In this document: positions 1 through 64,000 of the stretch, in pieces | Numbering within the stretch: position 1 is the first letter of the stretch | Layout: every line of letters starts with the position of its first letter | The notes under the pieces: model-generated | Seen by the model: only the letters and a program-made list of their open reading frames with translations | Database searches by the model: none | What the model was told of the DNA's origin: nothing | Program-made: the position numbers and the translations under genes | DNA from: Bacilli bacterium | GTDB lineage: Bacteria; Bacillota_I; Bacilli_A; RF39; UBA660 | Length of the DNA: 64,000 nucleotides | Direction: 5' to 3' | NCBI GenBank assembly: GCA_037071015.1 | Contig: JBAMOY010000001.1 | Span: 1,072,847-1,136,846, forward strand

Positions 1-63
1 CCCGGTTATTTCACCAGCAATTTCTAATAGTTCTATTTCTCTTTTATCCTTAATACTTATCAC
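1..63 (-). CDS. map: methionine aminopeptidase, N-terminal fragment (runs off window)
   Basis: Minus-strand translation ISIKDKREIELLEIAGEITG matches the MAP N-terminus. It lies immediately downstream of adk as in the Firmicute spc cluster. Candidate GTG start overlaps the adk stop (TAGTG). Confidence 0.45.
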   Translation of the reverse strand, partial: MISIKDKREIELLEIAGEITG

Positions 64-701
64 TAATAATCGCCGCCATTTAAAATTTTTTCAACTTCTA
101 AAAATGTTTTTTCAGCATTTTCAGAATTAACGCGATAAAGAATATTTTTATCTTCATAATAATCTAAAATATCTTTAACATTATCTAAATATATATTAAA
201 TCTATTTTTAAAAGACTCTTCATTATCGTCTTTTCTGCCTACTAATGTTGCTCCACAGACATCACACTTATCTGCAACAATAGGGGCTGTATCTTGAAAA
301 TAAATATTATATATTTTTCCACAACTTGAACAATTTAACCTACCTAAAGCTCTCTTCAAAGCTATATCTTCATTAATATCTAAATTTATTACGATGTAAT
401 CGCTAAAAAATTCATCTAATAATTTTGCTTGGTTTAAATTCCTAGGAAACCCATCTAAAACAATTGGACCAACTTTAAGGTCACCTAATTTATTTTTAAG
501 CAATTCAGTTGTAGTAACATCATCAATTAATATTCCAGCATTTATCATATCATGAATTTTACGATTAAAATCTGTACTATCATCTAAATCACGAAAAATT
601 TGACCCATTGAAATGTGTTTATAGCCGTAGCGATTCTTTAACATTTCACATTGTGTCCCCTTACCTGCAGCTGGGGCACCATATAATATTATATTTTTCA
701 T
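63..701 (-). CDS. adk: adenylate kinase
   Basis: 212 aa. Has the GAPAAGKGTQ P-loop and a CxxC..CxxC lid Zn motif. Follows secY. Confidence 0.95.
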   Translation of the reverse strand: MKNIILYGAPAAGKGTQCEMLKNRYGYKHISMGQIFRDLDDSTDFNRKIHDMINAGILIDDVTTTELLKNKLGDLKVGPIVLDGFPRNLNQAKLLDEFFSDYIVINLDINEDIALKRALGRLNCSSCGKIYNIYFQDTAPIVADKCDVCGATLVGRKDDNEESFKNRFNIYLDNVKDILDYYEDKNILYRVNSENAEKTFLEVEKILNGGDY

Positions 702-1976
702 TTATCTCCTTTTTCTTCCTTTCGAATATGTTCTAGTACTGATTTGACTCTCAATCTGTTTATATGTTTCTAATGTAACTCCAACAACAATTAAAAGTCC
801 AGTACCACCTATAGTTACACTTGTAGGTAAACCTGAGAACATTCCAAATAAAATTGGAAGAGCGGCAATAACTGCTAAGAATATAGCTCCTGCCATCGTA
901 ATCCTTTTTAAAACTTTGCCTACATATTTAACTGTTTCATCGCCTGGTCTAACCCCCGGAATAAAACCACCATTCTTTTGCAAATTTTCAGCTAATTCTT
1001 TAGGTTTTAACTGTAAGAATGTATAAAAATATGCAAATGCAATAATTAATAAAATATATAATATAAATCCGGTTGGTGTTGTGTAATTTAACCATTTACT
1101 AACAAATAGAGAAAATCCCTCATTTTTAGTAAATTGAGCAATTAATCCCGGAATAGAAATAATTGCTGAAGAGAATATAACGGGAATAACACCAGCTGAA
1201 TTTAATTTAAATGGAATATAGTTTTGACCACCATTCATACTGCTAGTAGATTTATTAGCGTATTGAATAGGAATACGTCTTTCAGCACTCTCTTCATATA
1301 CGACACCAATAATAACAGCAACGTATAATGCAATGAAAATTATAAATTTAATAATTCCCAATAGTGTCTGTTGAACATCACCTATAATAACAAGCCCCTG
1401 GTATGCTTCCACAAACATTGTCGGTAAGCTTGCAATTATTCCTGCCATAATAATTAACGAAATTCCATTGCCAATACCCTTAGAAGTAATTTGATCTCCT
1501 AACCATAGCAAGAATGCAGTTCCAGCAGTTAATACGGTTGCAAATTCCATATAATCAAGTACTGTTCCATTTTTAATAAATGCAAATGATAACATATATC
1601 CTTGAACAAAAGCCAAAATAATTCCAACCACACGTGTAATTTGATTTAATTTAGTTCTACCTGTATGGCCTTCTTTAGATAATTCAGCTAAATAAGGTAT
1701 GATATCCATTTGTAATAATTGTATAACGATTGATGCGGTTATATACGGCATTACACCAAGTGCTAAAATAGAAAATTTTTCCATTGCACCGCCGCCCATC
1801 GCATTAATAAGGCCTAGAAAACCTAATTTACTCGTATCTAACGCACTTTTATCTACCCCAGGAACAATGATTGAAGTTCCTACTTTAAATAGAAATAAAA
1901 TTAGAAAAGTAAATAATATCTTCTTTTGTAAATCCTTATTTTTGGGATTAAATATTTGCTTTACAGTTGCAAACAA
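702..1976 (-). CDS. secY: preprotein translocase SecY
   Basis: 424 aa, multi-TM. Canonical position between rplO and adk. Confidence 0.95.
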   Translation of the reverse strand: MFATVKQIFNPKNKDLQKKILFTFLILFLFKVGTSIIVPGVDKSALDTSKLGFLGLINAMGGGAMEKFSILALGVMPYITASIVIQLLQMDIIPYLAELSKEGHTGRTKLNQITRVVGIILAFVQGYMLSFAFIKNGTVLDYMEFATVLTAGTAFLLWLGDQITSKGIGNGISLIIMAGIIASLPTMFVEAYQGLVIIGDVQQTLLGIIKFIIFIALYVAVIIGVVYEESAERRIPIQYANKSTSSMNGGQNYIPFKLNSAGVIPVIFSSAIISIPGLIAQFTKNEGFSLFVSKWLNYTTPTGFILYILLIIAFAYFYTFLQLKPKELAENLQKNGGFIPGVRPGDETVKYVGKVLKRITMAGAIFLAVIAALPILFGMFSGLPTSVTIGGTGLLIVVGVTLETYKQIESQISTRTYSKGRKRR

Positions 1977-2420
1977 TTAAATCACCTCGGCTTTTCCACC
2001 TAATTTTTCTATCTGTTCTTTAGCTACATCAGAAAATTTGTGTGCTTTTACAGTTAATTTCTTTTCTAAAGTACCATTTCCTAATACTTTAATACCATCT
2101 AATTGATTTTTTATTAAGCCCATTTCTTTTAGTAATTCTGGAGTAATAACAGCTTCGTTTTCAAATTTGTTTAAATCACTTAAATTAATAACAGCATATT
2201 TAGTTTTAAATTTAGCATTAGTAAATCCTCTTTTTGGTAAACGTCTATAAAGAGGTAATTGGCCACCTTCAAATCCTGGTTTGTGACTATAACCACTTCT
2301 AGCTTTTTGTCCTTTTTCTCCACGACCTGAAGTTTTTCCTAAACCACTACCAACACCACGACCAACTCTTTTACGAGTTTTTATAGCGCCCTCAGTAGGA
2401 TGAATATTGTATAATTTCAT
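1977..2420 (-). CDS. rplO: 50S ribosomal protein L15
   Basis: 147 aa Gly/Arg-rich N-terminus typical of L15. Directly abuts rpsE, with no rpmD between. Confidence 0.93.
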
Positions 2421-2421
2421 A

Positions 2422-2931
2422 TTATATAATCTCCTCTACTTTTAATCCACGAAGTTTTGCTACCTCATCAACAGTTTTTTGTGATTTTAATGCTTCTAAA
2501 GTTGCATATGCCATATTAATTTTTGTATTTGATCCTAAAGATTTAGATAAAATATCTTTAACTCCAGCTAATTCTAATACTGCTCTTACTGGTCCTCCAG
2601 CTTTTACTCCTGTACCTTTTAAAGCAGGTTTTAGCATTACTTTACTAGCTCCTCTAACTCCGATTGCTTCATGTGGGATTGTTCTTTCATCAACTAATGA
2701 TACTCTAACTACATTCTTTGTAGCAGCTTGGACAGCTTTCTTAATTGCATCTGGAACTTCATTAGCTTTTCCAGTACCAATTCCAACTTGACCTTTTTTA
2801 TCCCCTACAGCTACTGTAGCAGAGAAACGGAAATGACGACCACCTTTTGTTACTTTTGTAACTCGACCAATATTGATAATTTCTTCTTCAAATTGTTTTG
2901 GGCGTGGTTCTCTTCTTCTTTTTTCCATCAA
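2422..2931 (-). CDS. rpsE: 30S ribosomal protein S5
   Basis: 169 aa S5 signature sequence and operon context. Confidence 0.95.
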
Positions 2932-2942
2932 TTACCCTCCTT

Positions 2943-3305
2943 TTAGAATTCTAATCCATTTTCGCGTGCAGCTTCAGCTAAAGCTCTAACACGTCCGTGA
3001 TATAGGTATCCACCTCTATCAAATGTTACTTTAATAATTTTAGCTTTTTTAGCTCTTTTAGCTAATAATTCTCCAACTTTTGTAGCAGCTTCGATGTTTC
3101 CACCATTTTCTAGCTTTAACTCTTTATCGATTGAAGATGCACTAACTAAAGTAACAGCTTTTTCATCATCTATGATTTGCGCAAAGATATTACCGTTAGA
3201 TCTAAAAACATTTAAACGTGGAACCTCAGCAGTACCAGATATTTTGTTTCTAACACGAGCATGTCTTGCTTGACGCATTTCATTGCGAGATACTTTTTTA
3301 ATCAT
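2943..3305 (-). CDS. rplR: 50S ribosomal protein L18
   Basis: 120 aa, operon order. Confidence 0.93.
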
Positions 3306-3329
3306 TAGTATTACTCTCCTTTACTTTAA

Positions 3330-3863
3330 TTATTTAGCTGCTTTTTTACCAACTTTACGAATAATTGTTTCATCAGCATATTTAATACCTTTACCTTTAT
3401 ATGGTTCAGGTTTTCTAATCTTTCTTACGTTAGCGGCAAATTCACCTACTAAACATTTATCGATTCCCTTAACAGTTAATTCAGTATTACTTGGACATTC
3501 CAAAGTAATTCCTGTTGGAATATCAACTTCTACTGGGTGTGAATATCCAGCAGTAACCACTAGTTTATCACCCTTTAATGTAAAACGATATCCGACACCA
3601 ACTGCCTCTAATTTCTTTTCAAAACCAGCTGTTACACCAATAATCATATTATTGATATTAGCATTAGCAGTTCCATGGAAATTTTTAACTGTATCATTTT
3701 TGCGTTCAACAGTTAATTCTTGACCATTTACTTTTACAGTAAGATCTTTGTTTATTTCAGTAGAAAGTTCACCTTTAGGACCTTTAACTGTAACAATATT
3801 ACCATCAACTGATACTGTAACACCTTCTGGTATTGAAAGAACTTTATTTCCAATACGACTCAT
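3330..3863 (-). CDS. rplF: 50S ribosomal protein L6
   Basis: 177 aa, MSRIGNK start typical of L6. Confidence 0.95.
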   Translation of the reverse strand: MSRIGNKVLSIPEGVTVSVDGNIVTVKGPKGELSTEINKDLTVKVNGQELTVERKNDTVKNFHGTANANINNMIIGVTAGFEKKLEAVGVGYRFTLKGDKLVVTAGYSHPVEVDIPTGITLECPSNTELTVKGIDKCLVGEFAANVRKIRKPEPYKGKGIKYADETIIRKVGKKAAK

Positions 3864-3881
3864 ATATATCCTCCTTACTTT

Positions 3882-4277
3882 CTACCAAATGTATGCTAAT
3901 ACTTCGCCACCAAGAGATTCTGTTCTAGCTTGCTTGTCAGTCATAATTCCCTTTGATGTTGAAATGATAGCAATACCTAGTCCATTTAATACTTTTGGTA
4001 CTTCATCAGCCTTAACATATACGCGTAAACCTGGTTTAGAGATTCTTTTTAACCCAGTTATAACACGTTCTTTGTTTTGTCCATATTTTAAATTTAAGAC
4101 AATTATATTCTGAATATTATTCTTCTTAATTTTATAATCAGCAATAAAACCAGTTTCTTTTAATATTCTTGCAATTTCTTCTTTTATTTTTGAAGCGGGT
4201 ACTTCAACTTCTATATATCGCATTTGATTAGCATTACGAATTCTTGTAAGCATATCTGCGATTGGATCTGTTACCAT
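3882..4277 (-). CDS. rpsH: 30S ribosomal protein S8
   Basis: 131 aa, [16 protein letters not shown] start. Confidence 0.95.
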
Positions 4278-4296
4278 ATATATCCTCCCTTCAATT

Positions 4297-4482
4297 CTAC
4301 CAACTAGATTTTTTAATTCCTGGTATTTGTCCTTTATAAGCTAATTCCCTAAAACAAATACGGCAAATTCCATATTTTCTAAGTACTGCGTGAGGTCTTC
4401 CGCATCTTTGACAACGAGTATACTCACGTACTTTAAATTTAGGGGTTCTACTAGCCTTAACTTTCATACTTGTTTTAGCCAT
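4297..4482 (-). CDS. rpsN: 30S ribosomal protein S14, Zn-ribbon (type Z) form
   Basis: 61 aa with CQRCGR...CRIC cysteines. Confidence 0.9.
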
Positions 4483-4502
4483 ATTATCCTCCTTTTTTAG
4501 AG

Positions 4503-5042
4503 TTATTTCTTAAACGGCATACCAAAGCCTTTTAAGAGATCGTACGCTTCTTCGTTTGTTTTTGCTGTTGTAACAAAAACGATATCCATACCACGCACTT
4601 TAACAACATTATCATATTCTATTTCTGAGAAAATTAATTGTTCAGTTAAACCTAATGTATAGTTTCCTCTACCATCAAAAGCCTTAGGAGATATTCCTCT
4701 AAAATCTCTTACACGTGGTAATGTAATACTAATTAGTTTATCTAAGAAATTATACATGTTTTCTCCACGTAAAGTAACTTTACATCCGATTGGTTGTCCT
4801 TCTCTAACTTTGAAACCAGCAATTGCCTTTTTAGCATGTGTCTTAACTGGTTTTTGACCAGATATAATTTCTAAATCAGCCATTGCAGCATCTAATAATT
4901 TACTATTAGTTGTAGCATCTCCTACACCCATATTAATTACTATTTTGTCTAAAGATGGAACTTCCATTACACTTTTATAACTATATTTTTCTCTTAAACT
5001 AGGTACGATTTCTTTATTATACTTTTCTTTTAGGCGGTTCAT
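4503..5042 (-). CDS. rplE: 50S ribosomal protein L5
   Basis: 179 aa, operon order. Confidence 0.95.
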
Positions 5043-5059
5043 ATATACCCTCCTTCCAA

Positions 5060-5377
5060 TTAATCAAGGCTCTCATTAGATTTTTTTGCTACTCTAATCT
5101 TTTTGCCCTTTTTATCAATAGTATGTCCTATTCTGGTTCTTTTTTTAGTTTTAGGATCAAGAATCATAACATTAGAAGCATGAATTGGTACTTCTACTTC
5201 TACAATACTACCAGCACTTTGACCGTTTGGTTTAATATGTTTTTTAGCTATATTAATACCTTCAACAACGACCTTATTATCAGCTTTTAGTATCTTGGTT
5301 ATTTTACCTTCCTTACCCTTATCTTTACCAGCTATAACAATTACCTTATCTCCAGTTTTCAAGTTCATGTTTCTCAT
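5060..5377 (-). CDS. rplX: 50S ribosomal protein L24
   Basis: 105 aa, KOW-like sequence. Confidence 0.93.
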
Positions 5378-5385
5378 CCTTTCAA

Positions 5386-5754
5386 CTATAGCACTTCTTT
5401 AGCAAGTGATACAATTTTCATAAAATCTTTATCACGCAATTCACGTGCGACTGGTCCAAATACACGAGTTCCAACTGGACTCTTATCATCTTTAATAATA
5501 ACACAAGCGTTATCATCGAATTTAATGTAAGATCCATCTTCTCTTCTTAGACCAAATTTGCTTCTAACAACTACAGCCTTGACAACTTTACCTTTGCCAA
5601 CTGTTCCGTTAGGTGTTGCTTTTTTAATAGTCCCAACAACTATATCACCAATATTTCCAGTTTTAACTTTACTTCCACCTAGTACTCTAATAACAGAAAG
5701 TTCACGAGCACCAGAGTTGTCAGCAACTTTCAAACGGCTTTCTTGTTGAATCAT
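5386..5754 (-). CDS. rplN: 50S ribosomal protein L14
   Basis: 122 aa, [16 protein letters not shown] start. Confidence 0.95.
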
Positions 5755-5780
5755 ATTTAATCCTCCTTTTTCGAGTACAA

Positions 5781-6041
5781 TTATAAAATAATTGCTTTTT
5801 CTACTATTTCAACCAAACGATAACGTTTCATTTTTGATAATGGTCTAGTTTCCACGATACGAACTTTATCACCAATCTTAGCTTCGTTCTTTTCATCATG
5901 AGCAGTATATTTTTTTGAATATTTTACGCGTTTTTTATATAAAGGGTCATTTTTGTAAGTTTCTACTAAAACCGTAATTGTTTTGTCATTTTTATCGCTA
6001 ACGACTTTACCAATTAATTCACGAGTTCTCTTATCTTGCAT
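5781..6041 (-). CDS. rpsQ: 30S ribosomal protein S17
   Basis: 86 aa, operon order. Confidence 0.93.
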
Positions 6042-6241
6042 TATTTTTCCTCCTTAAGTTCACGTTCACGTAAAATTGTTTTCATACGTGCAACTAACTT
6101 TCTTAAATCATTAATTCTTGAAGGTTTTTCAAGATTACCAGTAGCTTGACTAAAACGTAAATTAAATAGTTCTTCCTTAGTTTCTTCAATTTTTTTCAAA
6201 ATTTCTTCATTGGTTAATTCTCTAATTTCACTATTTTTCAT
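6041..6241 (-). CDS. rpmC: 50S ribosomal protein L29
   Basis: Likely start is the internal [10 protein letters not shown], as in B. subtilis MKANEIRDLT. The ORF track extends to 6253. Confidence 0.85.
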
Positions 6242-6662
6242 TAGTTTCACCACTTTCTTTTACTACAAACTTACATTTTATTGGAAGTTTATGCATAGCC
6301 AATCTGAACGCTTCACGAGCTATTTCTTCACTTACGCCTCCAATTTCAAACATAACTTTACCCTTTTTAACAACTGCAACCCAAACCTCTGGTTGACCTT
6401 TACCTTTACCCATACGAGTTTCTAAAGGTATTTTTGTAAGTGATAAATGTGGGAATATATTAATCCATACTTTACCACCACGTTTCATATAACGAGTCAT
6501 AGCAACACGAGCCGCTTCAATTTGTTGTTGAGTAATCCAAGCACCTTCCATTGCCATTAATCCATATTCACCAAAGTTAACTTTTGTATTTCCTTTGGCT
6601 ACACCATCATAACGCAAACGATGAGGTCTACGATATTTAGTTCTTTTTGGAATGACTGCCAT
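6231..6662 (-). CDS. rplP: 50S ribosomal protein L16
   Basis: Track ORF is 203 aa. The true start is the internal [12 protein letters not shown] (L16 N-terminus), giving 143 aa. The upstream extension overlaps rpsC. Confidence 0.9.
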
Positions 6663-7314
6663 CGCTATTACCTCCCTTGTTTTTCTTAGGAAGGATTTCT
6701 CCTTTATAAATCCATACTTTAACGCCAATTTTTCCATATGTTGTATTAGCCTCTTTATGTGCATAATCAACATCAGCACGTAATGTATGTAATGGAATAT
6801 TTCCTTCTGTATATCCTTCTGTTCTTGCCATTTCAGCACCACCTAAACGTCCTGAAACAGCAGTTTTAATTCCTTTTGCTCCTGCTTTCATAGCATTTCT
6901 AATTGCTTTCTTTTGAGCAATACGGAATGAAACACGATTTTCGATTTGATGCGCTATATTTTCAGCAACTAAAGCAGCATCAATATCTGGATTTTTAATT
7001 TCCATAATAGAAATTTGAACATCTTCATCTACTAATTTAGATAATTCTTTTTTTACCTTTTCGATTTCTTCACCACCATGTCCGATTACTACACCAGGTT
7101 TAGAAGTATTAATAATTACTTCTGTTTTTTTGGCGGTTCTTTCGATAAGAATACTTGAAACAGATGCATCTTTTAATTTTTTGCTTAAATACTTACGTAT
7201 TTTATCATCATTATTTAAGAATTTAGCAAAATCTTTATTATCTGCATACCATTTTGATTCCCAAGTCTTGTTAATTCCAATTCTAAGTCCCACTGGACTA
7301 ACCTTTTGACCCAC
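6637..7314 (-). CDS. rpsC: 30S ribosomal protein S3
   Basis: 225 aa, KH domain, [13 protein letters not shown] start. Confidence 0.95.
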
Positions 7315-7331
7315 AAGATTTCCTCCTTTGC

Positions 7332-7667
7332 CTAATTTTTCTCACTAACAACTATTGTTATATGACTTGTTCTTTTTTTAATCGGATCAACATGTCCACG
7401 TGATCCAAATTTCATTCTCTTTAAAGTTTGACCTTCATTTATATAAGCTTCTTTTACATATAATTTAGTTTTATCTAAACTTAAGTTATTTTCTGCATTA
7501 GCTACAGCTGATGTTAATACTTTTCTAATTTGTCTTGAAGCTTCTTTATTAATGTTAGCTAATATAGTATCTGCTTCAGCTACATCTTTACCACGCACTA
7601 AATCTATAACTAAACGAGCTTTACGAGGTGCAATTCTAATTCCTTTTGCAATCGCTTTTGCTTCCAT
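7332..7667 (-). CDS. rplV: 50S ribosomal protein L22
   Basis: 111 aa, operon order. Confidence 0.93.
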
Positions 7668-7692
7668 TTTAGTCCTCCTTCCTGATAATCAA

Positions 7693-7965
7693 TTATTTCT
7701 TAATTTTGTTATCGCCATGTCCACCAAATTTACGTGTTGGAACAAATTCACCTAATTTATGTCCTACCATATCTTCTGTAACATAAACTGGGATAAATTC
7801 TTTACCATTATGAACAGCAAATGTGTGTCCGATAAATTCAGGATAAATTGTTGAACGGCGAGACCAAGTTTTGATTACTTCTTTTGATCCAGATTCATTA
7901 ACCTTTTTAACTTTAGCCATTAGATGTCTATCGATAAAAGGTCCTTTTTTTAAACTTCTAGCCAT
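7693..7965 (-). CDS. rpsS: 30S ribosomal protein S19
   Basis: 90 aa, [12 protein letters not shown] start. Confidence 0.95.
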
Positions 7966-7982
7966 TTAAACCAATCCTTTCA

Positions 7983-8813
7983 CTATTTTTTACGACGACG
8001 AACAATTAACTTATCAGAAGCTTTTTTCTTGTCACGTGTCTTATATCCTAATGCTGGTTTACCCCATGGAGTAACAGGCCCCTTACGTCCGATTGGCGCA
8101 CGTCCTTCTCCACCACCGTGAGGGTGATCGTTAGGATTCATAACAGAACCACGAACTGTTGGTCTAATACCCATATGTCTTTTACGACCAGCTTTTCCTA
8201 AATTAACTAATTCATGATCAGCATTTCCAACTTCTCCAATAGTAGCACGACAAGTACTTAATACTTTACGAACTTCACCACTATTTAAACGAAGTAGTGT
8301 ATATTTTCCTTCGTGTCCCAAAACTTGAACACTAGTTCCAGCTGAACGAGCCATTTGGCCACCTTTGCCAGCTTTTAATTCAACATTGTGAACCATTGTA
8401 CCTTCTGGAATATTTCCAAGAGCTAAGCAGTTACCAACTTTGATATCTGTCTTATCCCCGCTTTCAATTTTGGCACCAATTTTTAAATTCTTCGGTGCAA
8501 TAATATATCTTTTCTCTCCATCGGCATAATTAATTAAAGCAATGTTAGATGATCTGTTTGGATCGTATTCAATTGCCACAACTGTACCAACAACACCGTC
8601 TTTATTTCTTTTGAAGTCAATGATACGGTATTTACGTTTTGCTCCACCACCACGATGTCTTACAGTAATGCGACCTTGATTATTACGACCACCATTTTTC
8701 TTTAATGTTACAACTAATGATTTTTCTGGAGTAGTTTTAGTAACTTCATCATTGATTAATGTCGTCATCCCACGAAGACCATTAGTCATTGGTTTATAAC
8801 TCTTAATCGCCAT
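7983..8813 (-). CDS. rplB: 50S ribosomal protein L2
   Basis: 276 aa, conserved L2 core. Confidence 0.95.
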
Positions 8814-8829
8814 AATCTTTTCCTCCTAT

Positions 8830-9111
8830 TTAGTTAAGTTCAATAGAACTTCCTTCTTTTAATTTAACAATTGCTTTTTTTACTTTGTTAGTTTTTCCAA
8901 CATAACGACCAACTCTTTTTTTTCTTGGTTTTACATTGATAGTATTTACACTTTCAACTTGTACGTTGAAGATTTTTTCAATTGCTTGCTTAATTTGTGT
9001 TTTGTTTGCCTTTACGTCTACACTAAAAGTAACAGTATTTTTATTTTGAACTAAATCAGCACTTTTTTCAGTGATAATTGGTGCTTTAATAATATCTCTA
9101 TAATTTGTCAT
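8830..9111 (-). CDS. rplW: 50S ribosomal protein L23
   Basis: 93 aa, operon order. Confidence 0.9.
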
Positions 9112-9112
9112 A

Positions 9113-9739
9113 CTAAGCTAGCACCTCCTCGATTTGTTTTACAGCAGATTCTGTAATAATCATTTTATCAGCACTTATTACATCATAAGTATTAATTTCA
9201 TCTGCAGCTAATAATATTACATTACCTAAATTACGAGTAGCTAAAATAACATTATCAGTTAACTCGCTAACAACTATTAATGTGACAGTGGTGCTAGCTT
9301 CAAAAATATTTAAAATGTTTTTCATATCTTTAGTTTTTGTAGTTTCAACTTCAAAGTTATCTACTACAACTAATTCTTTATTTATAATTTTGTAAGATAA
9401 AGCTGACTTCAAAGCCAATCTTCTCTCTTTACGGTTCATTTTTTTATCATAATCTCTTGGTTGTGGTCCAAATACTGTTCCACCACCTACCCAATGTGGA
9501 GCTCTAGTACTACCCTGACGAGCACGTCCTGTACCTTTTTGTCTCCATGGTTTTCTTCCGCCTCCACTAACTTCACTACGTGTTTTAGTAGCTGCAGTCC
9601 CTTGTCTTTGCGCATTTCTAGTTAATGTAATTGCATCATATAAAACAGTATCGTTTGGAACTATACCCCAAACAGCTTCGTTTAAAGAAATATCCTTTAC
9701 CTTTTCACCCTTTATGTTTAATACAGATTGTTTTTTCAT
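9113..9739 (-). CDS. rplD: 50S ribosomal protein L4
   Basis: 208 aa, operon order. Confidence 0.93.
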
Positions 9740-9753
9740 CTATATCCCTCCTA

Positions 9754-10500
9754 CTAGTTTTCACTTGAAACAGCTTCTTCAGTTGTTTCAGTTTCTTCTA
9801 TCTTTGTAGTTTCAGGTTCAGCTGGTGTTTCAACTACATATGTATTTAATTCTTCAGCTGCATTTATTTTACCAGGGTTCTTAATTGCCGTTTTAATAAC
9901 AACAAGTGATTTTTTTGGTCCAGGAACATTCCCTTTAATTAAAATGCAATTATTTTCCATATCAACAGCAACCACTTCAAGGTTTTGAATAGTTACAGTT
10001 AACATTCCCATATGTCCAGGTAATTTCTTACCTTTAAAAACACGCATTGGTCTCATAGTTCCCATTGAACCTGGTTTTCTATGATAATGAGATCCGTGTC
10101 CCATTGGTCCACGACTTTGATTGTGACGCTTGATTACACCCTGGAATCCATGTCCTTTTGTAACGCCTGTTACATCGACCATTTCCCCAGCTTCAAAAAT
10201 ATCAGCAGTTATTTCTTGCCCCAAAGTGTAAGCATTAATATCTACGCCTCTAATTTCTTTAAAGAAGCGCTTAGGTGTAGTATTAGCTTTATTGGTATGA
10301 CCAACTGAAGCTTTATTTACTAACTTTTCTCTTTTCGTATCAAAACCTAATTGAATCGCTTCATAACCATCATTTTCGATTGTCTTAATTTGTGTTACAA
10401 CATTTGGTTCAACCTCGACAACAGTTACAGGAATCAATTTTCCAGATTTTGTGAAAACTTGTGTCATTCCTAATTTACGACCTAAGATTCCTTTTTTCAT
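9754..10500 (-). CDS. rplC: 50S ribosomal protein L3 with acidic C-terminal extension
   Basis: 248 aa. L3 core followed by an E/T-rich tail of about 35 aa. Confidence 0.93.
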
Positions 10501-10526
10501 CTTTCTTCCTCCTATACTTTCAATTA

Positions 10527-10838
10527 TTACTTGTTAATAATTTTGATATCAACTCCACTTGGAATATCCAAATGCATAAGTGCATCGATTGTTTCCTTGC
10601 TTGGATTTTTGATATCAATTAATCTTTTGTGTGTTCTTTTTTCAAATTGTTCACGTGAATCCTTGTATTTATGAACAGCTCTTAGAATAGTAATTTTCTC
10701 AATTTCAGTTGGTAATGGAATTGGTCCACTAACAACACCACCTGTTCTTTTAACTGTTTCAACAATTTTCGCACATGCAGTGTCTAAACTTTTATGTTCA
10801 AACGCCTTTAATTTGATACGAACATTTGTCTTAGCCAT
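10527..10838 (-). CDS. rpsJ: 30S ribosomal protein S10
   Basis: 103 aa, first gene of the S10 operon. Confidence 0.95.
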
Positions 10839-10969
10839 GTTTTTCCTCCCTTCGCCTATATCTAGTATAGACTTGCTCCGTGTAAAAACCTAATACAAGT
10901 TTAATTGTTCTAACAACTTAACCTGGTGTATCAGCAACCTCACACATCAACGCATGCCACACATTCAAA

Positions 10970-10998
10970 ATTATACACAAAAATTATATGAATTGCAA
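10970..10998 (-). promoter_or_regulatory. sigma-A-type promoter for the S10 operon
   Basis: Minus strand reads TTGCAA-N17-TATAAT with TG just upstream. Followed by a leader of about 110 nt. Confidence 0.5.
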
Positions 10999-11022
10999 GT
11001 GTTTTTTATTCATTTTAGAAAA

Positions 11023-11051
11023 TTGTCAAAATTAGATAATTATGATAGAAT
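11023..11051 (+). promoter_or_regulatory. candidate gpsA promoter, divergent from the S10 promoter
   Basis: TTGTCA-N17-TAGAAT about 20 nt upstream of the GAGGTG RBS. Confidence 0.35.
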
Positions 11052-11073
11052 TTTATTATTCGAGGTGAAATTG

Positions 11074-12042
11074 ATGAATATTACAATTCTAGGTGCTGGA
11101 GCATTTGCTTGTGCTTTAGCAACAATTTTTAACAGAAAAACACTAAATGTAACTATTTGGTCAAAATTGGAAAATGAAATCAATTATATTAAAGATAACC
11201 ATCACTGTATGAATGAAAAAAGTATTATTGTTGATGAAAATATTGCGCTAACTAGTGACCTAAAATTCGCTGTAGCTAATTGCCAAGTAATAATAATTGC
11301 TATTCCAGCTCCTTTTTGCAAAGAAGTATTTCAAGAATTAAAATCTTACTATAATAATCAATATATTATAATAGCCACAAAAGGAATAGATACTAAATCA
11401 TGCATGTTTGTAAGTGAAATTTTAACTAAAACAATTAAGAGTAAACGTGTAAGTGTAATTTCAGGACCTTCGTTTGCTGTTGATATAGCGAATAAAGTCC
11501 CAACTGGACTATCACTAGCATCTAAAAACAAAAAAAACACCGATGTTATTAAAAGCATTATCGATAACGAGCATATTACTGTTTACCCAACTACTGATGT
11601 TATTGGAACAGAAATATGTGGAGCAATCAAAAATGTTATAGCAATAGCTTCGGGAATAATTAAAGGTTTGAATTTACCAGAAACAACACAAGCGATGTTC
11701 ATCACTGATTCACTGCATGATATCAAAGAATTAATAAATAAATTGGGTGGAAAACGTGACACAATTCTTTCTTATGCTGGATTTGGAGATTTACTTCTAA
11801 CCTGTACAAGTCCAAAAAGCAGAAATTTTTCTTTTGGCATGGTTGTTGCAACCTCTGATAAGAATACTATAGATAAGTACCTTCAAAATCATACCGTTGA
11901 AGGAGTAAATACTTTAGCTACAATTTATAAATTAATCAAAAGAAAAAAAATCAAAATTCCAATTATCGACTGTATCTATAAAATTGTCATCGAAGGAAAA
12001 GCTCCGCAAAGCATTATCGACGTAATAAACAATCGAAAATAA
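11074..12042 (+). CDS. gpsA: NAD(P)H-dependent glycerol-3-phosphate dehydrogenase
   Basis: Start is the internal MNITILGAGAFACA (Rossmann GxGxxG) with a GAGGTG RBS. The track ORF starts 120 nt earlier without an RBS. Confidence 0.9.
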   Translation: MNITILGAGAFACALATIFNRKTLNVTIWSKLENEINYIKDNHHCMNEKSIIVDENIALTSDLKFAVANCQVIIIAIPAPFCKEVFQELKSYYNNQYIIIATKGIDTKSCMFVSEILTKTIKSKRVSVISGPSFAVDIANKVPTGLSLASKNKKNTDVIKSIIDNEHITVYPTTDVIGTEICGAIKNVIAIASGIIKGLNLPETTQAMFITDSLHDIKELINKLGGKRDTILSYAGFGDLLLTCTSPKSRNFSFGMVVATSDKNTIDKYLQNHTVEGVNTLATIYKLIKRKKIKIPIIDCIYKIVIEGKAPQSIIDVINNRK

Positions 12043-12069
12043 AAAAACCATTTATAAAATGGTTTTTTA
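12043..12069. terminator. bidirectional intrinsic terminator (gpsA / rpsR)
   Basis: AAAAACCATTTATAAAATGGTTTTT hairpin flanked by A and T tracts. Confidence 0.6.
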
Positions 12070-12285
12070 TTTAACAAATGGGATTAAAGCCATAAAACGA
12101 GCTTTTTTTACTTCGTTTGCAATATGTCTTTGGTGTCTTGCACAAGCACCAGTAATACGCTTAGGTAAAATTTTATGTGTATCATTACTTATGTATTTTT
12201 TGACAATATCGACATCTTTATAATCTACACTTTTACCAGCGCACATTTGACATATTTTTTTCTTTTTTCTATAAAATTCAGCCAT
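12067..12285 (-). CDS. rpsR: 30S ribosomal protein S18
   Basis: 72 aa. PKRITGACARHQR motif. Part of rpsF-ssb-rpsR. Confidence 0.93.
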   Translation of the reverse strand: MAEFYRKKKKICQMCAGKSVDYKDVDIVKKYISNDTHKILPKRITGACARHQRHIANEVKKARFMALIPFVK

Positions 12286-12301
12286 TATATTTCTCCTTCT
12301 T

Positions 12302-12769
12302 TTAGTCTAAGAAGTTATCATCGATAGAAACGCTATCACCAAAATCAGCAAATGGATCATCAGACACATTTACATCATTCGTATATCCACTGTTGTTTTC
12401 CTGATAATCATATGGACTAGCATCATTTGCTGCAGAACGAGACTGAGCTTGACCTTTGCTCTCCAAAAATTGAACAGAATCAGCAACAACATCCATAGTA
12501 TAACGTTTATTACCGTCCTTATCATCATAACTTCCTGTTTGTAATCTACCCTCGATAGAAACTAAACTCCCTTTATCTAAATAATTGCATGTATTTTCAG
12601 CTTGCTTACGCCAAACAATAATATTTATAAAGTCAGTTTCTCTTTGACCTTGAGCATTACTAAAAGTTCTATTTACTGCGACAGAAAATCTAGCAAATGG
12701 AACATTAGAACCTGTATATCTTAACTCAGGTTTAGCAGTCAATCTGCCAATAAGCATTACTCGGTTCAT
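12302..12769 (-). CDS. ssb: single-stranded DNA-binding protein
   Basis: 155 aa. OB fold and acidic C-terminal DDPFADF...DDNFLD tail. Confidence 0.93.
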   Translation of the reverse strand: MNRVMLIGRLTAKPELRYTGSNVPFARFSVAVNRTFSNAQGQRETDFINIIVWRKQAENTCNYLDKGSLVSIEGRLQTGSYDDKDGNKRYTMDVVADSVQFLESKGQAQSRSAANDASPYDYQENNSGYTNDVNVSDDPFADFGDSVSIDDNFLD

Positions 12770-12783
12770 AAAATACCTCTATT

Positions 12784-13074
12784 CTACTTTTCGATTTTTG
12801 TAATTAGATGGCGAATAATATCACCACTAATTAATGCTAGACGATCAAATTCTTTAATTGCTTTATCATCAGAAGCTTCAACTTCTAAAACATAATAAAA
12901 TCCGCTTTTATACTTTTTAATTTCATAAGCTAATTCTCTTTGACCCATCTCTGTTTCACCTGCTATAGTGCCACCATTATCACTAATAATCTTTTTAAAA
13001 TCAGTGATAACTTTTTTAGTATCTTCCTCAGATAAAGTAGGTTTTACTATAAACATGATTTCATAATTACGCAT
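12784..13074 (-). CDS. rpsF: 30S ribosomal protein S6
   Basis: Start at ATG giving MRNYEIMFIV (B. subtilis has MRKYEVMYII), with an AAGGAGGTG RBS. The track starts two codons earlier at a GTG. Confidence 0.92.
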   Translation of the reverse strand: MRNYEIMFIVKPTLSEEDTKKVITDFKKIISDNGGTIAGETEMGQRELAYEIKKYKSGFYYVLEVEASDDKAIKEFDRLALISGDIIRHLITKIEK

Positions 13075-13150
13075 TTCCACACCTCCTTATGGTCTAATAG
13101 GCTGCATAGCAGCAAGGAGTAAATTAATACTCGCATAGAATTATATCAAA
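13075..13150 (-). promoter_or_regulatory. structured rpsF 5' leader (candidate S6:S18 autoregulatory element)
   Basis: Leader reads ACUCCUUGCUGCUAUGCAGCCUAUUAGACCAUAAGGAGGUG. A GCUGC-UAU-GCAGC hairpin sits inside CUCCUU...AAGGAG pairing that includes the RBS. Confidence 0.35.
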
Positions 13151-13211
13151 CTTTTTAACAAAAGTAAATAAAAAATTCTACATTAAAAAATATTAATATA
13201 TATCTAATTAT

Positions 13212-13244
13212 ATAACAAAAAAGACTCAATTAAATATTGAATCT
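13212..13244 (-). terminator. ychF intrinsic terminator overlapping the stop codon
   Basis: AGAUUCAAU-AUUUA-AUUGAGUCU hairpin followed by a U tract on the minus strand. Confidence 0.5.
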
Positions 13245-14330
13245 AAATGTGCAAATGTCACCGTCCTGCATAACATAGTCTTTTCCTTCCAAACGAAGCT
13301 TTCCTGCTTCTCTAACTCCTTTTTCACTTCCACACTCTTTTAAATCATCATAGCTAATAACCTCAGCCTTGATAAAGCCTTTTTGAAAATCAGTATGAAT
13401 TATACCAGCGCACTCTGGAGCTTTCATTCCTCGCCGAAAAGTCCAAGCCCTAACCTCATCACTACCAGCAGTAAAGTATGTTGCTAACCCCAAGAGAGAG
13501 TATGTAGCCTTAATTAATTTATCCAAACCACTTTCTTCAATTCCTAACTCTTTCAGAAATAATACTTTATCATTATCTTCAAGTTCACTCAGTTCAGACT
13601 CGATTTTGGCACAAACAACAATAACACTATTATTTTCTTTGGCTGCATATTTTTTTACTTCACTAACATATACGTTATCTTCAGTAGCAGCATCCACCTC
13701 AGCTACATTGGCCATATATATGATTGGTTTAGCAGTTAAAAAATGAAATGGTTTTATTATTAATTGTTCATCAGCATCCATATCTAAATTACGAATAGGC
13801 AGATTTTTTTCAAGATTAGCTTTTATTTTTTCTAAAACAGCTACCTCTTTTTGTGTTTCCTTATCATTAGACATTTTAGCTTTTTTACCAATTCGATTCA
13901 AGCGATTATCAACAACCTCTAAATCCGCTAAAATAAGTTCAATATTGATAATTTCAATATCGCGAATAGGATCAACATTACCATCAACATGAATAATATT
14001 ATTATCATCAAAGCATCTAACCACTTCGACAATTGCATCAACTTCCCTAATATTTGATAAAAACTTATTTCCTAATCCTTCACCATTTGAAGCACCTTTG
14101 ACTAATCCGGCAATATCCGTAAACTCAAAAGTAGTAGGTATCATTCTCTCAGGAATATATAATTCTTCCAAATATGCCAAACGCTCATCTGGAACAGTAA
14201 CAACTCCCACATTTGGTTCAATAGTAGCAAACGGATAATTCGCTGCTAATATGTTCTTTTTTGTAATCGCATTAAAAAGGGTTGATTTGCCAACATTAGG
14301 TAAACCAACAATTCCTGCCGTTAAACTCAT
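13230..14330 (-). CDS. ychF: ribosome-binding ATPase YchF
   Basis: 366 aa. GLPNVGKST P-loop and TGS domain. Same neighbourhood as B. subtilis yyaF. Confidence 0.93.
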   Translation of the reverse strand: MSLTAGIVGLPNVGKSTLFNAITKKNILAANYPFATIEPNVGVVTVPDERLAYLEELYIPERMIPTTFEFTDIAGLVKGASNGEGLGNKFLSNIREVDAIVEVVRCFDDNNIIHVDGNVDPIRDIEIINIELILADLEVVDNRLNRIGKKAKMSNDKETQKEVAVLEKIKANLEKNLPIRNLDMDADEQLIIKPFHFLTAKPIIYMANVAEVDAATEDNVYVSEVKKYAAKENNSVIVVCAKIESELSELEDNDKVLFLKELGIEESGLDKLIKATYSLLGLATYFTAGSDEVRAWTFRRGMKAPECAGIIHTDFQKGFIKAEVISYDDLKECGSEKGVREAGKLRLEGKDYVMQDGDICTFRFNI

Positions 14331-14340
14331 AAATACCTCC

Positions 14341-15870
14341 TTATAAAGTTGCTAATCCACCAATACCTATTGGTAATCCAGAAATATACCAACTAATAAT
14401 AATTAACATCCATAATAAAATAAAAGTGATAACTACTGGTAAAATGGTTTTGTAAAATTTGCTAAATGCATCAAATTGCCCATTGCGATTATTATACTTA
14501 CGCAATAAAGCAATTAAAATAATAAAATATCCAAATAATGGTGTCAAAGCTCTTCCAATACCACTACTAACTCCATAAATAAATTGCGTAAATTCTGGTG
14601 CAATATTAGCTCGCATAAACAAAGGAACAATTAGTGGAGAAATTAGAATCCACTTGTCTAACACAGATGGTATAAATAATGAAATAATAATAGTAAATAG
14701 GATAAATAAAATAATCAATGGAATGCCTGATAATTGTAATCTAGCTAAAACATCCATTAAATTCGCCGCGATTACCTCTCCAATTCCCGTCCATTTCATT
14801 ATAGCAATCAGTTGAGAAAAGATAAAACTTAAAATAAACATTAATCCTAAACCATCAAAAACGTTTGATAAACTATCTGTATAAACTTTATTATCTTTAA
14901 TATTTTTAGATGCTTTACCATAGATATACCCGCAAACAATAAAAATCAAAGCTATAATAAATACAAAAGCATTTCTAAATGGCGAGTCATATCCGAATAG
15001 TTGAGCAATATATTGTTCTTCACTTGTATTTAAAAGCCACCCAGACCATGGCAATCCTGGTATAATTGCATAAGCAATCAGTAGCACTATTATTCCAAAA
15101 GCAATTAAAGAATATTTTTTAGCCTGACGCGATTCAATTATTTCATCATTTTCTTCTATTATATTATAACTTTTAGTAAACTTGGGTAATAACATTTTAT
15201 TAATAATTACAAATCCAGCAAATATTATAACAATCATTGAACCGAGAGATATATATAAAGTAGAAATCATATTATAAGTATAATTTTTATCCACCTCTAC
15301 TCTGGCAGCGGTCTGTGTTAAGTTACCTAATAAATAATTATCATAGCTAAAAATTAAACATGCTCCTTGTCCAATTGTTAAACCAAAAAAAGCAACTATT
15401 AATCCAATAACAGGATTTTTACCAATATTTTTATAAAACACAGCTACTAATGGTAGTACAATGGCAAAACTATATTCCCCAAAAATACCACTTATAATAG
15501 AAAAAAACAAAGTAAAAACAATAATCTTATTGAATTTAATATTTCTAAATTTAGAAAAGAATGCCTTAAATAAACCACTAATTTCCGCAACGCCAATCCC
15601 AACCAATGATATTAACATTACTAAAAGAGGTTCAAAATTAGAAAAATTATTAATAAGGTTATTAAAAAAATATTGAATTCCCTTCAAACTAAAAATATTT
15701 TTGATTGTTATCAAAGAGGTTTCTAGTCCTCCACTAACAATCGAAGTTTTTTGACCCTCAAAACCAATAATAGCTAATAAAGCAGTTACTATTACTAGAG
15801 TCATAGAAATTATTAAAGATGAGAAAATTAAACTTTTTTTACATTTTTTATTCTTTTGTTTTGTTGTCAT
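14341..15870 (-). CDS. AbgT/MtrF-family transporter
   Basis: 509 aa polytopic. NFSNFEPLLVMLISLVGIGVAE and C-terminal WYISGLPIGIGG align with E. coli AbgT (NFSGFAPLGAILALVLGAGLAE ... WYLVGLPIGPG). Confidence 0.7.
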   Translation of the reverse strand: MTTKQKNKKCKKSLIFSSLIISMTLVIVTALLAIIGFEGQKTSIVSGGLETSLITIKNIFSLKGIQYFFNNLINNFSNFEPLLVMLISLVGIGVAEISGLFKAFFSKFRNIKFNKIIVFTLFFSIISGIFGEYSFAIVLPLVAVFYKNIGKNPVIGLIVAFFGLTIGQGACLIFSYDNYLLGNLTQTAARVEVDKNYTYNMISTLYISLGSMIVIIFAGFVIINKMLLPKFTKSYNIIEENDEIIESRQAKKYSLIAFGIIVLLIAYAIIPGLPWSGWLLNTSEEQYIAQLFGYDSPFRNAFVFIIALIFIVCGYIYGKASKNIKDNKVYTDSLSNVFDGLGLMFILSFIFSQLIAIMKWTGIGEVIAANLMDVLARLQLSGIPLIILFILFTIIISLFIPSVLDKWILISPLIVPLFMRANIAPEFTQFIYGVSSGIGRALTPLFGYFIILIALLRKYNNRNGQFDAFSKFYKTILPVVITFILLWMLIIISWYISGLPIGIGGLATL

Positions 15871-15878
15871 AAAATCTC

Positions 15879-16061
15879 CTACTTAATTATTTTTTTTAAC
15901 TTTTTATTAAATTCGATGCGCGGTAACATTATAGTCCTTCCACAATTGCAACATTTTATTTTTATATCTGCACCAATTCTAACAATCTCCCATTCATTGG
16001 TACCACAAGGATGGGGTTTTTTCATTATGACAATATCATGTAGATTATAATTTTTTTCCAT
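15879..16061 (-). CDS. small DUF951 / YyzM-like protein
   Basis: 60 aa with CxxC-type cysteines. Same slot as B. subtilis yyzM next to ychF. Confidence 0.45.
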   Translation of the reverse strand: MEKNYNLHDIVIMKKPHPCGTNEWEIVRIGADIKIKCCNCGRTIMLPRIEFNKKLKKIIK

Positions 16062-16851
16062 TATGAATCACCACTTGCTTATAAGGTATTTCTATGTTTT
16101 TACAATCAAATGTTACTTTAACTTCCTTTAAAATTTCTCTTTGAATACGATAATGTTCCATTGCTTCAGTTTCAACCACAATGCGATATACAATAGCTGA
16201 TTCATCAAAACTATTTATTCCCAATAATTCAACATCACCTTTTATACCCTTTAAACTTTTAGTTAATTGCGTACAAAGAGAAGTTAATATATCTTCAATC
16301 TTTTGGTTATCCTCGTCATATGATACAGGAATATCAACGATAGCTAAAGAATTAGCTAAACTATGATTAGTTATTTGTGTTATTTCTCTATTTGAAATAA
16401 TCATTATTTCTCCAGTATAAGCTTTAATTTTTGTTGTCTTCATTCCTAGGCTAATAACTTCTCCCTTAAAACCATTAATTGTAACAGTATCACCAATTTG
16501 ATATTGATTATCAAAAATAATAAAAGTTCCTGCCACAAAGTCTTTAAGTGTATCCTGAATTGCTAAACCAACAACAACACCAACTACACCAAGTGAAGCA
16601 ATGATACTTTTAGTATTGACACCATAAACATCCAAAATAAGTAAAATGGCCAATATAACTAAAAAATACTTGACTACGTTATTAATTAAACTAAGTAATG
16701 TCTTCTGCCTTTGTGAAATTTTTTTCTTGTTTTTAATATTAAACGCATGATGAACTAAAGCTTTAAAAAGCCGATATATTAATATGCAAATTATTATTAT
16801 TATAATAGGGTCAATTACTTCTTTAACTAAAAACTTTTCGAAAAAATCCAT
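16045..16851 (-). CDS. mechanosensitive ion channel, MscS family
   Basis: 268 aa. TM helices followed by the MscS beta-domain (GDTVTINGFKGEVISLGMKTTKI). Confidence 0.85.
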   Translation of the reverse strand: MDFFEKFLVKEVIDPIIIIIICILIYRLFKALVHHAFNIKNKKKISQRQKTLLSLINNVVKYFLVILAILLILDVYGVNTKSIIASLGVVGVVVGLAIQDTLKDFVAGTFIIFDNQYQIGDTVTINGFKGEVISLGMKTTKIKAYTGEIMIISNREITQITNHSLANSLAIVDIPVSYDEDNQKIEDILTSLCTQLTKSLKGIKGDVELLGINSFDESAIVYRIVVETEAMEHYRIQREILKEVKVTFDCKNIEIPYKQVVIHNGKKL

Positions 16852-16855
16852 ATAA

Positions 16856-17743
16856 TTATTCCTTTACATTTATTATTTCTAATATACGATTTAAATCGGC
16901 GTCATTGGTAAAACCAATTATAATCTTATTATCCTTAATTTTAATCCTTGAATCAAATTTGTTTTCTAAAAGTTCTTCAACATATTTGTAATTATTATCT
17001 GTTTGTTTACGCTCAATTTTAATTTTACGATCCAACATAGGATTATCGCTAGCCATTTCCTCTAAACGACGAACACTAAAATTTTCATCAACTATTTTTT
17101 TAGCTAAATCGATAATTTTATCGTCGCCATCTAACTTACTAAGAACACGCGCATGCCCCATTGATATTTGTTTTTTGTTTACCATTTCTTGAACTTGCAT
17201 TGGCAAGCGAAGTAAACCTAACATATTAGTTATATGACTACGACTCTTACCCACTTTTAATGCTAATTCCTCTTGTGTTAAATTTAGATTATTTAACAAA
17301 TTTTGATAAGCTTGAGCTTCCTCAATAGCCGATAGGTTTTCACGTTGTAAATTTTCTAACAATGCTATCTCCATCATTTGTTCATCGGTAAAGTCTCGAA
17401 CAATAGCCGGTATTGATGTTAACCCAGCTAACTTACTGGCACGATAGCGTCGTTCTCCAGCAATTATCTCATATCCTTTTATACTTCTTTTAACAATAAT
17501 CGGTTGAAAAACACCATGTTCTTTAATAGATGACGCTAACTCTTTTAAGCTTTCATCAGTAAAAACAGTTCGTGGTTGATAAGGATTAGGACGTAATTGT
17601 TCTAACGGTATATCAATAATTTCTTCAGCACTAGTTGTTTCATAAATATTCTTTTCAATACTATTGATATCTATATTATCACTATTAAAGAGTTCTTCTA
17701 AGCCTCTACCTAACGCTCTTTTTTTATTTTCCATTTCTTTCAA
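16856..17743 (-). CDS. parB: chromosome partitioning protein ParB/Spo0J
   Basis: 295 aa. GERRYRAS ParB box and HTH. Downstream of parA. Confidence 0.92.
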   Translation of the reverse strand: MKEMENKKRALGRGLEELFNSDNIDINSIEKNIYETTSAEEIIDIPLEQLRPNPYQPRTVFTDESLKELASSIKEHGVFQPIIVKRSIKGYEIIAGERRYRASKLAGLTSIPAIVRDFTDEQMMEIALLENLQRENLSAIEEAQAYQNLLNNLNLTQEELALKVGKSRSHITNMLGLLRLPMQVQEMVNKKQISMGHARVLSKLDGDDKIIDLAKKIVDENFSVRRLEEMASDNPMLDRKIKIERKQTDNNYKYVEELLENKFDSRIKIKDNKIIIGFTNDADLNRILEIINVKE

Positions 17744-18509
17744 TCACTTCCTTTGCTAAATTTAAATATGCTTCTGTTCCACGACTCTGTGGATCATATG
17801 CAATAATTGGCTTCCCATGACTTGGAGCTTCAGATAATCTAACTAGACGTGGAATTATAGTATCATATACACGTTCTTTGAAATAACTCTTAATATCTTC
17901 TACTACTTCTAAACCTAAATTAGTGCGATTATCTAGCATTGTAAGTAAAACACCCTCAATATCTAATTGGGGATTTAAGTTCTTTTGTGCTAACATAATT
18001 GTGTTAAGTAATTGCATAATTCCTTCCAAAGCAAAGAACTCACATTGAACAGGAATAATAACTGAATCTGCGGCTGTCAAAGCATTAGTAGTTAGAATTC
18101 CTAAGGAAGGCGGACAATCAATAATTATATAGTCAAAAACATCCTTAATTGTATCTAGATTCTTTTTTAACTGACCACCCTTTGAAAAGCCCGGACGATT
18201 TCTTCCCATGTCAATTAATTCAATATCGGCACCAGCTAAATTAATAGTTGCTGGAATAACATAAAGATTTTTGAAATTAGTTTTAATAATAACCTCCGAT
18301 AGAATTGCTCTATCAGTTAATAAATCATATATGCTCTTACCAATATCACCCTTATTTATTCCAACACCCGTAGTAGTATTGCCTTGTGGGTCTAAATCAA
18401 TCAATAAAACCTTCTTCTTTAAAACACCTAAAGAGGCTGCCAAATTTATACTAGAAGTCGTTTTACCAACTCCTCCTTTTTGATTAACTAAAGCAATGAT
18501 TTTACCCAT
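17724..18509 (-). CDS. parA: chromosome partitioning ATPase ParA/Soj
   Basis: Start at MGKIIALVNQKGGVGKTT (deviant Walker A). The track ORF has 15 extra N-terminal residues. Confidence 0.9.
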   Translation of the reverse strand: MGKIIALVNQKGGVGKTTSSINLAASLGVLKKKVLLIDLDPQGNTTTGVGINKGDIGKSIYDLLTDRAILSEVIIKTNFKNLYVIPATINLAGADIELIDMGRNRPGFSKGGQLKKNLDTIKDVFDYIIIDCPPSLGILTTNALTAADSVIIPVQCEFFALEGIMQLLNTIMLAQKNLNPQLDIEGVLLTMLDNRTNLGLEVVEDIKSYFKERVYDTIIPRLVRLSEAPSHGKPIIAYDPQSRGTEAYLNLAKEVIERNGK

Positions 18510-18600
18510 ACTATCACCATTTTCTATATAGAATACTATAATATATTTTAACATATTATAGTAAATAAAGCTATTATATTTTTGAGTTTTATTTTTCTAT

Positions 18601-18630
18601 CAACAAAAAGAGGAACTACTCTTGTTCCTC
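18601..18630 (-). terminator. ftsH intrinsic terminator overlapping the stop codon
   Basis: GAGGAAC-AAGAGUA-GUUCCUC then UUUUUG on the minus strand. Confidence 0.6.
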
Positions 18631-20577
18631 AATTGCTTTGGCAAGTTCTTCCTTAGTCATTTTAGAATATCCCTTAATTTCTTTTTCTTTAGCAATATTA
18701 CGTAATTCCTCAAGCGTTTTATCAAGTATATCCTCATTATAATTAGGCATATGTCCGTTTTTTACCAAATAATCTATTTCTTCTTTCGTTATTGTTTCGT
18801 TTTCAAGTAAAGCATTAGCTATAAGATCTAATAAATCTCTATTAGCTTTAATTATATCAGTTGTTTTTTTATAACATTCATTAATAATTTTACGTTGTTC
18901 TTGATCAATTTCAAAAGCTACCTGACTTGAAAAATTACGACTTTTATTATAGTCACGGCCTAAAAATACACTAGACTCTTGGTGTTCAAATTGCACCGGT
19001 CCTAAATCACTCATGCCATATTCTGTTACCATAGCACGCGCAATTTTAGTTGCCTTTTCAAAATCATTATGTGCACCAGTTGTAACTTCTTTGAACATCA
19101 ATTCTTCAGCAACTCTTCCTCCAAGCAAACCACTAATAGTTTCTAAAAGTTCTGTTTTAGTCTGAAGATACGTTTCTTCCTTAGGCAACATTAAATTATA
19201 ACCGCCAGCCGCGCCACGTGGTATAATGGTAATTTTTTGAACATCATTTGCTCCATCCAACTTCAAACCCACAACGGCATGACCAGCTTCATGATAAGCA
19301 ACGACTTTCTTTTCTTTTTCATTATATTTATGGCTCTTTTTGGCAGGACCCATTAAAACACGATCATGTGCTTCATCTATTTCGGCCATACTTATAGAAT
19401 CTTTGTTTCGACGAACAGCTAATAAGGCCGCTTCATTTAATAAATTCTCTAAATCAGCTCCACTAAATCCAACTGTTCTTTTAGCAATATTTTTTAAATT
19501 AACTGTTTTATCAAAAGTTTTACCCTTGGCATGAACATTTAAAATCTCTTCTCTACCTTTAATATCAGGAAGATTAACTGTTACCTGACGATCAAAACGA
19601 CCAGGACGCAATAGAGCAGGATCTAAAACATCTGGACGATTAGTTGCCGCGATGATTATAATTCCTTCATTTGCTCCAAAACCATCCATTTCTGTTAAGA
19701 GTTGATTTAATGTTTGCTCGCGTTCATCATGACCCCCACCTAAACCAGCTCCACGTTGACGACCAACAGCATCGATTTCATCGATAAAAATCAAACAAGG
19801 GGCATTATGTTTAGCTTGCTTAAACATATCACGAACACGACTTGCACCAACTCCGACAAATAATTCCACAAAATCTGAACCACTTATATAATAAAATGGC
19901 ACATTAGCTTCACCAGCAACTGCACGAGCTAATAATGTCTTCCCAGTTCCCGGAGGACCAACCAATAATACTCCCTTTGGAATTCTAGCACCCAAACGTT
20001 GGAATTTCTTTGGGTTTTTTAAAAAATCAATTAACTCTGAAACTTCCTCTTTTTCTTCATCTAAACCAGCAACTTGCTCAAAAGTAACTTTTTTACTATC
20101 CTCATTCAAACGAGCCCGACTTTTGCCAAAGTCCATTGATTTATTTGCTGAATTCATTTGACGAGTAATAAAGAAGAAAGCAACACCAATTAATAATACC
20201 ATTGGTAAAACATTAACTAAAAATAACAGTAATGTGCTAGACTCAGGGTCATTTTCGGTGTTTACTTTAAAACCAAAATTTTCTTCAGCTTTTAATATTT
20301 TAGTCATTACTTCATCAGACATAGGAACACGGACGAAAAAACTTTCATCTTGATTATAATTTTCAAGTATCCCTGTAATCTCATATACACTAGCACGACT
20401 ACGAGGTGTTATAACAATTTCCTCAACCTTACCTTCTTCTGCTAGATTCATAAACTTATCATATGTTAATACATTAACCTTTTGGTTCAAAATGCCAAAA
20501 AAGTACATTACACAAATGATAAATATAAAAATAAATATATATGGAAAAAGACCTCTTTTAATTGTTTTTTTATTCAT
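18616..20577 (-). CDS. ftsH: ATP-dependent zinc metalloprotease FtsH
   Basis: 653 aa. N-terminal TMs, AAA module (GPPGTGKT) and HEAGH zinc site. Confidence 0.95.
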
Positions 20578-20593
20578 TTATTTTGCTCCTTTC

Positions 20594-21940
20594 TTAATTG
20601 TACTTAAGTATTATATCATATTTTTCATACATTTGCTTATCAAATTTACTTTTCTTAAGCCCCGGTAACCAGATAATTTCACCATTATTATCTGTTACAA
20701 TAGGCCAAGTATCTCTTTCTTTTATGCTAATCTTTTTATCAGTAAAAATATCATTTACTTTTCTTTTCCCATTCATACCTTTAACAGCAAGTTTATCGCC
20801 ATTATTTCTCGTTCTAACATGAATTGGTAAAGATATCTCACAGCTATTTAACAAACACACATAATTGCTGTTTTTTTCAGTAGAATTAATTATTTCAATC
20901 GTATGCCCATTAGGCAAATCTACATATTTATCAAATATAATGTTATATTTTTTCGGTATCAAATTTTGCTTTTCTAAACTTAAATTATCATAATCTTTAA
21001 TAGCTATAACATTATTGGGCAATTCTATACTTGTATTAGACTTGCCATTATTTATCAAACGATATAAGGCATCAACATGACGCTTAGTAATTTTATTTAT
21101 TTCCTCTTTATAATATGAATTTAGCCATTTGTGTAGAATATTAATTTGAATTAATTTTTCTTCCATTACCATTTTATTAATATCTAAATTATTGTCAATA
21201 CATATTAATTGATATTTAGACATCACAATTTTATCAACATAATTATAATAGTCAAATAAAACCTCACTAAATTGAGAGAATTTATTTAAAATGTTAGAAT
21301 TTTCTTCCTTCAGCTTAGGAATAACATACTTTCTAAAACGATTTCGCGTATAAGTATCTTTAATATTAGATCTATCTATAGCATATGGGACGCCCTTTTT
21401 TTTAACATAAAATAACAAATCATCCTTTGAAACATTTATAAGTGGCCTAATAACACTATATTTATCTAACAACGAAACTTTTGCAAAACCAGCATAACCT
21501 TTAAGCGTAGACCCACGATTTATACGCATTAAAATAGTTTCTGCTAAATCATCAGCGTGATGAGCTGTAAATAAATATTTAGCTTGATATTTTTTAATAA
21601 GCTTTTCAAAAAATTCATAACGTTTCTTTCTAGCATCATCATGAAAATTACCTTTATTATAGGTTAAAATTTCCATATATTCAAAAATCACATCATTTTT
21701 ATGACAATAATTTTCAACCATATCTTTTTCTTGTTTACTTTCGATACGCATATTATGATTAACATGAGCACAAATTATTTTAAAACCTAATTTTGTTTTA
21801 ACATCTATTAACAGTGATAATAACGCCATGGAATCTGGACCACCAGAAACGGCTACGACAATAACATCATTACCATTCAATTGATAGTTGTTTAAGATAT
21901 CTAAATAAACTTGTCTCATCATTTCACTCTTCTTTACCAT
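20594..21940 (-). CDS. tilS: tRNA(Ile)-lysidine synthetase
   Basis: 448 aa, SGGPDS PP-loop. Precedes ftsH as in Bacillus, but with no hprT between. Confidence 0.9.
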   Translation of the reverse strand: MVKKSEMMRQVYLDILNNYQLNGNDVIVVAVSGGPDSMALLSLLIDVKTKLGFKIICAHVNHNMRIESKQEKDMVENYCHKNDVIFEYMEILTYNKGNFHDDARKKRYEFFEKLIKKYQAKYLFTAHHADDLAETILMRINRGSTLKGYAGFAKVSLLDKYSVIRPLINVSKDDLLFYVKKKGVPYAIDRSNIKDTYTRNRFRKYVIPKLKEENSNILNKFSQFSEVLFDYYNYVDKIVMSKYQLICIDNNLDINKMVMEEKLIQINILHKWLNSYYKEEINKITKRHVDALYRLINNGKSNTSIELPNNVIAIKDYDNLSLEKQNLIPKKYNIIFDKYVDLPNGHTIEIINSTEKNSNYVCLLNSCEISLPIHVRTRNNGDKLAVKGMNGKRKVNDIFTDKKISIKERDTWPIVTDNNGEIIWLPGLKKSKFDKQMYEKYDIILKYN

Positions 21941-22584
21941 TTTATTTCATCTTCACCAATATCTCTTAATATTTTATTTATTTTAGAAAATGGTCTACTG
22001 CCAAAAAAACCACGATTAGCTGATAATGGTGATGGATGAGGACTTTCTATTATATAGTGTTGGCGATTAGTAATCAAGATTTTTTTACTTCTTGCATAAC
22101 TACCCCATAAAACAAATATAACAGGTTTAGTTCTATTATTTAAAATTTTTATTATATTATCTGTAAATATTTCCCACCCATGATCTTTATGAGATAACGG
22201 ACGATCCTTAACTACAGTCATAATTGCATTTAATAAAAGAATCCCTTGCTTCGTCCAATCTGTTAAATTATTATCAGTTCTCACTACACCAACATCATCT
22301 TTTAACTCTTTAAAAATATTATTTAAAGAAGGAGGACGTTTAACATCAGTAGCCACTGAAAAAGAAAGACCATGAGCTTCCCCATAACCATGATATGGAT
22401 CTTGCCCTAAAATAACCACTTTAACTTGGTCATAATCGGTATTGCGGAGTGCATTAAAAATATCTTTATAGGGTGGATATACCGTTTTGGTAGCATATTC
22501 TTGACGAACAAATTTACCTAGTTTTTTAAAATAATCACTTTTAAAATCCTGTTCTAATACTTGATCCCACTTTTTGTTTACCAT
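21934..22584 (-). CDS. ung: uracil-DNA glycosylase
   Basis: 216 aa. GQDPYHG and HPSPLS motifs. Confidence 0.93.
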   Translation of the reverse strand: MVNKKWDQVLEQDFKSDYFKKLGKFVRQEYATKTVYPPYKDIFNALRNTDYDQVKVVILGQDPYHGYGEAHGLSFSVATDVKRPPSLNNIFKELKDDVGVVRTDNNLTDWTKQGILLLNAIMTVVKDRPLSHKDHGWEIFTDNIIKILNNRTKPVIFVLWGSYARSKKILITNRQHYIIESPHPSPLSANRGFFGSRPFSKINKILRDIGEDEIKW

Positions 22585-22593
22585 ATTACCACC

Positions 22594-23421
22594 TTACAAA
22601 CTATTTGCAATATCAATATATACATCTAAATCTAATTGTTCAGCACGGACATTTAAATCCAAATTATATTTATTTAATACCGACTCTATTTTTTGCAGAT
22701 CATAGCCCTTTAAATTATTTCGCAAATTTTTTCTTTTTTGACGAAATGCATCCCTAATTAAGCTAAATAACTTTTCTTCATTATGACATTTATTTTCATG
22801 CGTTTTACGAGATAATGTAACTACTACACTATCTATATTAGGCTTTGGCAAAAACACATTACGACTTACATCTAACTCCTTTTTTATGTCAAAATAATAA
22901 TTTAAAAAGACAGTTAATGAACCATAATCTCTACTATTAGGCTTAGCTTTAAAACGATCACCAACTTCTTTTTGAACCATAACTATTAATTTGTCAATAG
23001 GGAGATGATCATCAATTATCTTAGTAATTATTGGTGTTGTAATATAATATGGCAAATTAGCCACAACGTAAATTTTTGAATATTTGTATTTTTTAAGTTC
23101 ATTACAAACATTCTGTTTTAAAAAATCCTCATATATTACTTTTACATTATCCATACCAGATAAATTGTCGTTTAAAATTGGTTGCAACGTTTTATCTATC
23201 TCATAACACACCACAAATCCAGATACATTAGCCAACTTATAAGTTAAAGCTCCGGCCCCTGGTCCTATTTCAATAACTAAAGTATCTTTATCTAAATTAG
23301 CTTTCATTATAATACTATCAATAATATTTTCATCGACAATAAAATTTTGGCCAAACTTTTTTTTAAACATAAAAGAATTATCGTTCAAAATTTCTTTTAT
23401 TTTTTTAGGCGAATAAAACAT
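22594..23421 (-). CDS. rsmA: 16S rRNA (adenine1518/1519-N6)-dimethyltransferase RsmA/KsgA
   Basis: Start MFYSPKK preceded by an AGGAGTG RBS. FGQNFI and SAM motifs. The track ORF begins 10 codons earlier without an RBS. Confidence 0.9.
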   Translation of the reverse strand: MFYSPKKIKEILNDNSFMFKKKFGQNFIVDENIIDSIIMKANLDKDTLVIEIGPGAGALTYKLANVSGFVVCYEIDKTLQPILNDNLSGMDNVKVIYEDFLKQNVCNELKKYKYSKIYVVANLPYYITTPIITKIIDDHLPIDKLIVMVQKEVGDRFKAKPNSRDYGSLTVFLNYYFDIKKELDVSRNVFLPKPNIDSVVVTLSRKTHENKCHNEEKLFSLIRDAFRQKRKNLRNNLKGYDLQKIESVLNKYNLDLNVRAEQLDLDVYIDIANSL

Positions 23422-23528
23422 ATAATCACTCCTGAAATTATTATATAACAATAATTCAAATGAAACAATCCATATTATCTAAAAACAGAGACTCTAAATA
23501 TTATAATTAAAAAAGATTATTTTTCCTT

Positions 23529-23552
23529 CAAAAAAAGAGACTAATGTCTCTA
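23529..23552 (-). terminator. intrinsic terminator after the 3D-domain gene
   Basis: AGAGAC-AUUA-GUCUCU then UUUUUU on the minus strand. Confidence 0.55.
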
Positions 23553-24269
23553 TTACCAACCATATCTTTTTATCGTAAAAGTTGTGGACGATGATGATAG
23601 ACCACCAACTCGGGCTTCAGCTTGACTTGAAAAAGCGAGATCCATCCATACTTCGTTATTATTCTTCCATGCATTAATCATAGAACCACCAGTGTCTAAA
23701 ACTACACCTAAGAAAGGTTCTGTCTTTCCGTTATTAACTTCTACTATTGTACCACAAGGAAACTTATCGCGTGCAGCTGCTAAAATCCTTACTTGACCAA
23801 ATTGACTATCCTCATAAAAATAGCCATCGTTTATTAAACTATGTTTAGTATTTTCTTTTGTATAGCAAGCAACATTCCCAACCGTACTACAACCAGGACA
23901 ATCTGGACCATAACTGGTTAATTTACCAATAAATTGATTAGTAGGAGCAGTACCAACTTCAATAATTTCTGGAACCATATTTTTAACTACTACACTATCT
24001 TTGCCATCTTTTCCTACATATATAATGCCATTTTCTCCTGGTTGTTTTACTATTTTAGTATCAGAAGATAAATTAGAATTATATATAATTTTAGTATCAT
24101 ATTCTAAAACTTGGTTAACAATATCTGAACTCTTTTTAGAGTTCAAATTACTAGCTTCCAATGATTTCTCACTATAACCCGAAATATCAAATAGCGATAT
24201 AAACGACATGGTTAAAATGCCAACCCATTTTCCGATTAACTGTAATAAATATATATTCATTAAAGTCAC
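23553..24269 (-). CDS. 3D-domain protein (YabE/YuiC-like, MltA-type putative cell-wall hydrolase)
   Basis: 238 aa. N-terminal TM/signal and a C-terminal 3D domain (GTIVEVNNGKTEPFLGVVLDTGG). Same position as B. subtilis yabE between yabD and ksgA. Confidence 0.7.
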   Translation of the reverse strand: MTLMNIYLLQLIGKWVGILTMSFISLFDISGYSEKSLEASNLNSKKSSDIVNQVLEYDTKIIYNSNLSSDTKIVKQPGENGIIYVGKDGKDSVVVKNMVPEIIEVGTAPTNQFIGKLTSYGPDCPGCSTVGNVACYTKENTKHSLINDGYFYEDSQFGQVRILAAARDKFPCGTIVEVNNGKTEPFLGVVLDTGGSMINAWKNNNEVWMDLAFSSQAEARVGGLSSSSTTFTIKRYGW

Positions 24270-24298
24270 CTCATCATTGTACTAATATACTATCATAT

Positions 24299-25063
24299 TT
24301 ATATTTTTAAGTCAAATTGACTCTTAGCATTTTTCGTTGTAATATAAAGCACTTCCTCTGTGGTAATACCTTTAATCTCTGCTATTTTATTAGCTATCAA
24401 TGGAATATTTAAAGGTGTATTTTTTTGTCCTCTAAAAGGTTCTGGTGTTAAATAAGGACTGTCCGTCTCTAATAATATTCTATTCATATCTAAACTTTTT
24501 ACCACTTCCTTTAACTTTCTTTCATTTTTGAAAGTTAAAACACCACCTATTCCAAACATCACATCCATTTTCAAAAACTTTTGAGCCATTTCCTTTGACG
24601 AACTATAACAATGGAGAATAACTCTCAAATTTTGATTTTTTTTATAATATTCATATAAAATACTATAAGTATCTTCAATTGCATCACGACTATGAACAAT
24701 AATTGGCTTATTATAGGTCAATGCCATTTCTATTTGTTTTTTAAATATTAATTGTTGTTTTTCTATGTTATCTTTCCGCCAATAATAATCTAAACCGATT
24801 TCACCAATGGCTACGACATTAGGATTGTCTAAATTTTTCCTAATAAAAGCTAAATCACTATCTTTATAAATATCTGCTGATTCAGGATGAATTCCAATAG
24901 CAGCATATACATTTTTATTTTTATTAGAAACATTTATAGCATCAATATTAGTATCTAAATCAACCCCATTAACAATTATCATATTCTTTTTTAGCTTCTT
25001 TATTAAAATATCTAAGTTTTCATAATTATCATTTGTTAAATGACAATGAGTATCTACAAACAT
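24299..25063 (-). CDS. tatD: TatD-family metal-dependent DNase
   Basis: Start at MFVDTHCHL with a GGTGAT RBS. The track has 10 extra codons. Confidence 0.88.
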   Translation of the reverse strand: MFVDTHCHLTNDNYENLDILIKKLKKNMIIVNGVDLDTNIDAINVSNKNKNVYAAIGIHPESADIYKDSDLAFIRKNLDNPNVVAIGEIGLDYYWRKDNIEKQQLIFKKQIEMALTYNKPIIVHSRDAIEDTYSILYEYYKKNQNLRVILHCYSSSKEMAQKFLKMDVMFGIGGVLTFKNERKLKEVVKSLDMNRILLETDSPYLTPEPFRGQKNTPLNIPLIANKIAEIKGITTEEVLYITTKNAKSQFDLKI

Positions 25064-25102
25064 ATATATCACCAAAAAAATTATATCATACATGATATAA
25101 TT

Positions 25103-25273
25103 TTAGGAACAACGGTTGCTAATATAATATCTAATAGCACCATAATTTACTATAATAAAATATACGACATTCAACAAATTTATTTCTTCAATAACACCAT
25201 TCAAAGCAAACAGCTGTAAAACAAATAATACAATCGACATACTTCTAGTATCATTTCTTTCATCTGTAGTCAT
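25103..25273 (-). CDS. hypothetical 56-aa small hydrophobic protein (not in ORF track)
   Basis: ATG MTTDERNDTRSMSIVLFVLQLFALNGVIEE... preceded by an AAAGGGA RBS and a TTGCAA-N17-TTATAT promoter-like sequence. Confidence 0.2.
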   Translation of the reverse strand: MTTDERNDTRSMSIVLFVLQLFALNGVIEEINLLNVVYFIIVNYGAIRYYISNRCS

Positions 25274-25375
25274 ATTTTATTTCCCTTTCTAAACACAAGT
25301 TTAATATAACACTAGTTAGTAGCTTATTGCAAACCATTTTAAAAATTATTAAAGTATTATTGACAATGTTTGACA

Positions 25376-26935
25376 TTAATTAGTGTGTTCTTGGAAATAT
25401 TTTTCTTTGTCTATTCGTAAAAATATTGGTTTTGGATCCTTTAATTTTATGCCAAAATCAAAACCATCAAAATTTTTCAATGAATCATAAAATATATTTT
25501 CTGTATTTAATTGATTAAAAATTTCTTTAGCAGTGTCAGGTAAAAAAGCCTGCAATAATACTGCTCCATGGCGAATTGCTTCTAATAAATTATATAAAAC
25601 AGTTGCCAAACGATCTCTCTTATCTGGATCTTTAGCTAAAGTCCAAGGCATTGTTTCATCAATATACTTATTACTCCTTCTAAAAATCTCAAAAATATCA
25701 TCAATTGCATCAGCAATTCTAATATCATTCATCTTTTCATCTACTCTTTTTGGTATAGAAAGGACTAAATCAATTAATTCTTGATCTACATCCTCATTAA
25801 CATGAGGATTATTAACAATACCATCAAAATATTTATGTGACATACTTATCGTTCTATTAACTAAATTGCCTAAAATATTAGCTAAATCGGTATTTATTCT
25901 TTCAATTAGCAATTCTCTTGTAAAAGTTCCATCACTACCATATGGTATTTCATGTAAAAAATAATATCGTACTGCATCAACACCAAAATCAGCCACTAAA
26001 TCATCAGCATACACAATATTTCCTTTAGATTTACTCATTTTATCTGAACCAAACAACACCCATGGATGGCCAAATATCTGCTTTGGCAACTCTAAATTTA
26101 ATGCTTTTAAAATTATTGGCCAATATATCGTATGAAACCTCAAAATATCTTTTCCAATTAAATGTAAATCAGCTGGCCAATATTTTTTAAAATTATCATC
26201 ACTATTGCCATCAACATCATAACCTAAAAAAGTAATATAATTGCTTAGAGCATCAATCCAAACATATATTACATGATCCTGGTCAAAGGTAACTGGGACA
26301 CCCCATTTAAATGACGTTCTAGATACACAAAGATCCTGTAGCCCTGGTTTTATAAAGTTATTCATAATTTCATTTTTTCTACTTTCAGGAATAATAAAAT
26401 CTGGATGTGTTTCTATATAAGCTTCAAGCCATTTAGAATAATTAGATAGTTTTAAAAAATATGCCTCTTCTCGAGCCTTTTTAACTTCCCTACCACAATC
26501 AGGACATTTTCCATCTATTAATTGTGATTCAGTAAAGAATGATTCACATGGAGTACAATATAAGCCTTCGTATTGTCCCTTATATATATCACCCTGTTGA
26601 TATAATTTTTCAAAAATTTTAGAAACTTGTTCCATATGTGAACAATTGGTTGTTCGTACAAATTTATCATAACTAGTATTCATTACATCCCAAATGCGTC
26701 GAACTTCAAGTGCTATCTCATCAACATACTCTTGAGGCTGCTTATTAACTTCGATGGCTTTTTCTTCGATTTTTTGTCCATGTTCATCAGTACCTGTTTG
26801 AAAATATACATCATAACCCAATAACCTTTTATAACGAGCAATAGCATCAGCCAAAACTATTTCATAAGTATTTCCAATATGAGGCTTAGCTGAAGTATAA
26901 GCTATAGCTGTTGAAATATAATATTTTTCTTTCAT
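25376..26935 (-). CDS. metG: methionine--tRNA ligase
   Basis: Start at MKEKYYISTAIAYTSAKPHIGN (HIGH motif) with a strong AAGGAGG RBS. KMSKS present. The track ORF runs 15 codons further into dut. Confidence 0.93.
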   Translation of the reverse strand: MKEKYYISTAIAYTSAKPHIGNTYEIVLADAIARYKRLLGYDVYFQTGTDEHGQKIEEKAIEVNKQPQEYVDEIALEVRRIWDVMNTSYDKFVRTTNCSHMEQVSKIFEKLYQQGDIYKGQYEGLYCTPCESFFTESQLIDGKCPDCGREVKKAREEAYFLKLSNYSKWLEAYIETHPDFIIPESRKNEIMNNFIKPGLQDLCVSRTSFKWGVPVTFDQDHVIYVWIDALSNYITFLGYDVDGNSDDNFKKYWPADLHLIGKDILRFHTIYWPIILKALNLELPKQIFGHPWVLFGSDKMSKSKGNIVYADDLVADFGVDAVRYYFLHEIPYGSDGTFTRELLIERINTDLANILGNLVNRTISMSHKYFDGIVNNPHVNEDVDQELIDLVLSIPKRVDEKMNDIRIADAIDDIFEIFRRSNKYIDETMPWTLAKDPDKRDRLATVLYNLLEAIRHGAVLLQAFLPDTAKEIFNQLNTENIFYDSLKNFDGFDFGIKLKDPKPIFLRIDKEKYFQEHTN

Positions 26936-26936
26936 A

Positions 26937-27422
26937 TTATCCCTCCTTATTTGTCGAACCAATTCCACCAGTTCGTTCATTTAATATTTTCTCTTCATTA
27001 TCGATAGTATAATATTTCATAAAAATCCCCTGGGCAATGGCTTCACCTTCTTTTACATTATAATTAGTTAAACCATGATTTTGCAAAGATATCCATATAT
27101 GACCCTCATTTGAAGGATTATCACTATAATCATAATCAATAATACCAACTTGATTACACATTCTAACGTTATATTTAAATCCCATACTACTACGAACTGT
27201 TATCATCAGAAATTCATCACTATTCATATATACTTTAACACCAGTTGGAATTTTCTTCACTTCACCAGGTTTTAAAACTAGAGATTTGATGGCAAAAAAA
27301 TCATACCCAGCACTATTTTTCGTACTTCGTTTTGGCAACATATAGTTATCATAAATATTCCTACTATCAATGATATCTTTTTTAAACTGTGCAAAACTAA
27401 TTTTTTCAAATTTTCTCATCAT
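26937..27422 (-). CDS. dut: dUTP diphosphatase (YncF/YosS-like)
   Basis: 161 aa. AGYDF motif, GIIDYDY and C-terminal RTGGIGST matching B. subtilis YncF RGGLGSTG. Confidence 0.8.
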   Translation of the reverse strand: MMRKFEKISFAQFKKDIIDSRNIYDNYMLPKRSTKNSAGYDFFAIKSLVLKPGEVKKIPTGVKVYMNSDEFLMITVRSSMGFKYNVRMCNQVGIIDYDYSDNPSNEGHIWISLQNHGLTNYNVKEGEAIAQGIFMKYYTIDNEEKILNERTGGIGSTNKEG

Positions 27423-27434
27423 ATCACCTCATTG

Positions 27435-27655
27435 ATAAAAATAAAAAATCACATCCTTAATAAGGACGTGATTAACGTGGTACCACCTTAATTCATGTAT
27501 TTTTCAATACAACTCAAATATTTAACGCATATATACGTCATAATCTACATATCGATTATGCAATTCCAGAACCATTCCGTATAACTATCTTTATCCATTC
27601 GCACCAACCATGGATTCTCTTAAAAGCATTGTTAAATTTCTTTCCTTCTAAATCT
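27435..27655 (-). promoter_or_regulatory. T-box riboswitch leader upstream of dut-metG (probable Met specificity)
   Basis: Minus strand has AAUUAAGGUGGUACCACG (T-box consensus is AAUUAGGGUGGUACCGCG). It is followed by a terminator AAUCACGUCCUUAUUAAGGAUGUGAUUUUUUAUUUUU whose 5' arm can alternatively pair with the T-box. AUG triplets lie in a candidate stem-I loop (GAAUGGA). Upstream promoter GTTATAAT. Confidence 0.6.
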
Positions 27656-27684
27656 TTAATGATATGATTATAACATATTAATAA

Positions 27685-28218
27685 CTAATCTTCAAGATAT
27701 TTAGATAGAAATTGCGCAGCTATTTGCACAATTCGTTCATCAATTTCCATTGTTTTCTCTTCCTCTGAAAAAATTATAACCAATCCTAAAGCATCCCCGT
27801 TAGCAACTATAGTATTAATAGTATATGTACATTCTATCCCATCACCCTCAATAATGCTTAATTCTTTTTGATGCTTTTCTAATATATTTTCACGGCGTTG
27901 AATATAATCATCAAGTTGTTTGCTTATTGGCTGGTTAATGAATTGTTTTTTCTTTTCACCAGTAAAAGCAATGATATTATCAGTATCAGTTATAACTACA
28001 TTTTTTTTAATAAAAGCATTTATCGAATCTGTAAATGATTGCGCAAAATCAGTAATCTTATTCATTAATGAAAATTTCTGTAAAACTATACGATTTTCAT
28101 TTTCAATAAATATTTCTAAATTCTCTCCGTCATGAATTCTCAGACTTTTTCTAATTTCTTTTGGTATAACTATTCTCCCAAGATCATCAATTCGTCTAAT
28201 TACACCGGTAGATTTCAT
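27685..28218 (-). CDS. spoVT: stage V sporulation regulator SpoVT (AbrB-N plus GAF-like domain)
   Basis: 177 aa. The N-terminal swapped-hairpin MKSTGVIRRIDDLGRIVIPKEIR is AbrB-like. Length and position downstream of mfd match B. subtilis spoVT. Confidence 0.8.
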   Translation of the reverse strand: MKSTGVIRRIDDLGRIVIPKEIRKSLRIHDGENLEIFIENENRIVLQKFSLMNKITDFAQSFTDSINAFIKKNVVITDTDNIIAFTGEKKKQFINQPISKQLDDYIQRRENILEKHQKELSIIEGDGIECTYTINTIVANGDALGLVIIFSEEEKTMEIDERIVQIAAQFLSKYLED

Positions 28219-28274
28219 AAAATACCTCTCTTTCTATAAGTATTCTGTGAGAAAAGAGATATTTTATACTAATA

Positions 28275-31200
28275 TTAATGTCTTATATGTTTTTTTATTA
28301 GCTCTAATATTTGAATCAAATAATAAATAAAATGCTTATCTAATTTTATAATGTCTAATGTTAATACTACTAACTTACCACGCATAGAAAATCTAATCAT
28401 TTTTGTCATATAACTAGTTTCCATAAATAAATCACCGATATTTATGTTTTTAGATATTTCTAATGGTAATATTATTTCAATGAAATTTTTTGTTTGTCTT
28501 ATCTTATTTATTTTTAACTCAGAAGCCAGTGTTTCGAAAAGTTCTTCATGCATATATATAATAAGATTTTCATCCAATTTGCCAAACCTATCTTCCAATT
28601 CATCTTTAATATTTTCTAGTGTTTCTAAATTATCTATTTGATTAATTCTTTTATGAATTTCTATTTTTAAGTTTTCATCAGAAACATAAGAATCATCAAC
28701 AGATGTTTGAACATCAACCAGAGGTTGTGTATCATCTACGCTTATTTCATTTATTTTAATACCCTTAGCTTTCTTTATTTCTTCATCTAGCATTTTTAAA
28801 AAAGTATCTATACCAACACTATCAATATAGCCAGCCTGCTCACTTCCTAAAATATCACCCGCTCCACGAATTGATAAATCACGCATAGCAATAGCAAATC
28901 CACTACCCAATTCAGTAAAATCTTTAATAACATTTAATCTCTTTGTAGCAATATCACTCAATATTTTGCGTTTATCATACATTAAATAACAATACGCAAT
29001 ATTGTTACCACGACCAACCCGACCACGAATTTGATATAATTGCGATAATCCAAAATGATCGGCGTCAATGATTATTAAGGTATTAACATTTGGAATATCA
29101 ATTCCTGTTTCAATAATTGTTGTACAAATTAAAATATCATACTCATAATTAATAAACTTATTCATTACATTTTCTAATTCAGATTTATTCATTTGTCCAT
29201 GAGCGCTAATAACTCGCGCTTCCGGAATTAGTTTATTAATTCTCTTAATTTGAAAATCCATATCATCAATACGATTATTTAAAATAAATACTTGGCCACT
29301 TCTAGATAACTCTTTATAAATAGCATCCTTAATTAATTGATCATTTTCAGCAACCACATATGTTTGAATAGGATATTTATTAACAGGTGGTGTTTCAATA
29401 AGCGATAAATTTCGTATTCCTGTCATTGACATTTGTAAAGTTCTAGGTATTGGAGTAGCCGATAAAGTTAAAACATCAATATTATTTTTCATTTGCTTAA
29501 TTTTTTCCTTATGCTTTACTCCAAAACGCTGTTCCTCATCTATTACTAATAATCCTAAATCTTTAAAAATAATGTCCGAACTTAAAACTCTATGTGTACC
29601 AATCACAATATCTATTATTCCATTTTTAATTTCCTTTACAATTTTATTTATCTTAGTTTTTGACACAAATCTGTTCAATAAAACTATATTTATTGGATAT
29701 GATTGAAACCTATTAATTGCGTTCTGATAATGTTGATTAGATAATATTGTTGTTGGGCACAACATAGCAACTTGTTTACCAGACATTACCGCCTTAAACA
29801 TAGCACGAAAAGCTACCTCTGTCTTTCCAAAACCAACATCACCACATAATAATCGATCCATAGGCATTGGTTTTTCCATATCAACTTTAATTTCTTGTGT
29901 TACTTTCAACTGATCTGCTGTAGGTTGATAATTAAATTCTCTTTCAAAATCTAATTGTTCGGCAGTATCTTTTTCAAAAGCATATCCTTTTGTTGCCTCA
30001 CGCGTAGCATATAATTTTAACAAATCTCCAGCAATATCTTGAGCTTTTTTTCTTGCGCGTAATTTAATTTTTTGCCATTCAGTGCCACCCAATTTATTTA
30101 GCTTGGGAATTGAGCCTTCTTTGGTTGAATATTTAGTGATAGCATCTATTTTTTCAACTGGAATATAAAGTTTATCCCCACCTTTATATTCTAACATTAT
30201 ATAATCTTTTTTTAATCCATTTTTAGTTAATGTTTTTAACCCGCAATAACGGCCAATTCCATGCTTTTGATGAACTATGTAGTCGCCAATATCTAATTTA
30301 CTTATATTTTTAACTAAACTTCCTATTTTTAAATTATTCTTATACTTTATACTTCGTTCTTCTAAAAAATTATAGCCAAAAAGTTCATTTTCAGTAATTA
30401 AAATCAGATTATCTAATTCATATCCTTCATTTATTGGTGATACAACTAAGTTTATTTTATTATCTAACAATTCTGATAAAGTTGTAAAAACAAAATTGGT
30501 ATTTTGGACTCTATCTAAAAAATTATTAACCTTATATCGATTTTTAAAAGAAATTATCATTAACTTATTTTTTTTCATATATGAATTTAATTCGGCACTT
30601 AGTTTATCTATATTTTTTGAAAATGGTTTAATTGTCTTAATATTATAATCAGCTTGCAATTTTTTTTCTTGACTAAAATCATAAAATAATTTAATTGAAG
30701 GTATAATTAATTTATCTAAATCAAACATAAAAAAAACATTACTATCAATTTTTTCGTTCAACCTATAAGTCTTCATTTCTTCAAGTAACTCTGTATAACT
30801 TATATTTATTTGATCTAAATTATTTATATAAATATCCGATGAAGAAAAATAGCCTGTTAAATTAGTTGTATCTTTTTCATAAAATAAATTTCTATGATTC
30901 TCTAACAAACCTTTAGTACTTAAACTTTCATTATTAGGGTAAATAGTAAAACTATTCAAATTTCTAACTGTTCTTTGAGAATCAATATTAAATTCTCTAA
31001 TTGAATCGATTGTATCTCCCCAAAATTCAATACGAACTGGATTATCAGTTTGCGTAGAAAACACATCCAAAACGTATCCTCTAACAGCCATGTCACCAGT
31101 CTTTGTTACAATACTTTCGCGAAAATAACCTATATCTAAAAGCTTTTTTACCAATTGTTTTAAATTATACTCTTTGTTCAAGGATATTGAAATTATATTA

Positions 31201-31565
31201 TTATTATATATCGTGGGTGACGGTAAGAATCGAAGATAGCCCATTAAATTAGTTATAATAATCTTTGGACAATTATCAAAACTATTATTTAAAACATTTA
31301 ATCTGTTAAGTTTTAATTCTGGACTAATTGCTAATGCTTCGCTGGTTAAAAAGTCATCCATAGGGAATAAATAAACGTCCTCCGTATATCCTTTAAATCG
31401 GCGGTAAAAAATATTAGCTTCATATAAAGAGTTAGTCACTAATATTTGAGTTTTATGTTTCTTATTAAAGCTTTCTAATAAAAATTGTACCTTCAATTCG
31501 TCCGATAAACCAATTATTTCCCGGGAAACATCATTAAATTTTATTAAATCGGTATATTTTACCAT
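28275..31565 (-). CDS. mfd: transcription-repair coupling factor Mfd
   Basis: Start at MVKYTDL with a GGTGGTGA RBS. UvrB-homology, RNAP-interaction and DEAD/helicase motifs (GDVGFGKTE, DEEQRFG). Confidence 0.93.
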   Translation of the reverse strand: MVKYTDLIKFNDVSREIIGLSDELKVQFLLESFNKKHKTQILVTNSLYEANIFYRRFKGYTEDVYLFPMDDFLTSEALAISPELKLNRLNVLNNSFDNCPKIIITNLMGYLRFLPSPTIYNNNIISISLNKEYNLKQLVKKLLDIGYFRESIVTKTGDMAVRGYVLDVFSTQTDNPVRIEFWGDTIDSIREFNIDSQRTVRNLNSFTIYPNNESLSTKGLLENHRNLFYEKDTTNLTGYFSSSDIYINNLDQINISYTELLEEMKTYRLNEKIDSNVFFMFDLDKLIIPSIKLFYDFSQEKKLQADYNIKTIKPFSKNIDKLSAELNSYMKKNKLMIISFKNRYKVNNFLDRVQNTNFVFTTLSELLDNKINLVVSPINEGYELDNLILITENELFGYNFLEERSIKYKNNLKIGSLVKNISKLDIGDYIVHQKHGIGRYCGLKTLTKNGLKKDYIMLEYKGGDKLYIPVEKIDAITKYSTKEGSIPKLNKLGGTEWQKIKLRARKKAQDIAGDLLKLYATREATKGYAFEKDTAEQLDFEREFNYQPTADQLKVTQEIKVDMEKPMPMDRLLCGDVGFGKTEVAFRAMFKAVMSGKQVAMLCPTTILSNQHYQNAINRFQSYPINIVLLNRFVSKTKINKIVKEIKNGIIDIVIGTHRVLSSDIIFKDLGLLVIDEEQRFGVKHKEKIKQMKNNIDVLTLSATPIPRTLQMSMTGIRNLSLIETPPVNKYPIQTYVVAENDQLIKDAIYKELSRSGQVFILNNRIDDMDFQIKRINKLIPEARVISAHGQMNKSELENVMNKFINYEYDILICTTIIETGIDIPNVNTLIIIDADHFGLSQLYQIRGRVGRGNNIAYCYLMYDKRKILSDIATKRLNVIKDFTELGSGFAIAMRDLSIRGAGDILGSEQAGYIDSVGIDTFLKMLDEEIKKAKGIKINEISVDDTQPLVDVQTSVDDSYVSDENLKIEIHKRINQIDNLETLENIKDELEDRFGKLDENLIIYMHEELFETLASELKINKIRQTKNFIEIILPLEISKNINIGDLFMETSYMTKMIRFSMRGKLVVLTLDIIKLDKHFIYYLIQILELIKKHIRH

Positions 31566-31606
31566 TTTTTCACCACCAATCAATAAAAATGATACAACTT
31601 GTATCA

Positions 31607-32167
31607 TTATTTAGTATTATATTTATTCATTAAATTATCAAATGTCAGCACAAAATAGTCATCTAAGATATTAGAAACAGTTTCTTTTACACAATCAAAA
31701 TTACTCAACTCTTCTACTGATAACTTGGCAAGGACATAATCTTTTGTTTCTACTTTCTTATCATTTGAGATTCCAATTTTAATACGATTAAAATTTTCAG
31801 TACCTAAATTACTTATAATATTTTTTAATCCATTATGACCACCAGAACTACCTTTATATTTAAGTTTTATTTTACCAAATGGCATATCCAAATCATCACT
31901 TATAATTAACAAATCAGAAACATTTATTTTATAAAAATCAACATACTTTTTTATAACATCTCCTGATAGATTAATATACTTTTGTGGTTTCATTAAAAAA
32001 ATCTTTTCGCCATTAACAACAAATTCAGCATATAATCCATCAAACTTCTGTCTATTAAATTTTATTTTTTTTAAGTTAGCATAATAATCCAATAACATGA
32101 ATCCCATATTATGTCTTGTACTATCATATCTACTACCTGGATTTCCTAAACCAACTATTAATTTCAT
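31607..32167 (-). CDS. pth: peptidyl-tRNA hydrolase
   Basis: 186 aa, MKLIVGLGNPG start. Confidence 0.93.
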   Translation of the reverse strand: MKLIVGLGNPGSRYDSTRHNMGFMLLDYYANLKKIKFNRQKFDGLYAEFVVNGEKIFLMKPQKYINLSGDVIKKYVDFYKINVSDLLIISDDLDMPFGKIKLKYKGSSGGHNGLKNIISNLGTENFNRIKIGISNDKKVETKDYVLAKLSVEELSNFDCVKETVSNILDDYFVLTFDNLMNKYNTK

Positions 32168-32176
32168 ATTATCGAC

Positions 32177-33028
32177 CTACTTTTTATTATGATATTCAGA
32201 ATAAATTGCATTTTTAGGCAAATTACGATCATTAGCAACCTTCTTTATAGAATCCATCACTGAATAACCATCTTTGATATATATATTTACATGTTCAACA
32301 ATATCTAAATCATCAAAATTCATCTTACTCTTGTTACCGTCAACTATAACAACAAACTCGCCCTTAGGAATTTCTAATTCAAATAGCACTTCTTCAATTG
32401 TCCCACGGTATATTTCTTCAAATTTTTTACTTATTTCACGACATAAACATATTCTTCTATTATTAAATATATTTTTTAAATCGTTTAACATTTCAAATAA
32501 ACGATGTGGTGCTTCGTAAAAAATAACAGTATACTCTAAATCTTTTAAAATTTCTAACTCTTTTTTTCTTTTAGAACTTTTATTATTTAAAAAGCCATAA
32601 AACAAAAAAGGTTGAGGATTTAATCCTGACATTGTAAGCGCTGGAACAAATGCAGTCGCACCAGGAAGACTCACAACGTTATATCCATTATTAATAACTT
32701 CCTTAGCAATTTCATAACCTGGATCACTAATAATTGGTGTACCACGATCAGTGACTAAACCAATATCTTCTCCATTATTTAAATATTCTATCACTTTATT
32801 TGCCTTTACATTTTCGGTAAATTTATGGCAAGAAATTAACTTCTTATCAATATTATAATATTTTAACAATTGTTTAGTTACCCTTGTATCTTCACAAAAA
32901 ACAACTGAAACTTCACTTAATACTCTTAAGGCACGATATGTTATATCTTCCATATTACCTATCGGTGTCGGTATTAAATATAAAGTTGCTTTATCACAAT
33001 TATAACTCTTCTGGCTCATCACATTCAC
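32177..33028 (-). CDS. rsmI: 16S rRNA (cytidine1402-2'-O)-methyltransferase RsmI
   Basis: 283 aa. Tetrapyrrole-methylase fold, LYLIPTPIGN. Confidence 0.88.
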   Translation of the reverse strand: MNVMSQKSYNCDKATLYLIPTPIGNMEDITYRALRVLSEVSVVFCEDTRVTKQLLKYYNIDKKLISCHKFTENVKANKVIEYLNNGEDIGLVTDRGTPIISDPGYEIAKEVINNGYNVVSLPGATAFVPALTMSGLNPQPFLFYGFLNNKSSKRKKELEILKDLEYTVIFYEAPHRLFEMLNDLKNIFNNRRICLCREISKKFEEIYRGTIEEVLFELEIPKGEFVVIVDGNKSKMNFDDLDIVEHVNIYIKDGYSVMDSIKKVANDRNLPKNAIYSEYHNKK

Positions 33029-33757
33029 CTACTCAAAAAAATATTTTACCTCTTCTGTATAACTACCATCATCTTTGTGAACATAAAGTGGTGGTAAAAT
33101 TGTTAATCCTGGCTTTCCATTCTTCTTTCCCTCAATTAAAATCATATTAGCACAGTCTTGTTTTTTAGGATAAACAAATCTAATTTTCTTTGGTTCTATA
33201 TTATATAAACGCATAAATTCAATTATTTCAATAAGTCGATCAGGACGATGAACAAGTCCTAACACACCATTATTTTTTAATAATTTTTTAGAAATTTTCA
33301 ATATTTGTTCTATGTTCAATCTAAGCTCATGGCGAGCAATTGTTTTATAGTCGTTTTTATTATAATTAGCTGTAGGGGTAGCTTTAAAATACGGTGGATT
33401 GCACGTTATAACATCAAAACTATCTGACTCAAATTTTTTATAAATATCATTTATGTCTCCATTTACCAAATCTATTTGAGTATCTAAATTATTTATCGAA
33501 ATACTTTCTTGTGCAAGTTGATAAACATCTTTTTGAATTTCAATACCAACTATGTTAGCTGAAGTTCTAGTACTAAGAATTATAGGTATTGGGGCATTAC
33601 CACAGCCAATATCTAATATTCTTTTAATTTTTTTGTTTATAGTAACAAATCTTGCCAATAAAACGGAATCTAAAGAAAAATTGAACATTTGTGTATCTTG
33701 TACAATTTTTAAGTTTTGGTATCCCACTATATCATTAATTACTTTCATCAGTACCAA
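33029..33757 (-). CDS. tRNA (adenine37-N6)-methyltransferase-like SAM MTase (YabB/YfiC family)
   Basis: 242 aa. DIGCGNAPI SAM motif and DVITCNPPYF catalytic motif. Position matches B. subtilis yabB. Confidence 0.8.
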   Translation of the reverse strand: MVLMKVINDIVGYQNLKIVQDTQMFNFSLDSVLLARFVTINKKIKRILDIGCGNAPIPIILSTRTSANIVGIEIQKDVYQLAQESISINNLDTQIDLVNGDINDIYKKFESDSFDVITCNPPYFKATPTANYNKNDYKTIARHELRLNIEQILKISKKLLKNNGVLGLVHRPDRLIEIIEFMRLYNIEPKKIRFVYPKKQDCANMILIEGKKNGKPGLTILPPLYVHKDDGSYTEEVKYFFE

Positions 33758-34526
33758 CTTTTACAATATTATTATCAATTTCAACATCATAGGTTTGTTT
33801 GATTATATCGATAGATACTACCTTACCAGTGCCATGTTTCGTTTGAATTGTTTTTCCAATTTTAGGAAGATTCTTTTTAGCCATCTCATAATCTTCATCT
33901 TCATATTTTAAACAACATAAAAGTCTTCCACATGCACCATTAATTTTTGAAGGATTTAAAGATAAATTTTGATTTTTAGCCATATTTATAGAAACAGAAT
34001 CAAATTCATTTAAAAATCTAGAACAACAAAGGGGACAACCACATAGGCCCATACCTCCAACACTTTTCGCCTTATCACGAACACCTACTTGTCTAAGCTC
34101 AATCCTTGTCTTATAAATAGAAGCTAATTCTTTTGCTAAATTTCTAAAATCTATCCGACTATCAGCTAAGAAATAAAATAATAATTGCTCTCTGTTAAAA
34201 GTATAACCAGCAGATATGATTTTCATATTTAAATTATATTTTTCGATAAGATCTCGACATTTTTTCAATGCAAAAGAAGCATCCTTTTGATTTTTTTTAT
34301 AATTTTTATTATCTTCTTTATTAGCAACTCTAACAATTTTTTTAAGAGGTTCTTTTAGTTTAGAATTTGATATTTCCATAATTTCTTTTTTTATAACACC
34401 ATATTGCATGCCTCGATCAGTATTTACGATTACAGGTGTATTTATATTTAAATTATTTAATTTATTTGGATCAAAAAAGTAAATACGTTTTTGACCATCA
34501 AAACTTACACCAACTACCTTGACCAT
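33735..34526 (-). CDS. ricT: RicT/YaaT (PSP1-domain regulator)
   Basis: 263 aa. MVKVVGVSFDGQKRIYFFDP is close to B. subtilis YaaT MYKVVGVRFKKAGKIYYFDP. Cys-rich PSP1 region. Follows holB. Confidence 0.82.
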   Translation of the reverse strand: MVKVVGVSFDGQKRIYFFDPNKLNNLNINTPVIVNTDRGMQYGVIKKEIMEISNSKLKEPLKKIVRVANKEDNKNYKKNQKDASFALKKCRDLIEKYNLNMKIISAGYTFNREQLLFYFLADSRIDFRNLAKELASIYKTRIELRQVGVRDKAKSVGGMGLCGCPLCCSRFLNEFDSVSINMAKNQNLSLNPSKINGACGRLLCCLKYEDEDYEMAKKNLPKIGKTIQTKHGTGKVVSIDIIKQTYDVEIDNNIVKVGTDESN

Positions 34527-34527
34527 A

Positions 34528-35481
34528 CTACACCTCCTTAAAAAATATCATTAGCTTGTCCAATAATAAATTTAAATTAATATTATAATAAATATTATCT
34601 CTTAAATTTATAAGCATATTAATTATTTCACATAATTTTTTTAAATCATATTTTTCAGCTATACTTTTTAATAAATCTATTTCAGAATTATAAAAATTTA
34701 TATTTCTATTTAACATTAAATTTATCACATCTTTATATATAAACATTAAAGATTCAAAATATATTATAGCATCATTTTTATCTTTTACAACATCATTATA
34801 TATTTTAGGAGCATAATAAAATAGTTCCTCTTTCTTATCTATGGTATAGCGCGCGAAATCTAATGCTGAATCAATAATTTTTAGTTGCGAATTATTTCCC
34901 AGGAAATTATTTTTATCATCACTACTAGAAAAAAGAGAATCTGCTAACAAACTATATTTATCTTCCGTAGAGTTAGAATTAGTAACTCTATAAAAAGAAA
35001 TTATCTGACACCTCGATACAATTGTTGGCAATAAATTGTATCTATTATCTGCAATTAAAATAGCAATAATATCATCAGCAGGTTCTTCTAAAAATTTCAA
35101 TATTGAATTAGCAGCTGAATTATTTAATTTATCGGCACCATTGATTATATATATTTTTTTGCTGGCTTCGATTGGTTTAGTAGAAAACTCTTTTTGTAAA
35201 TCATCCATTTGAGATTTTTTTATAATTAATCCGTCAGAATTGATAATCTTTAAATCTAAAAAATTATTATCGTCAATTCTCGCACAAAGATTACAATCAT
35301 AACAATCTTTATTAGGACAAAATATGTTTTTAGCAAAAGATTTAGCTATTGCTAAAACTTCGGAATTACCATTAGTTTCAAATAAATAAGCATGCGAATA
35401 ATTTCCACTATTAATTATATTTTCTAAAATCCTTATAGCAATAGGTTGTCCACATTTATATTTTTCAAACATACTTTCCAT
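34528..35481 (-). CDS. holB: DNA polymerase III delta' subunit
   Basis: 317 aa AAA-like clamp-loader fold and synteny. Confidence 0.85.
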   Translation of the reverse strand: MESMFEKYKCGQPIAIRILENIINSGNYSHAYLFETNGNSEVLAIAKSFAKNIFCPNKDCYDCNLCARIDDNNFLDLKIINSDGLIIKKSQMDDLQKEFSTKPIEASKKIYIINGADKLNNSAANSILKFLEEPADDIIAILIADNRYNLLPTIVSRCQIISFYRVTNSNSTEDKYSLLADSLFSSSDDKNNFLGNNSQLKIIDSALDFARYTIDKKEELFYYAPKIYNDVVKDKNDAIIYFESLMFIYKDVINLMLNRNINFYNSEIDLLKSIAEKYDLKKLCEIINMLINLRDNIYYNINLNLLLDKLMIFFKEV

Positions 35482-35490
35482 CCTTCATAA

Positions 35491-35679
35491 TTAAAATAAT
35501 ACTATAGTTAGTATCGTCAATGCTAATATTGCCGGCACGCCAAAAATACATACTAATAATATGGTAATTAAATTTATTGGTATGATTAGGTCAATTGGCG
35601 CTGCAATCAAATTAAAAGCGTAAATTAAAAATATGCTTACAATTATATTTTTAAATAATTTGTATACTTTTTTCAACAT
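35491..35679 (-). CDS. BofA-like small membrane protein (candidate pro-sigma-K processing inhibitor)
   Basis: 62 aa, two TM. IPINLITILLVCIFGVPAILAL resembles B. subtilis BofA VPINLVTTAISGILGIPGIAAL. B. subtilis also has bofA next to recR. Confidence 0.4.
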   Translation of the reverse strand: MLKKVYKLFKNIIVSIFLIYAFNLIAAPIDLIIPINLITILLVCIFGVPAILALTILTIVLF

Positions 35680-35725
35680 ATTATCACCTTAATAATTAAT
35701 ATGTTTAGAAAAGAAATATTATTCT

Positions 35726-36325
35726 TTATATTTCAGTACGATCAGCTATCGCTAATTCAAGTGTCAATGAATCAATGTATTCCATATCAGTTCCCAATGG
35801 TACACCATGCGCTATTTTAGTTATTTTGACTCCCATACCCTCTAATATTTTAGAAATGTAAAGAGAAGTAGTCTCTCCTTCAATTGTTGGTTTAACAGCT
35901 ATTATAACCTCCTTTATTTTTCCTTTTTTAATTCTGTCTACTAATGAATTAATATTAATATCTTCAGGATTTATTCCATCTAAAGGAGAAATTAAACCGT
36001 CTAAAACATGATATAAACCATTATATGATCCTATTTTTTCAAATAGAGCTACATTTTTAGGGTTCTCTACAACACAAATTATTTCATTATTACGATTCTT
36101 TTCATCACAAATTGAACAATGTTCAGACTCACTATAATAATTACATTCAGAACAACGTCTAATCTTTTTCTTCATATCAATAAGTGATTGAGAAAAAAGA
36201 TTTACTTCATCATCAGATAAATTCAAAATTGATAATGCCAATCTTTCTGCATTTCGTTCACCTATGCCAGGTAATTTTTTAAAACAATTTATTAAATTCT
36301 TTATAGTACTAGGATAATTGTTCAT
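35726..36325 (-). CDS. recR: recombination protein RecR
   Basis: 199 aa, HhH, C4 zinc finger and Toprim. Confidence 0.93.
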   Translation of the reverse strand: MNNYPSTIKNLINCFKKLPGIGERNAERLALSILNLSDDEVNLFSQSLIDMKKKIRRCSECNYYSESEHCSICDEKNRNNEIICVVENPKNVALFEKIGSYNGLYHVLDGLISPLDGINPEDININSLVDRIKKGKIKEVIIAVKPTIEGETTSLYISKILEGMGVKITKIAHGVPLGTDMEYIDSLTLELAIADRTEI

Positions 36326-36621
36326 TAAAATAATCCTGGCATTCCACTAGTAAATTTACCCATTTTTTCATCTGTAAGCTTATCAATTTGATTCATAGCG
36401 TCATTAATAGCAGTTACAATCATATCTTCTAATAAATCCATTTCATCTAATTGTAGATCATCATTGTTAATTTTAATTTTATTAACCTTCTTATTTCCAA
36501 ATAATTCAACTTCAACCAATGAAGATTTTCCAATAAAAATACTTTTTTCTATTTCGTCCTTAGTAGTCATCATTTCTTTTTGTAATTTTTGAGCTTGCTT
36601 CATCATAGCTTGTATATTCAT
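36325..36621 (-). CDS. ybaB: nucleoid-associated protein YbaB/EbfC
   Basis: 98 aa, MMKQAQKLQKEM start. Between dnaX and recR. Confidence 0.9.
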   Translation of the reverse strand: MNIQAMMKQAQKLQKEMMTTKDEIEKSIFIGKSSLVEVELFGNKKVNKIKINNDDLQLDEMDLLEDMIVTAINDAMNQIDKLTDEKMGKFTSGMPGLF

Positions 36622-36632
36622 ATTTATTCCTC

Positions 36633-38300
36633 CTATTTATATTCAATTATATTACCAAAAATTTTTTCTATATCATCTTTTTCATCTTCACTATTTTTAC
36701 TATATATTTTTGAAAATAAATTTAATTCATCTATAAAATTATATTCTTTTTGGTGACTATTAAATTCTTTTTTAATAATTTGCCACTCATCATTACTTAC
36801 TGAAATACACTTATAATCTATATTTAATAATGATTTAATCATATTTTCAATAATTGGTAAATCATTATTAAATATATCCGACATATTTTGTGTATTAAAG
36901 ACATAAATTAAATAATTTGAACTTGCAGCTTTTAAATCACCATCTAAAACAATTGATGCAGCTTTACTATGTTCTGGATCTAAAACTAATGATCTAACTA
37001 ATTCAAGATCCTTTTTTATTTTTAATAAAATTTTCTTATCAAAATGAGCCAGTGTATTATTTACTCGTATATTCTTCAATTTATTTATTTCAGTTTTTAC
37101 ATTAGGATTAATATTTTGTAACTCTTCATCATTTTCTTTTTTATTATTTTCAAATATATCATTAGAAAGCTTTTCTTCTTTTATTTCATTTTTAATTATA
37201 TTTTTTTCTTCTACTATCACGTTACTTTTTTGATCATTATACTTTAATAATTCAATAAACATTAACTCTAATATTAAATTTGGATTTTCATTTTTTTTCA
37301 TTAATGATAATTTATCATTAATTATTGTTATTATTTTTAAAAACCCTTCATTATTAATTTCCTGAGAAATATTTTCCAATAAATTTATATCAACCTGTTT
37401 ATCTTTAAAATAATCTGGAGCATTTTTATATAATAAAATATTTCTAAAATTCAATAATAATTTTTCAGTTATTCTAATTATATTTTTTCCTTCTATAATA
37501 CATTGATCAATAATTTTATAAGAATCATTTAAGTCTTTCTTTATTATACAATTTATTAAATTTTTAATTTCTAAATCAGATATATTTCCCGTAATATCAT
37601 TTATAACATTTAAAGAAATTTTTTCATTCTCATATGAATGTGCTTGATCTAACATACTTATGGCATCACGCATACCGCCATCACATATAATGGATATTTC
37701 ATTAGCAGCTTCTATTTCAATATTAATATTTTCTTTAGAAGCTATTTCCATTAATCGATTGCATATAATTTTTTTAGATATTTTTTTAAAGTCGAATCGT
37801 TGACATCTTGATAATATCGTTAAAGGTATTTTATGTGGTTCAGTAGTAGCCAATATAAAAATTACATGACTTGGCGGTTCTTCAAGTGTCTTTAATAATG
37901 CATTAAATGCTCCGACAGTTAACATATGAACTTCATCTATTATATAAACTTTATATTTACCAATTGAAGGAACTAAATTAACATTATTCTTTAATTCTCT
38001 TATTTCATCAACACCATTATTAGATGCAGCATCTATTTCAATAATATCATCATTTTTATTTTGTGTACAAAATACACACTTATTACATTTTTCACCATCA
38101 ATTATGTTTTCACAATTAATTGTATTAGCAAATATTTTAGCCATACTTGTTTTTCCTGTTCCTCGTGGTCCACAAAATAAATATGCGTGATTAATCATAT
38201 TTGTTTTAATTGAATTTTTTAATGTTTTAACAATTACATCTTGACCTATTATTTCAGAAAATTTTTTAGGTCTATATTTTCTATATAATGCCTGATACAT
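36633..38300 (-). CDS. dnaX: DNA polymerase III subunits gamma/tau
   Basis: 555 aa, GPRGTGKTS Walker A and Zn module. Confidence 0.93.
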   Translation of the reverse strand: MYQALYRKYRPKKFSEIIGQDVIVKTLKNSIKTNMINHAYLFCGPRGTGKTSMAKIFANTINCENIIDGEKCNKCVFCTQNKNDDIIEIDAASNNGVDEIRELKNNVNLVPSIGKYKVYIIDEVHMLTVGAFNALLKTLEEPPSHVIFILATTEPHKIPLTILSRCQRFDFKKISKKIICNRLMEIASKENINIEIEAANEISIICDGGMRDAISMLDQAHSYENEKISLNVINDITGNISDLEIKNLINCIIKKDLNDSYKIIDQCIIEGKNIIRITEKLLLNFRNILLYKNAPDYFKDKQVDINLLENISQEINNEGFLKIITIINDKLSLMKKNENPNLILELMFIELLKYNDQKSNVIVEEKNIIKNEIKEEKLSNDIFENNKKENDEELQNINPNVKTEINKLKNIRVNNTLAHFDKKILLKIKKDLELVRSLVLDPEHSKAASIVLDGDLKAASSNYLIYVFNTQNMSDIFNNDLPIIENMIKSLLNIDYKCISVSNDEWQIIKKEFNSHQKEYNFIDELNLFSKIYSKNSEDEKDDIEKIFGNIIEYK

Positions 38301-38357
38301 GTTACCACCTTTTTAATTATATCATTTATTAGTTTTTTAAGAAAAAAAATAGTTTCA

Positions 38358-38804
38358 CTATTTTCTTTTTTGTTCAAAAAAACTTTTTAATAAATCTCTT
38401 GATTCAGTTTCATATGACCCTTGTTCCATTTCTAACATATTATTTTTTTCAGAAGAATTTAAAAATTGATTAATATTTTTTGAGTAACCAAATTTATCTG
38501 AAGAAGTTGCATATATAACTTTTTTAATTCGAGATTGAATAATGGCACCTGCACACATTAAACAAGGTTCTAATGTTACATACAATATGCATTCATCTAA
38601 ATGCCATGTTTTTAATTTTTTGCAAGCACGTTCAATTGCTATTATTTCAGCATGTTTTATTGGATTTTTCTTTTTTTCTTTTTGATTATGTGCTTTTGAA
38701 ATTATTACATTATTTTTAACAATCACCGCTCCTACTGGAACCTCATCTTGTTTTTTAGCTTTAATTGCTTCTTTTAATGCTAATTTCATATATTCGTTTT
38801 CCAT
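38358..38804 (-). CDS. tadA: tRNA-specific adenosine deaminase
   Basis: Start MENEYMKLAL with an AGGTGA RBS. HAE...PCxMC deaminase motifs. The track adds 10 codons. Confidence 0.9.
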   Translation of the reverse strand: MENEYMKLALKEAIKAKKQDEVPVGAVIVKNNVIISKAHNQKEKKKNPIKHAEIIAIERACKKLKTWHLDECILYVTLEPCLMCAGAIIQSRIKKVIYATSSDKFGYSKNINQFLNSSEKNNMLEMEQGSYETESRDLLKSFFEQKRK

Positions 38805-38817
38805 TTTATCATCACCT

Positions 38818-38899
38818 AAAAAAAAGACACACACATTTAGAGGTTTTTATGGCTGCTATTTTCCAATTCTGACCAGGTTCAAACTTAAATGTTGTGTCT
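38818..38899 (-). ncRNA. ffs: signal recognition particle RNA (small 4.5S-type ffs)
   Basis: Minus strand has ACCUGGUCAGAAUUGGAAAAUAGCAGCC, matching the SRP domain-IV consensus ACCAGGUCAGGUCCGGAAGGAAGCAGCC. 5' GACACAACAUUUA pairs with 3' UAAAUGUGUGUGUC, followed by U8. Adjacent to tadA/dnaX as scr is in B. subtilis. Confidence 0.75.
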
Positions 38900-38904
38900 A
38901 TAAC

Positions 38905-38933
38905 AATATATAATATATTATTTTTTTTTTCAA
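38905..38933 (-). promoter_or_regulatory. ffs promoter
   Basis: Minus strand reads TTGAAA-N17-TATATT, ending about 7 nt before the predicted 5' end. Confidence 0.55.
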
Positions 38934-38940
38934 GTTTTAT

Positions 38941-39515
38941 ATTCTATGTTTCACGTGGAACATTATTATTTTATATTCTATGTTTCACGTGGAACATTAT
39001 TATTTTATATTCTATGTTTCACGTGGAACATTATTATTTTATATTCTATGTTTCACGTGGAACATTATTATTTTATATTCTATGTTTCACGTGGAACATT
39101 ATTATTTTATATTCTATGTTTCACGTGGAACATTATTATTTTATATTCTATGTTTCACGTGGAACATTATTATTTTATATTCTATGTTTCACGTGAACAT
39201 TATTATTTTATTCTATGTTTCACGTGGAACATTATTATTTTATATTCTATGTTTCACGTGGAACATTATTATTTTATATTCTATGTTTCACGTGGAACAT
39301 TATTATTTTATATTCTATGTTTCACGTGGAACATTATTATTTTATATTCTATGTTTCACGTGGAACATTATTATTTTATATTCTATGTTTCACGTGGAAC
39401 ATTATTATTTTATATTCTATGTTTCACGTGGAACATTATTATTTTATATTCTATGTTTCACGTGGAACATTATTATTTTATATTCTATGTTTCACGTGGA
39501 ACATTATTATTTTAT
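38941..39515. repeat. tandem array of 17 x 34-bp direct repeats, each carrying a canonical parS palindrome
   Basis: Unit is ATTCTATGTTTCACGTGGAACATTATTATTTTAT. Units start at 38941, 38975, ..., 39145; a degenerate 31-bp unit at 39179-39209; nine more units from 39210 to 39515. The core TGTTTCACGTGGAACA is the reverse complement of TGTTCCACGTGAAACA. Repeat-derived ORF translations have exact 34-aa periodicity, indicating near-perfect identity. Confidence 0.9.
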
Positions 39516-39520
39516 AGCGG

Positions 39521-39568
39521 CTTTTTTGTTTATAAACAAAAAAGCGTATTTCTATAAGAAATACGTTT
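39521..39568 (-). terminator. gyrA intrinsic terminator (two adjacent palindromes)
   Basis: On the minus strand CGUAUUUCU-UAU-AGAAAUACG is followed by CUUUUUUG. An overlapping 24-bp perfect palindrome CTTTTTTGTTTATAAACAAAAAAG is also present. Confidence 0.6.
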
Positions 39569-39571
39569 GAA

Positions 39572-42025
39572 TTATTCATAATCATTATTTTCTGTTTTAT
39601 CGTGAACAGTTTCTTCTTCTTTTTTTATAATTGCTACTGTACTAACTTTTTGCTCATTTTTCAAATTCATTAATTTAACTCCTTGAGCAACTCGTCCAGT
39701 TTTCGAAACTTGCTCAGAAGAAATTCTTATAATTATTCCACTATTAGTAACAATCATTAAATCTTCGTCACCTGATATTGTTTTAAATGCTACTATATTA
39801 CCATTTTTATCAGTTATGTTTAATGCTTTTACGCCTTTACTACCTCTATGTGTCATACGATATTCATCAATACTAGTTTTTTTACCATAGCCTTTTTCAG
39901 TAACAACTAATATTTCTTGATTACTTTCTCCTATTTCACAACCTACACAATATCCTTCTCCAACATCTATTCCTCTTACACCAGCTGCTGTTCTTCCCAT
40001 AACTCTAATTTCATTTTCATTAAATCTAATCATTCGGCCATTTGATGAAGCTATTAAAATTTCATTTTGACCATTTGTTTTTTTAACTGAAATTAATTCA
40101 TCATTTTCTTTTAATGTTATTGCAATCTTACCATTTACTCTGATGCTATCAAATTCGTTTATGCTAGTTCTTTTAATTAATCCGTTTTGTGTACAAAATA
40201 CAATAAATTGATTTTTATCAGTTTGACTAACTTTTAACATTGCTTTAACTATTTCATCTTTATCTAATGGCAATAAATTAACAATAGGAAGTCCCTTTGA
40301 TTGTCTACTAAATGATGGTATTTCATATCCTTTAACACGATATGCTTTACCTTTATTAGTAAAGAACATTAAATAGTCGTGTGTAGTTAACGAAACTATA
40401 TTTTCAACAAAATCTTCTTCATTAGTAGTCATACCTTTTATTCCTACTCCACCACGATTTTGTGTTTTATAAGTTTCACTAGTTATTCTTTTTATATAAC
40501 CTTTATTAGTCAAAGTTATAACAATATCTTCAACTGGAATTAAGGATTCGTCTTCAATATAATCAATAGCAGACATATCTATTATAGTTTTTCTTGGATT
40601 AGCATATTTTTCTTTTATCTCAATTAACTCATTTTTAATAACCTGTAATATTTTTTCCTCGCTAGATAATATATCTTTTAATGATTCTATTAATTTTAAT
40701 AAATTTTCTAACTCTTCTAGTATTTTTTCTTTCTCTAACCCTGTTAATTTTCTTAGTCTCATTTCTAGTATGGCTTCAGTTTGTATATCATCTAAAGAAA
40801 ATCTAGAACTTAATTGTTCTTTAGCAACTGCATCACTTTTTGCTTCTTTAATAATTTTAATAACTTCATCTATATTGTCTAAAGCTATTTTTAGACCATT
40901 TAAAATATGAGCTCTTTTTTGTGCCTTATCCAATTCAAATTGTGTTCTTCTATAAATAACTTCTTTTTGAAAATCTATATAATTGCTTATAACTTCTTTT
41001 AGGCCCATTATTTGTGGTTTTCCTTGATATAACATTAACATATTAATACCATAAGATGATTGTAGTTGTGTATGTTTATATAAATTATTTAATACGACAT
41101 TTGGGTTAGCATCTCTTTTTAATTCTATAACAATTTTCATACCATCTTTAAATGAAGTTTCTTCACGTAAGTCTGATATACCATCGATTATTTTGTCACG
41201 AACTAATTCTGCTATTCTCGTAATTAATGCGGAAGTATTAACTTGATAAGGGACTTCAGTAATTACTAATTCATACCGATCCTTTTTTTCATTAATATCT
41301 ACTTTTCCTCTAATTGAAATAGTTCCTTTTCCGGTTTCGTAAGCTTTCTTAATTCCACTATTTCCTAAAATACTACCACCAGTTGGAAAATCTGGACCTT
41401 TAATATATTCCATTAATCCTATCGTATCTATATCTTTATTATCTATATATGCAATACAACCATCAATGACTTCACCTAAATTATGTGGTGGAATATTAGT
41501 AGCCATTCCAACAGCAATTCCCATAGTGCCATTAACTAAAATATTAGGAAATCTTGATGGTAAAACTGATGGTTCTTTTCTAGAAGCATCAAAATTATCT
41601 TCGAAATCAACAGTATTTTTATTAATATCCCTTAATAATTCCATAGCGATTTTTGAAATTCTTGATTCTGTATAACGATAAGCTGCTGCTGTACTTCCAT
41701 CAATGGCTCCAAAATTTCCGTGTCCATCTATAAGTGTATGCCGGTAACTAAAATCCTGTGCCATTCTAACCATAGCATCATATACTGCAACATCACCATG
41801 TGGATGATAATTACCTATAACTGCACCAACAGTTTTAGCACATTTTACATAAGCTTTATCAGGAGTAAATCCAGATTCTAACATGGTGTATAATATTCTT
41901 CTATGAACCGGTTTTAATCCATCTCGTAAATCTGGTATTGCCCGGGAAATAATAACACTCATTGAATATTCAAGAAATGAATCTTGCATCTCTTTTACTA
42001 TATTACTATCTCTTAATTTATCCAT
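39572..42025 (-). CDS. gyrA: DNA gyrase subunit A
   Basis: 817 aa. Active-site Tyr region and C-terminal beta-pinwheel repeats. Confidence 0.95.
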   Translation of the reverse strand: MDKLRDSNIVKEMQDSFLEYSMSVIISRAIPDLRDGLKPVHRRILYTMLESGFTPDKAYVKCAKTVGAVIGNYHPHGDVAVYDAMVRMAQDFSYRHTLIDGHGNFGAIDGSTAAAYRYTESRISKIAMELLRDINKNTVDFEDNFDASRKEPSVLPSRFPNILVNGTMGIAVGMATNIPPHNLGEVIDGCIAYIDNKDIDTIGLMEYIKGPDFPTGGSILGNSGIKKAYETGKGTISIRGKVDINEKKDRYELVITEVPYQVNTSALITRIAELVRDKIIDGISDLREETSFKDGMKIVIELKRDANPNVVLNNLYKHTQLQSSYGINMLMLYQGKPQIMGLKEVISNYIDFQKEVIYRRTQFELDKAQKRAHILNGLKIALDNIDEVIKIIKEAKSDAVAKEQLSSRFSLDDIQTEAILEMRLRKLTGLEKEKILEELENLLKLIESLKDILSSEEKILQVIKNELIEIKEKYANPRKTIIDMSAIDYIEDESLIPVEDIVITLTNKGYIKRITSETYKTQNRGGVGIKGMTTNEEDFVENIVSLTTHDYLMFFTNKGKAYRVKGYEIPSFSRQSKGLPIVNLLPLDKDEIVKAMLKVSQTDKNQFIVFCTQNGLIKRTSINEFDSIRVNGKIAITLKENDELISVKKTNGQNEILIASSNGRMIRFNENEIRVMGRTAAGVRGIDVGEGYCVGCEIGESNQEILVVTEKGYGKKTSIDEYRMTHRGSKGVKALNITDKNGNIVAFKTISGDEDLMIVTNSGIIIRISSEQVSKTGRVAQGVKLMNLKNEQKVSTVAIIKKEEETVHDKTENNDYE

Positions 42026-42037
42026 ATTTTATCACCT

Positions 42038-45083
<3,046 letters not shown>

Positions 45084-45215
45084 AAAATCATCCTTTTTTT
45101 CATTTTTACACCTCATTTTTAGCTTTTTAGTATTTTGTGTATACCTATACCTATGAATATATTATATCATAATTTTAAACAAAAAAATATCTAAAATAGA
45201 TATTTGATACCATTT

Positions 45216-45662
45216 TTAGATATTTTTTCTTTGTCTTAATTTAGATTCTAACATTGTAGCTCGTAAAATTTGATTTTCTAATGATTTATAAGATATGTCT
45301 AAATCAACATTTATACCATTCTTAAAATATATTGAAGATATATTCTCCTTTTTAGAATATTTTTCAATATTATTTAAAGAAATCCAATAGCAATTATCAA
45401 ATCTTGGCGAACTTGTTGGAAAAAAAATAATTTCTCTACTTTCTTCTATAATTATTGGTGATTTATAATTAAATCCAACTAAGTTTTTAGTTCCTGCACA
45501 TCTTCCACTATAAGAGCTACCAAAAAATTTACAACTATGATCAATTATATCAGTAGTTGATTCATTAATTATAAAATTATTATTTTCTTCAATAACTTTA
45601 GAACATTTTTTTGAAATAGGAATGATTGCTAATGTTGCATCATTAATCTCATAAGTATCCAT
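45216..45662 (-). CDS. comK: ComK-family competence transcription factor homolog (short form)
   Basis: 148 aa. Segments match B. subtilis ComK: EINDATLAIIP/EVNGATIAVLP, IIDHSCKFFGSSYSGRCAGT/IVDRSCRFFGSSYAGRKAGT, IFFPTSSP/LFPTLSS, CYWIS/CGWIS, ISYKSLENQILRATMLESK/ISYNSFENQVYRTAWLRTK. Lacks about 45 C-terminal residues of ComK. Confidence 0.75.
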   Translation of the reverse strand: MDTYEINDATLAIIPISKKCSKVIEENNNFIINESTTDIIDHSCKFFGSSYSGRCAGTKNLVGFNYKSPIIIEESREIIFFPTSSPRFDNCYWISLNNIEKYSKKENISSIYFKNGINVDLDISYKSLENQILRATMLESKLRQRKNI

Positions 45663-45788
45663 TTTAACACCTCCTTCTATAAGATATTTATAACAATAAA
45701 TATCAAATTTCCTTTCTTATACTATTATTTTTAGTCGAATTTTATCTTTTTTTGTCGAAAATAATAAAAAAATAGCAAAAAATGCTAT

Positions 45789-46910
45789 TTAATAAGTTCT
45801 AATTGGCAATATTAATTGAATTAAACTATTATCTTCAATATTTTTTATAATAATAGGTTTTACTTCACCGTTAAATAATAATTCTATTTCTTCACTATTT
45901 ATTGCTTTTAAGGCATCCATCATATATTTAGAAGAAAAAGCTATTTTTAAATTTTCCTCTATTTCTTTAATTAAAGGTACTACTTCTTTTACATTTCCTA
46001 TTTCTGGGATATTTGATGACAAAATAACTTTATTATATTCACTTTCTAACTTTATTGTATTCTTTTCTATTTCATTGGTCAATAATGATGCTCTATCAAT
46101 TGCAGCATATAAATCGTTAAATTTAACTCTCATTGCGTATTTAAATTCATTTGGAATTAATTTCGATGTATCAGGATATGTACCATTTATAATTTTTGAC
46201 ATCATAATAATAGAATTAAATTTAAAAATGACTTTATTATTAAAAATATGTAATTCGATATTTTCTTCGTCATTATCTAATAATTTAATCAATTCATTTA
46301 TATTTCTTGTTGGAATGATAATATCAATTTCTTCATTATTATCATTTTTAATTTCAATTGTTTTTTTAGCTAAACGGTAAGAGTCTGTAGCAGTACAATT
46401 TAATATATTTTTATTAATTTTTATATTTATTCCCGTTAAAACAGGTCGAGATTCTTGTGTAGAAGTTGCAAAAACTGTTTGATTTATTATTGTCTTAAAA
46501 ATTTGTTGATTTATTATAATTGGATTTTTATTATCATTTAATTCTAAATCAGGAAAATCTTCTACTTTATTACAATTTAAATTAAATGAAGAATTATTAG
46601 TAGTTATAAATAATTTTTCATTCATAATACACTCTATATTTACTATTTCATTAGGTAACTTTCTAATAATATCATAAATATATCTACCAGAAACTACTAC
46701 TTGTCCACATTCCTCAATATCATCAATATCTTTTTTATCTATAAAAGTTTTGATAGCAATTTCATTATCCGTACTCAACAAGTATAAACCATTTTCTTCT
46801 AATTCAAATTTTATACAATTTAATATAGGAATAATATTTTTATTAGATATTCCTCTTATAACATAATTTAAATGTTCCATTATTATTTTTTGTTTTATTT
46901 TTAATTTCAT
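45789..46910 (-). CDS. dnaN: DNA polymerase III beta sliding clamp
   Basis: Start MKLKIKQKII with a GAAAAGGAG RBS. The track has 30 extra AT-rich codons overlapping the DnaA-box region. Confidence 0.9.
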   Translation of the reverse strand: MKLKIKQKIIMEHLNYVIRGISNKNIIPILNCIKFELEENGLYLLSTDNEIAIKTFIDKKDIDDIEECGQVVVSGRYIYDIIRKLPNEIVNIECIMNEKLFITTNNSSFNLNCNKVEDFPDLELNDNKNPIIINQQIFKTIINQTVFATSTQESRPVLTGINIKINKNILNCTATDSYRLAKKTIEIKNDNNEEIDIIIPTRNINELIKLLDNDEENIELHIFNNKVIFKFNSIIMMSKIINGTYPDTSKLIPNEFKYAMRVKFNDLYAAIDRASLLTNEIEKNTIKLESEYNKVILSSNIPEIGNVKEVVPLIKEIEENLKIAFSSKYMMDALKAINSEEIELLFNGEVKPIIIKNIEDNSLIQLILPIRTY

Positions 46911-47042
46911 ATTAATCTCCTTTTCTATATTTTTATTATTATAGATGTTAATTGTGTGGAAAAAGTTAAAAATTATATAAAAATAATTGAAAATATACAT
47001 TTTTTATTGTGGAAAAAAGTGTGATAATAATATTTTTTTCCA
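46911..47042. other. oriC part II: DnaA boxes and AT-rich region between dnaA and dnaN
   Basis: TGTGGAAAA (= TTTTCCACA) at 46965-46973 and 47009-47017, TTTTCCACT at 47035-47043, set in an AT-rich tract. Confidence 0.6.
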
Positions 47043-48398
47043 CTATTTTATTTTAGCAATTAATTTATCCACTTCATTTTTAAATTCTTCATTAGTATTT
47101 ATTTCGTGAGTTATTTTATCTACAGAGTGCATAACTGTCGTATGATCCTTTCCACCAAATTCAATGCCTATTTTAGGTAAAGATTCTTTTAAATACACTC
47201 GGCAAATATACATTGCAATTTGTCTTGGTAAAGAAATCTTTGAAACTCTTCTTTTACTTTTTAAGTCATCAACAGTTATATTATAATTAATAGCAATTAT
47301 TTGTTGAACTTGCTCAATTTTATTTTTTGAAATAATACTTTTTGTGAAATAATCCTTTAAAGCTTCAACAGCTAAATTTAAAGTAATTTCCGAACCATTC
47401 ATCATAGTAGCATAAGCAAATACTCTAGTGATAGCACCTTCTAACTTTCTAATATCATTTGTGCAATTACTAGCTATAAATTCTTTAACATCTTGTGGAA
47501 ATTTATCTCCTAAAACATTTCCTTCTATTTTTTTATTTATTATATTAATTCTTAACTCAAAATCAGGTGGTAAAATATCAATAGTTAATCCCCAATTAAA
47601 ACGTGTTTGAAGTCTTTCTTCTAATTTATTTAAATCATCAGGTGACCGGTCGGATGAAATAATAATCTGTTTATTATTGTTATATAATTCATTGAAAGTA
47701 TTAAAAAATTCTTGTTGTGCACTATTAGCAATTTGTAAGTATTGAATATCATCGATCATTAATACATCAATATTTCGATATTTATTTTTAAAATTTCTTA
47801 CTTCATCTATATTATCATTATCTTTATTTCGACGATATAATTCAATAAAATCATTAACAAATTGTTCGCTAGTAACATAAAGGACATTTTTTTTACTATT
47901 TTTAACTATATAATTTCCAATTGCATGCATTAAATGAGTTTTACCTAGCCCACTACTACTGTATAAAAATAGTGGATTATACATAACTCCTGGTTTTTCT
48001 GCTACTGCTAAAGCTGTGGCTCTTGCAAATTTATTACTTTCTCCAACAATGAAATTATCAAATGTATAAAGACTATTTAAATTTGAATTAAACATATAAT
48101 TATTAGGAACCCCTAAAATATTTGTATCAATTTCAATATTTTTTTCTATTTCATCATTTGTATAATATTCAAATTTAAAATTAGAACCTGTAATTTCTGT
48201 AAAAATTTCTTCAATAATTTCATTATAGTTTTCTTTTAAATGTTTTTTATGTACATGCATTGGAACTTCTACTTTAGCACAATTATCTGTTAATTCAAAT
48301 AATTTCGTATCTATAAACCATGCTTCATATAACATTGGAGCAATATTTTCTTTTATTTTATTTAAAAATTTTTCCCATATTGTATTTAAATCCACCAT
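47043..48398 (-). CDS. dnaA: chromosomal replication initiator DnaA
   Basis: 451 aa. GLGKTHLMHAIG Walker A, AAA+ fold, C-terminal DNA-binding domain. GGGGGTGA RBS. Confidence 0.95.
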   Translation of the reverse strand: MVDLNTIWEKFLNKIKENIAPMLYEAWFIDTKLFELTDNCAKVEVPMHVHKKHLKENYNEIIEEIFTEITGSNFKFEYYTNDEIEKNIEIDTNILGVPNNYMFNSNLNSLYTFDNFIVGESNKFARATALAVAEKPGVMYNPLFLYSSSGLGKTHLMHAIGNYIVKNSKKNVLYVTSEQFVNDFIELYRRNKDNDNIDEVRNFKNKYRNIDVLMIDDIQYLQIANSAQQEFFNTFNELYNNNKQIIISSDRSPDDLNKLEERLQTRFNWGLTIDILPPDFELRINIINKKIEGNVLGDKFPQDVKEFIASNCTNDIRKLEGAITRVFAYATMMNGSEITLNLAVEALKDYFTKSIISKNKIEQVQQIIAINYNITVDDLKSKRRVSKISLPRQIAMYICRVYLKESLPKIGIEFGGKDHTTVMHSVDKITHEINTNEEFKNEVDKLIAKIK

Positions 48399-48475
48399 TT
48401 CACCCCCAAATAAGCGATATTACAACAATATTCTACAATAAAAAGGTAAAAAATGCTAGAAAAAAGCTTAAAAAT

Positions 48476-48661
48476 GTGGAAAAAATAAATATTTGTTTTT
48501 TTCCACACATAAATTTTAATAAAAAATAAGAATATTTATAGTTTTCAACATAACTTGTGGAAAAAATTTTAAATATGTGAATTAAAATTTATTAATTATC
48601 CACAATTATTGTGGATAAACTAAAAAGTATATAAAAATAAAGATAAAATAATAGTGGAAAA
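48476..48661. other. oriC part I: DnaA-box cluster upstream of dnaA
   Basis: Boxes at 48476-48484, 48497-48505 and 48557-48565 (TTTTCCACA type). Perfect head-to-head pair TTATCCACAATTATTGTGGATAA at 48596-48619. AGTGGAAAA at 48653-48661. Confidence 0.75.
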
Positions 48662-48664
48662 TAT

Positions 48665-48693
48665 TTGACAAAAAATCTATTTATATATATAAT
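48665..48693 (+). promoter_or_regulatory. rpmH promoter
   Basis: Perfect consensus TTGACA-N17-TATAAT. GGAGGTG RBS at 48721. Confidence 0.65.
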
Positions 48694-48732
48694 GGATAAA
48701 GCAACAAAAAAATTAGTACAGGAGGTGTATTT

Positions 48733-48855
48733 ATGAAGAGAACATATCAACCGAATAATAGAAAAAGAAGTAAAAAACAAGGTTTCTTTGCAAGAATGAA
48801 AACAAAGATAATTGCTAATAGAAGAAAAAAAGGTCGTAAAGTTTTAGCACGATAA
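48733..48855 (+). CDS. rpmH: 50S ribosomal protein L34
   Basis: 40 aa [40 protein letters not shown]. Too short for the ORF track. Canonical position before rnpA. Confidence 0.85.
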
Positions 48856-48856
48856 A

Positions 48857-48887
48857 GCACCACTGTATATTTTACAGTGGTGTTTAA
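48857..48887 (+). terminator. rpmH-rnpA intergenic stem-loop (attenuator)
   Basis: GCACCACUGUA-UAUUUUA-CAGUGGUG then UUUAAG. Confidence 0.4.
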
Positions 48888-48902
48888 GTAAGTGGTGATT
48901 AA

Positions 48903-49256
48903 ATGAAAAAAATAAACATTATAAAAAAAAATGATGATTTTAGTAGAATAATTCACAATTGTCCATATATTAAAAATGACTTATACGTCATATATATAGA
49001 TAAGAATAATAATTTGAATAATTACCAATTTGGAATATCAGTAAGTAAAAAAATAGGCAAAGCAGTTGTTAGAAATAAAATAAAAAGGCAAATAAAAAAT
49101 ATAATTGATAAATTTAACTATCAAAATAACTTTAATTGTATTATAATAGTTAAGAAAAATATTATTTCAAAAAATTATGCTGAAATGCGTGAAAAATTGC
49201 TATTTTTATTATCTAAAGAACAATTGATTGAAGGAGAAAAAAATGAAAAAAAATAA
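48903..49256 (+). CDS. rnpA: ribonuclease P protein component
   Basis: 117 aa. KAVVRNKIKRQIKN RNase P motif. Confidence 0.9.
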   Translation: MKKINIIKKNDDFSRIIHNCPYIKNDLYVIYIDKNNNLNNYQFGISVSKKIGKAVVRNKIKRQIKNIIDKFNYQNNFNCIIIVKKNIISKNYAEMREKLLFLLSKEQLIEGEKNEKK

Positions 49257-50169
49257 AACTTTAAAAATTTTTATAATATTATTTTTATTGATTAGTTTAA
49301 CTGGTTGTACTAAAATATTAAAAGATGATAAAGGAAAAGCAGTTACAAATAAGCTGACTGGTCAAAGCTTAACTGAAAATATTTTATGTCAACCAACAGA
49401 AAAAGAAACAATTAAAATATATGAGGATAATAAAATTGATTTGTCAAAGTTACCAAAATGTGAAAATTTAAAAGTTTTTAGTGGTAATTATGATGGTATA
49501 TGGACAACTATTTTTGTTAAACCATTAGCTTTTGTAATTGTTAAATTAGGAGTTCTGTTTAAAAGTTATGGATTAGCTATTATTTTGATAACATTAATAA
49601 TTCGATTAGTAATGTATCCTGTGACTAAAAATACCGCAATGCAATCTGAAAATATGAAAAAAGCAAAACCAGAGTTGGATTTTTTAGAAAAAAAATATAA
49701 AAATAAACAAGATTCTGATTCAATGATGTTAAAAAGTCAAGAAATGATGGCTATATATAAAAAATATAATATTAATCCTATGACAGGATGCTTATTTTCT
49801 TTTATTCAAATACCATTATTCTTTGCTTTCTATGAAGCTTTAAATAGATTGCCATCTGTATTTGAAGGGACATTCTTAGGATTCCAAATGGGTATGAGCC
49901 CACTTACAGGACTAACAACTGGTCATTATCAATATTTAATAATCATAATTCTTGTTATAATTGCTACATATTTGTCATTTAAGTTAAACGCTACTGCTTC
50001 TATGGGAAGTGAGCAAGAAAAGCAAATGAAAATGATGACTAATATGATGTTAATCTTTATAGCAATAGCCTCTTTTAGTATTTCAACAGGAATTGCTATT
50101 TACTGGATAACTAACAACATTTTTACTATTATTCAAAATTTAATAGTAAAAAGGAGGATACAAAAATGA
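49243..50169 (+). CDS. yidC: membrane protein insertase YidC/SpoIIIJ (lipoprotein form)
   Basis: Start MKKNKTLK with an AAGGAG RBS. Lipobox LTGC. 60-kDa-IMP core. Confidence 0.9.
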   Translation: MKKNKTLKIFIILFLLISLTGCTKILKDDKGKAVTNKLTGQSLTENILCQPTEKETIKIYEDNKIDLSKLPKCENLKVFSGNYDGIWTTIFVKPLAFVIVKLGVLFKSYGLAIILITLIIRLVMYPVTKNTAMQSENMKKAKPELDFLEKKYKNKQDSDSMMLKSQEMMAIYKKYNINPMTGCLFSFIQIPLFFAFYEALNRLPSVFEGTFLGFQMGMSPLTGLTTGHYQYLIIIILVIIATYLSFKLNATASMGSEQEKQMKMMTNMMLIFIAIASFSISTGIAIYWITNNIFTIIQNLIVKRRIQK

Positions 50170-50780
50170 TTGAAAAATATAAATATAATGGAAAAACATT
50201 AGAAGAAGCTTTAAATAATTGTTATGCTGATTTAAATTTATCAATTAATGATATTTACTATATTGAAAATCAAATTGAAGGAAAATTATTTAAATCAAAA
50301 AAAATTGAAATTGAAGTTATAAAAAAAGAATCTTTAATTGATTATTTAAAAAATTTTATCGAAACGATTGCAAAATATATGAATTTAAATATCAATTATG
50401 AAATTAAAGAGGTAGATAATTATTTCAATATACTATTAATATCTGATAATAATGCATTATTAATAGGTAAAGATGGTAAAAATTTGAATGCTATTCAAAT
50501 CGTATTAAGACAAGCCATTAAAAATTTAGGAAACTATAATATAAAAATTGCTATAGATGCATCAAATTACCGTGCTAAAAAAATAAATAATTTGGAAAGA
50601 GAAATTAAAAAGATTGCTAAAGAAGTATTAGCAACTAAAGTTGATGTTAAATTAGATCCTATGAATAGTTATGAAAGAAGAATTGTACATAAAATAGTAA
50701 ATGAGTTTAATAATTTGCAAACGGAAAGCATTGGGGAAAGCCCTGAACGTTATGTAACAATTAAATATATTGAAAAATAG
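50166..50780 (+). CDS. jag: Jag/KhpB RNA-binding protein (Jag_N, KH, R3H)
   Basis: 204 aa. R3H motif DPMNSYERRIVHKIV. Position after yidC. Confidence 0.85.
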   Translation: MIEKYKYNGKTLEEALNNCYADLNLSINDIYYIENQIEGKLFKSKKIEIEVIKKESLIDYLKNFIETIAKYMNLNINYEIKEVDNYFNILLISDNNALLIGKDGKNLNAIQIVLRQAIKNLGNYNIKIAIDASNYRAKKINNLEREIKKIAKEVLATKVDVKLDPMNSYERRIVHKIVNEFNNLQTESIGESPERYVTIKYIEK

Positions 50781-50852
50781 ACTTATGTCTATTTTTTATT
50801 TGACTATAAAGGTGTAGTAGGCTAAAATAAACATAAGAAAGAAGTGAAATAT

Positions 50853-52208
50853 ATGAATGATACAATTGCTGCTATTTCAACTGCCTTAGGAGTTGGGGCT
50901 ATATCAATAATTAGAATTAGTGGTAAAAAAGCTCTATATATTGTAAACAAAATTTTTAAGGGTAAAAATTTAATGAGTGTACCTACACATACTATTCATT
51001 ATGGACATATAATAGATAATGACAAAATAATTGATGAAGTTTTAGTATCAGTGATGAAAGCACCAAAATCTTTTACTGTTGAAGATATTGTTGAAATAAA
51101 TTGTCATGGAGGAATTGCCACCACTAATAAAATTTTAGAATTATTATTAATTAATGGTTGTCGTTTAGCAGAACCAGGTGAATTTACAAAGAGGGCTTTT
51201 TTAAATGGTCGTATAGATTTATTAGAAGCAGAAAGTGTTATGGATATTTTAAAAGCTAAAACTGAAAAAACAAGAGAAATTGGAATTAATCAGTTAAGTG
51301 GTCAAGTTTCAGAAATGATTAGAAATTTACGGCAAAAAATATTAGAAATATTAGCAAATATTGAAGTTAATATTGATTATCCAGAATATGAAGATATTGA
51401 AGAATTAACATTAAATATTATTAATCCAAAAATAATTGATATTGAAAAACAGATAAATAAAATTATTATTAATAGTTCTAATATAAAAATCTTAAAAGAA
51501 GGTATTAATGTTTCTATTATTGGCAAACCAAATGTAGGAAAAAGTAGTTTACTAAATTTATTATTAGAAGAAGAGAAAGCAATAGTAACTGATATAGAAG
51601 GGACCACAAGAGATATTGTGGAAGGCAGAGTAATTATTGACAATCTTATAATAAATTTTATTGATACAGCTGGTATTAGAGAAACGAATAATATAATTGA
51701 GAAAATAGGTGTTGATAAAAGTTTCGCTCAAATTGAAAAATCTGATTTGATTTTATTCGTTTTAAATAATAATGAAAAAATAAGTCAAGAAGAAATAAAT
51801 TTATATGAAAAAATTAAAGATAAAAATCATATTGTTATTATTAATAAAATGGATTTACCAAATAAATTAGAAAAAAACATCTTTGATAATGATACTATTA
51901 TTGATATGTGTACTAAAGACAATAAAGGTTTAGAAGAATTAAAAAAAGCGATAAAAAATATCTTTAATTTAGATAAAATTGAAACAAATGATATAACTTA
52001 TTTAACTAATGCTCGTAGTATTGCCATTTTAAAACAATGTTTACCATTAATTGAAAATATTAGAGTCGGAATCGAAAATAATTTACCTATAGACATTATT
52101 GAAATTGATATTAAAGAAATATGGAATAAATTAGGCTTAATTATAGGTGAAACATATGAAGATGAATTAATAAATCAATTATTTAGTCAATTTTGCTTAG
52201 GAAAATAA
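50853..52208 (+). CDS. mnmE: tRNA modification GTPase MnmE
   Basis: Start MNDTIAAISTA. GKPNVGKSSLLN G1 motif. C-terminal CxGK. Confidence 0.92.
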   Translation: MNDTIAAISTALGVGAISIIRISGKKALYIVNKIFKGKNLMSVPTHTIHYGHIIDNDKIIDEVLVSVMKAPKSFTVEDIVEINCHGGIATTNKILELLLINGCRLAEPGEFTKRAFLNGRIDLLEAESVMDILKAKTEKTREIGINQLSGQVSEMIRNLRQKILEILANIEVNIDYPEYEDIEELTLNIINPKIIDIEKQINKIIINSSNIKILKEGINVSIIGKPNVGKSSLLNLLLEEEKAIVTDIEGTTRDIVEGRVIIDNLIINFIDTAGIRETNNIIEKIGVDKSFAQIEKSDLILFVLNNNEKISQEEINLYEKIKDKNHIVIINKMDLPNKLEKNIFDNDTIIDMCTKDNKGLEELKKAIKNIFNLDKIETNDITYLTNARSIAILKQCLPLIENIRVGIENNLPIDIIEIDIKEIWNKLGLIIGETYEDELINQLFSQFCLGK

Positions 52209-52227
52209 AAAGAAAAAAGGGGATTTG

Positions 52228-53040
52228 ATGGTTGAAAATATCGAAAATTTATCACCAGTAGTGTTAGCTTTATTGGCAACATTGTTTACCTGGGGAGTAA
52301 CAGCTCTTGGTGCATCAGTAGTTTTCTTCTTTAAGAAAATTAATAAAACAATTATGGACGGAATGTTAGGTTTCGCTGCTGGTGTGATGATTGCTGCTTC
52401 ATTTTGGTCTCTACTTTCTCCGGCCATAGAAATGGCTGAAAATTTGAATTTAAATGCATGGTTGATAACTTTTTTAGGTTTTTTTAGTGGTGGTTTATTG
52501 TTATTTATAAGTGACAACATTTATAAATATTATATGAAAAGGCATCCTAAAAGCAAAAATGAATCTAAAGAAAATAGTTTTAAGCGTTGTTTAATGTTAA
52601 TATTTTCTATAACATTACATAATATACCAGAAGGATTGGCTGTTGGGGTAGCTTTTGGATCCTTATCATATGGGTTAACTGGTTCAACATTAGCTGCTGC
52701 ATTAGCTTTGGCCTTAGGTATAGGTTTACAAAATTTTCCGGAAGGAAGTGCCGTAAGTATTCCACTTCGTCGTGAAGGATATACACGCAGAAAAGCCTTT
52801 TTTTATGGACAAATGAGTGGCATTGTAGAGCCAATTTCTGGAGTTATAGGAGCTTTATTAGTTATGAAGGTGCAATTGCTATTACCATTTTTATTAGCAT
52901 TTGCTGCTGGAGCTATGATTTATGTTGTTGTTCAAGAGTTAATACCAGAAAGTCAAACTAATAAGCAAAAAGATGTTATGGCACTTTTTACTATAATTGG
53001 TTTTTCTATCATGATGATTATGGATGTAGCTTTAGGTTAA
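52228..53040 (+). CDS. ZIP-family divalent metal transporter (ZupT-like)
   Basis: About 270 aa. HNIPEGLAVG ZIP signature, 8 TM. AAGGGGA RBS. Confidence 0.8.
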   Translation: MVENIENLSPVVLALLATLFTWGVTALGASVVFFFKKINKTIMDGMLGFAAGVMIAASFWSLLSPAIEMAENLNLNAWLITFLGFFSGGLLLFISDNIYKYYMKRHPKSKNESKENSFKRCLMLIFSITLHNIPEGLAVGVAFGSLSYGLTGSTLAAALALALGIGLQNFPEGSAVSIPLRREGYTRRKAFFYGQMSGIVEPISGVIGALLVMKVQLLLPFLLAFAAGAMIYVVVQELIPESQTNKQKDVMALFTIIGFSIMMIMDVALG

Positions 53041-53124
53041 ATATTAGTAATATTACTAATATTTTTTATTGTATAATAAATGATATAATAGTATAATAAT
53101 TAAGTTAAAAAGGAATGTGGTATT

Positions 53125-54999
53125 ATGGATTATCAAATAATTGTTGTGGGGGGAGGTCATGCTGGATGCGAAGCAGCTTTAGCAACTGCACGAACCGGAA
53201 ATAAGACTTTATTAATTACAGGGAATATAAATAATATAGCTGATATGCCTTGTAATCCGTCAATTGGTGGAAGCGCAAAAGGCATTGTCGTTCGTGAAAT
53301 AGATGCTTTAGGCGGAGAAATGGGAATAAATGCTGATAAATCATTAATTCAAATTAAAATGTTAAATAGTGGTAAAGGTCCAGCTGTTCAATCTTTGCGT
53401 GCCCAAGCTGATAAAATAACATATCCAAAAGAAATGTTAAAAACATTACGAAAAACTAATAACTTAGATATTCTAGAAGCTATGGTAGAAGATTTAATTG
53501 TTGAAAATAATATTGTTAAAGGTGTAGTTTTAGCTAATGGTAAAATGATAAATGCTTTGGCAGTTATTTTGACAACAGGAACTTATTTAGCTGCTGACAT
53601 TTTAATTGGATCAACAAGAAGAAGAGAAGGACCACATGGAGAAAAGCCTAGTAATCATTTAAGTGACAATTTAAAAAAACTAGGTTTTAAAATAATTCGT
53701 TTAAAAACAGGTACTCCACAACGATTAGATAAAAATACTATTAATTTTGAAGAAACGAAAGAAGAAAAAGGTGATAGTGTATTTCATACATTTACTTTTG
53801 ATCACCAACCATATTACAAAATAGAAGAGCAAGTGCCATGTTACTTAATTTATACAAATGAAAAAACACATCAAATAATTAAAGATAATTTAGAAAAATC
53901 TAGTATGTATGGTGGCTTAAATGATATAACTGGCATCGGTCCTAGATATTGTCCATCAATTGAGGATAAAATTGTTCGATTTGCTGATAAAGAAAAGCAT
54001 CAATTATTTTTGGAGCCAGAGAGTTTATATTATGATGATATTTATTTACAAGGTTTTTCCACAAGTATGCCATATGATGTTCAAGAAAAAATGGTTCATA
54101 GCCTAAAAGGATTAGAAAATGCTAAAATTTTGAAATATGCCTATGCGATTGAGTATGATGCAATTTATCCAACTCAATTAAAACAAAGTTTAGAAACAAA
54201 GTTAATCGATAACTTATTTACTGCTGGTCAAATTAATGGTAGTAGTGGTTATGAAGAAGCCGCATGCCAAGGTTTGATAGCAGGAATAAATGCTAATTTA
54301 AAACTGAAAGGAAAAGAACCACTTATTTTAAAGCGTAGCGAGTCTTATATAGGAGTTTTAATTGATGATCTAGTAACAAAAGGAGTTAGAGATCCTTATC
54401 GCTTATTAACATCACGTGCCGAGTATCGTCTCTTATTAAGAAGCGATAATGCCGATATAAGACTTAGAGATTATGGTTACCAAGTTGGTTTAATAGATGA
54501 AATAAGATATAAAAAATTATTGAAAAAGAAAAAAGAAATAGATGAATTAACAGAGTTATTAAAGGTTCAAAAAATAAATCCTACTTTGAAAGTTAATGAA
54601 TATTTAAATAGCATTAATAGTTCCATGTTAAAAGATGGAATAACATTGTATAACTTGTTAAAAAGAACAGAAATAAACATGAATAATATTCAAGAATTTA
54701 TCGATATAAGTTCATATGATTTGTCAGTAAAAGAGCAAGTTGAAATAAATATAAAATATGAAGGTTATATAAAGAAATCTCTTCAGGAAGTTTCAAAAAT
54801 GGTTGATTTAGAAAACAAAATTATTCCACATGATATTGATTATAGTAAAATTCATAATTTAGCAAGCGAAGCAAAGCAAAAACTAAATGAAGTAAGACCA
54901 ACTTCAATTGGTCAAGCCTTAAGAATTAGCGGTGTAAATCCAGCTGATATTTCAATTTTAATGGTGTATCTGAAAAAGGAGTATTATTATGAACATTGA
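53125..54999 (+). CDS. mnmG: tRNA uridine 5-carboxymethylaminomethyl modification enzyme MnmG
   Basis: 624 aa. FAD-binding VVGGGHAGCEAA. Confidence 0.95.
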   Translation: MDYQIIVVGGGHAGCEAALATARTGNKTLLITGNINNIADMPCNPSIGGSAKGIVVREIDALGGEMGINADKSLIQIKMLNSGKGPAVQSLRAQADKITYPKEMLKTLRKTNNLDILEAMVEDLIVENNIVKGVVLANGKMINALAVILTTGTYLAADILIGSTRRREGPHGEKPSNHLSDNLKKLGFKIIRLKTGTPQRLDKNTINFEETKEEKGDSVFHTFTFDHQPYYKIEEQVPCYLIYTNEKTHQIIKDNLEKSSMYGGLNDITGIGPRYCPSIEDKIVRFADKEKHQLFLEPESLYYDDIYLQGFSTSMPYDVQEKMVHSLKGLENAKILKYAYAIEYDAIYPTQLKQSLETKLIDNLFTAGQINGSSGYEEAACQGLIAGINANLKLKGKEPLILKRSESYIGVLIDDLVTKGVRDPYRLLTSRAEYRLLLRSDNADIRLRDYGYQVGLIDEIRYKKLLKKKKEIDELTELLKVQKINPTLKVNEYLNSINSSMLKDGITLYNLLKRTEINMNNIQEFIDISSYDLSVKEQVEINIKYEGYIKKSLQEVSKMVDLENKIIPHDIDYSKIHNLASEAKQKLNEVRPTSIGQALRISGVNPADISILMVYLKKEYYYEH

Positions 55000-55693
55000 T
55001 GATTTTCAAAATGAATTAGCAAAGATTAATATTATTTTGTCTGATAAACAATTAAATCAATTAAATCAGTATTATAATCTTTTAGTAGAGTGGAATAGTA
55101 AAATTAATTTAACAGGAATAACTGCTCAAAAAGATGTTTATTTAAAACACTTCTTTGATAGTTTAACTATTTGTAGAGTTATAGATTTAAGTTGTGAAAG
55201 TACTTTAGCCGACATTGGTACAGGCGCTGGCTTCCCAGGACTAGTTTTAAAAATTGCTTTTCCTCAATTAAAAGTTGATTTAATTGATTCATTAGGTAAG
55301 AGAACTGTTTTTTTGCAAGATGTAATTAATAAATTAAATTTAGAGAATATAAATGTTATTAATACTAGAGCTGAAGAATATGCGTTAAGTCATCGGGAAA
55401 TGTATGATGTGGTTACAGCCCGTGCAGTGGCCCCATTAAATATGTTATTAGAATATTGTTTGCCATTAGTTAAAGTAGGTAAATATTTTATTCCTTTGAA
55501 AGCTAACTGTAATGAAGAAATTTTAAATATAAATAATACTTTGGAAAAATTAAAGGGTCAAATTATTTTAATTGATCAATTTCAGTTACCGATAGAACAT
55601 AGTAATAGAACAATTATTAAAATTGTTAAACAGAATAAAACACCTAAAAAATATCCGAGAAAATTTAGTGAAATAAAAAAGAAACCATTATAG
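54989..55693 (+). CDS. rsmG: 16S rRNA m7G527 methyltransferase RsmG
   Basis: 234 aa. DIGTGAGFPG SAM motif. Confidence 0.93.
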   Translation: MNIDDFQNELAKINIILSDKQLNQLNQYYNLLVEWNSKINLTGITAQKDVYLKHFFDSLTICRVIDLSCESTLADIGTGAGFPGLVLKIAFPQLKVDLIDSLGKRTVFLQDVINKLNLENINVINTRAEEYALSHREMYDVVTARAVAPLNMLLEYCLPLVKVGKYFIPLKANCNEEILNINNTLEKLKGQIILIDQFQLPIEHSNRTIIKIVKQNKTPKKYPRKFSEIKKKPL

Positions 55694-55725
55694 AAAGATA
55701 ATAGTAATTTATCTTTCTTTTTTTG
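55693..55725 (+). terminator. rsmG intrinsic terminator
   Basis: AGAAAGAUA-loop-UAUCUUUCU then UUUUUUU. Confidence 0.6.
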
Positions 55726-55776
55726 GGAAATAATTTGGGAAATAATTTAAAAAGCATTGAAATATTTCCCAAATGA
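55723..55776. promoter_or_regulatory. Noc-binding-site-like half-site repeats upstream of the noc-like gene
   Basis: TTTGGGAAATAA appears twice as 12-bp direct repeats (55723, 55735), plus an inverted ATATTTCCCAAAT at 55761-55773. These are the two halves of the known Noc-binding palindrome ATTTCCC-GGGAAAT. Confidence 0.35.
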
Positions 55777-55813
55777 TAGTAAAATATACATAAAGAATAA
55801 AGAGGTGATGTTA

Positions 55814-57199
55814 ATGTATAAGGATAATCAACAAGTTATTAATATAAATCTTAATGATATTTTGCCGAACCGGTTTCAACCACGTTTAAAGTTTAATGAA
55901 GACGAAATAATAAATTTATCAGAATCAATAAAAGAACACGGTGTGATTCAACCAATCGTTGTGCGTAAATTAGGTGATCGGTATGAAATAATTGCTGGTG
56001 AGCGAAGAACTAAAGCGAGTATTATGGCAGGAAAAACTACTATTCCCGCTATTGTTGTTGACTTAAATGACAACGAAAGTGCTGAAGTTGCACTAATTGA
56101 GAATGTTCAACGTCAAGATTTAACCTCGATTGAAGAGGCCATTTCTTATCGCAAAATATTAGATATGGGATATTTGACTCAATCTCAATTAGCCGAAAAA
56201 GTGGGTAAAAAACAATCAACGATTGCTAATAAATTACGCTTGTTAACATTACCTAAAAGCGTTCAAGATGCTTTATTAGAAACTAAAATATCTGAAAGGC
56301 ATGCTCGTTCATTATTGAGATTAGATGATAAGCAAAAACAAGAAGAATTATTAGATAGAATTATAAAAGAACGTTTAACAGTTCGAAGAACAGATCAAGA
56401 AATAGATAAAATTATTAATTTAGATAAGATGGAGATATTAGATATACCGCTAGTCCCAGAAACAGTAAAGAAAGAAGATGATATCGTGAATGATAAAAGG
56501 TTTGATTTTGATGATATGATAATACCAACAACAAGTATTATTGATGGTAATTTAAATATTAATAAAGCGGATAATATAACTGAAGTAACTAATTTTAATA
56601 ATTCTGAAAATATTTCTAATCCAGGATTTATGGATATCGATAAAATAGCAGATCAAGCCCAGGATATTAAAAAGGATAATGTATCATTTGATTTACAACC
56701 TGATCAAATAATTCCTTCAATTCCTGAAGAACCAAAACCGGAAGAGATTCCAATGCCTAAATTTTTTAATATTTTAAATGAAACAAAACCGGTAGAAAAA
56801 TCCGAAACAGATGAAAAATCAATAAATAATGTATCTCCTTTAAACGGATTAGATATATTTAACGTTCAGAATACACAAACAGAACCAAAAACAATACCTG
56901 AACCAGATAATATATCTGTTTCTACTGTTACAGAACAACAGCCACCTGAAATCAAAATAGATAATGCCGTAATTTCTAATGATTTAGATGATATTGCCAT
57001 AATAGATGATAACACTTTTGTCAGCGAAGAAGTTCCTCAACAAGAAACGAAAATTGAAACTCATAAGCCTCTTTTAAAAGATGCTATTGCTGAAGTAAGA
57101 AATTTATCTCATAAATTAGAGAACATGGGATATATTATTGATATTGAAGAGATAGATTTTGAAGATTTATATCAAATTATTTTTAAGATTAAAAAATAA
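55814..57199 (+). CDS. noc: ParB-family nucleoid-occlusion-like protein (Noc-like) with long acidic C-terminal extension
   Basis: Start MYKDNQQ with an AAGAGGTGA RBS (alternative ATG at 55808). LPNRFQPR, IIAGERRTKAS (ParB box) and HTH. Position after rsmG as B. subtilis noc. About 260-residue D/E/P/N-rich tail after residue 200. Confidence 0.8.
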   Translation: MYKDNQQVININLNDILPNRFQPRLKFNEDEIINLSESIKEHGVIQPIVVRKLGDRYEIIAGERRTKASIMAGKTTIPAIVVDLNDNESAEVALIENVQRQDLTSIEEAISYRKILDMGYLTQSQLAEKVGKKQSTIANKLRLLTLPKSVQDALLETKISERHARSLLRLDDKQKQEELLDRIIKERLTVRRTDQEIDKIINLDKMEILDIPLVPETVKKEDDIVNDKRFDFDDMIIPTTSIIDGNLNINKADNITEVTNFNNSENISNPGFMDIDKIADQAQDIKKDNVSFDLQPDQIIPSIPEEPKPEEIPMPKFFNILNETKPVEKSETDEKSINNVSPLNGLDIFNVQNTQTEPKTIPEPDNISVSTVTEQQPPEIKIDNAVISNDLDDIAIIDDNTFVSEEVPQQETKIETHKPLLKDAIAEVRNLSHKLENMGYIIDIEEIDFEDLYQIIFKIKK

Positions 57200-57260
57200 A
57201 TATTTTATTAATTACATAAAAATATAGTCTTAATTTAAACTTAAAATTTATAAAGTGACA

Positions 57261-57290
57261 AAACAAGGATATATATATCCTTGTTTTATA
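57261..57290 (+). terminator. terminator: 22-bp perfect palindrome
   Basis: ACAAGGATATATATATCCTTGT then TTTATATT. Confidence 0.5.
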
Positions 57291-57462
57291 TTGTTTAATG
57301 CAACCAATTAATATATAATATTTTTAAGTAGACATTTATAATTTAATTATTATACATAAGTAAACAAATTTAAAATTTAGCTGATAATTGTAAAACTATT
57401 AATTATAAAATACTAATATTTATAAATTATTTAAATAAATAAATCAAAATTAGGAGGACTAT

Positions 57463-59412
57463 ATGTTTAAGTTAATATCAAAATATCAACCAGCCGGAGA
57501 TCAACCTCAAGCTATTGAACAATTAGTGTACAATATACAACAAGGCAATAATCAACAAGTTTTATTAGGTGCAACTGGAACAGGCAAAACTTTTACGATT
57601 GCTAATGTTATCCAACAAGTTAATAAACCAACATTGGTTTTAGCTCATAATAAAACTTTAGCCGGTCAATTATATAGTGAATTAAAAGAGTTATTTCCCA
57701 ATAATCATGTTGAGTATTTTGTCTCTTACTATGATTACTATCAGCCAGAGGCTTATGTAGCTAAAACTGACACATATATAGAAAAAGATGCTGCTATTAA
57801 TGATGAAATTGATGAGCTTCGTCATTCTGCTACTTCAGCATTATTGAATTATAAAGATGTTATTGTCGTAGCTTCAGTTTCTTGTATATATGGTATTGGT
57901 GAAATTGAAGAGTACCGCAATAAAATGTTGACGTTAAACGTTAATCAAGAATTTGATCGTAATGCGATTATGGAAAAATTAGTTGAAATGTTATATGAAC
58001 GTAACAATATTGATTTAAAGAGAGGTACTTTTCGGGTGCATGGTGATGTTTTAGAAATCATTCCTATAAATCAACATACAAAAGGGCTTAGAATCGAATT
58101 TTTTGGTGATGAAATTGACCGTATTAGCGAATTTGATGTTATTACTGGTGCTATTTTGTCTGATAAAAAAACAGTGAGTATATTTCCTGCTAGTCACTTT
58201 GTTACGTCTGATGATAAATTACAAAAAGCTATAGCTAATATTCGTGTAGAATTAGAACAGCAACTTACAAAGTTTAAAAGTGATAATAAATTATTAGAAT
58301 ACCAACGATTAATGGAAAGGACCAATTATGATTTAGAAATGTTATCAGAAACTGGTTTCTGTCGTGGCATTGAAAATTATTCCCGTCATATGGCTTTAAA
58401 AAAAGCAGGAGAAACTCCAACTACCTTAATGGATTTTTTTGGCGAAGATTATTTACTTATAATTGATGAATCACATGTGACAATTCCACAGGTGCGTGGG
58501 ATGTATAATGGTGATCGTGCTCGTAAAGAAGTGTTAGTTAATTATGGCTTTCGTCTGCCTAGCGCTCTTGATAATCGACCCTTACAATTTGATGAATTTG
58601 AAAAAAAAATAAAGCAAGTTATTTATGTATCTGCGACACCAGGAGACTACGAATTAAATCATTGTCAGAATAAAATTGTTGAACAAATAATTCGACCTAC
58701 AGGATTATTAGATCCTGTTATTGAAGTCCGCCCAACTAATGGTCAAATTGATGATCTAATTAATGAAATAAATACTAGAATTGAAAACAATGAACGAGTA
58801 TTAATAACAACTCTAACCATTAGAATGGCAGAAGAATTAACTGCCTATTTGCAAAAAATGAATATTAAAGTGGCTTATCTTCACAATGAAATAAAGACAC
58901 TAGAAAGATTAGAAATAATTCATGATTTAAGAGTTGGTAAGTATGATACAGTTGTAGGTATTAATTTGCTTCGTGAAGGTATTGATATACCAGAAGTTAG
59001 TTTGATTGCTATCATGGATGCTGATAAACAGGGATTTTTACGAAGTGAACGTAGTTTAATTCAAACAATTGGTCGAGCTGCACGTAATGCCAATGGTAAA
59101 GTTATAATGTATGCAGATACAATTAGTGACGCAATGCAAAAAGCTATCGCAGAAACAGAAAGAAGACGTCAAATTCAAATTACCTATAATCAGGAACATA
59201 ATATTATTCCTAGAACGATAAAAAAGGAGATTCGTGAAATTATTTCTAATACACCAAAAAGCAATATTTCTAAAAGAAAAAAATTAAGTAAAACTGATAA
59301 AATATCATTAATGACTACTTTGGAACATGAGATGCGTCTTGCTGCTGAACAATTGGATTTTGAAAGAGCTATGCAATTACGAGATGCATTATTTGAATTA
59401 AAAAGCGAATAA
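57463..59412 (+). CDS. uvrB: excinuclease ABC subunit B
   Basis: 649 aa. [10 protein letters not shown], helicase motifs, C-terminal UvrC-interaction helix. AGGAGG RBS. Confidence 0.95.
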
Positions 59413-59451
59413 TAATTATTCTATAAATTAAATAGACATGATATAATAGTA

Positions 59452-59883
59452 ATGGAGATGATAGGTGTGACTGAAAATAAATCCTTATTTAATGTAATTA
59501 ATAATATATTTGATTGGTTAATTCATATGATTGGATATGCACTTATTTTGATAATAATATCCTTTGTTTTTAAAAAGACAGTTTATATTGATGAAGGAAT
59601 ATTTGGCTTATGGGGGCTAATAGCTGCTATAATCATATATATTTTAAACAAAACTGTAAAACCATTAATAGTTTGGTTGACCTTGCCTATCACAGGGATT
59701 ACTTTAGGTATTTTCTATCCATTTATTAATCTTTTTGTCTTAAAGATAGTTGATTGGATTTTGTGTAGCCACTTTGCTATTAATGGCCTATGGGTTGCTT
59801 TAATTGTTGCTATCTTAATTTCTATTATGAATGTAATTATGGAGGAAGTAATAATAAATCCAATTTTTAGAAAGGCGAAATAA
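59452..59883 (+). CDS. YvlD-like membrane protein (PF04020 'phage holin 4_2' family)
   Basis: 143 aa, 4 TM. LNKTVKPLIVWLTLPITGITLGIFYPFIN resembles B. subtilis YvlD VNTLIKPVLSILSLPITILTLGLFYLVIN. Confidence 0.65.
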   Translation: MEMIGVTENKSLFNVINNIFDWLIHMIGYALILIIISFVFKKTVYIDEGIFGLWGLIAAIIIYILNKTVKPLIVWLTLPITGITLGIFYPFINLFVLKIVDWILCSHFAINGLWVALIVAILISIMNVIMEEVIINPIFRKAK

Positions 59884-59884
59884 T

Positions 59885-60685
59885 ATGAATCCGATTTTTC
59901 TAGATTTAGGTTTTATACAAATCTACTGGTATTCTATCATGATATTATTAGGTATTATATTAGGTATTTTTATTATATTAAAAGAAAGTAAAAAATTTAA
60001 GATTGAACAAGATTTTATGTTAAATCTTTTCTTTTATACCATTCCAATTGCTATTATTGGTGCTCGTATATATTTTGTTTTATTCCATCTAGATTATTAT
60101 AGTAATAATTTTATGGAAATTTTTAAAATATGGGAAGGTGGTTTAGCTATCCATGGAGCTATTCTAGCTGGTCTTATATTTATTATATATTACTGCCATA
60201 AGTATAAATATGATGTTGGACGCATTTTAGATATAGTTATTGTCGGATTAATTATTGGTCAAATTATTGGTCGTTGGGGGAATTTTTTTAATCAAGAGGC
60301 ATATGGACCAGTAACTTCATTATCTTTTTTGAAAAGTATCCATTTACCCAAGTTTATTATTGATGGAATGTATATTAATGGTGCTTATCATCATCCAACT
60401 TTCTTATATGAATCGATATGGAATTTTTTTGGTCTAGTTGTCCTATTATTATTAAGACGATGTAAGTATATAAAAGTTGGTCAATTAACATCTGTGTATT
60501 TGATTTGGTATGGTTGTGGTCGTTTCTTAATTGAAACATTGCGTCAGGACAGTTTAATGCTTGGAAGCATCAAAATAGCTCAGTTTGTTTCGTTGATTAT
60601 GGTTATCTTTGGTATGATTTTAGTAATATATTTAAATAAAAGGTCAACAAAATTTTATAATAGGGAGGAATTAGATGACAAATAA
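59885..60685 (+). CDS. lgt: prolipoprotein diacylglyceryl transferase
   Basis: 266 aa. GRWGNFFNQEAYG Lgt signature. Confidence 0.92.
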   Translation: MNPIFLDLGFIQIYWYSIMILLGIILGIFIILKESKKFKIEQDFMLNLFFYTIPIAIIGARIYFVLFHLDYYSNNFMEIFKIWEGGLAIHGAILAGLIFIIYYCHKYKYDVGRILDIVIVGLIIGQIIGRWGNFFNQEAYGPVTSLSFLKSIHLPKFIIDGMYINGAYHHPTFLYESIWNFFGLVVLLLLRRCKYIKVGQLTSVYLIWYGCGRFLIETLRQDSLMLGSIKIAQFVSLIMVIFGMILVIYLNKRSTKFYNREELDDK

Positions 60686-61589
60686 TTATGATGTTGCCAT
60701 AGTTGGATCTGGTATAGCAGGAATGACAGCTGCACTTTATTTAAAAAGATTTGGATTAAACCCGGTTATTATTGAAAAATCAGTTCCAGGAGGTCAAATC
60801 AATCGTAGCGCTTTAGTTGAAAATTATCCTGGTTTTTCAAGTATTGATGGTCCTACTTTAGCAGCTAACGTCTTTGCACAGGTTATGGAACTAGGAGTTG
60901 CTTATAAAAACGCTAAAGTAAAGCAAATAATTAGTAGTAATGATGTTAAAAAAATCATTCTAGATAGCGAAGAAATTACTGTTAAAACTGTTGTTATAGC
61001 AACCGGTCGTCACCCAAAAGAATTAGGACTTCCGAATGAAAAAACATTAACTGGCCGTGGAGTAAGTTGGTGTGCAATTTGTGATGGTTATTTTTTTAAA
61101 GATCAAGAAGTAGCTGTAGTTGGTGGTGGTGACAGTGCATTTGAGGAAACATTATTTTTATCAAAAATATGTAAACAAGTATATTTGATTCATCGACGAG
61201 ATACGTATAAAGCTAGTTCTGAACTTCAAAAAAAAGTTAGAAATTTAGAAAATGTAGAGTTTATTACTAATAGTAATATAGTAGAAATAAATGAAAAAGA
61301 TAATAAATTATCTAATATTACAGTTGAAGATAATAATAAAAATAAAACCATATTAGAAGTATCTGGCTTATTCATCTATATTGGAAGTGTTCCAGACACA
61401 CAAAGTTTCAAAAACTTAAATATTATAGATGAAAATGGATATATTATAGTTGATAAAAATTATGAAACCAATATGAGAGGAATATACGCTTGTGGCGATG
61501 TTATAAAAAAAGATTTGTATCAGTTGACAACTGCTATAGGTGAAGCTTCTCAAGTTGCTTATAATTTAAAGAAATCTTATTTTAGTTAA
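60675..61589 (+). CDS. trxB: thioredoxin-disulfide reductase
   Basis: 304 aa. CAICDG redox CxxC, two dinucleotide-binding motifs. Confidence 0.9.
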   Translation: MTNNYDVAIVGSGIAGMTAALYLKRFGLNPVIIEKSVPGGQINRSALVENYPGFSSIDGPTLAANVFAQVMELGVAYKNAKVKQIISSNDVKKIILDSEEITVKTVVIATGRHPKELGLPNEKTLTGRGVSWCAICDGYFFKDQEVAVVGGGDSAFEETLFLSKICKQVYLIHRRDTYKASSELQKKVRNLENVEFITNSNIVEINEKDNKLSNITVEDNNKNKTILEVSGLFIYIGSVPDTQSFKNLNIIDENGYIIVDKNYETNMRGIYACGDVIKKDLYQLTTAIGEASQVAYNLKKSYFS

Positions 61590-61600
61590 AGAGTGATAAT

Positions 61601-62545
61601 ATGAATAAAAAAGTCGTAATTTTAGGTGGCGGAACTGGTTTGTCTACCTTGCTTAGAGGTTTAAAAAAGTTTCCACTAGATATAACAGCTATTGTATCAG
61701 TGTGTGATGATGGACGTAGTACAGGTCGCTTACGTGAAGAGTTCAATGTTCCAGCTGTTGGTGATATTAGAAAAGTTTTAGTATCATTATCAGAAACAGA
61801 ACCATTAATTGAAAAATTGTTGAATTATCGTTTTAATACTACTAGTGATTTAAATGGACATACAGTCGGCAATTTATTGTTAACTGCTTTATCAGATATT
61901 TCAGGTAATATATCTGACGGAATTGAGACACTAGGAAAAGTATTCAATTTGAAGGGGAAGGTTCTTCCACTAACAGAAGATTACGTAACACTAATGGGTA
62001 AAATGGAAGATGATAGTATAATTCAAGGTGAGCATAATATTACTGAGGTTCCAAAAAAAATAATTGATGTTTTTTATAAAGAAACGCCGACAATCAATCC
62101 AAAAGCAATTCAGGCGATTCAAGAAGCTGATTTAATAATTTTAAGCATGGGCAGTATTTTTACTAGTATTATTCCTAATTTGATATGTCCTGAAATAATT
62201 GAAGCGATAGATAATAGTAAAGCATCTATTATGTATACTTGTAATATGATGACACAACCAGGCGAAACTGACAATTTTAAAGCAAGTGATCATATAAAAT
62301 TACTTAATAACTATCTTGGAAAACGAAAAATTGATGTAATTATTTCTAATAATGGTCCTATTAGTAAGAGTTATCGCGATAAGTATGCTACTTTAGAACA
62401 AAAAGAAGCTGTCATTTTTGATAAACGTGAATTGCAAAAATTAGGATTAAAAGTAATTGCCTCTAATTTTGTTATTGTTGAAGATGACGTTTTACGTCAT
62501 AATTCTATTAAATTAAGCTCGTATATATTTTCATATACGTTGTAG
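61601..62545 (+). CDS. yvcK: gluconeogenesis factor YvcK (CofD/UPF0052 family)
   Basis: 314 aa. VVILGGGTGLSTLLRGLK start. Followed by whiA as in the yvcJ-yvcK-whiA cluster. Confidence 0.88.
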   Translation: MNKKVVILGGGTGLSTLLRGLKKFPLDITAIVSVCDDGRSTGRLREEFNVPAVGDIRKVLVSLSETEPLIEKLLNYRFNTTSDLNGHTVGNLLLTALSDISGNISDGIETLGKVFNLKGKVLPLTEDYVTLMGKMEDDSIIQGEHNITEVPKKIIDVFYKETPTINPKAIQAIQEADLIILSMGSIFTSIIPNLICPEIIEAIDNSKASIMYTCNMMTQPGETDNFKASDHIKLLNNYLGKRKIDVIISNNGPISKSYRDKYATLEQKEAVIFDKRELQKLGLKVIASNFVIVEDDVLRHNSIKLSSYIFSYTL

Positions 62546-62556
62546 TTATAAATTAC

Positions 62557-63471
62557 ATGTCTTTTACAAGTGTAGTTAAGAATGAAATAATAAATTTAGA
62601 GGTTAATAAATTAGCTAAAATATCAGAATTATCCGCATTAGTTAAAAATACGGGAATATATCGTGAAAATATCAAAGTAACCACAGAAAATGCTGGCGTG
62701 GCTAGAAGAATTTTTAGTATGATCAAGGATTTATATAATATAAGCATCAAAATTACAGTAAGAAAAGGTTATAATTTTAATAAAAATTATATATATATTT
62801 TAGAAGTAAATAATAAGGTAGAAAAAATAATTACTGATCTCAATTTAGATAAAAATATTCCGGATAATTATTTGATCGACGATGAAGAGTTAAAAAGAGC
62901 ATATTTACGAGGCTTATTTTTAGCCTGTGGTAGTATAAATGACCCTAAAAAATCACGTTATCATTTAGAATTTTTAGTTTTAAATGCTGAATATGCTGAA
63001 TTTATTAATGCTTTATTAAACAGTTTTAATCTTAATAGCAAAACTATTAAAAGGGATAATAAATATATGATTTACTTAAAAGAAGCAGAAAAAATAGGTG
63101 ATTTTTTACGAATTATTAATGCTATTAATGCTTTGTTTTATTATGAGGATATTCGTATATATCGCGATCATAAAAACATGACTAATCGTTTAAATAATTG
63201 TGAACAAGCCAATGTTGATAAAATTATTGCCACAGCAACAAATCAAGTACGGGATATTGAGGTTATTAATAGTATTAAAGGTTTAAATTTGTTAGATGAT
63301 AAAACTAGAGAAGCGGCTATTTATCGTTTAAAATATCGTGAAGCTTCTTTGACTGAATTAAGCGAAATAATAACTTTAGAGACGGGTCACAGTATTACTA
63401 AATCTGGATTACATCATCGATTTAATAAAATAAAAAATATGGCTGATAAAATAAGAGAAAATTCAAATTGA
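62557..63471 (+). CDS. whiA: DNA-binding protein WhiA
   Basis: 304 aa. LAGLIDADG-like N-domain and C-terminal HTH. MSFTSVVKNEI start. Confidence 0.9.
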   Translation: MSFTSVVKNEIINLEVNKLAKISELSALVKNTGIYRENIKVTTENAGVARRIFSMIKDLYNISIKITVRKGYNFNKNYIYILEVNNKVEKIITDLNLDKNIPDNYLIDDEELKRAYLRGLFLACGSINDPKKSRYHLEFLVLNAEYAEFINALLNSFNLNSKTIKRDNKYMIYLKEAEKIGDFLRIINAINALFYYEDIRIYRDHKNMTNRLNNCEQANVDKIIATATNQVRDIEVINSIKGLNLLDDKTREAAIYRLKYREASLTELSEIITLETGHSITKSGLHHRFNKIKNMADKIRENSN

Positions 63472-63552
63472 CTTTTCTTTTTTATTTTGACGACAAAAGA
63501 TAGAAAATATAGTATAATATAATTACTTAAAAGTTTGAAAGACGGTGGGAAA

Positions 63553-63993
63553 ATGAAGGTTATCTTTTTAAAGGATGTAAAAGGTCAGGGTAAAAAAGGT
63601 GATATAAAAGAAGTTAAAGATGGTTATGGTAAAAACTTTTTAATTAAAAATGGTTATGCTGTACTAGCTACACAGACTGGACTAGAAAGACTAAATAATG
63701 AAAATAGAGAAAAGGCTTTGGCTGAAAAAGAAGAGATAAAAAAGTGTCAAGATATTAAAACAAAAATGGAAAAACTTGTATTTTCATTCAAAGTTAAGGT
63801 TGGTAATGGTGATCGTGTTTTTGGTAGTATAAGTGCCAAACAAATAGCTACAGAGTTATGTAACCGTGGGTTTTCTATAGACAAGAAGAAAATTAAAATG
63901 AATGTTCCATTGACAAATTTAGGTTATCATAATGTCGATATTGAATTACATAAAAAGGTTACAGCAACTATTCGTGTTCAATTGCTAAAGTAG
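63553..63993 (+). CDS. rplI: 50S ribosomal protein L9
   Basis: Start [21 protein letters not shown] (L9 N-terminus) with a GGTGGGA RBS. The track starts 6 codons earlier at TTG. Confidence 0.9.
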
Positions 63994-64000
63994 GTAAAGT

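Follow-up and report, generated by a model that had tools for sequence, protein, structure and literature searches.

A conserved, tail-less ComK-family protein encoded between dnaN and recF behind candidate Spo0A boxes in uncultured gut Bacilli

To our knowledge, studies of ComK have been confined almost entirely to Bacillus and Staphylococcus, where it relies on a disordered C-terminal tail, on proteolysis by MecA/ClpCP and on cooperative autoregulation. Residues 158–192 of B. subtilis ComK form an intrinsically disordered region (IDR), and ComK lacking this region still binds as a dimer within a box but loses the cooperativity between boxes (bioRxiv 10.64898/2026.03.17.710445); earlier in vivo work, as related in the same preprint, found such an IDR deletion to be inactive. 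The sequence recognized by MecA/ClpCP, FMLYPK..., sits in the tail (Prepiak and Dubnau 2007, as cited in PMC8138137), and B. subtilis ComK shortened by 25 residues is described as binding DNA without activating transcription (Susanna 2006, as cited in PMC3128618). In B. subtilis, comK has a promoter to which Spo0A~P binds directly, three of the sites being activating and two repressing (PMC3297582). The core of the 0A box, TGTCGAA, with A/T flanks is a high-affinity site that is recognized by Spo0A of both Bacillus and Clostridioides (PMC3485338). Active Spo0A~P is dimeric, two boxes lying 3 bp apart constitute a footprinted dimer site, and binding of Spo0A is also known at oriC of B. subtilis, just upstream of dnaA (PMC2731898).

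Here we describe a core-only ComK-family transcription factor encoded on the minus strand, at positions 45216–45662, of a 64-kb stretch of DNA (the window, by which we mean the whole stretch that was analysed). The ORF begins with ATG and specifies a product of 148 aa, which the first-pass annotation of this DNA had placed in the ComK family. That placement is borne out by a match to the Pfam ComK profile (PF06338) that covers profile positions 2–151 of 152, with an E value of 5.2e-46 and a score of 156.6 bits against a cutoff of 22.3 bits, and by BLASTP, in which residues 1–145 align with residues 9–157 of B. subtilis ComK at 40% identity (E 4e-40; the reference sequence is an exact match to COMK_BACSU, 192 aa). 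The sequence blocks on which the original assignment was founded (FFGSSYxGRxAGT, FPTxS, CxWIS and ISYxSxENQ) are all present. No NCBIfam model matched the 148-aa protein, and a PDB sequence search with it gave chance-level matches alone, with no solved ComK structure among them. NCBI already lists an identical protein (MEI3530591.1, 'MAG: competence protein ComK [Bacilli bacterium]'), which is encoded on contigs of up to 1.2 Mb. It is therefore already known, in the sense that public databases call the protein ComK, and we are dealing with a variant of a known regulator and not with a new kind of system. What goes beyond the annotation is the conserved dnaN-comK-recF slot, the end of the protein at the tail boundary and the phased, consensus-type Spo0A boxes, and in the literature we found no paper on any of these three for this lineage.

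Compared with B. subtilis ComK, the 148-aa protein lacks the first 8 residues and approximately 32–35 residues at the C terminus (158/161–192). The tail is thus indeed missing, as had been noted, and the loss is smaller than the 45 residues or so originally estimated. The protein ends three residues past the position that aligns with B. subtilis residue 157, and on this alignment its end coincides almost exactly with the boundary of the disordered tail of B. subtilis ComK. Absent along with the tail is the MecA/ClpCP signal FMLYPK.... In alignments the relatives all stop a few residues after the helix ENQILRxxxLESxLRxRK. Among 1197 homologs the nearest 120 are all 142–179 aa long, and the 1146 clusters obtained at 50% identity comprise two length classes, a short one of ~145–157 aa and a long one of ~185–206 aa, the latter being the Bacillus type, whose long forms mostly group together. 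A length of ~148–155 aa is the normal one for a large ComK subfamily. Structure prediction, which had been proposed as a check, returned a complete ComK core: the AlphaFold2 model (pLDDT 96.8, pTM 0.90) contains nine strands and three helices, of which the C-terminal one comprises residues 125–147. The model suggests that the folded DNA-binding core is complete without the disordered tail. The term 'truncated', applied to the protein at first, is consequently better dropped, since the short form is of standard length for its subfamily and folds as a complete domain. A reading of the gene as a pseudogene or a fragment was rejected in view of its conservation, its constant length, a strong ribosome-binding site (RBS) and the confident, complete fold; the 148-aa gene is intact and conserved.

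The gene lies within the dnaA-gyrA block, which is among the most rearrangement-resistant in bacteria. In the window, dnaA (47043–48398), dnaN (ORF at 45789–47000; 373 aa in public records), the comK-like gene, recF (43950–45116; 377 aa in public records) and, beyond recF, gyrB and then gyrA are all encoded on the minus strand, and rpmH, rnpA, yidC, jag and mnmE are encoded nearby on the plus strand. The sign of the GC skew flips near 48.5 kb, and canonical DnaA boxes, TT(A/T)TCCACA, are found in two clusters (46955–47124 and 48475–48618) situated 1.3–2.9 kb from the comK-like gene. The gene therefore does lie near the origin, as the first-pass annotation had it, but the distance of 1.7 kb to oriC given there cannot be kept, since the origin elements lie at 1.3–2.9 kb from the gene and define no single distance. 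The position between dnaN and recF is confirmed, and no yaaA-like or remB-like gene accompanies the comK-like gene in that slot.

The gene had also been described as an inserted paralog in an unusual place. A scan of one genome per species identified 10 related loci with 48–66% identity, all of them in metagenome-assembled genomes (MAGs) of uncultured Bacilli, and the order dnaA-dnaN-comK-recF-gyrB-gyrA was found in 11 of 11 related genome loci (L001–L011), including one complete genome of 1.49 Mb. A scan of metagenomes, for which a small ComK alignment was used, yielded 80 loci with 51–83% identity. In 69 of these dnaN and/or recF directly adjoins the comK-like gene, the full dnaN-comK-recF order being seen wherever the contig was long enough; in the remaining 11 the comK-like gene is located between ligA and gatCAB. 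When a neighbour-joining tree was rooted with B. subtilis ComK, the 11 genes came out together as one clade within the set of origin-located genes, which argues that the origin slot is ancestral for the radiation. It appears, then, that one sublineage moved the gene away from the origin, and the genes at the two positions seem to behave as orthologs and not as paralogs; no second ComK was seen at the loci examined. Far from being an unusual insertion, the arrangement is conserved, and apparently ancestral, in uncultured Bacilli that make up a large radiation. An annotated protein of 'Clostridium sp. CAG:594' / Candidatus Aphodocola has the same sequence as one of the origin-type proteins, and CAG-594 is a GTDB genus in family CAG-433, order RF39 (PMC8035907). 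The uncultured gut Bacilli that keep the dnaN-comK-recF slot thus form a large radiation, with the RF39 genus CAG-594 among its members. Our search of the literature found no paper that ties ComK to dnaN/recF synteny or to RF39.

Within this slot the comK-like gene is flanked on both sides by terminator-like hairpins encoded on the minus strand. One, ATAGCA-TTTTT-TGCTAT followed by a T-run, lies directly past the dnaN stop codon (45765–45788), and the relatives have similar hairpin and T-run sequences after dnaN; the other, AAATATCTA-TTT-TAGATATTT followed by a T-run, lies past the stop codon of the comK-like gene (45178–45205), and in 69 of 73 unique related loci this stop codon has a hairpin with a T-run within 70 nt of it. 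With terminators on both sides, and with a strong extended -10 promoter belonging to recF, the gene forms an insulated single-gene unit. Its features point to a separate transcription unit with its own predicted promoter, RBS and terminators. The putative RBS, AGGAGGTG, is of the Shine-Dalgarno type and is located at 45668–45675 on the minus strand, 5 nt 5' of the start codon; a GGAGG comparable to it precedes the start codon of the comK-like gene in related loci.

The leader of the gene carries two further elements, both on the minus strand. Between a -10-like hexamer and the RBS there is an inverted repeat, GATATTTAT-TGT-ATAAATATC (45683–45704), which ViennaRNA folds into a 9-bp hairpin; many relatives have a hairpin at the same place in the leader, with a different stem sequence, and roughly one-third of the leaders reach a folding z-score below -1.5. 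Just 3' of the -10-like hexamer is a conserved element, AAAGGAAAT (45707–45715), which recurs in many loci as (A/G)GAGGAA(A/T)T. Searching Rfam with positions 45000–45850 gave no match. A sigma-H-type promoter, made up of a conserved AGGAAAT and a downstream GAAT, was also considered, the pattern looking attractive in a few loci (L023, L043, L060, L061, L066 and L070), and is not claimed here, as the mean of a scored scan equalled that of shuffled sequences; individual loci may nevertheless use another type of promoter.

The predicted promoter region contains what appear to be two 0A boxes in tandem, the most informative feature of the locus and one that the first-pass annotation had passed over. 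The -10-like hexamer, TATAAG, is located at 45716–45721 on the minus strand, 11 nt 3' of a proximal box-like site, TTCGACT (45733–45739), that differs at one position from the reverse complement of TGTCGAA; a distal site, TTCGACA (45753–45759), lies 20 bp upstream of the proximal one and matches the reverse-complemented 0A-box core exactly. Neither strand of the window has another tandem array of such boxes, and none of 100 second-order Markov simulations yielded such an array. In relatives, the region upstream of the comK-like gene contains two to four direct repeats of TTTCGACA. Across the window and L001–L011, exact TTCGACA occurs 18 times in 1.8 kb of upstream DNA (150 bp per locus) and 19 times in 147 kb elsewhere, a density approximately 78-fold higher, and all of the upstream copies have the same orientation and are spaced by 10 or 20 bp. 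The core-to-core distances in 78 unique upstream regions are 10 bp (47 cases), 20 bp (32 cases) and 30 bp (6 cases), with little else. The position of the -10-like hexamer is also shared: 31 of the 78 unique upstream regions contain box-N11-TA[TG]A[AG][TG], the other spacings from 5 to 19 accounting for 0–3 each, and the commonest hexamer at N11 is TATAAG. Roughly one-third of the related loci, for example L032–L041 and L082–L091, have only degenerate boxes, and in the loci without consensus boxes the phase is kept by degenerate units, NNNNGACA or CTACA. The promoter layout is also retained in the relocated ligA-gatC clade.

We considered whether the repeats might be DnaA boxes. This identity was rejected because the repeats consistently read CGACA, whereas the local DnaA boxes are of the CCACA type, those of this organism being the canonical TT(A/T)TCCACA.

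If TATAAG is the -10 element, the boxes would be centred near -27, -37 and -47, with the proximal box at about -30 to -24, within the predicted promoter spacer. On these positions the boxes may serve an activator that takes the place of a missing -35 element, or a repressor; since the proximal box lies in the spacer, repression would fit equally well as activation.

The most likely reading of the locus, which we hold with reasonable though far from complete confidence, is that it encodes a tail-less ComK controlled by Spo0A. The predicted sites combine the exact 0A-box core with tandem direct repeats in helical phase, the phasing being 20 bp in the window and that of 10-bp arrays of two to four boxes in relatives. 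L006–L008 also have 0A-like boxes in tandem immediately upstream of dnaA, which matches the known binding of Spo0A at oriC in B. subtilis. The window itself encodes SpoVT (27685–28218), the SpoIIR gene is found just past its right edge, and spore formation has been predicted for RF39 (PMC10868615). A tblastn search with Spo0A gave no match in 743 kb of origin-region and related-locus DNA, although spo0A is not expected near the origin.

Under this Spo0A-controlled reading, phosphorylated Spo0A would bind the phased tandem 0A boxes that overlap the promoter and so control transcription directly, and production of the regulator would be tied to stationary phase or to entry into sporulation. By analogy with the published work on B. 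subtilis, the tail-less protein would still bind single sites on DNA in dimeric form, would escape targeting by MecA/ClpCP through the FMLYPK signal, and would have no inter-box cooperativity and hence none of the all-or-none switching of B. subtilis. With the tail absent, and with it the MecA/ClpCP signal and the cooperativity, control would shift from proteolysis and autoregulation to direct control at the promoter. The first-pass annotation had proposed an altered oligomerization, and what has been published on engineered tail-less ComK fits this proposal, that protein having lost both inter-box cooperativity and activity (bioRxiv 10.64898/2026.03.17.710445; Susanna 2006, as cited in PMC3128618). 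[quoted passage not shown]

Because tail-less ComK is inactive for transcription activation in B. subtilis, a core-only activator needs explaining. One way around this difficulty, which we regard as unlikely but as deserving of attention ahead of the other alternatives, is that the protein acts mainly as a repressor or modulator of competence genes, in the manner of the shorter, core-only ComK2 of S. aureus and of B. cereus, which at least in part function as repressors. ComK2 of B. cereus, which is shorter by 22 C-terminal residues, lowers comG expression, and B. subtilis ComK without its last 25 residues, as described in the same paper, binds DNA and does not activate (PMC3128618); ComK2 of S. 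aureus, which is without the additional helix at the C terminus of ComK1, acts as a repressor of competence when oxygen is strongly limiting (PMC12491500); and our AlphaFold2 model has three helices and nine strands, as published for ComK2. ComK2 proteins, however, coexist with a full-length ComK1, whereas we saw no long-form relative among the close homologs in this lineage, and it would be odd for reduced genomes to retain a repressor alone, without an activator to partner it.

The boxes themselves invite another interpretation, to which we give rather less credence, namely that the phased TTCGACA repeats are bound not by Spo0A but by the core-only ComK itself, with a specificity that differs from AT-boxes, or by some other regulator that binds direct repeats. 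Autoregulation is known for B. subtilis ComK, which acts at the promoter of its own gene (PMC3297582). We looked for K-boxes, defined as two AAAA-N5-TTTT boxes 8, 18 or 31 bp apart. There was none with two or fewer mismatches in the 160 bp upstream of the comK-like gene, which covers 45663–45788, the region in which a search for AT-box pairs had been suggested, and there were none near dnaN or recF. Throughout the window we counted no perfect K-box and two with one mismatch, both inside genes, against an expectation of 0.7, which is no excess over chance. Boxes with two mismatches appear to be in excess in the upstream regions of relatives when these are compared with mononucleotide shuffles only, an excess that is probably due to the A/T runs of the terminators. 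Without a canonical K-box in 45663–45788, autoregulation, if any, must use another motif, and the repeats could be that motif: they accompany the gene to its second genomic location between ligA and gatCAB, and Foldseek finds a weak similarity of the AlphaFold2 model to LytTR domains, which bind direct repeats. Against this, the 7-mer is the exact 0A-box core, complete with A/T flanks and the 3-bp spacing of a Spo0A dimer site; the similar tandem boxes in L006–L008 lie upstream of dnaA, a known Spo0A region in B. subtilis; and the lineage carries sporulation genes. For these reasons we retain Spo0A as the preferred candidate for the factor that binds the repeats.

More speculatively, and in our view with a low probability, control by Spo0A may mean that in RF39-like Bacilli with reduced genomes the tail-less ComK serves as a deterministic, Spo0A-triggered developmental regulator instead of a bistable competence switch, the Spo0A wiring and the seat in the dnaA-gyrA block tying a programme of DNA uptake, repair or chromosome state to sporulation entry and replication status. 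Were this so, the lineage would offer a natural test of whether the tail is dispensable when there is no need for a cooperative switch. That the position is itself functional, with oriC or the adjacent genes for replication and repair as targets of the protein, or with gene dosage coupling its level to replication initiation, is very improbable: the oriC-adjacent position is strictly conserved over deep divergence and Spo0A is linked to oriC in B. subtilis (PMC2731898), but terminators insulate the gene, recF is served by a strong extended -10 promoter of its own, K-boxes are lacking near dnaN and recF, a gene caught in so rearrangement-resistant a block tends to stay there, and a whole clade relocated the gene to ligA-gatCAB yet kept the promoter layout, so that the origin position is dispensable.

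Returning to the reading of the gene as a Spo0A-controlled, tail-less ComK, what makes it of interest is that a large and very common group of uncultured gut Bacilli keeps the folded ComK core alone, close to the origin and behind Spo0A-like sites. If this reading is true, RF39 and its relatives become candidates for natural DNA uptake, the protein provides a natural counterpart to the engineered tail-less ComK for studies of DNA-mediated cooperativity, and the link between Spo0A and ComK would have to be regarded as older, and as more direct, than one would suppose from the circuit of B. subtilis.

Compared with the systems described so far, the regulator resembles B. subtilis ComK in belonging to the same Pfam family, in its 40% identity over the folded core and in having all of the conserved blocks, and it differs in being a 148-aa protein with no equivalent of the 158–192 tail or of the first 8 residues, in having no K-box in its own promoter and in its genomic position. 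The comK promoter of B. subtilis is likewise a direct target of Spo0A~P (PMC3297582), the sites being predicted ones in the case presented here; the 0A boxes of the window are of consensus type, tandem and phased, whereas those of B. subtilis comK are five scattered boxes with one or two mismatches. The layout of the boxes is like that of the abrB, spoIIG/spoIIE-type and phage phi29/Nf A2c promoters, in which direct-repeat TGTCGAA cores with 3-bp spacers overlap the core promoter, with the difference from these Spo0A-dependent promoters that the box positions are deduced here from the -10-like hexamer alone. The layout presumably also resembles that of the long-spacer spoIIG/spoIIE promoters. 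In its naturally shorter C terminus the protein is like ComK2 of S. aureus and of B. cereus (BC5250), compared with ComK1, a likeness in description and element count; S. aureus ComK2 has been described as three helices and nine strands (PMC12491500), with which the AlphaFold2 model agrees. The ComK2 proteins, however, are second copies beside a full-length ComK1, whereas the short form appears to be the sole ComK here. In extent the protein is similar to the engineered ComK-delta and to the C-terminal truncations of Susanna 2006, its natural end lying within three residues of the start of the engineered deletion (157 compared with an IDR of 158–192). ComK-delta is non-functional in B. subtilis, whereas the natural short form, which may compensate through other surfaces or make use of single-box promoters, is conserved over hundreds of clusters and must therefore work in its own setting.

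The leader of the comK-like gene contains two conserved features on the minus strand, an AGGAAAT element (45707–45715) and, downstream of it and just 5′ of the ribosome-binding site (RBS), an inverted repeat or hairpin (45683–45704). Pairing within this hairpin is kept across lineages though the stem sequences vary, and about a third of comK-like leaders gave z < -1.5 on folding. Together the AGGAAAT element and the hairpin may function as an element of the RNA, serve as an operator in the DNA, or belong to a second promoter. In seven related loci (L026, L027, L030, L031, L040, L048, and L060) the leader palindrome is composed of two inverted 0A-box cores, TTCGACA-N5-7-TGTCGAA, situated ~30–45 nt 5′ of the comK-like start codon and downstream of the -10-like hexamer. 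This palindrome could be an extra site for Spo0A, one that would possibly be repressing.

The recF gene has its own predicted extended -10 promoter, TGATATAAT in the window (promoter region 45139–45169, minus strand), and at the corresponding site nearly all of the relatives (L001–L097, related loci that carry a short comK-like gene) have TGnTATAAT. A conserved element follows 5–8 nt past the extended -10, at or near the predicted transcript start, and reads GTATAGGTATAC in the window and GTGTATAGGAGTAC, GGTACAGGTGTAC or GGTAGTGGGATACC in relatives; its apparent shape is that of a short GTA/TAC stem enclosing a GG-rich loop that resembles a Shine-Dalgarno sequence. Many relatives also have in common a GGCCAT(T)TAAA motif ~20 nt 5′ of the recF RBS. 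An Rfam search over 45000–45850, which includes these recF leader elements, returned no match.

In one monophyletic sublineage, to which ‘Clostridium sp. CAG:1193’ belongs, short comK is flanked by ligA and gatCAB in place of dnaN and recF (L029, L036, L042, L044, L045, L052, L056, L057, L064, L065, and L067), and the layout of the comK promoter is unchanged in this position. As for the protein itself, we found no ComK structure in the PDB; Foldseek comparison of the predicted ComK core (AlphaFold2 model me0c8163c8fc6) gave weak but consistent similarity to the LytTR DNA-binding domains of AgrA and pneumococcal ComE.

Elsewhere in the window, a T-box leader (27459–27659, minus strand; 105 bits) lies 5′ of a dUTPase gene (26937–27422) that overlaps metG (25376–26980), an arrangement which suggests that dut-metG is a single T-box-controlled unit. 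The sporulation genes spoVT (27685–28218, minus strand) and spoIIR (20628–21152 of locus L016, ~5 kb past the window's right edge) occur even though the genome appears to be no larger than ~1.2–1.5 Mb. Adjoining gidB is a gene (55757–57199, plus strand) for a ParB_N + HTH_ParB protein of unusual length (461–480 aa), additional to the ordinary parA/parB pair (16856–18554).

The dnaN ORF is 403 aa with its start at 47000 in the ORF listing and 373 aa in public gene calls. The shorter call leaves a ~130-bp dnaA-dnaN spacer (46910–47042) bearing DnaA-box-like sites (cluster 46955–47124), which would fit a two-part origin. The B. subtilis origin block includes yaaA/rlbA and yaaB/remB, whereas the block in the window is without either small gene: the comK-recF gap (45117–45215) contains none, and recF and gyrB overlap by 14 nt (43950–43963). 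Just upstream of dnaA, within the origin region, three related loci have tandem 0A-box-like pairs, TTCAACA-N3-TTCGACA (L006 3094–3110, L007 3085–3101, and L008 3073–3089), which at the level of sequence recall the binding of Spo0A at oriC in B. subtilis.

Follow-up and report, generated by a model that had tools for sequence, protein, structure and literature searches.

The gene at 55814..57199 (plus strand) of the 64-kb stretch of DNA analysed here, hereafter the window, encodes a Noc-like protein of 461 aa in which the CTP-binding domain, the NBS-type DNA-binding domain and the C-terminal domain of Noc, the nucleoid occlusion protein that safeguards cell division, have all been retained. The protein is a Noc variant that probably binds NBS and represses its own promoter. 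The complete reading, in which the membrane-targeting module has been lost, a long motif-bearing acidic linker has been gained, NBS is bound and the protein's own promoter is repressed, is one that we favour with moderate confidence.

All gene callers and homologues give the start MYKDNQQV for the 461-aa product, and the ATG at 55814, 6 nt 3' of the ribosome-binding site AAGAGGTG (55800-55807), is almost certainly the true start; the frame closes with TAA. A TTG start at 55757, taken by the mechanical open reading frame and adding MKYFPNDSKIYIKNKEVML, was rejected, as it has no ribosome-binding site, overlaps the -35 hexamer and is unconserved. The gene order in the window is mnmG-rsmG-Noc-like gene, and the same mnmG-rsmG-gene order was found at all loci with an available upstream flank, a few of which have an intervening gap. 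This place after rsmG, together with the specificity residues described below, agrees with a sequence-only reading of the same DNA, which had taken the gene for a ParB paralogue of the Noc type, standing where noc stands in B. subtilis. At two loci (L066 and L070) soj-spo0J lies directly 3' of the Noc-like gene; in the window soj-spo0J stands elsewhere. A terminator-like hairpin of rsmG was read from the sequence at 55693..55724 (plus strand; GAAAGATAA-loop-TTATCTTTC followed by seven T); with just 2 G-C pairs in its stem, it escaped the terminator scan, and its T-run extends into the first of the upstream repeats. Downstream of the Noc-like gene, the scan returned an intrinsic-terminator-like hairpin at 57260..57287 (plus strand).

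The ParB N-terminal CTP-binding domain occupies residues 7-99 (55832..56110, plus strand; Pfam PF02195, E 1.5e-30) and scored 105.5 bits on PF02195 (ParB_N), for which the cut-off is 26.3. This region contains the motifs NRFQPR, GERR (62-65) and ENVQR (96-100); in 50 homologues NRFQPR, GERR and ENxQR were kept without exception, and G62, E63, R64, R65, E96, N97, Q99 and R100 were invariant. The GERR box and ENxQR are the counterparts of R89 and N121 in B. subtilis Noc. The protein carries the motifs for CTP binding and hydrolysis and is predicted to bind CTP. The helix-turn-helix (HTH) DNA-binding domain follows at residues 101-205 (56114..56428, plus strand; HTH_ParB 101-200, Pfam PF17762), with scores of 114.6 bits on PF17762 (cut-off 22.6) and, for the protein, 180 bits on TIGR00180 (cut-off 58.45).

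Alignment to Noc and ParB structures placed the specificity residues at Q134, K140, T145 and R162, which correspond to positions 173, 179, 184 and 201 of Caulobacter ParB. The canonical quartet is QKKR in Noc and RTAG in ParB, and the Noc-like gene shares three of the four with Noc; position 184 is T in this gene and N in most relatives, whereas canonical Noc has K. Among the 120 listed homologues, 112 have K179 (Caulobacter numbering), and neither Q173 nor R201 varies within the family. Q173 has been reported to recognise adenine 1, and R201 cytosine 6, given one lysine at 179 or 184; R173 and G201 are, by the same report, absolutely conserved in ParB (PMC7383237). Since a single lysine, at either 179 or 184, is enough according to that study, the residues of the Noc-like protein are of the NBS type; the sequence-only reading had staked its assignment on these positions, and they are those of Noc, not Spo0J.

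The best PDB matches in both sequence and structure were likewise Noc (7nfu, 207 bits; Foldseek E 2e-21), with B. subtilis Spo0J scoring lower (164 bits), and Foldseek against 6y93, the Noc DNA-binding domain on NBS, gave a TM of 0.89-0.93. With the whole model, Foldseek recovered the N-terminal and DNA-binding domains only; the top Noc matches are C-terminally truncated or DNA-binding-domain-only constructs and so offer no C-terminal fold for comparison. Identity to the Noc reference set, comprising the proteins of B. subtilis and Geobacillus thermoleovorans (TIGR04285; PDB 7nfu, 7ng0, 7ol9 and 6y93), was 49-54% over the first 200 residues, and the likeness to Noc takes in the place after rsmG, the NRFQPR, GERR and ENxQR motifs, the specificity residues Q, K and R, an enrichment of the same 16-bp palindrome (NBS) in the lineage and a homologous C-terminal domain. 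On the NCBIfam Noc model TIGR04285, the protein scored 271.9, under the cut-off of 315, with model positions 1-196 of 255 covered, which sets it apart from canonical Noc as does position 184. Ten short-linker relatives scored 258-291 on this model, none passing 315 or covering the C-terminal domain, and the Spo0J of the window scored 247.

The C-terminal domain (residues 420-461; 57071..57196, plus strand) comprises a helix (421-437) and two strands (441-448 and 453-460), and residues 421-460 are conserved and folded in the AlphaFold2 model (pLDDT 86-88). Its homology to Noc surfaced only with a family HMM and profile-profile comparison. The family C-terminal HMM scored 27.4 bits on residues 241-283 of B. 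subtilis Noc, compared with 7.3 bits for the best of 2000 shuffles and 0 for the window's Spo0J, and hhalign against 131 canonical Noc C-terminal domains gave 97.8% probability (E 1.1e-12, 47 columns). What had earlier been described as a terminal hydrophobic segment is, by this hhalign match, a C-terminal domain of the Noc dimerisation type and not a membrane segment. Because the protein ends in the Noc C-terminal domain, what is new about it is a segment inserted between two domains of Noc rather than a tail added at the end.

At the other end, the 26-residue membrane-targeting module of Noc (targeting helix, helix alpha2 and loop), through which Noc acts as a CTP-gated tether to the membrane, is absent family-wide. 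Canonical Nocs all open with MKH[PST][FL]SR[FL]F, usually MKH[PS]FSRFFGLG, whereas the Noc-like gene has neither the MKHxFSRFFGLG membrane-targeting helix nor helix alpha2 and the loop; its alignment to Noc begins at Noc residue 24-27, equivalent to query residue 4-7. Of the 120 listed homologues, 119 have only 4-8 residues ahead of the ParB box, which bears out the earlier description of a short N-terminus without an amphipathic helix. At 75 of 80 loci there is no start codon 10 or more codons 5' of the chosen start, and therefore no longer N-terminus is available there. The N-terminal membrane module has been described as specific to the Noc family (PMC8429893), and because it is absent here, the canonical nucleoid-occlusion mechanism cannot operate as described.

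About 259 residues stand beyond the HTH domain, most of them in an acidic disordered linker (residues 206-419; 56429..57070, plus strand) that is rich in D, E, P, N and I, has a net charge of -29 and shows AlphaFold2 pLDDT values below 50. The linkers of canonical Noc measure 6-17 aa and carry a charge of +2 to +8, whereas the linker here is acidic and about 215 aa long; across the family its length ranges from 73 to 474 aa, and it is proline-rich, with a net charge that is negative in 193 of 193 members. The dN/dS was 0.23-0.26 for the linker, 0.01-0.016 for the N-terminal and DNA-binding domains and 0.12-0.15 for the C-terminal domain. The low-complexity appearance of the tail, and nothing else, would suggest an artefact of frameshift, mis-assembly or read-through into non-coding DNA, and the chance of this is practically nil. 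The artefact reading is already refuted by at least 23 independently assembled contigs that encode the identical 461-aa protein, by the 76 of 76 complete orthologues, from different species, that terminate in the same conserved in-frame C-terminal domain, by the dN/dS of the linker and by the conserved motifs inside it. The tail is thus genuine and far longer than that of Noc, as the sequence-only reading had held, and the frameshift fusion against which it had cautioned is contradicted by a C-terminal domain that stays in frame across those 76 orthologues. Homologues of 318-982 aa were found in more than 580 species-level genomes. The long-linker form of Noc is common in uncultured gut bacteria, and no proteins of the kind turned up in literature searches for a Noc with a disordered linker or from Mollicutes-like bacteria.

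Two motifs in the linker are widely conserved, and a further conserved motif is LL-P. Motif A, NPGFMDIDKIADQAQDI (N269-I285; 56618..56668, plus strand), has the consensus NPGFMD[IV]xKIExxAxDI, occurs in 124 of 194 family members and contains the sole confident helix of the linker (275-281; AlphaFold2 pLDDT ~75), with P270, G271, F272, I278, A282 and I285 each at least 90% conserved. Its P-x-F-[LM] core is one that we take to be shared with the FtsZ C-terminal peptide, and mimicry is a lead only. Motif B, PKFFNIL (P315-L321; 56756..56776, plus strand), occurs in 151 of 194 members with the consensus [PG][KR]FFN[LIFM][LF], also given in the form GKFFNxL, and is an amphipathic peptide that can be likened to the SRFFGLG of the Noc membrane-targeting sequence. 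Its hydrophobic moment is 0.60-0.67, compared with 0.48-0.62 for the membrane-targeting sequence of B. subtilis Noc, and in 60 of the 194 members no other 9-mer of the linker has a higher moment. The best match of its position-weight matrix in B. subtilis Noc fell at residues 4-14, a weak match (p ~0.03) that is partly circular because the motif was picked as [KR]FF. The flanks of motif B are acidic, unlike those of typical membrane-targeting peptides, and AlphaFold2 leaves it unfolded.

When a profile running from motif A to motif B was searched against 1.84 billion representative proteins, 143 matches were obtained, 128 of them new to the family set; of these, 109 contain both the N-terminal and the DNA-binding domain of ParB, while in 18 of the remaining 19 the family C-terminal domain is present, so that they appear to be C-terminal pieces of family members. 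Among these 1.84 billion proteins the module was not found outside the Noc-like family, and the search yielded no functional clue; unlike the linker of Noc, the one described here bears motifs that occur in no other protein family. An NCBIfam scan of the linker alone and of the C-terminal 61 aa alone returned nothing relevant.

Upstream of the gene lie two direct copies of TTTGGGAAATAA on the minus strand and one inverted copy on the plus strand, each containing an exact match to the full 8-bp NBS half-site GGGAAATA / TATTTCCC, as the sequence-only reading had recognised. Repeat 1 (55722..55733) holds the half-site at 55725-55732, repeat 2 (55734..55745) holds it at 55737-55744, 12 bp from that of repeat 1, and the inverted copy, TTTGGGAAATAT / ATATTTCCCAAA (55762..55773), holds it at 55763-55770, inside the spacer of a predicted sigma-70-type promoter (55757..55785, plus strand; TTGAAA, 17-nt spacer, TAAAAT). 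This is the best plus-strand promoter-like match in 55600-57500, with 10 of 12 matches, and 36 orthologous loci gave a consensus of like layout, TTGAAT-TATTTCCCAAAATATAG-TATTAT. At least one half-site was present upstream in 37 of 78 orthologous loci (47%), mostly tracking one clade, and the density in the 150 bp upstream of orthologues was 5.6 per kb, compared with 0.107 per kb in the remainder of those loci. Given this 52-fold enrichment, the cluster is not due to chance.

The arrangement of the half-sites is also maintained, in species whose proteins are just 60-75% identical to that of the window over the N-terminal 200 residues. Of 16 pairs of direct copies, 14 have a spacing of 21-23 bp, and the proximal copy, which sits within the -35/-10 spacer, starts 49-58 nt 5' of the start codon at 27 of 36 loci. 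The half-site is followed by AAA at 47 of 66 upstream sites versus 9 of 93 sites elsewhere, and exact copies of the AAA-extended form occur in the window only at the Noc-like locus. Repeat 2 is kept in the strain-level relatives L085 and L086. No half-sites were seen in five canonical rsmG-noc intergenic regions of Bacillaceae, a further difference between those noc loci and the gene described here. Such conservation and the position in the promoter fit the autoregulatory operator that had been suggested as a possibility, and we infer that the Noc-like protein binds the upstream half-sites. ParB-family proteins normally load on palindromes, and half-site binding is usually weak. There is nevertheless a precedent in ParB, for which single palindrome arms are occupied in vivo without spreading and parS-carrying promoters are repressed (PMC5961200); the half-sites in that case are scattered and mostly intragenic, whereas here they form a phased cluster that is conserved at the gene's own promoter.

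Three NBS sites with at most one mismatch, versus 0 expected, were found in the 64-kb window, all in coding DNA, and no perfect 16-bp NBS was present within it. In 880 kb of related loci there were 7 perfect NBS 16-mers and 16 sites with at most one mismatch, versus 0.1 expected. Full palindromes are mostly intragenic, as in B. subtilis, and in some relatives one lies upstream of the gene (at -94 in L054, -91 in L011 and -164 in L072). The window also holds a 17-copy parS array (38935-39516) and a canonical soj-spo0J pair (16859-18554; Spo0J 16859-17743), the Spo0J of which has the parS-type residues R173 and G201, the ParA-interaction peptide KKRALGRGLEELF and a ParB-type C-terminal domain. 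A member of the ParB family that is encoded close to oriC, with a big parS array in the same window, might be taken for the chromosome's centromere-binding ParB; we regard this as very improbable for the Noc-like gene, which has Q173 and R201 where ParB absolutely conserves R173 and G201 (PMC7383237), and which has neither the ParA (LGRGL) peptide nor an adjacent parA. The parS array is accounted for by the separate soj-spo0J pair. The Noc-like protein and this Spo0J share superfamily and fold, with 47% identity over residues 6-195, and both are likely CTP clamps, but the short linker of Spo0J is absent from the Noc-like protein and their C-terminal domains are unlike. With canonical soj-spo0J and near-perfect NBS palindromes present, the proposal that this genome has reorganised its ParB/Noc-DNA interaction landscape is not obvious.

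By analogy with the B. subtilis and Geobacillus work, the Noc-like protein would nucleate on NBS (TATTTCCCGGGAAATA) and close into a CTP-dependent sliding clamp. Its effector role may have shifted from the N-terminus to the linker motifs, carried on a long polyanionic tether, with motif B as the leading candidate for a peptide that binds membrane weakly and motif A as a candidate partner-docking helix. The gene's own promoter would be repressed by DNA-binding domains seated on the half-sites, one of which lies between -35 and -10, and flexible linkers may allow the two DNA-binding domains of one dimer to span non-palindromic sites 12-26 bp apart.

The role of the half-sites could be construed otherwise. 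They might be the sites of another factor or functionless remnants of an ancestral full NBS, given that a full NBS occupies the same place in L054, L011 and L072, that the proximal site of L085 has decayed to TATTTCCAAAA and that half of the loci have none. However, all 8 bases of the half-site are those of NBS, including the discriminating A1 and C6, and the 52-fold enrichment, 21-23 bp spacing and spacer position are maintained across species; the distal copy, moreover, is not a duplicated promoter, because it has no -35/-10 of its own. We consider this explanation unlikely. A comparison with KorB of plasmid RK2 points in another direction. KorB is a ParB-family CTP clamp that has binding sites at promoters and a flexible linker joining its DNA-binding domain to a C-terminal dimerisation domain that stands apart; the Noc-like protein, a predicted clamp of the same family with a flexible linker and with candidate sites at its own promoter, resembles it in these respects. 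The gene might accordingly encode a clamp regulator of Noc descent that serves mainly in gene control, at the least of its own gene, through operator half-sites and takes no part in nucleoid occlusion. Loss of the membrane-targeting module, conserved operator-like sites exactly in the promoter spacer, significant Foldseek matches of KorB structures to the model and promoter silencing by the KorB clamp (PMC11790492) all speak for such a regulator. KorB operators, though, are palindromes at many promoters and KorB acts with KorA, whereas in the present case a single promoter carries the putative half-sites and no neighbour resembling KorA was seen beside the gene; sequence identity is 28-30%. 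The AAA-extended half-site is practically limited to this promoter, and the mostly intragenic full NBS fit chromosome-wide nucleation better than a regulon, so that a KorB-like role is quite unlikely.

The Noc variant that binds NBS and represses its own promoter is therefore the reading that we retain. More tentatively, and with a good deal less confidence, it may represent a widespread Noc lineage that has dropped its anchor, placed its output on linker motifs in what would be a novel mechanism for a ParB clamp, and adopted half-site self-repression. On this bolder reading the protein would still exert nucleoid occlusion or serve a substitute function: motif B could act as a membrane peptide mounted on a leash, motif A could dock a division or segregation partner directly, or an electrostatic brush could surround NBS-loaded DNA, and the phased half-sites in the promoter would be bridgeable only by a dimer with very flexible linkers. 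These proteins now carry the generic label 'ParB/RepB/Spo0J partition protein' in annotation. In a clade that comprises hundreds of species-level genomes, the membrane helix of Noc is missing, although its clamp, NBS specificity and C-terminal domain have all been kept; in the place of the helix stands a conserved, motif-bearing acidic linker of highly variable length, and a clamp with so long a linker would have a much enlarged DNA-entrapping lumen.

The window covers the replication origin of a genome of low G+C content (28%); by eye, dnaA-dnaN-recF-gyrB-gyrA occupy the minus strand and rnpA-yidC-jag-mnmE-(ZIP transporter)-mnmG-rsmG precede the noc-like gene on the plus strand. TTG 55757, the start of the mechanical open reading frame, was rejected in favour of ATG 55814, because a ribosome-binding site (AAGAGGTG) lies 6 nt ahead of this ATG and the N-terminus MYKDNQQV is shared by all homologues and all gene calls of the protein. 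The product of 461 aa contains the Pfam domains ParB_N (residues 7-99) and HTH_ParB (residues 101-200), and its CTP-pocket motifs (NRFQPR, GERR and ENVQR) showed no variation across 50 homologues.

The sequence-only reading had placed a Noc-like ParB at the noc position, and this was confirmed by the location of the gene directly after rsmG, its Noc-type specificity residues and its best structure matches. The top solved structures were the Nocs of Geobacillus (7nfu, 207 bits) and B. subtilis (7ol9, 184 bits), with B. subtilis Spo0J below both (164 bits). Foldseek with the AlphaFold2 model returned 7nfu (E 2e-21) and 6y93, the Noc DNA-binding domain on the Noc-binding palindrome NBS (TM 0.89-0.93). 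At specificity positions 173, 179, 184 and 201 (Caulobacter numbering), ParB carries RTAG and Noc QKKR (Jalal et al. 2020, PMC7383237); adenine 1 is read by Q173 and cytosine 6 by R201 as long as a lysine occupies 179 or 184 (PMC7383237). The corresponding residues here, Q134, K140, T145 and R162, are of the Noc type and not the Spo0J type. Among 120 family members, Q and R were invariant, K179 occurred in 112, and position 184 was N, T or K. NBS specificity is therefore predicted by this residue rule, as Q173 and R201 are accompanied by a lysine at 179.

The long acidic tail proposed earlier proved to be real, as an identical protein was found on 23 or more contigs from independent assemblies and an in-frame C-terminal end (...EE.D.ED.YQ.I.KI.K) was conserved in nearly all of 76 complete genes. 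Long tails were present in 120/120 database clusters listed (411-635 aa). A scan of GTDB species genomes yielded at least 584 loci, of which 80 were kept; nearly all were MAGs labelled Bacilli, Tenericutes or Mollicutes, and the few with other bin labels are probably mis-assigned. The 76 complete genes had a continuous length distribution (318 to 718 aa), and the longest representatives of the family reached 982 aa; canonical Nocs measured 279-298 aa (131 sequences) or 265-298 aa in the listed clusters. The end of the tail, previously taken for a short hydrophobic segment, is instead a folded Noc-type C-terminal domain. An HMM of the last 60 residues of the family matched B. subtilis Noc 241-283 end to end (27.4 bits), compared with at most 7.3 bits for 2000 composition-matched shuffles and 0 for the Spo0J of the window; the B. 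subtilis Noc sequence used was confirmed by exact look-up (NOC_BACSU). Comparison with 131 canonical Noc C-terminal domains by hhalign gave 97.8% probability (E 1.1e-12). AlphaFold2 predicted a helix and beta-hairpin at residues 421-460 (pLDDT 86-88) and, as had been anticipated, disorder throughout 207-415, with helix 275-281 as the sole exception. From this homology and the predicted pattern of disorder and fold, the tail is an insertion of ~215 disordered residues between the Noc N-terminal and DNA-binding domains on one side and the Noc C-terminal domain on the other. Whereas the canonical linker has 6-17 aa and a charge of +2 to +8, that of the family has 73-474 aa (median 255) and was net negative in 193/193 members (-11 to -81). 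Its dN/dS of 0.23-0.26 indicates fast evolution under constraint; the N-terminal and DNA-binding domains gave 0.01-0.016, and the C-terminal domain 0.12-0.15.

Canonical Nocs usually begin with MKH[PS]FSRFFGLGEK. This 10-aa amphipathic helix, helix alpha2 and an 8-aa loop form a Noc-family-specific module (PMC8429893), which is required for CTP-gated membrane binding and nucleoid occlusion (PMC8429893). Judged by sequence, this entire membrane-targeting module is missing from the noc-like family, in agreement with the short N-terminus noticed earlier: just 4-8 residues precede the ParB box in 119/120 members, and in 75/80 loci no other start codon was present at a distance of 10 codons or more ahead of the chosen one. 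The linker carries conserved islands: motif A (NPGFMD[IV]xKIExxAxDI, N269-I285; 124/194 members), an LL-P element and motif B ([PG][KR]FFN[LIFM][LF], P315-L321; 151/194). Motif B is amphipathic (hydrophobic moment 0.60-0.67, compared with 0.48-0.62 for the Noc membrane-targeting sequence) and was the linker 9-mer with the highest moment in 60/194 members. The best match of its position-weight matrix in B. subtilis Noc was SFSRFFGLGEK, a weak (p ~0.03) and partly circular result. A profile of the A-to-B module found no matches outside the family among 1.84 billion representatives.

Cognate NBS palindromes were enriched in the lineage, and half-sites were concentrated at the noc-like promoter. 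Related loci (880 kb) contained 7 perfect 16-mers and 16 near-perfect sites (0.1 expected), and the window contained three with at most one mismatch (0 expected), at 31515-31530 (TATTTCCCGGGAAACA), 34893-34908 (TATTTCCCAGGAAATT) and 41936-41951 (TATTTCCCGGGCAATA, reverse complement); all three flank a parS array and fall within coding regions, on the same side of the origin. In homologous loci L001, L002, L003, L005, L008 and L016, rsmG also contained a full or near-full NBS in its 3' end, at -266 to -303 relative to the noc-like start; none was found at the equivalent position in the window. The parS array (38935-39516; 17.2 tandem copies of a 34-bp unit, 98% matches, consensus parS TGTTCCACGTGAAACA in each) lies between tadA and gyrA, with the dnaA/rnpA origin region ~9 kb away, and is accounted for by a canonical pair in the same window, soj (ParA) and spo0J (ParB, 295 aa), at 16859-18554 on the minus strand. 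This pair adjoins mscS and ftsH, separated from rsmG-noc and at ~30 kb from the origin, and its Spo0J combines a ParB-type C-terminal domain with R and G specificity residues of the parS type and a ParA-binding peptide (KKRALGRGLEELF).

The repeats upstream of the gene, two direct copies of TTTGGGAAATAA (55722-55745) and an inverted copy TTTGGGAAATAT (55762-55773), had been read as NBS halves, and each indeed contains a complete half-site (TATTTCCC / GGGAAATA) with both bases that discriminate NBS from parS. The best promoter-like site (TTGAAA-17-TAAAAT, 55757-55785) has the inverted copy within its 17-nt spacer, and this layout recurred in orthologous loci (consensus TTGAAT-TATTTCCCAAAATATAG-TATTAT), with a second copy usually 21-23 bp upstream (14/16 direct pairs) or, alternatively, an inverted copy forming an inside-out palindrome GGGAAATATTTCCC. 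One such back-to-back perfect palindrome, TGGGAAATATTTCCCA, occurred 73-84 bp upstream of the gene (L005:5908, L008:5898, L010:5905 and L021:5915), with 5 exact copies in the loci (0 expected). Occasionally, a full NBS replaces the half-sites (L054, at -94). At least one half-site was present within 150 bp upstream in 37/78 loci, a density of 5.6 per kb compared with 0.107 per kb elsewhere (52-fold enrichment), and an AAA extension accompanied 47/66 promoter copies and 9/93 copies elsewhere. The half-sites track the clade with a long linker and motif A, and were kept in strain-level relatives; in one of these (L085:1881-2186, protein 84% identical), decay has left TATTTCCAAAA at the promoter-proximal half-site, and both distal repeats are intact. 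L085 also has an AAA_23/SMC_N-type ATPase downstream of the gene, where the window has uvrB; a further half-site (TTATTTCCCAAT, 57691-57702) lies in the 5' part of this uvrB. No half-sites were found in five Bacillaceae rsmG-noc intergenic regions. In Metabacillus litoralis (L089), a parS-like palindrome ATGTTTCATGTGAAACAT lies in this interval, ~85-100 bp upstream of the canonical noc.

The noc-like protein has the specificity residues, NBS sites, C-terminal domain and synteny of Noc, but scores under the TIGR04285 cut-off and is without the membrane-targeting module; we therefore file the gene as a Noc-derived orthologous lineage, a new variant rather than a canonical Noc. Our literature search on Noc in Mollicutes-like bacteria or with disordered linkers found no paper describing such a protein. 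By analogy with Noc, the protein would nucleate on NBS and close as a CTP clamp, and it would repress its own gene by occupying the promoter half-sites. In P. aeruginosa, ParB was bound to half-sites in vivo but did not spread from them, and parS-carrying promoters were repressed by the protein (PMC5961200). We infer that the output would be delivered through the linker motifs in place of the N-terminal membrane helix, possibly as a membrane tether via motif B or by docking of a partner via motif A; the linker might also act as a polyanionic brush or a DNA mimic, or provide a much larger clamp lumen.
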